DNA from: Paraspadella gotoi
Lineage: Eukaryota > Animalia > Chaetognatha
Direction of reading: 5' to 3'
DNA: 64,000 bases
Assembly (NCBI GenBank): GCA_051294375.1
Contig: CM119263.1
Location: 5,844,382 to 5,908,381, forward strand
Within the stretch, counting starts at the first letter, position 1, and each line of letters starts with the position of its first letter. The translations under genes were made by a program, and so were the position numbers. The notes under the pieces are model-generated. The model had not been told where the DNA came from and made no database searches. It saw only the letters and a list, made by a program, of their open reading frames with translations. Shown one piece after another: positions 1 through 64,000 of this stretch.

Positions 1-1266
1 TTCTCTCTCTCTCTCTCCTCTCTCTCTCTTCTCTCTCTCCTCCTCTCTCATCTCTCTCTCTCTCTCTCTCTCCGTCGCCCAGATTTTCCCTCATTTTCGC
101 CGACGCCGTTTCTCCCCGGGGTCGTAACTATGGCAACGCGCAACGATTTTCGTTGCTATGACGATTTGGCTTCGGGAAATGCGTAGTATCATCAACGTGG
201 AGGGAGATGAGGAGGGAGAAATTTTGAACATAGGTAAACGTAATTATCGATGTGATGGTGTGAAGTATGAGTGCCAATGCGAAGCAGTTTGTGTGAGATT
301 TATTAAAACAATCTGAATCAAAAGGTTCTACTCGTAGATAGAACAGAAGACAGAAAAAACAGCGAAAATTCTCGACCTCGCATAATCCACCGACCGCAGC
401 CGCGCCGCGCCGCCCCGCGACCCTTCCTCCCGTCCAACCGAACTGATGATGCGCGTCACGGCCGCCGAATCGACCGCGGCCGCCATCATATTCGGGTCGG
501 CGCCATCGCGGTGGACGGCATCGCGGCGGCGGCGGCGGCATGCGGGCGGTGGCGGGCGCGGCGGCGGCAGGCGGCAGGCGTGGCGGCCGGGGTCGGCCGG
601 CGTGGCGGCGGGGGGCGGCCGGCGGCGTCAATCCACTGTAATCACGGAATACATTTCCGTTGTGATGGCCGCCTTGATGTGAACGGGAAAAAGACGACGG
701 ACGGACAACGAACGACGACAGCTGTGACGCGGAGCGACGACACCGAAGATGACGACGACGTAGACGAAAAACTTCGACGACGACGACGACGACGAGACGA
801 ACAGCGACGACGACGACAAAGACGGCGCCCCGAAATAAATCTGATGTCCAAAAGAACAAATGAAGTTTTTTTTCATCTCGAAATCGGGAGACTAAGGAGA
901 ACATGAATGATGGGAAAGAGAAATTAAATAGAGAGAGAGCGAGAGAGAGAGAGAGAGAGAGGAGAGAGAAGGAGAGAGAGCAGAGAGAGAGAGAGAGGAG
1001 ATGAGAGAGAGAGAGAGAGATTAAAAAAGAATATTGGAAACTGAGAGAAAATATTGGGCGATTTTCCCCCTGTCGTCCTACTCCTCCTACTCTTAGCCTA
1101 TGCCCGATCCTTGGCCCGACCCCCGTAGACCGGACACTTTTCGCTGACCCTTTGGCTGACACTTAGCTCACTCACTCTCTCTTTTCTCTTTCTCTCTCTC
1201 TTTGAGAGGAAGAAACCCTCATTTCTTTTTGCTCCTCTAACTAAAAAGAAAACGAGGGTGTTTTGA

Positions 1267-1315
<49 letters not shown>

Positions 1316-2804
1316 CCTCCACTCTCTCCTCTCTCTCTCTCTTTCTCTCTCTCTTCTCTCTCTCTCATCGCCCTCCACTTCATTTGTCGACGACTTGATC
1401 GGGGTCAAAGAAATAATCGGAATGTTCATACGCCGTTTGTCGAAAAGGCCTTTTTCGTTATCGTCGTCGTCGTCGTCGCCTTCATCGTCGTCGTCGTCGA
1501 CGTAGTCATAAGAGTTATATCTTTAACTTATTCTGAGCTCAAGATGCTATATCGTATTGTAACGTTAACTACGATAATCACAATATAATTATACAATTTT
1601 TTTATAACAGAAACAAATGCGTACAAATTCTTTAAACTCAAAAGACTTTATGATGGAGCAAAGGGCGAAATATCATAAGCACTTAGTCACGTGGTCTTCG
1701 CCCGGCGATGCGTCAACCGTCACGGTCTCCCTGACGCGCCCACGCCGTCGCGTCAAGCGTCACCCACGAGCGCCATCGTCCGTCGGTCCGTGACCAACAA
1801 CGCCCCCGCTGCTTCTTTTCTTTCTCTATCGCCCGTCTTGTACGCCTCTCTCTCTTCCTCTCTCTTTCTATCCCTCACTCTCTTCTTCTCTCCCCCTCTT
1901 CTTCTTCGTCTCCCTCTCCTCATCATTTTCCTCCCCTTCGCTCGCTCTCCCTTTCTTCCTCCGCCTCGGAATTTCGAAGCCGCGTGAACTTTAACCTCGG
2001 GAAGCAGAGGGAGAGGGAGAGAAAGAAGGAAAGGAAGAGAGAGAGGGAGAGAGAGAGAGAGGAGAGAAAGATGGAAAGGAAGAGAGAGAGGGAAAAGAAA
2101 TGAAAGCGGAAGAGAGTGAAATAAAGGAAGAAGAAACAGGAATAAGAATATTGACAAGAAAGAAAAAGTTTTTGTCTGAATTTACAATTTAAAAAAAAGC
2201 TTTGAACTCGAACTATGACGCCGACTGACTGACCTAATTATTTAATTCATCCAACGGTCAATTCATCCAATGATCCAATGCTCCCTTGAATCAATTTTCA
2301 AAAACTAACTCTTTTTTCTCGACTTTTAAGGATGACATCGACTCGATTTGCGGCCTTCATGGTTGTTATTCTCATTGTTGTCGTTATTCGCTTGAAATCT
2401 TTGGCGCGAAGAATGAGAAGCGTTTTCGGTTGCTAGGAGACGCGACGGTTGTTAGGGATGATTGCGCGAATCCTAATTGCAGGAGTGGGGCAAAAGCGGG
2501 CACCGAAGGCGGGCGACCACGATGGCTGACGATGGAGGCGGAGCGATGATGACAAAGTATAATGAAAAAACGAATGATGATGACAATGGGGGAACTTGGA
2601 GGCATACGACATGACAATGACAATCGATGAATATGAGGTTTGAGGACGAAAGAAAACAGGATCGAGGATTGCAAAAGAAAACGTTGACAGAAATGATATC
2701 AAATTAAAACTTAAGAAAATGACCTAATCATTATATGAATAAGTAACAACCTCCTGGCGTTAAGACTGACAAAAACTGTTTGAACGAAACTAAACTTAGA
2801 AAAC

Positions 2805-2902
2805 TACGAACGACAATGACGACGAACGACGATTACGAACGACATTTGACGTACGAACGACGATCGACGGACGACGAACGACAACCACGCATGACGACGA
2901 AC

Positions 2903-2939
<37 letters not shown>

Positions 2940-3510
2940 ACGACGAACGACGAACAACGACGAACAACGATCGACGACGAACGACGACGACGAACGACGA
3001 ACGACGGCACAACGACGAACGACTACGACGACGAACGACGCACGACGACGAACGACGACGAACGACGACGAACGACAACCACGATGACGACGAACGCGAC
3101 GAACGCACGACGACGGACGCACGAACGACAACCACTGATGACGACGAAGACGAACACGACGACGACGAACGACAACCACATGACGACGAATCCACGACGA
3201 CGACGACGACGACGACTTTACGACGACCGACGAACGACGAACGCACGTACACGACGAACGACGACGACGCACGAACGACTGACGACGACGCAACGGACGA
3301 CGCAACGACGGACGACGACAACGACGAACGTACGATCGACGACGAACGACTCGACGACGACGAACGACGACGAACGACGACGAACGACAACCACCGATGC
3401 ACGCACGAACGACGAACACGACGACGACGACGAACGACAACCACTATGACGAATACGAACGACTGAACGATCGGACAACGACGAACGACCTCGGACGACG
3501 ACAACGAACG
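2805..3510 (+). repeat. Compound (ACG)n/(ACGA)n microsatellite; same type at ~6060-6500 (-) and ~7740-8040
   Basis: Visible acgacgacgaacg repeats with recurring acaaccacgatg units. Confidence 0.9.
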
Positions 3511-4984
3511 CACGGATCGGACGGGTACGGAGGACCGGGATGGAACGAACGTGTTATCGATGCAAATCCATTCACAGATGGACACGAGATTTTCACTCGG
3601 TTTAACAACCGATCACTCTCGCGGTCGAGCGAGACGACTGTCAGCACCGAAGAGCGACTAAGGCCGACCACGCGGACGCGAAAAGCTCGCGCACACCGCA
3701 TCAGATGCTAATCAACTTCGTTTGCACGCGAGAAGAACTTTTGCACCGAATGGAGGGAACCTGGACGACTCACGCGACAGCAATCGACGGGCACGTGAAC
3801 TCGACAGTATCGAACTCGATTACGGACGTAGAGACTCGCGAGACTGTCGCACAACGGCGCTGATCGGTAAGCAACAAGGTTACGGACGAGTCTCAGGCGG
3901 CATATTAAGCGACGACACGAACGGCTGTTAGTCCAACTCTTCCCTTCTAGCGTACAGTTCTGAACTCTCTGAACGAGAGACGACTGGATACGGACGATGC
4001 AGGCCCGATGAATAAAATGCGACTGACGACGACGAACGAACGACGATCGACGGACGAAGAAACGGACGACGAACGACATAAGTGAACGACGAGACTGACG
4101 AAGACCACTCGATGGACGGACGAGACGAGAGACGCACGGAACGAGACGAAAACGAGAACTCGAAGAGAGGCGCAGATGACGACGGAAAGGAGCTTGACGT
4201 GAAAAATCTCATCGGGCGCACGAAGATTCCACGAACGACGTCCACATGGATTTCTCCGATGTTTCCACAGAGAAATTCTACGAGAAGAGAAAGGACAGAG
4301 GGAGAGGAGGAGAGAAGAGAGATGCAAGTGATGTAATGAATCTAAAACTATGATAGAGCTAAATCTTTCTTGACAGAGGCACATGACATAGTGGATTCCG
4401 GTACAGACTGCCAGGAGAAGAATGAGGCGAGAGAAGAGAAAACAAAGAGTAGAGCTGAAATGAGGAAAGAGAAGAGCACAAAGAGGAACGCGAGGGAAAT
4501 AGAACAAGGAAGGGTTACAACCAAACCAATGAAGGAGTAGAGCAGAAACAACAATAGAGCGAATATAGTATGTAGATTTCAACAATTAATAATACAGATG
4601 AACTCACACATGAACGTAGATCCTTCTTGNNNNNNNNNNNNNNNNNNNNNNNNNTAGTAGGAATTCCTTGAATTTTTTCGGGCTCATTTGTTGGTCAAAT
4701 TTTGTCTGTCGTAGTATAATGTGTTAATTTTTTGTGGCGTGGTATTCGAGATCATTTTTTGTGGCGTGATATTTTTGTGACGTAGTCAATTTTGGGGTGT
4801 GGTCGATTTTTGTGGGGTGGTAATTTTGTGGTGTGGACAATGTGGTCATTTTTGTGGTGGTGATGTGGCTGGAGGGGCTTGTATGTTAAGGAGCTGAGAA
4901 ATATTTCGGGGGCCGAAAGCGACAGGGGATTCGATAAGGAGAGATTACGGGCGACCCTCGCGTCATATTATTAAAGCGGAAACG

Positions 4985-4989
4985 CGGAG

Positions 4990-5034
<45 letters not shown>

Positions 5035-8000
5035 CGAGAGAGAGAGAGAGAGAGGTAGAGAGAGAGAGAGAAGAGAGAGAAAAAAATGCTCAATTTTTGG
5101 GCATATTTCAACCTATGGAAATTTGGATACGCTGCGATGGTCGGGATGGATGGACGGGACGGATGGATCGGATGGATGTGGCCTGGATGTGAAAATGTGG
5201 GGTCAAAAAAGAGGAACTGGCGAAGAGGGGGAAGAGAGAGGGTGTACGAGAATGAGAAGGAGACGAGGAAGTAAAGGGAAGGAAACGAGAGAAAGAAGGA
5301 AAAGCGGAGGAGTAAAAGGAGAGAGAGGAATGAAAGACAGGGATAAGAATGGTAATAACGGGGGAAAGCCGTGCGGAAAGAAAAAAAGAGAAGAAAGCGA
5401 AGAGAGCCAATGAGAAATTAAAGGAAAAGGATACGAATCATAGACATCTCTTTTGACCTCATTATGGCACCCGAAATAAAGGAATCACGAGGTCAAGGTC
5501 CTCCTTCTTTTTTCATGATTAAGGTCACTTCGTGTTAAATGCGTTTTTCTCATTTTTGTCATAGTTGTTAGGATTTGTTAAGTAGAAATCTAAAGTGAAC
5601 GAAATTGAAAATGAATTGTTGAAAGTCAATTTTGTTGTAACAGGGGCTGAGATTGGCTCAAAACTATGATGAATATCCATTTCGGATTATAATAGTAATC
5701 AGTCAATAACAACATCACAATTCGGATCCTATGTTTACTTTATAAATCTACTTTATATGTTATTATATATATATAACTATCGCTCATATTTTCCTCCGTT
5801 CATTTCAGTTCATTCTGAAAACTGTGAATACTAAACTTGTTTCTTCTGCCCATGAACTTTGTCCGATTTCCTCTCTTCTCTTCTCTCTCTCTCTTCTTCT
5901 TCATCTCTCTCTCATCTCTCTCTCTCTTCTCTCTCTCTCTCTCTCTCTTCTTTCTCTCGATTTCTGTATTGGAAACCTCCAGGAACTGGATATGGACGTG
6001 TGTTCGTGGGAATCGTCCTGCCGTAGAGATTTAGAAGCCTTCCTCGTTCACGTATTCGTTCGATCGATCGTCGTCATCGTGTTTGTGTAGTTCGTCGTCG
6101 TCGTCGTTCGTCGTCAGTGTCTCAGGATCGTCGCTGCATCGTGTTCGTGTGGTGCGGTGTCGTCGGTCGTCGTCGTCGTCGTTCGTCGGTTCGTTCGTCA
6201 TCGTCGGTTGTCGTTCGTCGTCGTCGTCGTCGTTCGTTCGTTCGTCGTCGTTCGTCGTTCGTCGTCGTCGTCATTCGTGGTTGTCGTGTCGTCGTCGTCG
6301 TTCGTGTCGTGTCGTTCTCGTCATCGTCGGTCGTGCAATCTGTTTCGTTCGTCGTACCGTCGTCGTCGTCGTCGTCGTTCGTCTCGTCGATCGTGGTTCG
6401 TCGTCGTCGTTCGTCGTTGATCGTCGTCGGTCGTCGTTCGTCGTCGTCGTTCGTACGTTCGTCGTACTCGTCTGGTTGTCGTTCGTCGTCATGCGTGGTT
6501 GAGTCTAGTGACTACGAAAGAAATGAAAATGGAAATACAACAACAACATACAAAAGGCCGGGACTGGAAAAGCGAAAAAAATGATTCAAATTTTGGCCGA
6601 CGTGAAAAGAAAGGAAGAAGCAGGACCAATGTTTTTGGAGAAGACGCCGTGATATCGATATGGACTTATTCTTGAATAACTTGATATTGACTCTGTCGAT
6701 AGATTTCTTATGAATATAAAAAACAAATATTATTATTTACAATTAGTGTTTGCAGTAAACCTCATAAACCCGAAAATGATTGCTAACAAACGAAAGCTTA
6801 AAAGAATAATTTACAAATCTCTTCGGCTAATAGGGCATATATCGCAGTACTTGTGCGTCGATCTCAGTACCGGAAATCTCATCAGTACAGATTCTGCCTT
6901 CATACAAAAGTGCATCTCGCTTGAGTATAGATCGGTTCAGCTTCGAGCTCGCTCTCCAGATACCGTCCGAATCTCGTCACAGTGCGGGTGCGAATGTCAC
7001 GATCGTTGTTCGCCTCGTTCGTCCGTTCTCGATACGTTCTCGTCGCTCTAAGATCTCTATATATAGGTCTTTGTCGTTTTCGTTCGTGTATCGTACAGAT
7101 ACATCTCCTCTGTCAGTAAATGATAATCGTTCGGTCTAGGTACTACTCTCTTTCTATATATGCTCCTCTCTTCGGCTGTTGGTATAGTGTGGAAGTGAGA
7201 GACTAACTAAACGAACGGACAGTGCGGGATCGGCGGCGAACACACAAGAGACCCGAACGGACGGGATGCCAGATCTAGGACCTAGGCCGCGCACACAGAG
7301 GACGAGACTTCCGCTCGCATAGAAAGACACCGCGCGAGGAGGAACGACGAAGAGCAAACGAGAGACGAACGACAAACGCACAACTCTGAACGGACGAACG
7401 CACACGCACGACCATACTCTGCCGAACTCGCACCGAAGGCGATCCACTCCCGACGAACGACCAACCCGACTGGATGACGGACGGATATCCGTTACGAACG
7501 ACGTCAAACCTCGACTGCATCATACTCATTTGTCGCACAAACAACTAGGAACCTCCTAAACAACGCATGACGACGAGAGACGACGAAATAACGGAGACGG
7601 AACACCGACGAAGAGCACGAACGAGCGACAGAAACAGAACCGCAAGCGAACCTCTGAAGACACAGGACAGATTCACGAGACAGAGCGAGCGCAGATCTAA
7701 CACGCGACGAATACGCCACATCTAACGACAACTACAGCGATAATGACAGGACGTAGCAAGAGCACGGACGAAACGACAACCACGATGACGACGCGCGAAC
7801 CTGACGGAGCGACGACGTAACGACAACCACGATGACGACGAACGATCGAACGACGAACGACGACAACGACGAACGGGTACGACGACGACGACGAACGAAC
7901 AACCACGATGACTGAGACGACGACGACGAACGACGAACCAAACGAATGAACGACGAATCGACGACGACGAACGATACGACAACCACTGTATGACGGACGA

Positions 8001-8221
8001 CGTACTCGACGGAACCAGACGTACACGACAACGTATCGATGACGCCACGGTGAAGGCTCTCTCTAAATCAATACAACGGCGTACGATTCACACGAGACAC
8101 GACCGTCCAATCTCCAACGTTCCGAACCGTTCTCAATCAGAAAATCGAGTAGGAGAAAGAAGAGGAGCGAGAGAGATGGAAGAGAGCAGATTAGAGAGAG
8201 CAGGAGGAGAGATGAGATGAG

Positions 8222-8264
<43 letters not shown>

Positions 8265-9007
8265 CGGACAAAGTTCATGGGCAGAAGAAACGAGTTTAGT
8301 ATTCACAGTTTTCAGATGAACTGAAATGAACGGAGAAAATATGAGCGATAGTTATATATATATATACATATAAAGTAGATTTAAAAGTAAAAAGGATCCG
8401 AAATTGTTGATGGTTGTTATGACTGATTACTATTATAGCCGAATGGATATCATCATAGTTTTGGAGCCAATCTCAGCCCCTGTTTACAACAAATTGACTT
8501 TCAACAATTCATTTTCAATTTCGTTCACTTTAGATTTTCTACTTAACAAATCCTAACAACAAATGACAAAATAGAAAACGCATTTAACACAAGTGACCTT
8601 AATCTAAAAAAAAAGGAGACTTGACCTCGTGATTCCTTTATTTCGGGGTCATAATGAGGTCAAAAGAGATGATCTATGTTTCCTTTTTTTATTTTCTCTT
8701 TGCTCTCTTCTGCTTTCTTCTCTTTTTTTCTTTTCCCGCTTTCCTTATTCCATTCTTTCCCTGTCTTTCATTCCTTTCCTCCCTTTACTTCCTCCCTTTT
8801 CTCTCTTTTCTCCGTTTCCTCCCTTTACTTCCTCCGTCTCCTTCTCATTCTCTCTCCACCCTCTTCTTTCCCCCCTCTTCGCCAGTTCCTCTTTTTTTGA
8901 CCACATTTTCACATTCCGGCCACATCCATCCATCCATCCGTCCGTCCATCCATCCCGACCATCGAGCGATCCCAAATTCCCATAGGTTGATCATTCCCAA
9001 AAATGAG

Positions 9008-9040
<33 letters not shown>
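4985..9040. repeat. ~4-kb imperfect inverted repeat (arms ~4985-6500 and ~7740-9040), probably a fold-back read artefact
   Basis: 5086-5960 is the reverse complement of ~8130-9010 with scattered indels; the middle is degraded and contains an adapter-like string at ~7143-7204. Confidence 0.75.
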
Positions 9041-9046
<6 letters not shown>

Positions 9047-12000
9047 ACGCACGTGATTTGGCGATCTGCAAGAAAACCAAGCCACGACGTGGGGTGACTC
9101 CGGCATTAGTGTTCTGTGACCCCGTGAGTCGTCGGATTTAGTGGTGGTGCGTTAGTTGAGGGGTGGGTCTGGTATGGGTAAAGATGGCTGCTGGTGTAGT
9201 TAAGGGTTCGGTTGTTTATTGGTATAATGCGCGTGGCGCAAGTCGACGATGACGCCTCCGGTTCCGGATCAGAGGAGGGTTTTTCCTCCTCGAAGAGTCT
9301 TGCTCGGGGTGGACAACTATCTTTCTCGACGTGCTCTTACAGCCTTCGGAGGGGTCCTAACAGCAGTGGAGGGTTGCGGCAAGTTGGGCAGGAACGTACG
9401 CTTTCCTTTTTTACTGTCGTGTGAGACGTATCATTCCGCCAATACGCGTTTCCCGGCGCTGGTCGGATGATCTCTCGCCGGCGGATTTTCTCCTCCTGCT
9501 CAAGAGTCTGCCTTGTCCGCTCAGTATCGACGCCTTCGGAAGGACTTCCAAGACGACGCGCGCTTCAAGGCTTTGAGCGCCATCATGAGGACGCCGGAGC
9601 GTTCCGTCATGCGTCCTTTCTGCGCTGACGCTCTCCGGCCTACATGTTGAAGAGTCTTCGCGCGGAGGGGCCCGGTTGCAGTGGACGTAGGCCACCTTTG
9701 ACGAAATCTTGCCAAGCCCCTTTGAGACGTCCTCGTCGGGTTTGGCGTGCTATTTTTGGTTCGGCCCTCTCCGAGTCTCGGTCGCTTAGTTGTCTGAAGC
9801 GCTGCCCCTTCGGGATTTCAAAGACAGTTCTGTTTCCAGTCTTTCTCCTGCCAACTTCCACGTCGTTTCTTAATTCTGAGCACCGCTTCCAAACAGACGT
9901 CACTCAAGCCGTTCCATCTTCCTTCTCCGCTCCGGCAGACGCCTCACTATTGCCGCCTGTTCGTTAGCCGTCCACAAGCGTGGCGTGTGCAGTCCGTCTA
10001 TATTAGTCCCGCTCGCGTCCCTGACTGGCCTCTGCAAGTCCTCGCCGCCTCCCAAGCGTAGGGGCGAGCGCTCCAGGACGTCTCTAGTGACGCCAAACCT
10101 GAATTCCTCCGACAGTCTCTTTCGGCCGTTGCTTCGTCCGGCCGTCAGTTTCTCCAGACCCGGTTTCGTCCATGACTGCGTTTTTTTCTGGTTCTCATCC
10201 CCCCTTTCTGACGACGTCCGGTCAAGTGGCGCGCTGTCACCGGAAGATTTCGCGGGATTCCCCCCTCTTGTTGCTTGGTTATGAGTGATTTGTCTGTGTC
10301 GCGTACTGAGTGTAGCGTAGGGAGGGAAGAGAAGGCGCGGGAAGAACAGGTTTCCTCTTCGTTTTTCTCTCGGGAGATTGTCGCGTTTGCAGAGCAGATG
10401 CTGCAACTCTTGTTGGTGGGGAGAGAACCATTGAAAGAATCCCGGTTCCATCTGGAACCACAAATTCTCTCTTTCTACGTTTTATATAAAAAAAAATTGA
10501 ATTAGGATGAACTCGAAAATTAGGCCATAGCATCGTCATGTTACATTTACAATATACACAACAACCAAATCGAATAATAAATAATTTCTCTATTAACTGT
10601 CTACAGTCTGACAGTGCGTTGTAAGCCGTCCATTTGAAATTTCTTTACTATCATGAGTCAGATATCTCTTCTGCATGCGTTCTGCTCTTACTGTATCCTC
10701 TATTGCTCTCATACTTTTTCTCTGTATATATCATGATTTTTATATTTTTATATCACAATTGTGAATTTGCTCTAAGTACACAAAAGATCACAATTTATTG
10801 TCCAATGCCTATTTACGCAGGATACTCCCCTAATTACCTGTCATATTCACAAGATTTTTTTTTATATTATCTATTCCCTAAGTGAATAATAGGTAGACAG
10901 AATTCTTGCAATAGACGAGCGCAGTTGTCTCAAATATGTGACGCTTCAACGAGGTGCACTCAAAACCAGTTAGCCACACGCAGCTTCAGACGAGCGAAAG
11001 AGAGCGCTGACGATAACCAGCATCTATATAACTATCCCCGTTCGGTGTCGCAAAACGGCCGACCGCCGTGACAAATCCCGCAACACGTCTACACCCAGTT
11101 GTTACGCAAGCTGTGCCCATCGGTCAGTCGCTGTAGGGAACCAGAAACGGCCAACTGGTGTCACGTACCCGTATATCCGCCCTGCAAAAATCAGAGTCAC
11201 TGCGGATCCATCCGTCACGCTGCTACTACTCCTTACCCTCCAATCACTACGCCATATTATAACTGTGCCAAAACTCTTCGCTCGTGGCAAGAGACCCGCT
11301 TCACTGGCGGTAAGCTTGTCTCGAATAAAAAGTGAGTCTGTACAAAGTATCAAAGTACCAAGTTATTAAAGTTTATTAATAATAATGAGAAGATATACAC
11401 ACGTTAAGAATAATTAATTTAGGTAAATATTTTCTATGTTAAGAATACACTAATTTCTCAATATTCCAGAGCGGCTCCATAACTTATTCTTTCGAAACGT
11501 AATGCCCAGCAAATATCATCGCGACGCTCTAGCATACCTGATAACCTGGCGTCCGCTTCGCCCGAACTAAAGAAGCGTATTTATAAACATCCAGACCCGA
11601 GCAACACTATCCGGATTCAAAAGCGAACAAGCCGTTTCGGATTCAAGCTCCGCTGATCAGAAAGTTTATGCCACCAAAACACTCCTTTATGATACAGAGG
11701 ATGATCTTTACTTTAGATATTCTTTGTCTCCTTATAATTGTATTTTTGCGAAATGTGATTTTTTCTTTCTTTATAGACTTTCAAAAAGATAGAGAATGGA
11801 GCAGACATCTGAGACTGCAGACCGGAGAGACCGTCGATATCCAGCGGAAGGGACGCGTCTCAAATGAGGCTATCGTAGCTTGCATGCGCGCCGTCGCCTT
11901 CCACGCCCAACCATAAAACCCCAGATGTGTGGCGACGTCTGCCTCCACGGCCATCCTCCATGTAAGTGCTAGTTTTTTAGAGGTAAAAAAAATCTTAGCA

Positions 12001-15000
12001 AAAGAAATATACAGTTGTATAGATTAGACAAAAACTAACACCGCATACACAAATAATACACAATATTCACATACTGTATTATACTTATGAATAAACCAGC
12101 GAAAAACGTGCTGTAAACAGCAAAATTTTAAAAATTACAATCAATTAGATTTTCTCATTTGTCCCTTCTTTTAGAAGTGGATTCACATACTGCTCTATGG
12201 TGAACCCCCAAACGGCTTCCCAGCCTCATATTCAAGACCTTGTCATGCACCATCCAAAGCCCCGGCACGCGAAAAAAAACCATTATCTAAATTGCTGTCT
12301 CGATGCAGCAAATCATTCGCGCAAATAGTTGGATCTGACCGTCTACGGATTGAGAATACACATACTGGAATTATGCCTTTCAAGTGTTCTATCATTGCCC
12401 CAAAATCATTTTTACCAGAAACATCTTTGACTTGAATCGACCATCGTAAGAAGCTCACCGTGAATCTCATTCATACATTCTGTTTGACTTCTTCTCTCTT
12501 ATTGATTTATCCGTTACGATTTATTTTCAAGAACTCGAGTTCATACCGAGACAAACCCTACAAACGATGAGTAAATAGTATTTGTTAAAAGTCTGCTGTC
12601 CTTGTCTCTACCTATTAATCGTATGTTTCTTTCGTTTCTCCAGGTTTTTCTCCCAAAAGCTTTTTCACCAAAAATCGGATCTCGAACCGTCACACGCGAG
12701 AATTCACTCCGCGGAAGTCACCAAGTCCGAAGCTGTCTACGTTGATACACCCGTCGTCGCCCGTGCAGCAGCACGAATTTCATTCGCCTCAACCGCAGCA
12801 GACTTCGCAGCAAAACATCAGCAAACAGCAAAAACTAGTCGCTCCCAAGCCCACAGTCTGACATTCTCAACCGAACGCACCAAGCGTCTCCTTCGCCCGC
12901 ACCCCACCTCGTTTCCCCCATCCCCAGCAGTCACCAACGCCCCCTTCCTCAACAATCCCTGATTCCCCAAAGTCAAGTACTACACACAATCGCCCCAACA
13001 ACCAAGCATTGTCACGTAGTTAATTTCTGTCCAGAGTTACCCATTGATTAACTATGTTTTTCGTTTCGCAATGGATTGTTTCACAAAACAAAAGGAGTAG
13101 AACACTGTGATCACTCTTCATCACATCATAGTTGAATATAGAGCGCCTGCAAAAACTATTTGCGGTCAGTACGTTCACTGTTATATTTATCCCTACGCAT
13201 GTTTCTTAAGTATTTCTTGATCGTTGATTATACAATTCGCTATCAAAATGATACAATTGTAATTCAAGCTGTAATCCCTGTAATGTTACAATTCTTTCTC
13301 TCTTTTTTGTCCCCTCCGTCTATGAAATTGGGTAAAAACAATATATAAATTATCCATTCATTTAATAAATAAGCTATGCTTTCCCCTGACTTATATAATT
13401 TATTTCTTATTACCATGATGGAAAAAAAAACGTCGCGGTAACTTTCCGGTTAGTTTACGGCATTTTAATGTAAGAATCGAAAAATAAAATCTAGATATCA
13501 AGAAATTTTGCCTCCATGTGATTCATATGAGCTGTGTATTCATTTATGCTTACTTAAAAAAAAATAAAAGTTCTCTCCAAAAAAAAATTAGTTGTTTTAA
13601 AAAAAATATTTTTTTCTTTATTTCTTTTATTCAGTATTATTGTAATATTTTATCTCTGACATTGATATTTTTATCAGATTAAGCATAAAAGATGTTTCCA
13701 TGGCCATAACTCAGTAAAAAAGATTGGTCCCCAAAAAGTAAACCAGGCTCTTATTGTTGCTGCATAATGTAATGATTTTATTTAAACAAAATCTTACTTT
13801 TACTAAAAAAATCTTGTTCTATCGTATGATCAAGCACACTATGAGAATATATATCGAAACAAAAATGATATTATTTTTGATTATAAAATATTTTTGCAAG
13901 TAGCAGTAATGTTAATAATGGCACACAGTAGATACCGTTCAGTTTTAAGCCCCTTGAAAAGTGATTTACATTCTTGGCGCGGAACAGCCACTGTTTCTTA
14001 TGGCTCCACTTGTGAGAACGGGAATACAAATTAACAAACAAGCCCAAAATAAAGTACCTTTAATTACTATTCACCGTGTTTACCCGCCGGAAAGATTGCC
14101 TCGCTTCTGATAATTGGCGTACATCTTTTTCTGAAATTTCGCTAGAGCAAAAGTAATTTTCTTTTACGAACAGTTTCTGCAAGCTTATAGGAAACTTGGT
14201 TATCACTTGCGGGCAGATGACGTGATCCGTGTCCTATAAGGAGGAACAAAAGAGAATGAGAACTGAGCATTAGAATAACTAGAAATAAACGTGCGACGCG
14301 AACGACTATAATACTAAAAAACAGACTCTCGACGACGAGATATGAATTAGAACTCTCAAAGATATATGCAGAGTGTTGAATGGTGAAAAATAAACGAAGA
14401 AAAAAAATAGGTAAACAGGGCAAGCTAGAACGATAAAATTGACAGTGCCTTGAAATCTCAATCGCTGCCTCACGACCGCATGAACAAACTATAGAAGGAA
14501 ATAGGACAACGACCGAGTACATAGATCGGACGTACGGACAGCGACACGTAAAACTCGCCGGTGTATATAAAAATAAACTCTGCATACTAAACGCTAAATC
14601 ACGCGACTACAAAAACGTAAGAATTGCTACTGCGGTACGACGCGTTTGCACATCGATACTAGTGCCGCGAAGGGCTCCAGTCACTATGCCACCACGANNN
14701 NNNNNNNNNNNNNNNNNNNNNNTATCACGCCACAAAAATGATCTCGATGACCACGCCACAAAAATTAACACAATTACTACGCGACAAATTTGACCACAAT
14801 GAGCCGAAAATCAAGAATCCACTAAAATAACCGATTAAAATTAGTACTGAAATAAGTAGTGGTTGATTCTTCTGTGATGTTATGTGTCAAGCGCCAATTA
14901 AAAAACCCTCCAAAAAAATTAATCACGCGCCAAAAATGATGACCAAAATGACCTGACCGGCCGAAATGACTTCGTTCTCTCATCAAAACACATCCGTTTT

Positions 15001-15242
15001 TTTTTATTTTTTGCTTTAATGTTTTAGAAAAAGAAAACAATGACCTTTTTTTACATTTCGTTTCGATAGGTTTTTTAAATTGTCATTTCCTATTCCGTTG
15101 TTTCTTTTTCTTTTCTTTTTTTTTTTTTTTTTGTTATTTACTTTTTTCTCTTTTTTCCTTATCTTTATTCGATCTTTTTTTTTCTTGTCCTTTATCCTTG
15201 TGTTTTGTGCTACATTCTATATTGTTCTATATTGTTTTTTTC

Positions 15243-15986
15243 CCACGGAATTTCGCGCAAAGTGAGAGGCTCGTCTTGAGCCTTTTTAATACATTTATGT
15301 TCATAATTTAATCAATAGATACTAACCGAATTGAATTTTATTTTAGATTTCTTCACAAATTCTGCTCGATCCGATAACTCGGGCAAGATACATAAGATAT
15401 TTTTTTACGCGACAACGTAGTCATAATGCGTCATCCGTCGTTGTCGTCGTCATCATCGTCGGTCGTCGTCGTTTTCACTCGTACTGCGCACATCTCCACA
15501 TCGTCGTCGTCGTCGTTACAATCATCGTTTTAACATCGTCGTCGTCGTCGTTGTCGTCGTCATTATCGTTTTCACATCGTCGTCGTCTTCTTAATTATCA
15601 TCGTCATCGTCGTCGCCGTCGTCATTGCCGTCTCTGAAAATGTAACAGTCGGTCGAGGGTTGTACTGGGACAAAGTTCCTTCTCGTCTTCATCTTAATCG
15701 TAGTCATCCTCACAGACTGGGTCGTCGTCGTCGTCGTCGTCGTCGTCCCTGGCCCGTCCAGACACGCCCTTCTCTACCTTTTCCCCCCAGAAGTCTCGAA
15801 GATTGAAGGAGAGTCGATGAAAAAATGAGTTAGCGATGACCCTTGGGTCCACGGGGCAGCTTAAGGGCACGGGGGGGAATTGAGGGGCGCAAGGGGGGAG
15901 GGAGGGGGGAGCGACGGGGGGAGGATGAATTACTCTCGTCCATGGGAAGAGATTTTCACTTCATCACTGATTTTTTTTCTCTCTTT

Positions 15987-16036
<50 letters not shown>

Positions 16037-17967
16037 TCTCCCTCTCTCTTTCTCTCTCTTAAAGTTTCTATGGGAAATGAAAGTCTGAGTAAAAATGTAG
16101 TTGATGCTCCAGTTGAGTTTCCGTTTATCAGATCTAAAATTAACTTGAAAATTAAAAAAAATATAAATTTATATTTAAATTTTTTTGTAAAGTTCTAGTA
16201 TTATCAACGTATATCATTAAAATAAATAAACGTACTTACTAAAATATTTAAACGTACTTTTAGGACTAACTTAAAGAATTAACTTTAAAAAAAAAACACC
16301 ACACCTAATTTTGCGTTTCCCTTTTTTTGTTTTCTCTTTGTTTCTTTTTTTTCCTGTTTTTTGTTTGCTTTACTTTTTTTTAAAACTTTTTTCTTACTTT
16401 CAGTTTCTCTTCCATTTCCCAAAACAGAAATAAAATTTGCAATGGAAAATAATACACGCCCGACACTCAGGGAGCTTAAAAGAGAAAAGGAGAAGAGAGG
16501 AGAGGAAAAGAGAGGAGAAAAGAGAGGAGAGGAGAAGAGAAGAGAAAAGAAGGGAAGGGAGGGGAGGAGAAGAGAGGATAGGAGAAGATAGGAGAGGAAA
16601 AGAGAGGGGAGGAGAAGAGAGGAGAGAAGAAGAGAGAAGAAGGGAAGAGAGAAGAAGAGAGGGGAGAGAATATGAGAGCAGAGTGGGGAGAGGGAACGGA
16701 GAGGAGAAAAGATAGAAGAAAAAGAGGAGAGAGAATTTAAAGATGGATAGAGAGAAGCCAAGAAAAGTAAGAAGAAAACGAAGAGAATATAAAAAGAGAT
16801 AAAAGATAAGATGAGGAAAGAGAGAAAAGTCAATAAAAGGTAAGAAAATTATGAGGTAAGGAAGGAAAAAGAAAAGAAACAAAGGAGAAAAAAAAAGAAA
16901 AGAACGAGAAAAAGAAAAGAAAGAAAAAAAGAAAAGAAAGAAAAAAGAAAAAAAAGAAAAAAGATAAGAAAAAAAAAGATAAGAAAGAAAAAAAGAAAAG
17001 ATAGAAAAAAAGAAAAGATAGAAAAAAAGAAAAGAAAGAAAAAAAGAAAAGAAAGAAAGAAAAAAGGAAAGAGTTTCAATGACGACAAAATGCGAGCGGC
17101 GGACGGAAACAATGGAGGAAGAGCAACTCAATGTTATTTGAATATAAAAGGGAAGAGGAAGAAGAAAACGAGAGAGATTCCACAGAATTTCGCCGCAAAG
17201 CGTGAGAGGCTCGTCTTGAGCCTTTTTAAATACTTTATGATCAGTTTGTTCACAATGTCAATCCGTTAGATTACTAACCGTAAATTGAATTTTGTTTTAG
17301 ATTTCTTACGACAATTCTTTCGATCCGGATAAACTCGGGCCAAATGACATCAAGATATTTTTTTACGCGACAACGTCAGTCATAATGCGTCATCCCGTCG
17401 TTGTCGTTGTCATCATCGTCGCTCGTCGTCGTTTTCACAACATCGTCCGACGTCGTCGTCATCCAATCGTTTTCACATCGTCGTCGTCGTCGTCGTTGTC
17501 CGTCGTCATTTAGCGTTTTCTCACATCGTCGTCGTCTTCTGATTATCCATCGTCAATCGTCGTTCGCCGTCGGTCATCTGCGTCTCTGAGAAATGTAACA
17601 GTCGGTCGAGGGTTGTACGTGGGACATAAGTCCTTCTCGTCTCATCTTAATCGTAGTCACTCCCTCACAGACTGGGTCGGTCGTCGTCGTCGTTCGGCGT
17701 CGTCGTCCGCCGCCCGTCCAGAACAGACGTCCCCTTCTCTACCTTTTTCCCCCGCAGAAGTCTCGAAGAATGAAGGAGAGTCGATGAAAGAAATGAGTTA
17801 GCGATGACCCTTGGTCCACGGGGGCAGCTTAAGGCGAACGGCGGGGAATTGAGGGGCGCAAGGGGGAGGGGAGGGGTGAAGGACGGGGGGAGGATGAATT
17901 ACTTCTCGTCCCATGGGAAGAGATTTTCACTTCATCCTGATTTTTTTTTCTCTCTTTTCTCTCTCTA

Positions 17968-18007
<40 letters not shown>

Positions 18008-19930
18008 GTTCTCTTCGTTCTCTCTCTCTCTCTCTTCTCTCTGCTACTAAAATGCACAAAACTAAACACCAAGAATCTCTTTTGATAGCGGAGATACGGT
18101 ATGCTTAGAGTGTGGCAAAAAACTTCAAAGGATCTTTAAAAGAAATCTGTGAAACAATGTAGACCAATCTGTTCGTGATGAAGCAACACCGTCTCAATTA
18201 TTGCGGTTAATGGAAAAACATAGAACTTTCTAGAAGACGACAATAAAAGCGAATTCAGAGAAACTTACTTCTAAAGATAGCTTCAAAACTTTTGAAAATA
18301 ATTGGTAATAAATTGAAATGTATGGAATGTAAAAAATGAAAAGGTTCCATTATAAACTTAAGATATCTGTATAATAGAATTTTTATTTTCATTTTACCAT
18401 TTCCTCGATTTTATTTATTTAATGAATTTTTAATTGTTTTTTATATTTTTTTACATACTTGTATGTACATAATATCCATGTACGGCTTCTCTTACGATGC
18501 CCCTGTGATTGTTAAATGTGTTTTTTATTAACATTATGAGCAGAATAACATCAAACATACAAATTCAAAACTCAATCTCGTCTCTACTCTCTCTCTCGAT
18601 CGCTCTCTCTTCTCTTCTCAGTCTCTTCCAGTCCACTCTCTCTCTCTCTCTCTCATCTTTTCGCGTCTCCTCTCTCTCGTCTTCGTCTCTCTCTCTCTCT
18701 CTCATCCTCTCTTCTTCTCTCGCCTGGAGAGTCTCTTACGCTCCGTCATTTCTCTCTCTTAAAAGTTTTTGGGAAATGAAAGTCTGAGGAAAAATGTAGT
18801 TACTGATGCTCACAGTGAGTCGTTTATCCAGATGCTTAAAAATGTAACTTGAAAATTAAAAAAATATAAATTTATGATTATAAATTTTTTTGTAAAAGTT
18901 CTAGTATTATCAACGTATATATTAACAGGATAAACGGTACTTACTAAAAAATATTAACGTACTTTTAGGACTAAATTTTAAAGAATGAAACTAAAAAAAA
19001 CAAAAAAAGCGCCACACCATAATTTTGCGTTTTCCCTTTTTTCTTTGTATGTCTCTCTTGTTTCTTTTTTTTTTCCTGCTTTTTTTTGTTGCTATTTACT
19101 TTTTTTTTAAAAGCTTTGTTTCTTACTTGTCCAAGTTTCTCGTTCCATTTCCGCAAAACAGAAAGTAAAATTTGCAATGGAAATAATACACGTCCGACAC
19201 TCTAGGGGAGGCTTAAAAAGAAAAGCGGAAGAAGCGCAGAGGAAAGGAGAGGAGAAAAGGAGGAGAGGAGAAAGAAGAGAGAAAGAAAAAGGGAAGGGAG
19301 GGGAGGAGAAGAGAGGATAGGAGAAAGAATAGGAGAGGAAAGAGACCAGGGGAGGAGAAGAAGAGGCAGAGAATGACAGAGAGAGAAGGGAAGAGAGAAA
19401 GATAAGAGGGGAGAGAAGTATGACGGCAGAGTGGGGAGAGGGAAACGGAGAGAGAAAAAGATAGAAGAAAAGAGGAGAGAGAATCATTCCAGGATGGACA
19501 GAGAGGGCCAAGAAACGTACGAGAACCGCACGGGAGAATATATAAAAGAAGAAGAACAAGATAAGATGAGGAAGAGAGACAAAGTATAAGGTAGAAAATT
19601 ATGAGGGTACGCGAGGAAAAGAAAAGCAAACAAAGGAGAAAAAAATAAAAAAAGACCGAGAAAAGAAAAGCAAAGAAAAAGAACAAGAAAGAATAAAAAG
19701 AGAAAAAAAAGAAAAAAAGATAAGAAAAAAAAAAGATAAGCAAAGAAAAAGGAAAAGATAGAAAGAAAAGAAAAGTGATAGAAAAAAGAAAAGAAAGGGA
19801 AAAAAAGAAAAAAAAAGAAAGAAAAAGAAAAAAGAGGAAACGAGTTTCAATGAGCATGGCGAGGAGGACGGAAACAATGGAGGAAGAGCACTGCAATGAT
19901 ATTTTGAATATAGAAAGGGAAGAGGAAGAA
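15243..19930. repeat. Noisy tandem direct duplication (15243-17160 vs 17180-19930)
   Basis: Both copies start ccac(g/a)gaatttcgc...gtgagaggctcgtcttgagcc and stay colinear; the second is insertion-rich and has an extra ~550 nt at ~18045-18600. Confidence 0.8.
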
Positions 19931-20283
19931 AAATTGATTCTATGCACTGCGCCGTCGGCGACTTCAAAAGCAAGTGAAAGACGAAAGAGGAAGAAGATGA
20001 GAAGGAGAGAAGAGAGAAGAGAGAGAGAGAGAGAGAGAAGAGAGAGAGGAGAGAGAGAGAGAGAGCACTCTAGAGAGAAATCAAGGAATATGGCTTGACT
20101 CGAGGGATGGGGAGAAAGAGAGCGTGGGATCGGGGGGAAAGAAAGAAGGGCAGAAAGAAACGAAAGAAGAAGAAAGAAAGAAAGANNNNNNNNNNNNNNN
20201 NNNNNNNNNNAGATTTTCTATGCACTGCGCCGTCGGCGGACTTAAAAGAAGTGAAAGACGAAAGAGGAGAGGAGAGACGAGAG

Positions 20284-20320
<37 letters not shown>

Positions 20321-20646
20321 GAAGAGAGAGAGAGAGAGAAGGCAACATGAACAAGGCACTCGAGAAAATCAAGGAATGGGCTCTGGCTTGACTCGAGGCA
20401 AGATGGACGAGAGACCAAGAGACCGGTGGGACAGAGAGAGAAAGAAAGAAAGAAAAGAAAACGAAAGAAAGAAAAGAAAGAAAGAAAGAAAGAAAGAAAG
20501 AAAAGAAAGAAAGAAAGAAATATAAAAAAAAATAAACAATGTGAAAAATATTGTTAATTCACAACTTAATCCTAATAAAATCGTTGTTCAAAAATATAAC
20601 TAAAAATCAAACTCTCTCTCTACCACCATCACAACACCACACGCAG

Positions 20647-20677
<31 letters not shown>

Positions 20678-20917
20678 AAATATAAAAATAAACAATGTGA
20701 AAAATATTGTTAATTCACAAGTCCTAATAAAATCGTTGTTCAAAACTAAAATCAAACTCTCTCTACATCACAAACACAACGAAAGAAAGGATTTACACAA
20801 AGAATAAACAAAGAATATAAATTCCGTGACGGAGTTCGAAGCCAAGTCAAGTTTATCGAGTTTGTTAAAGCGTCGAGTTCTCATCTTCAAACCAGAGCTT
20901 TTTGTTTTATCTTAACT

Positions 20918-21177
20918 TGTAGTCGGGCATTGCCAAGGTTCACCCCGCCTATAAGCATGACTCTTTCAGTTGTGACCCGGTGGCTCATTGAGTAAAGCCG
21001 GTACCGGGTTCAATCCCAACCCGGTGCCTACCCTGCGGGAAGAGTGAGGACGGCCGTAAGCAGCCTTGGGGGCGTGGCAAACCCTCAAGCCTGGTTCCAA
21101 GCCCAACACCCGTTCCATGTCTGTTAGAGGGGGTTATAGAAGTTATAGTAGTCCTCCTTCTGCCCCACTTAACCACA
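20918..21177 (+). mobile_element. Solo LTR, family 2 (tRNA-like head plus P1-type twister-like motif at 21052-21135), TSD AACT
   Basis: aact|TGTAGTCGGG...AACCACA|aact; A box TGGCTCATTGAG, B box GGTTCAATCC; similar to 47141-47432. Confidence 0.85.
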
Positions 21178-22351
21178 AACTTCACTTCTGTTGTTAAAAT
21201 TGCGTATCGTTTTCAGGGCGCCTTACTCTCTTTCGCAACCCGCGCGCCATCTTCCTTGCGCCATCCTTCCAGGGGTGCCAACTGCAGCGGCGCCAAATTC
21301 CAGGTCAACCACGAAAATCACGATATTACAAATATCTACCCGACGAGACTAAAAGACCGACCGACCGACTGTCGAGAAAGAAAAACTATCTTGTCAGTCG
21401 TTTCGATGAAAACAGAGGTACGGCAAAAAAATAAAATACAGCTCAAAAAAAAGAGAAAGAAAAAGAAAATAGAATGGGAACAAAAAAGAATAAAATAAAG
21501 GGAGAAAACAAAAAGAAAGTGACAAAAAATAAATGTATGAAAAACAAACGACCACATCAGTTTTAATAAAAACATAATTAAAATAATTAAAGAATATAAA
21601 AGCTACACTACAACAACAACAACAGCAGCAAACAAGATATTGTGACAATTAAGTACAAATAAAAAGAGAAAACGCGTTGTTTAGGAAACCGTATACTCAG
21701 TAAAAAAAAAACATCTAAACTGGACGACACCGCAACGATAACGACGACATAACGACGACCGAAAACGACGATAATGTCTCGGCTGAAATGATGATGTTGG
21801 ACGAAATGAGCGACGACAACGAAGACCGACGACAACGACGACGACATTTCAAGACCGCGCCCCCTCGTAAAGTTCTAATGCCAAAACAACGGCGTCGACG
21901 TCTTCTTCGTCGTCATCGTCGTCGTCATCGTTCGTCGTTTCGTTGAACCTTTGACCCGAATGTTGAAAAAACGCAAGAAAAGGTATTTGAAGCTGAGTAG
22001 GGATGAAGTCGAGGATAATCATATGGTGAGAAGGGGTGAAGCAGATTTGGGTCTACTTCTTTTTGGCTACATCGGCTATTTTTTATATTTTATATTATAT
22101 TCCTTCTTTCTTATATTCTCATCCTTTTAATAGCTGAAAATTTTCAAGTCAAGCTTAACATTATTTGCAATATTATCTACAGGATTAATCCTATGCAGTT
22201 GTTGTAGAATGTAGATGTCACGCACCTGTAGTATAATATTTAAAAGACATTCAGTGACATTCTAGACAATAATTTAATTTAAACATGTAAAGAGCGAGAA
22301 CGAGAGTGAGATCTATCTAGACATCTATCTTTCTGCTTGAATTTTTTTAAT

Positions 22352-22427
<76 letters not shown>

Positions 22428-23184
22428 CCGTTGACGTCATCCCTAACGATTTTCGAAAATACAAACGCGGAACGAAGATGACGGAGGTGGAACCGCAGCA
22501 CTGATCCCCAATTCCTTCGACGGGAGAATTGGGGATCAGCAGACTTGGGGATCAGCGACCGAAGAGAGCAGGAATTTTGGCGCAACAGACTCATCATGGA
22601 ATCGGGAGGGATCACAAGGGGGAAGGGGGAGGGAAGGGGGGAGGAAAGGGGACAGGGGAAGACTGGGAGGGGTAGGAAGGGGGTGGGGGCCTGAGGGGGG
22701 AGAGAGAGAGAGGGATGGGTTAGTCAACTTGGGGAAATATAGGGTAGGGAAAGAGAAATTGGGGAAAGGGAATATGAAAAGAGGAAAAGGTCTATTGGAA
22801 TGGGAATGGAGAAAATTAAGGGGGGAATCGGAAGAAGGAGAGGAAATTAGGATGATAGTAATTTTGGAAAAAAAGTAAAAATGGAATCGAATTTGGGAAC
22901 TATAAATCAGGTTAACAGGGTTTGGAATTGTGAAAACAGACGAGGTTAAGGGTAAGCCGTTTATAAACTATTCTTGATAACGAATGTAAAATCATAATTT
23001 GTGAAACGTTTAAGCTTATCACAGAAAGAAAATCTGAAAATAGAATTGAATCCAAATTCAAGAAATGATAAAAATAGTTGTTATGCTTAAAAATTTTATA
23101 CAAATTATTTTCAGTACAATATCGTTCAAAATTAGTTTCGTTATTATCGTTTTCCTGTAGCGATTTATGTCGAGCGACGATAAA

Positions 23185-23372
23185 CGAACGACGACGAACG
23201 ACGACAACGACGACGACGACACGACGACGTGGCACTGAGAAAGCTTGCATAGAGAGAACGAGACGACGACGACGATGACGACGACGTCACACTTGAAGAA
23301 AGCTTGCAAAGAGAGACGATGACGACGACGACGATGACGAGCGACGTCACACTGAGAAAGCTTGCGTAGAGA
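23185..23372 (+). repeat. Short tandem repeat of ~60-nt units, cactgagaaagcttgc.agagag plus (ACG)n
   Basis: Core AAAGCTTGC at ~23239, 23299 and 23357. Confidence 0.7.
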
Positions 23373-24103
23373 GACTCCAGGTTGAACCTCCCGCTCTTTC
23401 TGCGTCGTCGTCGTCGTCCGTCGTCGTCGTCGTCGTCAGTCGTAGTCGTCGGCGACTTGACGTGAAGAGAGTTCTCTGGTCTTCGGCGACAATACACAAC
23501 AACAAAAAACAAACAAATTTCAACAACAACAAACCAGTGAGAGCACATTAAAGACAAGCATTTACTAATTATAACTTATTTTTTATTATTTTAATTAATA
23601 ATTAATCTTTACTTTAATATAACTTAATTTTCTATCAATTCAATCAATTTCAACCAAGTAATGATAATTCTTTTTATTCTTGGTAAATTAATAATTAAGA
23701 CAAAAAGCACATACTGTAATTAAAATTAAACATAATTCGATGAGTACATTGAATATGATTTTTCAGTGGTTATTTTTGTCAAATAAACATTTTGAATGCA
23801 AAATATTGCAAATGCTAGTAAACATAACACTCTAATAAGGGGAGATGAATAGAATTCTAAAATTATGTTGTTCAAAGAAAAACACCCATATCAATGAATA
23901 TATATATATATTATTTTCGTCTTCTACATATACAAATTTATGCAGGTACATATAAAATCAGTTCATGAGGTTTTTATTCTAAAAGCACATAGTGTTCTAT
24001 TATCCCCTGAGCGGCGTTGTCATGAACCAAACAGTTATATAAAGTGTTATTTAAAATCAATATTAGCATAAATGCGACGGTCATTAACTATATCTACACT
24101 ATC

Positions 24104-27100
24104 TTATATTTGGAAACCTTCGTTCATGTACAAATTTTCCTCATCCTTGTTATTTTTGTTATTATTTTTTTTAGGTCTTTCTTTGTCATCAACAAATTTT
24201 TCCTCTTCAATCTTAAGCGTTTCAGGTTCTCGCTCTGGAATATGTTCTTGTATATCTTCGTATAAGTTTCCTTCTCTGGAAGTTTCTTCCTCATCCCTAA
24301 TTGATAGTTCAAACCGATCTTTTTCTTCAATTCCATCCCTAATAGATTGTTCAAACCGATCTTTTTCTTCAGTTCCATCTTCTTGACCTGTTGACAAATC
24401 TTCATCCACTTTTTCCGTCTTTAATTGAACGTAATCTATGACTAAAACAACATTGTGAAAAAACCCTAAAAAGACTTCAACAATTGCCAAATATCCAACG
24501 TACATGAACGCAAAAGTGATGAAATTATAGTCATAACGGAGGTTAATGTAAGGCCCTCTTTGATCAGTTGTAGTTTCGAACTTGACATTAAAGTCTTGAG
24601 AGTAGAGTCGCTGTATAACGCCATTCCAATATGGACGCGTTGGCATAACAAAGAGTTCTTCAAAGTTATTTGCATGAAATGTGATTCGGTTTTTGGGATT
24701 TTCATCACAGCCTCGATATATATGAAGGATAATGAGAGGAAGCAAGAAGTAGAGTATGTTTAAAATAGAACCGATTATGAACCAGACAAGAAAATGAAGT
24801 TTTTTTTTGGCCCGGCTGGTCATCTGGACAGCAGTTGTCGGGGTCACAATACGAAATACAATGAAACATATTATGGTAATGATGCCTTTGTAAGATCTGA
24901 CTTTTACTATGCCCTGGTACATATCACTGAGATAAAGGGTTAGAAAGAGTGGGCCACCAACTGCCCAAATCATAAATGGGAGGCGAATGGCAAGCAAGAA
25001 CGAAAATGGCGGCCTTTTATTAACCTTAAATGTCATTGTAAAGCCAAACTTGCAGATACTTTTGAAAAACTGAATCAGGGGAAGTATCAGATGAACGAGG
25101 CATGGGGCTTGATAACAATCCGAAACGTAGCACTTTGCATTTGTATTTAGCAGCTGATGATCAAGGAGGTAAGGTGGTAAGCAACTGTCCAAGTTTGCAA
25201 TCCAGTGCTGACATTGGCATGGCGCCTTTTTTGAGCAGGTTCCGGCTCGATAGAATATGTCATCAGTATCCTCCATTGTGGAGTTTTTAACTGAGTCTTG
25301 CTTTAACAAGAAGTCTTCCTTTTCTGGAACAAAGGACGTGAGAGAAAATCTTTGGTATTGGTTGTCGTCAAGAAATTTAAAGTCAGGGCGGCTAAGAACA
25401 AAGCTTGGGGGTAAGCAGATATGATCACTTCCCAACAACTCTGAGAGAATGTGGCTTCCAAGAACAAGATTGGCCAATGTCTCCATGGAAGTAATGAATT
25501 GAAAAAATATTAAAATGTTCTTTTTTCGCTTCACTTCAAAAGTAATTTTAAAAGCGTCATTTTTATGGCTTTCAGTCATTTGCTTCTCCGCTTCTGCCAA
25601 ATCTTCTTCTAATATGGTTTCCGTTTGATTTAATAGTGCAAATATTATCGTTTTAATCATACCTTTATCTCTTAATTTTAAGAATATGTCCTCTTGTGGC
25701 CTAAATTGTTTCCAAAAAACAACTACTATACAGAAGGACACAAATTTCAAAAGCCATGTAACCCCAATAATAACAAAAGTAATTCCGGCCCACCATACAT
25801 CTTTTCGTTGATAATACCCAAATCCTATTAAAACATCAATGATTTTTAGATTTGCTATGAAATTTAAAATCCATTTGTATTTCTCAAGTAACTTCTTCGC
25901 TGAAGAGTCATTTTGACTTTCTTTTTCTTCCTTTTTTTCTTCCTCTTTTTGGACTGGCTTTTTCTTCAAAAATTTCATTTGACTGGGTTCCCATTTCAAA
26001 ATAAATACAAAAACGATGTTTGTCAAAAAAGTAATAAGAACTGACGCAAGAAGTATTACAACCTGCTTTTTATCATAACCACAGACAATTACATCCCAGA
26101 AATCTTGTATTTTCTGTCCTTGAACCAAAATTCTCTGTCTGATACCAGGGGATACCGACCATATTTTAGAAAATGAATTTGATTCATTTGATTCTAAGTT
26201 ACCATTAATAAACCATTTTGTGTTTTCTTGGGAATCATTAACTCGATACTCAACTTGTTCACTGTGATAATGGAATTGATAAAATCGTATTTGCTTTTGA
26301 TCTACAGCAAGACGAGTTCTTATATCAGCTGAGCATTTGATGAAGCTTAGGTTGTCTGTGTCACTCTTTTTATTTTTTCTGTTTGGTGCTTTTAAATATT
26401 TTTTTAAACGTTGATCATTTGTTAACACAATAGCTGTTCCATTAGTAAACACTTGTTCTATTTGATAATTTTGAGCAAATTTACCAAAATCACAAGTCAA
26501 TTTCAATTCATGCTTTTCTTCTTTGCTGTTATCAAAAATCGTGGAAGCGTCAATTCCATACTTAGTGTAATCAAAGTATTGACAATTGATTCCAAAAAAA
26601 CCTTCCAAGCATTTACAAGAGTGCTGTAATATCACTTTATTACTGACAGAAACGCACTCTCCACCGTATAAACAAGGATTTCCATCACATGGATCCAGAC
26701 TAATTGAAATATTTGCTCTTGAATATTTTTTTTGCACTAGACTATATCTTAGCTCAGTGAGCACAGTGCACACGTATTCTCCCGTATTCTTCATAGAAAT
26801 ATTAGTAAGTCTTAAAGGAAGAGTTTTTACATTGTATTTTTTTAGCACAAGACGGTTTTCAAAGGTCCATCGCATTTCAATATCCAGCGATGGATCATAA
26901 TCCACTGAGCATGGTAAACTTATTGACGCTCCAGGCGCAACAATCGTGTCTTTTGGTCTCTCAGTAAATTTCAGTTTCCTTGTTACATTTAAACTGACTG
27001 ACTGACTTACTGACTCACCGACCGAATTGTCTGCTTTGCAAGTGTACAATCCAGCATCTTCGATACCCACGTTGTGAACAATTAACACGGACTCAATTAC

Positions 27101-28383
27101 AATTATTCCACTGGCATTGATCGTTTTCACAATCCTCTGCATTCGTTTCTCCGATAATTCTGTTTCTTCTTTAAACCATCGAATCACAGGCAGAGGATCT
27201 CCAATTGCTCGACACTCGAAACGAGCCAAAGCCTCAACAACGAATCTATCTGTTACTCTTTGTGCCTCAGAAATGAAAACGATCGTTGGTTCCAATTCTA
27301 CTTTCTCCAATGGAGCCTTTAAAAGGCAAGAAGTCCAACCATCGCCCGTAAAATCAGGTTTGCAAAAGCAATCGCGACATTCAACGCAACCATCTGCCAA
27401 AGCAAGACTCTCATCTGTCGTCATAAATCGGCATTCAGCATTTTCTGCACAGGGTCTGTGCACTTGAGAAACTCGCCTCCTTGGAATAAATGGCTCCATT
27501 CTATCTTCTTCAAAAAAATTCTGACAGTTTGTTTCATTGTAAGGATAACAAGGGTGGTGACCGACGCCTCTGCCCACAAATCCAAATTCCGAGTTACAAG
27601 AGCAAAATCTAGATCCTCTGCTGTTCACACAAATTGCGCGTGGAATCGATGTGGAGCAGCCACCGTTGTTGACTTTGCATTCATCCACATCCTCGCAGCC
27701 AGAAAAACCAACTCCGTTACCTACAAATCCTTTGGGACAAGCACAAGTTCTTGATCCCAATGTATTGATGCACCTTGCCACATAATGGCAGCCACCATTT
27801 AGTGTTGCTGATGAACACTCATTAAAGTCCACACAAGACATGGATCCATTTGTGAGAGTGGAGTTGAAGCCATCCCAACATCGACATGTTTTGCTCCCAG
27901 GAATATTGGTGCAATTTGAATAAAGAGGGCATCCCCCATTTACGGTTTCCACACATTCGTTAATATCGAGACAAACTTCATGAGTCTCCTTTCCAGGTTT
28001 CTTTACAGACCTGAACCCAGATTTGCAGATGCAGACTCTTGAACCTGGGATATTGGTGCAGTTAGCCACGGCGTCGCATCTTCCGTTCTCCGCAGAATAC
28101 AAAGAGCATTCGTCAATGTCTTGGCAGCTGCCTGCACCTCCACGCACGGGCAATTGATACTGGAATCCTGGTTCGCAATTACAATGAAAAGATCCAGGGC
28201 TGTTGATGCAGGTGGAATTTCTGCCGCATGAATTGTCATTGAGGCATTCGTTGACGTCTAAGCAACCGGCGTTGCCAGTCCCGTTGCCGGTGAATCCTGA
28301 ACTGCAAGAGCAAACGACGCCGACTTCTAGAGGATAGCAAGTCGCGTTGTCGTGGCAACCACCGTTTTGAATCAGGCATGGAT
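24104..28383 (-). CDS. Terminal 4280-nt exon of a membrane protein: 7 EGF/cbEGF repeats, 2 Ig domains, 1 EGF, spacer, single TM, then an XK-related (Xkr-like) multipass region and acidic tail; 5' exons not resolved
   Basis: The frame stays open upstream of the 1349-aa track ORF to acceptor ttttccccag|AT CCA TGC (28383, phase 1). cbEGF motifs DVNEC, DIDEC, DINEC, DFNEC, DVDEC; Ig motifs FECRAIGDPLPVIRWFK...DAGLYTCKADN and LPCSVD...MRW...TGEYVC; several hydrophobic segments in the C-terminal half. Confidence 0.9.
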
Positions 28384-29202
28384 CTGGGGAAAAAAATGTT
28401 TAATAAACCGTTTATTCAAAGATTACTCCATAAATATTTTTAAAAAATCTTTACTCGTATTTAAACTTACTTTGAGTATAAACGGACAAAAAAGAAGTAT
28501 AAAAAATAATTATAAAAATCCACACACGAACAGCAAAAATAGACGTCGTTGTAAAAAAAAACATTTTCGAGAGATTTATACTTTTTTTGGTCTTTGTTCT
28601 AATTTTTTTTTTTTAAAGTCTAAGTTGATCCCAAATTTCGATTACGAATTTAAAGATTTTGACGAATTTTCTCTATCGAATGAAAACGCGAGTCTCAACC
28701 CAAACCGGTTTTTTGTTATCAAGGACGAAAGAGAAAAATACGATAGCGTGAGGAGTTATTTTAATTAATAAATTAAAACGACTAATATTAAATAATGAAT
28801 TAAGTCAATAAATATGCAATATTGCCTTCCGACTATTGGAACATTGGACAGGCTCTTGCAAGCTATTAACATATTAGCAATACCGTGTAAGCTATCTGGC
28901 AAGACTCTCACTGACTGATTTATGGTCCTTTTTAGTGAGAAAAAACAAAAATATTTAGAAAAAAAAAACCAAACAAAAAAACAAAAGCAAAGAAACGAAG
29001 AAACGAAAAAAAGAAACATTTTTGGCCCCTCAAAAAAAGAAAGACTTTTTTTTTTGAAAGAAATTGAATTCCCTGGAAACGACTTAATTACTCGCCGTCG
29101 CCGCCACCGCTCGTTGCTTAGCAACCGACGACGCACAGGCTGACGATCCGCACTAGCGGAGCAAGGGTTAAACTCGCGTAGCGTGGCGCCGATGACGTGG
29201 GG

Positions 29203-29272
<70 letters not shown>

Positions 29273-30173
29273 CATCAATGCCTTAAATTATGTTATGACT
29301 GAAATTATCAATGACCTCAGCAAATTTTTATGACGTCATTGACGTTTTTTGATGGAAGATGAAAGTGATGACGATTTCATGTCTGATTGACGACGACGAC
29401 GACGACGACGACGAAGGAAGGAAATTCCGATGCCAACATTTCCGCAAAGAAATTGTTTTGGGCTTAGAAATCTTATACGTTTAATAAGTTGTATTTTTAG
29501 TATTTGTTTTACTCATTTAAGTGGAACTTCAAGTTATGAACGATGGAAATGCAGAGCGAAAGATATACTGACAGACAGATAAACAGTCTGACAGACGGAG
29601 AGAACCCGGGTCCGTATTATTCCGCAACAACTCAGTCGTGACTAATCAGTTTTCTTCTCAAACTTGAATTTGATCGGAAATATNNNNNNNNNNNNNNNNN
29701 NNNNNNNNNNNNNNNNNNNNNNNNNNNNNNNNNNNNNNNNNNNNNNNNNNNNNNNNNNNNNNNNNNNNNNNNNNNNNNNNNNNNNNNNNNNNNNNNNNNN
29801 NNNNNNNNNNNNNNNNNNNNNNNNNNNNNNNNNNNNNNNNNNNNNNNNNNNNNNNNNNNNNNNNNNNNNNNNNNNNNNGATTAAATTTAAAACGAAAGAA
29901 AAAAAAATATTACACGAGGAAAATATATATGTTATTATAGTTAGTATGATATGATAGTAAACTTTTTTGAATATAAATCGTTGGATGAACGATCCTAACC
30001 TTAAAACAACGCCCGCCTCAAAATCAAAGTAAGATCAGGTCATCGTGATTTCAACGCCAAAAAAAAATAAACTTACCCTCAACCAAATTCGAGTTTGAAT
30101 AAAAAAAGACTAAAAAAAGAAAAAAAAAGTTAGCGGAGGAGGAAGAAANNNNNNNNNNNNNNNNNNNNNNNNN

Positions 30174-32984
30174 GAGCTTTTAAATATTTTAAACGTTGAT
30201 CATTGGCTAACACAATAGCTGTTCCATTAGTAAACACTTGTTCTTATTGATAATTTTGAGCAAATTTACCAAAATCACAAGTCAATTTCAATTCATGCTC
30301 TTCTTCTTTGCTGTTATCAAAAATCGGGAAGCGTCAATTTCATACTTAGTGTAATCAAAGTATTGACAATTGATTCCAAAAAAACCTCTCAAGCATTTAC
30401 AAGAGTGCTGTAATATCACTTTATTACTGACAGAAACGCACTCTCCACCGTATAAACAAGGATTTCCATCACATGGATCCAGACAATGGAATATTTGCTC
30501 TTGAATATTTTTTTTTGCACTAGACTATATCTTAGCTCAGTGAGACACAGTGCACACGTATTCTCCCGTATTCTTCATAGAAATATTAGTAAGTCTTTAA
30601 AGGAAGAGTTTTTACATGGTATTTTTTTAGCACAAGACGGTTTTCAAAGGTCCATCGCATTTCAATATCCAGCGATGGATCATAATCCACTGAGCATGGT
30701 AAACTTATTGACGCTCCAGGCGCAACAATCGTGTCTTTTGTCTCTCAGTAAATTTGAGTTTTCCTCGTTACATTTAAACTGACTGACTGACTTACTGACT
30801 CACCGACCGAATTCTCTGCTTTGCAATGTTACAATCCAGCATCTTCGATACCCACGTTGTGAACAATTAACACGGACTCAATTACAATTATTCCACTGGC
30901 ATTGATCGTTTTCACAATCCTCTGCATTCGTTTTCTCCGATAATTCTGTTTCTTCTTTAAACCATCGAATCACAGGAGAGGATCTCCAATTGCTCGACAC
31001 TCGAAACGAGCAAGCCTCAACAACGAATCTATCTGTTACTCTTGTGCCTCAGAAATGAAAACGATCGTTGGTTCCAATTCTACTTTCTCCAATGGAGCCT
31101 TTAAAAGGCAAGAAGTCCAACCATCGCCCGTAAAATCAGGTTTGCAAAAGCAATCGCGACATTCAGCGCAACCATCTGCCAAAGCAAGACTCTCATCTGT
31201 CGTCAAAATCGGCATTCAGCATTTTCTGCACAGGGTCTGTGCACTTGAGAAACTCGCCTCATGGAATAAATGGCTCCATTCTATCTTCTTCAAAAAAATT
31301 CTGACAGTTTGTTTCATTGTAAGGATAACAAGGGTGGTGACCGACGCTCTGCCCACAAATCCAAATTCCGAGTTACAAGAGCAAAATCTAGATCCTCTGT
31401 GTGTTCACACAATTTGCGCGTGGATAGTGGATGCAGCCCACCGTTGTTGACTTTGCATCATCCACATCCTCGCAGCCAGAAAAACCAACTCCGTTACCTA
31501 CAAATCCTTTGGGACACAGCACAAGTTCTTTGATCCCAATGTATTGATGCACCTTGCCACATAATGGCAGCCACCATTTAGTGTTGCTGATGAACACTCA
31601 TTAAAGTCCACACAAGACATGGATCCATTTGTGAGAGTGGAGTTGAAGCCATCCCAACATCGACATGTTTTGCTCCCAGGAATATTGGTGCAATTTGAAT
31701 AAAGAGGGCATCCCCCATTTACAGTTTCCACACATTCGTTAATATCGAGACAAACTTCAATGAGTCTCCTTTCCAGGTTTCTTTACAGACCTGAACCCAG
31801 ATTTGCAGATGCAGACTCTTGAACCTGGGATATTGGTGGTTAGCCACGGCGTCGCAATCTTCCGTTCTCCGCAGAATACAAAGAGCATTCGTCAATGTCT
31901 TGGCAGCTGCCTGCACCTCCACGCACGGGCAATTGATACTGGAATCCTGGTTCGCAATTACAATGAAAAGATCCAGGCTGTTGATTGCAGGTGGAATTTC
32001 TGCCGCATGAATTGTCATTGAGGCATTCGTTGACGTCTAAGCAAACCGGCGCTTGCCAGTCCGTTGCCGGTGAATCCTGAACTGCAAGAGCAAACGACGC
32101 CCGACTTCTAGAGGATAGCAGTCGCGTTGTGTGGCAACCACCGTTTTGAATCAGGCATGGATCTGGGAAAAAATGTTTAATAAACAGTTTATTCAAAGAT
32201 TACTCCCTAAATATTTTAAAAAATCTTTACTCGTATTTAAACTTACTTTGAGTATAAACGGACAAAAAAGAAGTATAAAAAATAATTATAAAAATCCACA
32301 CACGAACAGCAAAAATAGACGTCGTTGTAAAAAAAAACATTTTCGAGAGATTTATACTTTTTTTGGTCTTTGTTCTAAATTTTTTTTTTTTTAAGTCTAG
32401 TTGATCCCAAATTTCGATTACGAATTTAAAGATTTTGACGAATTTTCTCTATCGAATGAAAACGCGAGTTCTCAACCCAAACCGGTTTTTTGTTATCAAG
32501 GACGAAAGAGAAAAATACGATAGCGTGAGGAGTTATTTTAATTAATAAATTAAACGACTAATATAAATAATGAATTAAGTCAATAAATATGCAATATTGC
32601 CTTCCGACTATTGGAACATTGGACAGGCTCTTGCAAGCTATTAACATATTAGCAATACCGTGTAAGCTATCTGGCAAGACTCTCACTGACTGATTTATGG
32701 TCCTTTTTAGTGAGAAAAAACAAAAATATTTAGAAAAAAAAAACCAAACAAAAAACAAAAGCGAAGAACGAAGAAACGAAAAAAAGAAACATTTTTGGCC
32801 CCCTCAAAAAAAGAAAGACTTTTTTTTTTGAAAGAAATTGAATTCCCTGGAAACGACTTAATTACTCGCCGTCGCCGCCACCGCTCGTTGCTTAGCAACC
32901 GACGACGCACAGGCTGACGATCCGCACTAGCGGAGCAAGGGTTAAACTCGCGTAGCGTGGCGCGCGATGACGTGGGGACTCTCT

Positions 32985-33074
<90 letters not shown>

Positions 33075-33868
33075 CATCAATGCCTTAAATTATGTTATGA
33101 CTGAAATTATCAATGACATCAGCAAATTTTTTATGACGTCATTGACGTTTTTTGATGAAAGATGAAAGTGATGCGATTTCATGTCTGTATTGACGACGAC
33201 GACGACGACGACGACGAAGAAGAGGAAATTCCGATGCCAACATTTCCGCAAAGAAATTGTTTTGGGCTTAGAAATCTTATACGTTAATAAGTTGTATTTT
33301 TAGTATTTGTTTTACTCATTTAAGTGGAACTTCAAGTTATGAACGATGGAAATGCAGAGCGAAAGATATACTGACAGACAGATAAACAGTCTGACAGACG
33401 GAGAGAACCGGGTCCGTATTATTCCGCAACAAATCAGTCGTGACTAATCAGTTTTCTTCTCAAACTTGAATTTGATCGGAAATATTTTTCGCGAAAACAA
33501 AAATGGAAAAAAAAGGATAAATACTCTCCGATTTTAAGATGGAATTTGAGAATTTTTCGAGAAAACCGGAAAAAACGATGACGAATTTGATTAAATTTAA
33601 AACGAAAGAAAAAAAAATATTACACGAGGAAAATATATATGTTATTTATAGTTAGTATGATATGATAGTAAATTTTTGAATAAAATCGTTTAGGATGAAC
33701 GATCCTAACCTTAAAACAACGCCCGCCTCAAAATCAAAGTAAGATCAGGTCATCGTGATTTCAACGCCAAAAAAAAAAAAACAAACTTACCCTCAACCAA
33801 ATTCGAGTTTGAATAAAAAAAGACTAAAAAAAGAAAAAAAAAAAAGTTAGCGGAGGAGGAAGAAAATA
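30174..33868 (-). pseudogene. Indel-ridden second copy of 26388-30148 (EGF/Ig exon part plus upstream intron); probably an assembly duplicate rather than a real pseudogene
   Basis: Near-identical to 26388-30148 but with many 1-2 nt indels; starts right after a 25-N gap and supplies sequence across the 29684-29878 gap of the first copy. Confidence 0.75.
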
Positions 33869-35139
33869 TTTTTTTTTTCCGGCGCTCTTCAACTTTGGGG
33901 ACTTCGGGATTTGAACTCGAGACCCGCTCGCTGCCTACAACAATTCATTTTCAAACACCAACGACGCCATTTTTGTCGAGGGAATTTCGTTGCTCCTGAT
34001 GAGAATCAAATTTACATATTTTGGGAATTTCACGAGATTTTTTTTTTTCCCTCTTCCCCGTCGCGAGTGAACATGATTTTTTTTTGGGGGGGCAGTCGGG
34101 TAAGTTGGGGGGGGGGTTGAGAAGGGTGAAGGGAGGGAAGTTTACTCACCAACGGAGACGGAAATACTTTGAGATTGAATTCACAATCGAGTTATAAATA
34201 TTACTCTATGATTATTTTTTTAATTGTCTTACGTTGGTATATGAATAAATAAATAATTAACACATTTTAACCGTTGAAAATGATATTGTTTCTTTAATAG
34301 TACGCGTGATCGTTAAGTCATTAACAACAAGACCGACTTCACTAATGAACTATTTTCCTCTCAAGTATCGCATTGACTGTAAACCATTCCAATCTTTTCC
34401 TCTCATTAAAAAAGAGTCTATGACCAAGTTAACGCAATGAACCAAACCGAATTCCCAAATCTAGATTTAAATCCCAAATCTCAATTTAAATCCCAAATCC
34501 AATTCGATTCAATTTTTTTTTTCTCTTTTGACTTTAAATTCGTTTCACTTTGACTTTTAAACTTTCAGTTCAGAGAAATGATCGTCATTGTCGTCGCCGT
34601 CGCCGTCGTCATCGCCGCTGCCGCCCTTGCCGCCGCCTCAGCCGTCGCAGCCGCCGCCGAAAAAGTCAGTCGCGTCGTCAAATGCCATCACCATCGCCAT
34701 CCATGTGCCATATCGCTTCGTCTCCCGACCTAAACTCTTACTCTTCCTCACCCCGCCCTCACCTCAGCCCAGTCGCCCACGCCATTACCCTCCTTACCCT
34801 TTCGCCCTTACCCCCGAGGAGAAAAACCCGTTTCTCCTGTTACGACGTGGGAGTGGCGAGCCGCGCGCCGCCTCCGCCGCCGCCGCCGCCGCCGCCGCCG
34901 CCGACCTAGAAACATTTTTCGAAGCCCCTCCCTCCATCGCCATTCCAGAGGCCCCGTGCCCGATTCCCGGGGTCTCCCTTACCGGCCTTACCCCTTAGAA
35001 GCCTCGCTACTTTCACCCCTCAACCCCGAACCCCCAACCCATAACCCTCTAACCACCCCCAGGGTCCAGGGCCAAAAAGTTCACGAAGGGTGAAACTCGT
35101 TACAAGAATTTCGCGAATCTTCTCATTAGCGACTGAATC

Positions 35140-35945
35140 GTGGGGAGAAAAGAAGCGGAGGAAGGGAAAGAAGGAAGAAGGAAGAGAGGAAAGGAAGGAA
35201 AGAAAGAAGGAGAGAAGGAAGGAAAGAAAGAATGGAGGACAAGAGCGAAGGAGGAAGGGAAAGAAGGAAAGAAGGAAGAGAGGAAAGGAAGGAAACAAGA
35301 AAGGAGAGAAGTAAGGAAAGAAAGAATAGAGGAAAAGAGCGAAGGTGGAAGGAAAGAAGGAAGGAAAGGAAAGAATAATGGGAAATAAGAAGCGGAGGAA
35401 AGAAAGGAAAGAAAGAAAGGGAGGAAAAGAAAGAAGGAAATCAGTAAGAAAGGAAAGAAAGAAGAAAGGAAAGAAGGAATGGGGGAAAAGAGCGGAAGAA
35501 AAGAAAGAAGGGAGGAAAGGAAAAAAAATGGAAAAGAAACGGAGGAAAGGAAAGAAGGAAGGAAAGGAAAGAGAAAAGAATCGCAGGAAAGGAAAAAGGA
35601 AAGAAGAGAGGAAAGAACGAATGGAGAATGGAGAAACTAAATGTGGGAAGATGTAAAGAAGGAAGAAGGTGAAGAAGGACAGAAGGAAAAAGACAAGGAT
35701 GGAAAGAAGGTAGGCATGAGAGAAAAAATGAGGAAAGGAAAGACAGAAGTAAAGAAGAAATGAGAGAAGAAAAGATGGAAGGAAAAAAAGAGAGGAATGA
35801 AGGAAGGAGGGAGAATTGGCAGAAAGAATGATAAAGGAAGCAAAGAAGGGGGAAAAAAAGGAAGGTAGAAAAAGAAAAATAAGAAAAAAGGAGGAAAGAG
35901 GAAAGATGAAAAGAAACAGGACAAGCAAGCAAACTGGAAGAGGAA
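35140..35945 (+). repeat. Polypurine (GGAA/GAAA) low-complexity tract; similar tracts at 16480-17070, 19215-19840 and 36870-37210 (-)
   Basis: Direct reading; accounts for the K/E/R-rich and F/L/S-rich spurious ORFs. Confidence 0.9.
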
Positions 35946-36096
35946 CAATTCATTAAAACATAAAAACTTAATCTTGAGATTCGCGAGTGAAGGGACGATT
36001 AAAATTAAAATTTATGTTTTAAAATTCTTCCTTTTTTTTTCACTAAAATAAAGACTATTAACGATTTTTTTTCTTTTTTAGTTAAGTAAGAAGTTA

Positions 36097-36128
<32 letters not shown>

Positions 36129-37277
36129 AACCTTCGTCCTTCAGACGGTGTTAACAGATAATGACCACCTTTAAAAAAAACTAGGGGAAGGGAGGAGCTC
36201 AGAAAAATCCGGCTCGCCTCTCGGCAAAAAAATCCGGCTCCTCTCTCGGCAAAAACCCGGCTCCTCTCCCGACCGAACCTTAATGAGATCAAGAGAGAAA
36301 AAAAAAGAGATTATGGAAGTTATGAGCAAAGAATAACCGCAGGTTGTTAAGCGCCAGTGAGAAGGGAAAAGGGAAGAGGTTATTGTGCTCCAGAGGGATC
36401 GAGAGAGAGAGAGTGAGAGAGTAGAGAGAGAGAGGAGAAGAGAAAGAGAAGTGAAGAGAGAGAGAGAGAGAGCTCCGTTTACATGATGTTCTTCTTAATG
36501 ATTTTTTACAGTGAAGCTTATCTTATCCAGAGATATTATTCTGAATTATTCAGATAAGAGAAGATAATTCACTGACAATATGGAAGGTTTTCAGGAATGT
36601 AGTTTCTATTTAAAAGATCGGTGTATAATTGTATATATTGTGTAAGTAATTTCTGGGTATATGATTGAATATGAAAATAAGTGTTACTTTTCATAGGAAA
36701 CGTAAAGAAAAAAAATGTAAAATACAAGCAAACAACAAGATATTTTTTGTGCTTCTTGAGATCGAGGTTAAAAATAGAACAATAAGTAAAATGGCACTTA
36801 CAGAATTTCTGGCTATTTTTTTCCAAAAACGCCCCTTATCTTCTTAGGATTTAGGATTAGATTATGGTTTGGAGTTTTTTCTTTTTCTTCTCTCCTTTTT
36901 TTCTCCTTCTTTTTCTTTCCTTCTTTTTCTTATCTCTTTCTTACATCTTTTGTTTTCTTCCATTCTCCTTCTCTTTACCTTCATCATTCTTTTCTCTTTC
37001 TTTGTTCTATTTTTTTCGTTTCTCGATACAAGTTTTGTCTTCCTCGTCGCGTTCCTCTTCCACAGCCCCCTCCTCCTCCTTCTCCTCCTCCTTCTCTTCC
37101 TCCTCCTCTTCCTTCTCCTCTTCTCCCGCCCTCCGTCAATTTCTCTCCTCGTTTTATCTCCTTTTCTTTCTTTTTCCTTCATAATTTTTTTTTCTTTTTT
37201 CTTTTCCCTTCAATTTTTCCATTCTGCTTCGTTGCCATGGTAATATGGTGTTCGTTCGCGCGTGCGGATCACTCTCT

Positions 37278-37372
<95 letters not shown>

Positions 37373-37764
37373 CTTCATTGTTAGCTCGCCCGAAAAAATC
37401 GGGCAACAAGCGAGAAGAATGTGTCGAAACAACGACGACGCCGAAGATGATTGACGACGACGACGACGACGACGAGGACGACGAACCATAAGCGTCGGCG
37501 TTCGATTTCTAAAGCGACGAAGAGAGGCGCTTTGATTGTTGACGATTTAATACTCTTGTTTATGTTGTTTTTTTTTAAGGAATTCTTATCACTAGCTAGA
37601 CCGACTACATCAAAGCCATGTCATGCCAGCCTAAACATCGTACATTTTCTAAAAAGCTCCATACATTTTTTCAAAAAAAATTTAAATATATGTTGGTTTC
37701 ACTAATTACTTTGATAATTTTCTGCCTACTTATATGTGTAAGGAGAGAGAGGAGAGAGAGAGAG

Positions 37765-37887
<123 letters not shown>

Positions 37888-38770
37888 GAGAGAGAAACCC
37901 CGGGGTCGCCCTCCCAAATGAGAGAGAGGGAGCATGAGAGAGAGAGAGAGAGATCGCTCGGCGCCTAATGACTTGCTGCGCTAATTGAGGGAAAAGAAAT
38001 GAGAGAAAATGAATATTTAGAAAGATGCAGAAACTTCATAAGGCATTAAAGCATAAAAAGCGGCATCATTAATACTCTAGTATTACCACAGAGGCATCTT
38101 CAATGCTGTAGAACAAAGAAGCAGGGCTGTCGAAAGGCGAGTTGAATGTTCCAAAACCGTAACTTTTAAAATACCTCTCCATTGCAGCAATGTGGTGTAT
38201 ATTGAAGGGAAAATAAAAAAACATAATTATTTGTGAATAGAATATAAATCATCATCTTTCAAGTTATTGAAGTTGGAAGATCATTTATTGTTTGGCGTCG
38301 CAGAATTTGTATTATGTTGGAACTGAAAAAACTAGAATGTCATCCACACTGCAGAATTGGCACTTGATTAGCACCGCAGAATTAGAAAGCCATCCGCCCC
38401 GCACTTGATTAGCACCGGGTCAGAGATTAAATTAGAAAACAACACCTTAAGAGGACCGGATTTTTATGAAACGAAGATGTGACATAGAGTCTGAAACAGA
38501 CGGGGCGGAGATGAAGGCGGAGATGGGGGCGCAGATGGGGTCGGAGATAGACGTTGGTTGAGATGGGGATGAAGATGAGGCTGAAATTGGAAATGTGATC
38601 GAGTCAGAGGTGGCAGAGGAAGACAATTTTAGGGGTAAATAAATATGTGTGTGACGTCTTCGTCACCTTTTGTCAAATTAAGCGGAAAAAACCAAGAAAA
38701 ATTCGCTCAGGCGGAAATCAGATTAGCGATGATCCGCTCCCTCTCCCTCTCCCTCTCTCTCTCTCTCCGA

Positions 38771-38957
38771 CGTATGGGTGATTATAATGATGCGCCAGTC
38801 CCTCGTTGAGTCACGCGACACAAATAAAGATCGACCTTCTAGCTCGTCGGTCTGCGGCCGACGGCGGCGACCAAAAACGAAGCCAAAGAAGATACGTAGT
38901 AGTAAGTAAGTAGTCTTCGGCCCACAGCGCCTTATCCACACTGGTGAGCCCGACGTG
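38771..38957 (+). mobile_element. LTR plus PBS fragment of a related Trp-primed element, without an obvious tRNA head
   Basis: Starts CGTATGGGTGATTATAA (cf. TGTATGGTGGATTAAAA), ends GCGCCTTATCCACA as in family 2, followed by TGGTGAGCCCGACGTG. Confidence 0.65.
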
Positions 38958-40627
38958 TTTCCACGTAATTGTACCTTTTGGTTCAAAGTAAATTATGGTT
39001 TACTGTTCCTTCTAATATTTAAAGATTCTTGGGCGAGAAAGAACTCCGACTACAACAAAAAACAACAACAACAACAACAACGACGATGGGCTCGTTTTAA
39101 TTAAAATTAAAATCTCGATGGAATTCGAGTTAAATGGATTTCGGTTTCAACCTTTTCGACCTTCAGGGGACCCACCGAAAATTTTGTTGTTATCATTAAA
39201 AAAAAATACAATGGATAAACTAATGAATATTAATAAAAAATTACTTTGAATTGAACAATCAATATTTTAATGTAAACAAAAGCTTCCTCTACAAATTCAA
39301 ACAGATAGACCGAAAGACCATCCTAAAACGTTGACAATGTTTCGTCGGTCGAGACTGAATTTCAAAAAAGGAATCGATTATCCCTCCTCAGTTTATTTCG
39401 CTTTGATAAACGAATCAATTGAAGCATTCAACTGAAAAGACTCCAATATGCAAATGAGAATATGGGACGGCATCTTCCATCCGATCCGGGCCGAGTTGTT
39501 GTGACGACGCGTCGCGCAAAATTAATCGTTTTTTCGAACTTCGTCGCGTTTATGGTCGCTGCGTGCGCGAAAATAAACTGCGTGCGCGAGGATAAACTGC
39601 GTGTGCGAAAAGTTATTTCGTTCATTATTTGTCAACATTAAGTTTCCGAAGTTTTTAGCAGTGGTTTCAACACTATCTATCTGATGCTATCCTATCCTAT
39701 CACATATATATATATATCCTATCTTATCTTATCTTATTTTTATTTATCTTTTGATAACAGACCACCATTACAAATGCAAAATTTCGTTGGAGCTTAGCTT
39801 ATTAATTTTATTTTACAATTTCTTTTTCAATTATATGTTTTCTTTTAAGATGAGTTTTTTGCCCGAGTTCCATGTGCTCATACCGTGCTCTCTCAAAAGC
39901 CCGTGCCAATCAACATTATTAAGGGAGTCCTTCTCCTTCGCCATTGTATGCCCTTGTATTCCCTTGCGTGCCCTTGCGTTTACGAAAGTCGCCGTCCTGT
40001 TTATAGTACATGTAATTTCATGAGTAAAAACCAAACTAAATGTGACACTTTATTTTCGGCGTCGTCGTCGTCGTCGTGGTTTTCATTAAATTTTGGCAAG
40101 AAAATTCTCAGCGGATTTCTTTTCCTTTCGATCAAAGTTTTTGAACTTTTCTGTGATGAATTAGTTTTGGGTTTTGACGCCAGGGGGTTAAGACTGATGG
40201 GGAAAAATCGTTTTCAAGGGTAATCAAGCTTAAAAAATATAAAAACCAACTAACAAGGATAATACATTCGCTCATACATACATTCATTCATTCATTCATT
40301 CATTCATTCATTCATTCATTCATTAATTCATTCATTCATTAATTCATTATTCAATCATTCATTTATTCATACTTTATTGAATCACTTATATATCCATTTA
40401 TTCATTCAGTCATTCATTTATAAATTTCTTTATTGATTCACAAATGTATTAGTTCTTTCATTTGTTCATTCATTCATTAATTCTGTCATTCCGTATACTA
40501 ATCTACAATTTTATACATTTGATTGATTGAAAATTTACGATTCCATAAATTTAATTTTTAAAAAAATCGTTTGGAGTTTAAAAGAATTTTGATAAAGTTA
40601 AATCAAAACACGTGACTCAAAAATCAA

Positions 40628-51199
<10,572 letters not shown>

Positions 51200-52770
51200 T
51201 TGCTTGATCCATTGCTTGAACGATAGGGCAAACATTGATTTATTTACATTGAGCCAAAGGAACAAAAGTGACGTGGTTTTTGTTCCTTCTTTCTTTTGGA
51301 TGGAAAAGTAAAAAATAATGTTAATTTCAAGTTGTAGTACTTATTGCATTGTACTACTTAGTCAACGGACCAACTTTCTCAAAAAATAAATGATCCATAA
51401 TATGTAATATTGTGAGAAAAAAAATGTTTTGCCTCAATTTTCTAAAAGTGAGATAATTAAATACAATTTTTCCTGGGCCAATATTTCGTGCTTCCCTCCA
51501 CCCGTATTTCGGTTTCAATGAGTGTTTCCACAAAACTATTAATCCCTGACAAATTCTGTTTTCTTTTAAAAATCCGAGACTCATTTGGGATGGTATTTTA
51601 GCTACTTGTGTTTTCTGGGATGGAACATAAAAGTTGTAAATAATTTTGTATAATTGTGGGTTTTACTTATAGTTTAATTAGGAGAGAGAGAGAGAGAGAG
51701 AGGGAGAGAGAAGAGAGAGAAGAGAGAGAGAGAAGAGAGAGAGTTAAAAAGTCGTGAACCCTTTTGCTTCAAAACGACGGCGACAAAAGGCGACGCTGGG
51801 AAAGTCATGGCCGCCGCCACTCCGGTCGCCACCGGCGCCTCCGTAGAGTCCTCCGCCACCGCCGCCTCTGCAGCCGACGACGACGATACAAGGAACAAAC
51901 GCGTGACGTGGAAAAGAATAACACGGAATTCGAGAGAAAGAAAATAAAGATGGCGGAAGAGTAGAAGAGAGTTTGGGATTTGAAACGGGCGATGGTGAAA
52001 TGAAAAAAAAAAAACATATGAGTGAAATGTATTTTGGTATTAAAATATAACAATAAAGCTTATAATAAATGAATTTGGTCAATTTCTCTGGAGAGAGATA
52101 GAGAAAAAGAGAAAGACAGAATGTTTGGGGCAGCAGAGAGAGAGAAAGAAAGACAGAAAGAGTGTGAGAAAGAGAGAGATAGTCCATCTTACGTGATCCC
52201 ACTTTTTTTTTACCGCACCGAATATCACGTGACTACCGTGCTGATGGATGGACCGACTCGTCCAAGGGATTTGCCCCAGCCCTCATCCCTGAGCCCTGAG
52301 CCTTTATTCCTTAGCTCTTAGCCCTTACTCCCAGCACACATCCATTAGCCGTTAGCCCTTAGCCCTCAGCTCTCATCCTTCAGCCCCGTGTTTCGGCCTC
52401 AAGGGTCGAATGTCCAAAACAAAACACAGCGACTTTGTCGGTAGATGAATCACATCCGGTGTTGACTTTTCGCTCTTCCTCCTCTTCCTCCTCCTACCAT
52501 CACGTCTGGTAATATAAAAAAAATTATATTTACATATTTAATACATTTATTACAAGAAGGATTTTTTGTGAACAAAGGCACAAAAATTGTTTCTTTTGTT
52601 GCTTCCATCGTCGCTTCATGCGTCACTCCTTTCGTCGTCGCTCTCACCGTCGCAACTGCTTCCTCCATCGTTCAAATTATCGTCGTCGTTTCTGTCGATC
52701 TCGATCCTGACCGATGAGTCACCCAGCAAGCCATAATTTTTTTGTTGTAAAAGTAGCGTAAGGAAAGACA

Positions 52771-52848
52771 ACCCTAATCCCTAACCTTCATCCCTAACCC
52801 TAATCTCTATCCCCTAATCTAACCTTATCCCTAACCGAAACCCTAAAC
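52771..52848 (+). repeat. Degenerate interstitial (CCCTAA)n telomere-like tract between ~50-nt direct repeats
   Basis: accctaatccctaacc...ccctaaccctaa; flanking ccatcgttcaaattatcgtcgt...gatcctgac at ~52665 and ~52856. Confidence 0.6.
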
Positions 52849-53089
52849 AATTAATCCATCGTTCAAATTATCGTCGTTTTTGTCGATCCCGATCCTGACT
52901 CTGAGTCTTACAGCCAGAGAGAGAGAGAGCGAGAGAGATTCACTGCTCTGTCATACGGCTAGGGGGCATCGAAGAGCATTTCGTCCAATGAAGATGAGTG
53001 CTGCAGATGAATTTAAAAAATAAGCAAAGATATGAATCAAACATTTCATTCATTTTCCTTTCTTCTCCAACTCATACTTTCCCTTCTCC

Positions 53090-53209
<120 letters not shown>

Positions 53210-53691
53210 TTTTTTTTATTGCTCTCTCTCTCTCTTTCTCTTTCTCTCTCTTTTTTCTTTCGCTCTTTCCTCACTTTCTCTCACACGGTCTCCTCCTCTT
53301 TCCCATCGTTTTCTGTTTATGTCTTTTGTTATGATATTTGTGGTCAAAACGCATGATGGATTTTCGTCGTCGGAAAGGTCGGTCCGCCGCTTCAGCTTAA
53401 TGGCGTGGTCGGTTGGGGCCGCCGCCGCCGCCCGCCGCCGCCGCCGCCGCCATCTTGTCCCCGCCTTCGATTGTCTTGACTCCTCTTCTCCTCGTTCTTT
53501 TCTATTTTCTCTTCCTCAAACTTATCAAATGTTTAATAATTTAAACTTATCTTTTACATATTATTTGTAACTCAACAATGTTTTTTTAATTTCTCTTGGC
53601 TTCTCACTCAACCATCTCCCACTCTCCTCGTCTCTCTCTTTTCACTCTCTTTTTTTGTCCTCTCTCTCTCTGCTCTCTTTTCTCTCTCTCG

Positions 53692-53741
<50 letters not shown>

Positions 53742-54393
53742 CTTCCATTGTCTTCTTATTCCATTTAACTCTTTTTTCGCCTCGCTTCTTAAATCTAATT
53801 TGCATATTGCGATCAACAGACCGCTCGACGCTTGAGAGTCACCGAGTGATGTCTTGAGTGGCGGAGACTTGAAAGAAAAGAATCCTTCGAAAATGAAACA
53901 ACGGACAGAGGAGAGAGAGAGAGAGAGAGAGAAGAGAGAGGAGGGGGGGGTGGCGGCGGGTGGACGAAGGGAATTACGGCAAAAAAAAGTAATGGATAAT
54001 TCAAGATGTTAATCGCTGGAGTAATTAATTATCGTAAATTTAATTATTTTATTTGATCAGCCGTTCAAGATATTTAAATGTAAGGGCGTAGGTGAAAACA
54101 TTTACTCGTACAGCTAACCCCTCATTGAATTAGCCGATATATAACTTAAACTGCTGAAAATTATAAATATTTTTAAATGTCTTTAATAAATATAAACGTC
54201 TCATTTCGAGATGTGAAAACGAAAAGCGGTTGTCATCCATAACTCGCGATTGCCTCTTGTTTTCAAATCCGTCGGGACTCAATCAGACTCCGGACTGAAA
54301 ATCCCTGGCGGCAGAAATCGTAAAACAAAAGGCAGAAAGTGTAGGATTCGAACCTTGAAATGCCAGCACCGCTAGTTATGAATATAAAGAGGT

Positions 54394-54443
<50 letters not shown>

Positions 54444-55430
54444 TCTCTCTCGTTCCGTCTCACGATTTTTGAAAGTTCGATTTGGTTAAGCTTGGCAAAC
54501 ATTCCCTCGATAATTGATTTATGTTTTGCGATATTTAAATTTCATTATTGCCAAATCCATAGTGAGTGAATTTACTGTAAGTACTGTTTTGAGTATAATT
54601 AGTCCAGCGATCTATTTAACCTATAATCATATCATTAAATTACTTTCCCTTCATTTTCATTTTTTCTAATCAAAATCGAATGTCATCGTTGATGAAGATA
54701 AATGAAGTTAATAGTATTTGCCTTTTTTTACAGACTATTATCATTTTCTATTATATTTTTCCAGCGACCGTACCGCCGCTCTTAAATGTCAACTTGATAA
54801 AAAAAACAGGATCCAATCCTTATAAATAAAATGGAGGCACGTGTTTCCTTTGAAACAAAAGAAACGGCGCGTGATTCCTTGAAAACAACCTTTTGTCGTG
54901 GAAAGAGAGAAAGAAGAAAAAAGAGAAGATAAAAAAAGAGAGAGGAAATAAAAGAAAACAAGTTTAGATGTGAAAAACGAGCGCCGCTTAAGAGAAGAAG
55001 AGAGAAAGTACATCACCTACGATCTTTTGTTTGGAAGAAAGAATTTCCCTTTTTTCTCTCCAACGTAAAAGGTTCCCCCGTTAGCCTTTTGTTCTCCCGA
55101 GTTTCTTCGTTTTCAAAGAGGAAGATAGACGGCGCTCGTTTCTCAGATTCGTTGCATGCATTGTGAACGAGGAAGTTGTAAACAACGATGTCGAATATAT
55201 CACTTGTCATTACGGAAGATTCCTATTTTATCGGGATGTCTTTCCTTCTAGTTAATAAAAAGATTATGACAGAAATATTCATTATGATATATTAGTAGAA
55301 TTAGTTTTACGTAAATTCAAAATCACCATTGATAAACTAATTTACCATCCCAGGAGTCAAAAACTTAAATGGAACCAAATCAGAACAAGCAATTCTCAAT
55401 GTTGCAAAAAAGGTAAAAAAATTGTAAACA

Positions 55431-58400
55431 TCATTTACAATTGTTTACGAGTGAATAAAACGCTGACGATCGATCGTTCAAAAGTTTTTCAGTTTTGTCA
55501 AATTCAACGACTTTCCCTTCATCAAGAACCAGAATTTTGTCGTAATCAAAAATGGTATTGATTCTATGAGCGATCGCTATGATAGTGCTGGTAGAAAATT
55601 CATTGCGAATGGTTTCCTGAAAAAGGAACATAATAAAAAGCTAAAAACTATTTTTTAAGTTCATTATATTTTATAAATTATTATTTTAGAAATTGATTGT
55701 AAAATATATTAGTCAATTACTTGAATTAAAGCATCGGTTTTTTCGTCAACCGAAGCCGTAGCTTCGTCCAAAACAAGAATCTTGGACCTTCTCATCAAAG
55801 CTCTTGCCAGACAAACGAGCTGTCTTTGCCCAACAGACAAATTTCCGCCAGATTCGGAACATTGAAAGTTGATTCCTTCCGGATGACGATCGACGACTGA
55901 GTTGAGGTGGGCCAACTCCAGCACGCGACGGACTTCCTCATCAGTTCTCTCATCGAAAGGGTCGACGTTGAAGCGGAGTGAACCAGAAAAAACTACAGGG
56001 TGTTGAGGAATGATTGAAATGCTTGATCGAAGACGTTCGAGGTCGATGCTCTCTATTGGTTTTCCGTCTATGATAATGCTGCCAGTTTCAGCTTCGAGTA
56101 TTCGAAATATTGCCATAGCCAGAGTTGATTTGCCAGATCCAGTGCGGCCCACCACACCAATTCTCTCTCCGTCAGATATGCGGAGATTAATTCCCTTAAG
56201 CGTGAGGTCAAGCCCATTGCGATACCGCACACTCGAATCTCGAAACTCAATATCTCCACGCGTTGGCCACGTATTTGAAATTAAACTGTTTCGCCTACTT
56301 TCTTCTTTTACTAATGGTTCATTAGAAAGATTGCAATATTCAGCGATCCGTTCCAAAGCCACAAAATGAGATTCAAAAACTGACATTTCAATCATGAGCC
56401 ATTGAATCTGACTGTTCATAAGAAAGGAATATGATAGGCTAACCCCTAACAAACCTGTGAGACAAAGAAAAAAAAATTTCCTGCTCAATAAATATGTATA
56501 GTATATAGAATTAAGATTTTATTGATTTGTTTTTTCATATCTTTTTTCACCAATTGAATGATTTAATAGTATATTTCTCTAATAGGCTGCTTACCGGGAG
56601 TTAGTGAGGGATTAAGTAATGTCAAAACGGCTGTAAAATATTGGATGATTCCACCAATACTTTGAATACAAATTATTATCCACGAGTCGCATGTCAAATC
56701 TCCAAGCCAAGCTGTTGAATTTATATCCATACATTCATAACAGCTTTGTACAAGCTGTTGTTGAGCCTGAAAGGCACGTATTGTAACCAATCCTTTTAAA
56801 GTTTCATCAAACTTAGAATACACTGGCGATTTTGTAATTGCCTCAACACGTTTAAGCTGATTTGAGGTTTTAAGAAAGACTCTTTGAATAAAAAGAAGAA
56901 CACAAGTTAAAATAAAAAAGATAATGAGCATATAGGGACTTATAATACTGATAGTAATCATGCTTGAAATGACGACGAGAGCCCCGTTGAGAACGTCTCG
57001 AGCTGTTTGTGGCAATTGGTCATCAGTGACTTCCATATCTTTCGAAAATCTATCCAAATAAAAATTTTACAATAAAAAGCAATGTTTTCTATGGCAAAAT
57101 TCCCTTTCAACACTATACACTAAATTTATTAGTTTAGTCATCTGTTCTCTGTTACTAAAACATCAAAATTCATAAAATAGTTATCACATGAAGAAATCGG
57201 AATGAACCAGAAGTAAAATTCTGCCAGACAATTTTTTTTCTTTTCCACAAAAAATAGATTCCCATTTATTTTGTTCAGAACAGAATTAAATTAATTATTT
57301 ATTAACTGATTAAATAAAATAAAAGTAATAAACTTACCTATTAATGATTCTGCCAACGGTTACAGTCTCAAAAAACTCCATTGGTGCTCGAATTACTTTC
57401 TCGGTCATTAGCATATGGATTATTCTACTTGCAGTTACACTTCCAATAAAGATAAGAAATGTGCCCATCATGATTAGGATGCCGCTAGATAATGCTAAAA
57501 CTGTATAAATGGCTATAAAATGTGAAAAACTTTTTTGGTTTGGTTCTTCAGTCCAGTTAGACAGCCAAAACGTTGAGGAAACCTCGGTAGCTATACCAAT
57601 TGCAAAAAAAAATGGGCCCCCAAAAAATAATTTCCATGAAGCATGCCTAAACCAAAAACTAAATATTTTAGAACTTACATTTCCAGATAAAACGGCTTCA
57701 TTTTCCAGAAGTTTTCCTGAAATAGCCATCATACATTTTTCTTCAAGGTCATTTTCACTTTTAAGAGGGACCTCCATATTATTTACTTTACTCTTCTCTC
57801 TCCATTTTGTCATCATTGATAAAATGCTTTGTGGGTTTTGTATTAATTCATCATATTTTCCAATTTCTTTTAGCCCTCCATCTTTTAAGCCCAAGATAAT
57901 ATCTGCCGCTTGTAAGAAGTTGGTACTATTTGTCACCATTACTCTTGTTTTATGTCTTAATGACCCATTTGGTCCTAATAAATTTGTAAAGAGGTGCTGA
58001 CCGACATGTGCGTCTACTGCACAGAGAGGATCATCTAGAATATAAGTTTCTTTATTTGCATACGCAGCTCTAGCAAGAGCAACTCGAGCTTTTTGTCCAC
58101 CAGAAATATTGACTCCATTTTCACCAATTTCCGTTGTATCACCAGCTGCAAGCATTTCTATATCAGGTAACAGTGCACAGGAACGTAACACTTCATCATA
58201 CTGAGTTTTTTTGTATTCTTTTCCAAAAAGTATATTATTGCGCAAAGTCGCATAAAATATCCACGGCTGTTGTGAAACATAGGCAATAGTTTCATGATTA
58301 ACTAACACTTCACCCTCTTGCTGTTGGATTTCTCCCAAAATCAAAGAGAGAAGTGATGACTTGCCAGACCCAACTGACCCAACTATACAAACGAGCGCAC

Positions 58401-61400
58401 CACGCGGAATTTTCAAGTTAATGCTATTGAATTTTGGAGACGGTAAATTCCGTGAAATCTTAGCATTAGAAACTTGAATAGCAAATTTGTCATCTGAAGA
58501 AGGTTTTCTCTGAAATTTAACTTCTTCTCGTTTTAAAAATTTTTCTATTCTCTTTCCAGAGATTAAAATTTGAAGACTCATTTTTATTATTTGTGGCATA
58601 AGATATAGGGGTTTTCGCATCACATTGATCAAGCTCAATGTAACAAAGGTAGTCTCAGCTGTAAGTATATTTTTTTCAGAGATAAGAACATAGATTGTAA
58701 AAGAAAATATAGCCATTAACATCGGGACAACAGCAAACATAAAGCTAACAGATGCTGAAGCAATAAGAGATTTTAACAAGTACTTAGTTTCTTTTTCTCT
58801 GATTTGTAAGATTTTTTTCTGAAATAAACACGGATCTTTTCAAGTGAAAAAAAATTCGACTTAGTGCACACCTGTACTCAAAAAAAGAGGACAGCCTAAA
58901 ACATTAAGAAACTAAATCAGTAAATTACGTAAGATTCCTTCATTTTGAGGATATTTTATGTCACTAATGTTCATGAAAAAAGGAAGTATCGTGAAAATTT
59001 GGTTAAAATTTGACCATTCGTTAGTTATTTTTTATAAGTAACTACCCAAACAGAACGTTAGATTAGTAGAAAATTAACGTATTCTTAACGTCTTGAGTTT
59101 AAGGCGCTTTTGAATAACTAGATCGATTTCTAATATACATATGGATTCCCCTTTTACTTCCATTTAACGTACATAATTTTTTATGATACATTCATGAAAC
59201 GGATTAAAATCCACCAACCATTCATCAGCGGCCATTGGTGCCAGAGGCAAGTCATTCGCCTCCCAACCCAAAAGGTCCAGGGTTCTAGCCCGGTGGTCGC
59301 CTAGCAGTTAAGAGGGACGGGACGCTTAACCCGCCTGTAACACGATGTTACAGCCTGATCCAAAGCTCAAGGATTGCTTATATTGAACAGTTCTATCACT
59401 AACACATAGCAATTATTACTGTCTCTTCATTGGTGAGCCCGACTTCCGAACACAACAGCAACAACAACACTTTCAGGCGACATGCCTCAACCTGGCGATG
59501 CACTTACCACCAACACAACAATTCACTGAAGAGATGCAACAGACTTCTCCCTACGGGTGGGGGGGATGTATGGTGGATTAAAATCCACCAACCATTCATC
59601 AGCGGCCATTGGTGCCAGAGGCAAGTCATTCGCCTCCCAACCCAAAAGATTCTCGCCCGGTGGTCGCCTGGCAGTTAAGAGTGACGGGGCGCTTAACCCG
59701 CCTGTAACACGATGTTACAGCCTGATCCGAAGCTCAGGGATTGCATATATTGAACGGTTCTATCACTAACACATAACAATTATTACTGTCTCTTCAGTGT
59801 CCTCTTTTTTGCTAAGGTCTGCAAATTCAAAAAAATATAAATATTTTTAAAAAAAAATAACAAAATAGATACTATATAGTATCAAAACACACCTGAATAG
59901 ATTTTTCCCAAGCATAAAGTTTTAAAATCTTGACGCCATGAAAAATTTCAGCTAGTAATTTTACTCGTTCGTCTTTCAAAATTATATTCTTCTTTTGAAA
60001 TCTGACTTGAAGTTTCCCAAAAAAGTAATTCAGTGGAAACATTAGTAATAAACATCCAATGGTGCAAAATGTCGCGACACCAATTTGAAGCCACATTAAG
60101 TAACAGCAAAGGATAATCTAAAAATATCCATCATTATAAGAACAACTTTTACGACTTCAAGCAAATATACATCTCTATTACCTCTATTGTTCCCCAAATA
60201 AGTGAAAAGATAAACTTGATAAATAGTAAATATCTTAAAGCATCAACACTCATCAGATTAAGGATTTGGCCAGTTTCCATATCATGGTGCATTAATACCA
60301 GTCGAAGACTCTTGTGAAAAATGGCCTAAAAGGTTACAAAATAGTACTTATTTTACATTACATTTCCAAATATTTTTTTTTCATTTGAAAAACAACCTGT
60401 ACTATAGTCGTTTTGACACGCATCCCAAGCAAATTTGCTTGCATCAGTGAATGAGAGAAGAAAATTGCTTTTCCGATTTCAAGTATTAGAAGTATGCTCG
60501 AATAAAATATTCCTTTCCATAGCCATTCTCTATGTGACATCTGGTAAAAATTAGTTATATTTTGACTAGAATAGTTAATAAGATCTAATTCTAAAGTCGC
60601 ATTGGGTTTCATCTTGATAACTTGATCTTGTGGAACAATTGATGCGTGAATTAAAAGCTTGTCCAAAATTATTGGCTGTAACACATTTGTAACTGATGGT
60701 ATTGATCTTAGAACAAAGACAAGAAGCAGCTGAGGCCAAAAACACTTCAGAAGAATCTTATTAAAACTGGTTGATGTCTTAAATGACTTGTCGGAGCTAT
60801 GAAATAGGTGTGACAGAATATCAAAAATATTAAAAATGTTAAACTGAATTAATATAATATATTATCAAAATTTAGTAATTTACATTTACGAAAAAAATAT
60901 AATCAATCAATTTACCATTACGGCAATATTGCAAAATGTGAAATTATGGAATTTTTTAATTCTTTTTTTGCAATTTTAATTTATTTTTGAAATTTTGGAT
61001 TTTTGTTTGTCGCTATGTTATTCTAACATACCTATCAGGCTCCTGAGTATCTTTTGAATTAGGCATGTGCTTATCTAATAATTTCCTGACTGAGGTGACT
61101 TTAAGAAATTTCGGAAGTTCTCCAACATCTGTAATTTGAATTTTTTTCTTTCTTGCTTTCATTATTAAAGGACCAAGAAAGAAGAAAGTCAATTTTGATA
61201 TGAGTCCAGCTTTTTCTCTTGGATTCTCACAGAAATAGGGTTGATTTTTTAAATCTGGGAAACAATACAGACAAAATCCAAGAAGGCTGAAACTGAAGAT
61301 TATATAGAAAATAATAAGTTTTGCATCTTCAATCCCGCTTCGATTTTCCTATGAAGGGGAAAAAAAATCATTTTAAAATTATACCCTGTGAGCCAAATCG

Positions 61401-63561
61401 ATTGCTTCAAAACAAAAAATAATCATATATAAGCTAATTGTCTATAGGAAAAATTATGAAACCATTTCGAAAAATAATTGACGTTTTTGAAACATTCTCA
61501 AAATTCTTTCCAAACAAGTAAAAAAAACAAGTTTGAGCAAACAATGTCGGATCTGCTACGAAATTAATTAATTAATTAATTAATCGATTAATTAATTAAT
61601 TAATTTTAATATTTAATAATTAATTATAAATTTATATACAGCTTATCATCATCGATGTCCTTAAATAAAGTAAATGTGACTTATATTTTTTCATTTAAAC
61701 TCATTTCCACTGGCACAATTCCGTCAAAACTTTATATCTAGCTTCTTCACAAACTTTCCTTCCCGCTCACAAAATTTCATCTCAATCTATTATGGGTTAA
61801 AATAAGTAAAAAGAGTCAAGTAAATGTGACTCATTTTTTTTTCATTTAAACTCATTTCCACTCAGCCAATCACGACTCGTGATTCACGAGTTATTGGGGC
61901 TTTTTGCTAAGGTGGGATGGATGGATGGATTGATTGACTGATTAATTAATTAGTTATTAATTAATTGACTAATTGATTAATTAACTGATTAATTATTTGA
62001 TTTATTAATACATCCTGCATATACATTTAATATAAAAGGAAAAAAAATCATAATCAATTAGTGAAACAGGTTTTTTGTTTTTTTCCATTTAAACTCATTT
62101 CCACTCAAACGATTCCATCGAAACTTGGTTTCCTGTTCAATCACACACTTTCCTACTCACATACAAAATTCCAGGTCAATCGCCCCATCTATCTATCTAT
62201 CAATCTACCCATCCAGCTCAATCACACACTTCCCTACCCACACACAAAATTTCATTCAAATCCATCCATCCAATCATGAGTAATTGGTGTTTTTTGCTAA
62301 GGTGGGACGGACGGACGGATGGACGGACGGACGGACATAATTTTTTTTGCATAATTTATCATAATTCGATGTTCTGACATGATATAAGTTAGTGCCTGAC
62401 AATATTGAGGGGGCGGACCGACGGACCGACAAAGTGAATTATAGAGTCGGGATCTGCTGATAAGCAGATCCGACTAAAAACTTGTCATCGCTAACAAAAT
62501 TTTCCCTCATGGAGCAAAAATATTTTTCATTTTTTTATCATTATAAAAGTAAAAGTAAAAAAAATACTGCAACAAACTCACCCCCGTGTAAAACACATGT
62601 GTCAAAAATCTGCCACTTCCGCCCCCGCCACTACCGCCACTACCAGCCTTCCATCTTATAACGTGCTGCAGCATCAGTGCGGCGATAATCGTCAGTGCAG
62701 CATAAAAGATGCAATTTGCTGCGGAGTTTTTGAGGAATCTCCGTCTTTCCTCGATTGTCAAGAAGAGAGAGAAGAGGAGACTGAAGAAGAGGAGGAGGGG
62801 AGAGAGGAATTCAATTGGAGCAAGAAGAGAAAGAGAGGAGGAGAGGCAAAGAGAGGATGAGGAGTTGCCAATGAAATGGGAGGAGGTTGTCTCGTACACA
62901 ACGGTAAGAATCAAGTCTGAAAATTAATGATAACAAATCAATTATGTATTTTTGTCCAGGCTTAGTAGGTATAGTATATATTTTAGTCAATATTGATAAA
63001 AATCTACATAGGTTAATTAAGAAAAAAAAACGTATTAAACGGAACTCCTAGATCAAATCTTAATGGCAACATTTTCCAGACTACGCCATTTCTGTTCCTG
63101 GTTTCAGACCTTAATTTTAATAATGTTAATATTTAACCTTAATAAATATATAGCCCAATCTCAAACTCAAACTTAAACCCTACCTAACTCTAATCTATTA
63201 CCCTAATTTCTTTCTGAATTTGATCTGAAATTGGACACATTTGGAAAATATGGCTCCAAATTTTACCTGCAGCGACAAAGAGCCACAAAATGATCCCAAT
63301 CATCAATTTTGCCAAAAATATATTTGAAGAATTGACGGGCGACCAAAGTGAAGCCAACGGTATTTTCTTTCTTTCGGTTTTCCACAAAGAAATCGGTGCT
63401 AACGTGATTAAACAAGCACCTGGAATTATACCGAGAAGCAGTTTTAACAGGCAGGGTGACAAATCAGGTGACGGGGTCCACCAGGCCACGTAATCGTCCC
63501 AAATAGGCGTGGCTCCGCAAAGAGACGAAGAAAAGATGGCGTTTGAAGTTGTACAATTCAT
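55431..63561 (-). CDS. ABC transporter subfamily C, long MRP type (TMD0-lasso-TMD1-NBD1-TMD2-NBD2), ABCC1/MRP1-like, ~1523 aa
   Basis: Exons 63561-63267, 62916-62582, 61348-61032, 60796-60397, 60325-60182, 60117-59893, 58818-57338, 57049-56595, 56454-55721, 55616-55431, all GT-AG, total 4572 nt. Walker [10 protein letters not shown] and GRTGSGKST; signatures ISGGQ and LSVGQ; Walker B YILDDP and [12 protein letters not shown]; H-loop IAHR; lasso [14 protein letters not shown]. Confidence 0.95.
59303..59378 (+). ncRNA. Twister-like ribozyme (P5-type) in the 5' LTR, with point changes in T1 and P4'
   Basis: Same layout as 46396-46471; P3 TGTAAC/GTTACA; loop TCCAAAGC. Confidence 0.55.
59431..59443 (+). 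promoter_or_regulatory. Primer-binding site, tRNA-Trp type
   Basis: TGGTGAGCCCGAC (TGGTGAGCCCGACGTG at 38942) versus the complement of the typical animal tRNA-Trp 3' end, TGGTGACCCCGACGTG: one mismatch. Confidence 0.8.
59555..59566 (+). promoter_or_regulatory. Polypurine tract
   Basis: GGGTGGGGGGGA abutting the TG start of the 3' LTR. Confidence 0.8.
59670..59745 (+). ncRNA. Twister-like ribozyme (P5-type) in the 3' LTR
   Basis: GA CGG...TAA CCC GCC TGTAAC-ACGAT-GTTACA G CCTGA T CCG AA GC TCAGG; one P2' substitution (GGGA to GTGA). Confidence 0.6.
61520..62480 (-). mobile_element. Non-autonomous Helentron-associated (HINE/DINE-1-like) element in ABCC intron 2
   Basis: Minus strand 5' TTTTTAGTCGGATCTGCT-TATC-AGCAGATCCCGAC palindrome, (GTCC)n microsatellite, internal repeats; 3' inverted subterminal copy (+ strand GTCGGATCTGCT at 61546-61557), hairpin GTTTG-CT-CAAAC and T-run. 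Confidence 0.75.
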
Positions 63562-64000
63562 TGTCTGAGTAAAATAAAGGGTCAAATAATGAATAATGGG
63601 AATGTTGATGTTTACAATACTATTTTTTCAAAAACCCTAAATAACAATAAAAATGAGTTATTTTGTTTAGACCATTAATTTTAAACGACTAATAATTTCA
63701 ACAATTTACGAGCAAATTGAATAAACAGGTTTCTCGGCTTTGAAAATTCTTCAGAAGTCTGAATTCAGAGATTCAAATTTTAAAGCAAAACAGGTCACTT
63801 TAATCTGAAAAGGGTCGAGTTTAAATATGTAGTATTAGATATGTTATATATATATTAAAGCGTAGCAAAAGTATTATAATCAAGGAGAATCAAAATTTGA
63901 AAAGTAGATCATGAACAGGCTTGTAAACATTTTTAAATAAAAAATTATTTTAAATTTTTCAATTTTTGCATACGCCTATATTTATACATAGTACTCACCA

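What the first reader, a model, noticed from the sequence alone, without database searches (positions are those of the whole stretch)
59201..59796. Miniature LTR retrotransposon whose LTRs carry both a tRNA-like Pol III head and a twister-like ribozyme
Seen: LTR-PBS-137 nt-PPT-LTR with no ORF. Each LTR has a tRNA-like head (acceptor stem GCGGCCA/TGGTCGC, Gly-like GCCTCCCA loop, B-box-like GGTTCTAGCCC, partly deleted in the 3' LTR). Directly after it is a motif matching the twister core: GA-CGG, TAA-CCC-GCC, P3, P4 and loop T-CCG-AA-GC. There is no TTTT in the whole 596 nt, and the first T-run lies just past the 3' LTR. Established: Cassandra (5S rRNA) and Helenus (tRNA) TRIMs carry Pol III heads in their LTRs, and plant retrozymes carry hammerheads in theirs and make circular RNAs. 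Inference: this element combines both ideas using a twister. Cleavage at 59327/59328 and 59694/59695 would release a 367-nt monomer with 5'-OH and 2',3'-cyclic phosphate ends, which RtcB could circularise, and which retains PBS and PPT for a helper LTR retrotransposon's RT. I do not know of this combination being described.
Basis: partly seen in the sequence, partly recalled or inferred. Interest (0 to 1): 0.95.

Follow-up and report, generated by a model that had tools for sequence, protein, structure and literature searches.

The report
Twister-ribozyme mini-retrotransposon in an animal
A tiny, gene-less, highly repeated jumping element of an animal carries in each terminal repeat a tRNA-like head and a conserved twister-ribozyme fold that likely cuts its RNA into a roughly 370-base unit predicted to circularise, a strategy known mainly from plants and with a different ribozyme, though cutting here is untested.

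Summary
59201-59796 is a two-LTR, non-coding element. Public contigs break sharply at 59569 and 59796, and solo LTRs carry 4-bp target duplications. The PBS matches tRNA-Trp at 12 of 13 bases, and a PPT is present. Rfam does not recognise the ribozyme. However, the window holds six copies from three diverged families. All keep the twister catalytic bases, and their stems and T1 pseudoknot covary: 11 of 22 pairs change on both sides, reached by 0 of 500 shuffles. New here: P1 is only 6 nt (16-39 nt in 13 phage P5 twisters), centred on a different palindrome in each family (GCGC, CCGG, GGCC). This suggests the two LTR ribozymes pair as a dimer. Against: both ribozymes of this copy carry private mismatches; family 1's A-box is poor; the missing TTTT is not significant; the predicted circle is not unusually stable; no cleavage or RNA data exist. 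It likely works like a plant LTR retrozyme with a Helenus-like head. Ten paper searches found no such combination; Repbase was not searchable. Earlier scan notes report dimer-type P5 twisters in Naiad elements of other genomes, not in a TRIM.

The parts
59201..59429 (+). 5' LTR of family 1, lacking its first 6 nt; ends CTCTTCA
   Evidence: family start
59228..59300 (+). tRNA-like head of the 5' LTR; long closing stem, B-box-like 59281-59291, poor A-box
   Evidence: fold z -2.83; box mismatches; no ARAGORN or Rfam tRNA call
59304..59377 (+). P5-permuted twister-type motif of the 5' LTR; predicted cut U59327^A59328; private mismatches at 59322 (P1 palindrome), 59362 (T1), 59370 (P4)
59431..59443 (+). 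primer-binding site, 12 of 13 bases as the tRNA-Trp(CCA) PBS of Gypsy-32_NVi and Helenus-2_SyJa
   Evidence: sequence against Fig. S2 of PMC10886601; the host's own tRNA not tested
59430..59568 (+). 139-nt non-coding internal region, A/C-rich
   Evidence: covered by contigs of all 4 runs laid
59555..59566 (+). polypurine tract, followed by TG and then the LTR
   Evidence: most contigs have a purine at 59558
59569..59796 (+). 3' LTR (228 nt; 7-nt deletion in the B-box region)
   Evidence: loose ends at 59569 (86/96/60/17 contigs) and 59796 (137/139/100/42) in runs X2/X1/X5/X9
59671..59744 (+). twister-type motif of the 3' LTR; predicted cut U59694^A59695; P1 6-mer 59688-59693 with palindrome GCGC; private P2 mismatch at 59682
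59328..59694 (+). predicted doubly cleaved monomer, 367 nt in this copy (about 373-374 with an undeleted LTR)
   Evidence: inferred; circular fold z -1.1 against 100 shuffles
46289..46522 (+). solo LTR of family 1 with 4-bp TSD AGAG
48754..49020 (-). solo LTR of family 2 (starts TCTGGTGG, ends CTCTTCA, TSD TCTT), with canonical A and B boxes and a twister at 48901-48827 (P1 palindrome CCGG)
20917..21170 (+). family 3 copy a: tRNA-like head plus twister 21034-21114 (P1 CGGCCG); termini not established
   Evidence: found by the descriptor without being used to write it
47141..47418 (+). family 3 copy b, more decayed; twister 47277-47361
58819..59892 (-). intron of an ABCC/MRP-like transporter gene; the element lies antisense in it, so the twister is not on the pre-mRNA strand
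   Evidence: splice sites and frames; Pfam; homologues 36-47% to animal MRP1-like proteins

Best explanation
This is a high-copy, non-coding miniature LTR retrotransposon (TRIM) whose LTRs each carry a tRNA-like head and a conserved P5-permuted twister-type fold, and it likely replicates like a plant LTR retrozyme, through a self-cut RNA predicted to circularise. Shown: precise LTR ends, 4-bp TSDs on solo copies, PBS, PPT, and a twister core with covarying stems in three families. Inferred: Pol III (or read-through) transcription runs from the head of the 5' LTR through the 3' LTR. [quoted passage not shown] A Gypsy helper's RT primes at the tRNA-Trp PBS and copies more than once round the circle, rebuilding two LTRs; its integrase inserts the cDNA. 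Also inferred: the 6-nt P1 is too short for a normal stem, but its palindrome lets the two LTR ribozymes of one transcript pair, so precursors would be cut efficiently while the one-ribozyme circle would be spared. This particular insertion is a decaying copy.
For: Ends and TSDs. The two LTRs share variants that most contigs lack (59243/59617, 59345/59712, 59374/59741, 59395/59762), as expected of one LTR-type insertion. Catalytic G, A, U^AA and L4 U...AAGC are invariant in 6 of 6 copies. 117 of 132 cells pair, 11 of 22 pairs change on both sides, 0 of 500 shuffles reach this, and slid registers pair 21-49%. One T1 pair is C-G, U-A and G-C in the three families and another is G-C/A-U; P5 differs wholly in sequence yet pairs in 6 of 6. 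P3 of family 2 resembles the Rfam twister-P1 consensus. A 3-nt P2 strand occurs in 7 of 13 phage P5 twisters. The T2 and P5 mismatches of the family-2 copy and the P2, P4 and P1 mismatches of the finding are minority letters among contigs. Family 2 is homogeneous (365 of 872 contigs 99% or more alike) with perfect A/B boxes. P1 segment is 6 nt in 6 of 6 copies against 16-39 nt in 13 of 13 phage P5 twisters; three different palindromes, about 0.007 by permutation of the letters (8/60 x 8/60 x 8/20). Natural twisters tolerate P1, P2 and P4 imperfections (PMC11662667, passages). Single-pair stems with palindromic tetraloops mark dimer-dependent hammerheads, and RtcB circularises retrozyme monomers (PMC7229834, passages).
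Against: No Rfam twister hit even at E up to 10 in four scans. The six copies are only three independent families from one genome, and the structure was drawn from them. The L4-closing pair is A-U in families 1 and 2, where PMC5408937 (passage) calls G-C essentially invariant; P2 is short and needs a bulge. P1 is dispensable in other twisters, so the dimer may not be needed. The predicted circle is not unusually stable (z -1.1, 53% paired), unlike described retrozyme RNAs. Family 1's A-box has 4 mismatches. The LTR begins TA rather than TG and this copy has no TSD. No helper element, RNA, circle or cleavage was observed. No relative was found in viral or metagenome contigs.
Confidence: 0.55

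Rival explanations
1. The twister is active but only one copy per transcript is cut. It sets one end of a linear RNA (for example the 3' end, in place of a Pol III terminator), which still has a terminal repeat and is copied by ordinary LTR strand transfer, without circles.
For: A single cut in either LTR leaves a repeated R region (follows from the coordinates). No TTTT terminator lies inside the element. The predicted circle is not unusually stable. Twisters of RTE elements process linear RNA ends (PMC8501958, part 1, section 17 and passages).
Against: The two LTR ribozymes are identical at insertion, so nothing obvious spares one; a paired P1 would favour cutting of both; plant LTR elements with the same layout make circles (PMC4918200, passages).
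Confidence: 0.2
2. The motif descends from a twister but is kept as a non-catalytic structure, with the palindrome acting as an RNA dimerisation or packaging signal for the helper's particle; the element is then an ordinary Helenus-type TRIM.
For: No Rfam hit; departures at P1, P2 and the L4-closing pair; every window copy has at least one mismatch in a stem or pseudoknot. Palindromic kissing loops in retroelement RNA dimerisation are recalled from general knowledge, not from a call.
Against: The bases needed only for chemistry (general base G, A at the cut site, L4 AAGC) are invariant across families that share about 70% or less, and both pseudoknots are kept; several mismatches are minority letters.
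Confidence: 0.17
3. The repeats are not integrase-type LTRs but tandem SINEs or pseudo-LTRs of a Penelope-like (Naiad) derivative, that is a non-LTR retrozyme with a twister.
For: This copy is 5'-truncated and has no TSD; family 3's termini are unclear; unchecked scan notes place similar P5 twisters in Naiad pseudo-LTRs; animal retrozymes are described as PLE derivatives (10.64898/2026.07.22.740005, abstract and passages).
Against: Both ends are precise in many contigs; 4-bp TSDs flank 2 of 2 solo copies of families 1 and 2; a PBS and a PPT sit exactly at the LTR borders; 27-55 nt lie upstream of the tRNA head, unlike a SINE. A PLE origin of the ribozyme module itself is not excluded.
Confidence: 0.06

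Closest known systems
Plant LTR retrozymes (Cervera et al. 2016, PMC4918200; passages read)
   Same: Non-coding, ribozyme inside each LTR, PBS, PPT, 4-bp TSD, solo LTRs, presumed Gypsy helper; a double cut leaves no R region, so circularisation is needed.
   Different: Animal host; twister instead of type III hammerhead; tRNA-like head; Trp rather than Met PBS; shorter LTR (about 235 against 300-400 nt) and centre (139 against 300-600 nt or more); circle not highly structured; circles not shown.
Helenus / TRIMp3 (Kojima 2024, PMC10886601; main text parts 1-4 of 6, supplement parts 1, 5, 6, 7, 10 of 11 and one motif search of the whole file)
   Same: TRIM under 1 kb, tRNA-like sequence in the LTR, PBS (Trp used by Helenus-2_SyJa), PPT, 4-bp TSD in animals.
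   Different: In nearly all animal consensuses I read, the tRNA part lies near the LTR 3' end, mostly before a T-rich run (Helenus-1_MLe is an exception). Here it lies 27 nt from the 5' end and is followed by a ~75-nt twister. The paper never mentions twister, and five motif strings found no twister context in its sequences. The LTR starts TA/TC rather than TG.
Type-P5 twister ribozymes (Rfam RF02684; clan CL00120)
   Same: Order GA-NNN, P1, U^AA, P2, GC, P4, L4 U-NNN-AAGC; T1 and T2 pseudoknots; 3-nt P2 strand seen in natural members.
   Different: P3 present (absent from the Rfam P5 model); P1 shrunk to 6 nt with a palindrome; bulged P2; 5-bp P4 closed by A-U in two families; no Rfam score.
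Twister T-variants of Perere-3/RTE elements (Liu et al. 2021, PMC8501958; part 1 of 9, section 17, passages)
   Same: Twister inside an animal retroelement; similar P3 sequence.
   Different: Those are P1-type, single, at the 5' end of non-LTR elements, with the TSD forming P1.
Dimer-dependent minimal hammerheads of animal non-LTR retrozymes (PMC7229834; passages)
   Same: [quoted passage not shown]
   Different: Hammerhead; tandem arrays without LTR, PBS or PPT.

Membership tests
Helenus / TRIMp3 | two LTRs, under about 1 kb, no coding capacity | tested here: met
   596 nt, 139-nt centre, no ORF of 120 aa or more over it
Helenus / TRIMp3 | PBS after the 5' LTR and PPT before the 3' LTR | tested here: met
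   12 of 13 to the published tRNA-Trp PBS; G-run 59555-59566
Helenus / TRIMp3 | 4-bp TSD (animal families) | tested here: met
   AGAG and TCTT around 2 of 2 solo LTRs of families 1 and 2; absent from the two-LTR copy, which has lost its 5' end; unclear in 2 family-3 copies
Helenus / TRIMp3 | tRNA-derived A and B boxes in the LTR | tested here: inconclusive
   family 1: A-box 4 mismatches, B-box 1; family 2: 0 and 0, against recalled box consensuses; no ARAGORN or Rfam tRNA call
Helenus / TRIMp3 | transcription by Pol III | not testable with these tools
   no run on record as RNA was listed
Twister ribozyme class | conserved core: G-A in L1, U^A-A, GC of T2, L4 U-NNN-AAGC | tested here: met
   invariant in 6 of 6 copies except T2 G in the family-2 copy, where nearly all contig depth has G
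Twister ribozyme class | P2, P4 and pseudoknots T1, T2, supported by covariation | tested here: met
   three families only; P2 short and bulged; T2 does not vary
Twister ribozyme class | P1 stem (conserved, but dispensable in published tests) | tested here: not met
   6-nt segment, at most 1-2 pairs in cis, 4-6 pairs between two copies
Twister ribozyme class | score with Rfam twister models | tested here: not met
   no hit at E up to 10, while 17 of 20 test loci from phages gave twister hits
Twister ribozyme class | site-specific self-cleavage | not testable with these tools
   needs a bench assay
LTR retrozymes | self-cleaving motif in each LTR with PBS, PPT, 4-bp TSD, no ORF | tested here: met
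   as above
LTR retrozymes | type III hammerhead | tested here: not met
   no hammerhead hit; the motif is twister-type, so it is not filed as a member, only as working alike
LTR retrozymes | abundant circular RNA | not testable with these tools
   only contigs were available; they cannot show RNA ends or circles
LTR retrozymes | highly stable monomer fold | tested here: not met
   z -1.1 against 100 shuffles, one decayed copy
Non-LTR / Penelope-derived retrozymes | no PBS, PPT or 4-bp TSD; tandem units | tested here: not met
   PBS, PPT, precise ends and 4-bp TSDs are present

The most novel reading that the evidence does not exclude
A superfamily of animal LTR retrozymes driven by a tRNA-derived Pol III promoter and processed by a natural obligate-dimer twister. 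The two LTR ribozymes complete each other's P1 through a palindrome, so only full-length two-LTR transcripts are cut and circularised, while solo-LTR transcripts and the finished circle are spared.
Probability: 0.33. Interest if true: 0.9.

Novelty: new variant of a known kind. Interest (0 to 1): 0.78.

Why it matters
If active, it would extend LTR retrozymes from plants to an animal and from hammerhead to twister, showing that the circle strategy arose again with different parts. It would give the twister class a biological role in LTR retrotransposition and a natural example of two twisters flanking a circle. It would add a twister variant (P5-permuted, with P3 and a palindromic mini-P1) that Rfam misses, and so may be overlooked in many genomes. 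Each step is testable with short RNAs, and young family 2 offers intact natural copies.

Tried and rejected
No whole genome or relatives were held, so no genome-wide copy set, TSD census or helper search was possible.

Rfam scans of four stretches gave only chance snoRNA/miRNA-type hits; ARAGORN found 0 genes.

Expression: no RNA holder was listed among 9 runs; X9 is only guessed to be RNA, so it is used neither way. 4 of the 9 runs were laid. Their variant tables are cut (38 rows not shown), so position 59362 and the PBS mismatch could not be read, and summed depth is not a copy number.

Relatives elsewhere: metagenome scans gave 0 and 4 loci, viral scans 3 and 6. None of those printed has P4 or T1 by eye, and model hits among the 6 covered mainly the search motif.

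Model R1 found no seventh copy in the window. It matched phage twisters at 12-22 bits (64 loci searched, 59 of them from the 113), but these were selected on P4/L4 and are often misaligned, so I do not count this as evidence.

The absence of TTTT was rejected as evidence. Minimum-energy folds of the motif alone are unremarkable (z -1.3 and -1.5), as expected for a pseudoknotted RNA.

A known SINE core domain was considered: five motif strings found nothing in 2 of 3 MetaSINE supplement files (PMC4824008; file 1 not searched, text not read).

The host could not be placed beyond 'animal'.

Full report
Observation. The stretch holds two direct repeats, 59201-59429 and 59575-59796, with 10 substitutions in 222 aligned bases and a 7-nt gap in the second. 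No genome was held, so I laid contigs of 4 of the 9 public runs that hold the stretch. 13988, 10937, 2345 and 938 contigs were laid; depth over the element is three to four orders above the flanks, which the tool says is no copy number but marks a very abundant repeat. Loose ends pile at 59569 and 59796 in all four runs. A third copy at 46289-46522 has those same ends between AGAG and AGAG. The LTR is thus about 234 nt, starts TATGG and ends CTCTTCA; the centre is 139 nt. The finding's 5' LTR has lost 6 nt and shows no TSD. The two LTRs share four variants that most contigs lack, as expected of one insertion with initially identical LTRs. The PBS matches at 12 of 13 bases the tRNA-Trp PBS shown for Gypsy-32_NVi and Helenus-2_SyJa. 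The element lies antisense in an intron (58819-59892) of an ABCC/MRP-like gene of an animal.

Sister families. BLAST found a 70%-identical stretch on the minus strand. Contigs show it is a second LTR family: 48754-49020, same terminal motifs, TSD TCTT, a G-run plus TG among the loose ends upstream, and high homogeneity (365 of 872 contigs in X2 99% or more alike). A generic P5-twister descriptor, written from the twister layout, found families 1 and 2 and a third family that I had not seen (21044-21106; second copy at 47277-47361). Family 3 also has a tRNA-like head, but its termini are not established. A model built from the six copies found no seventh in the window.

Is it a twister? Rfam says nothing, even at E up to 10, while it gave twister hits in 17 of 20 test loci. 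Its P5 model has no P3 and a long P1, which this motif breaks on both counts. Direct tests favour a twister. The descriptor hit 0 of 3000 shuffles of each of two LTRs and 0 or 0.15 times per shuffled window over 200 shuffles, against 2 or 4 real hits; it misses 2 of the 6 copies. The catalytic G, the next A, U^AA and L4 U...AAGC are invariant in 6 of 6 copies. With the named structure, 117 of 132 cells pair and 11 of 22 pairs change on both sides; 0 of 500 shuffles reach either value, although 43 of 500 reach the number of pair types; slid registers pair 21-49%. These controls are lenient, since the structure came from these sequences and there are only three independent families. The individual changes are telling, however: one T1 pair is C-G, U-A and G-C in the three families, another G-C, G-C and A-U; P3 and P4 each have swapped pairs; P5 has unrelated sequences that pair in every copy. 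Mismatches at 59322, 59370, 59682, 48873 and 48900 are minority letters, so they are private decay; 59362 could not be read there, but the 3' LTR and the solo LTR keep the pair. Departures from the class remain: a 3-nt bulged P2 (a 3-nt strand occurs in 7 of 13 phage P5 twisters), an A-U pair closing L4 in two families where a review calls G-C essentially invariant (PMC5408937, passage), and P1. A high-throughput test of natural twisters found P1, P2 and P4 imperfections tolerated and the pseudoknots sensitive (PMC11662667, abstract, passages, section 33). The T1 mismatch therefore probably weakens the finding's 5' ribozyme.

The short P1. Between T1 and the cut site there are 6 nt in all six copies, against 16-39 nt in 13 of 13 distinct phage P5 twisters. 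The middle four bases are GCGC, CCGG and GGCC in the three families (palindromic in 4 of 6 copies; the other two are mutated). Self-duplex energies are -8.3, -8.1 and -10.7 kcal/mol, in the top 1.3% of all hexamers and the top 5-11% of those with the same GC count; letter permutations give 8/60, 8/60 and 8/20. The central pair changes from C-G to G-C, which a hairpin does not need but a duplex between two copies does. The same design, a one-pair stem with a palindromic tetraloop, marks axolotl hammerheads that cut much better as dimers (PMC7229834, passages). I noted this idea before seeing unchecked scan notes that report it for twisters in Naiad elements. Since P1 is dispensable in other twisters, a monomer may cut too, so the dimer is an inference from three families.

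The head. It folds into a long stem with two arms (z -2.83) but is called by neither ARAGORN nor Rfam. Against recalled box consensuses, family 1 has a poor A-box (4 mismatches) and a near B-box (1), and family 2 has both perfect. The lack of TTTT holds in all LTR types but is common in shuffles (513 of 2000). Pol III transcription is plausible, best for family 2, and not shown.

Mechanism. Cuts at 59327/8 and 59694/5 would free a 367-nt unit (about 373-374 in undeleted copies) holding one permuted LTR, the PBS and the PPT but no terminal repeat. As argued for plant retrozymes (PMC4918200, passages), such an RNA must be circularised to be copied into two LTRs; RtcB does this for retrozyme monomers in vitro (PMC7229834, passages). 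A dimer-dependent ribozyme would suit this, since precursors carry two and the circle one. I give this 0.55. A single cut would leave a normal R region and needs no circle (0.2). A non-catalytic dimerisation or packaging role (0.17) does not explain the invariant catalytic bases. A SINE or Penelope-type reading (0.06) does not explain the ends, TSDs, PBS and PPT. The predicted circle is not unusually stable (z -1.1), and no RNA evidence was available.

Comparison and novelty. It meets most of the Helenus definition (PMC10886601: main text parts 1-4 of 6; supplement parts 1, 5, 6, 7, 10 of 11, and a five-motif search of the whole file), with the tRNA-box test inconclusive for family 1. It differs in layout, and I saw no twister in the consensuses read; parts 2-4, 8, 9 and 11 were covered only by the motif search. 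It works like an LTR retrozyme but fails the hammerhead test, so it is not filed there. A 2026 preprint (10.64898/2026.07.22.740005, abstract and passages) still places LTR retrozymes mainly in plants. Retroelement twisters that I found in print are at 5' ends of RTE elements (PMC8501958: part 1, section 17, passages; PMC7761336: passages; PMC6765202, passages, added none). Naiads are described as lacking canonical hammerheads (PMC8557442, passages). Ten searches of open-access text found no TRIM or LTR element with a twister; subscription papers, Repbase, Dfam and the preprint's supplements were not seen. Seven look-ups of earlier scan notes found no such combination. Verdict: a real element and a well-supported twister variant; a new combination of known parts with an untested mechanism. 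Interest 0.78.

Noticed in passing
PMC10886601 Data S1, Ajax-1_NGe and Ajax-1_LiLo: Both Ajax LTRs contain ACGG shortly before TTAACCCGCC and a hairpin, and their internal ends contain TCCGAAG: fragments of the family-1 twister core, but without the catalytic GA or T2. Chance or a decayed relic.
   Followed up: partly
window 59303, 59322, 59362, 59370, 59389: 5 of the 6 changes private to the 5' LTR (against both the 3' LTR and the solo LTR) are G to A, only two at CpG; possibly deaminase-type editing.
   Followed up: no
window 59473-59515: Contigs in all 4 runs show a joint going back 43 bases with about 5 extra letters: other copies carry a ~48-nt tandem duplication in the internal region.
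   Followed up: no
window 48690-49065: The family-2 LTR sits inside a lower-copy repeat, and contigs skipping it (48747 to 49022) look like empty sites; a joint from 49008 back to 48756 hints at two-LTR forms.
   Followed up: partly
window 59566-59595: A 14-bp inverted repeat spans the PPT/LTR border and the first 27 nt of the LTR; role unknown.
   Followed up: no
window 24104-28399 (-): Single 1431-aa reading frame with EGF and Ig domains and a hydrophobic C-terminal half; 26388-29683 is repeated at 30176-33485 (96%) across an N gap, perhaps a duplication or an uncollapsed haplotype.
   Followed up: partly
window 55709-63627 (-): ABCC/MRP1-like transporter gene with unusually long exons, only 36-47% identical to named animal proteins.
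   Followed up: partly
window 40971-45525, 41905-42915, 44722-45041 and 61567-62481: Other dispersed and tandem repeats of 100-350 nt; no twister motif by descriptor or model.
   Followed up: no
L009, L013, L021, L024, L026, L027, L032, L036, L067, L074, L089, L110: Phage contigs with P5-type twisters, some with two per locus; used only as comparators.
   Followed up: partly
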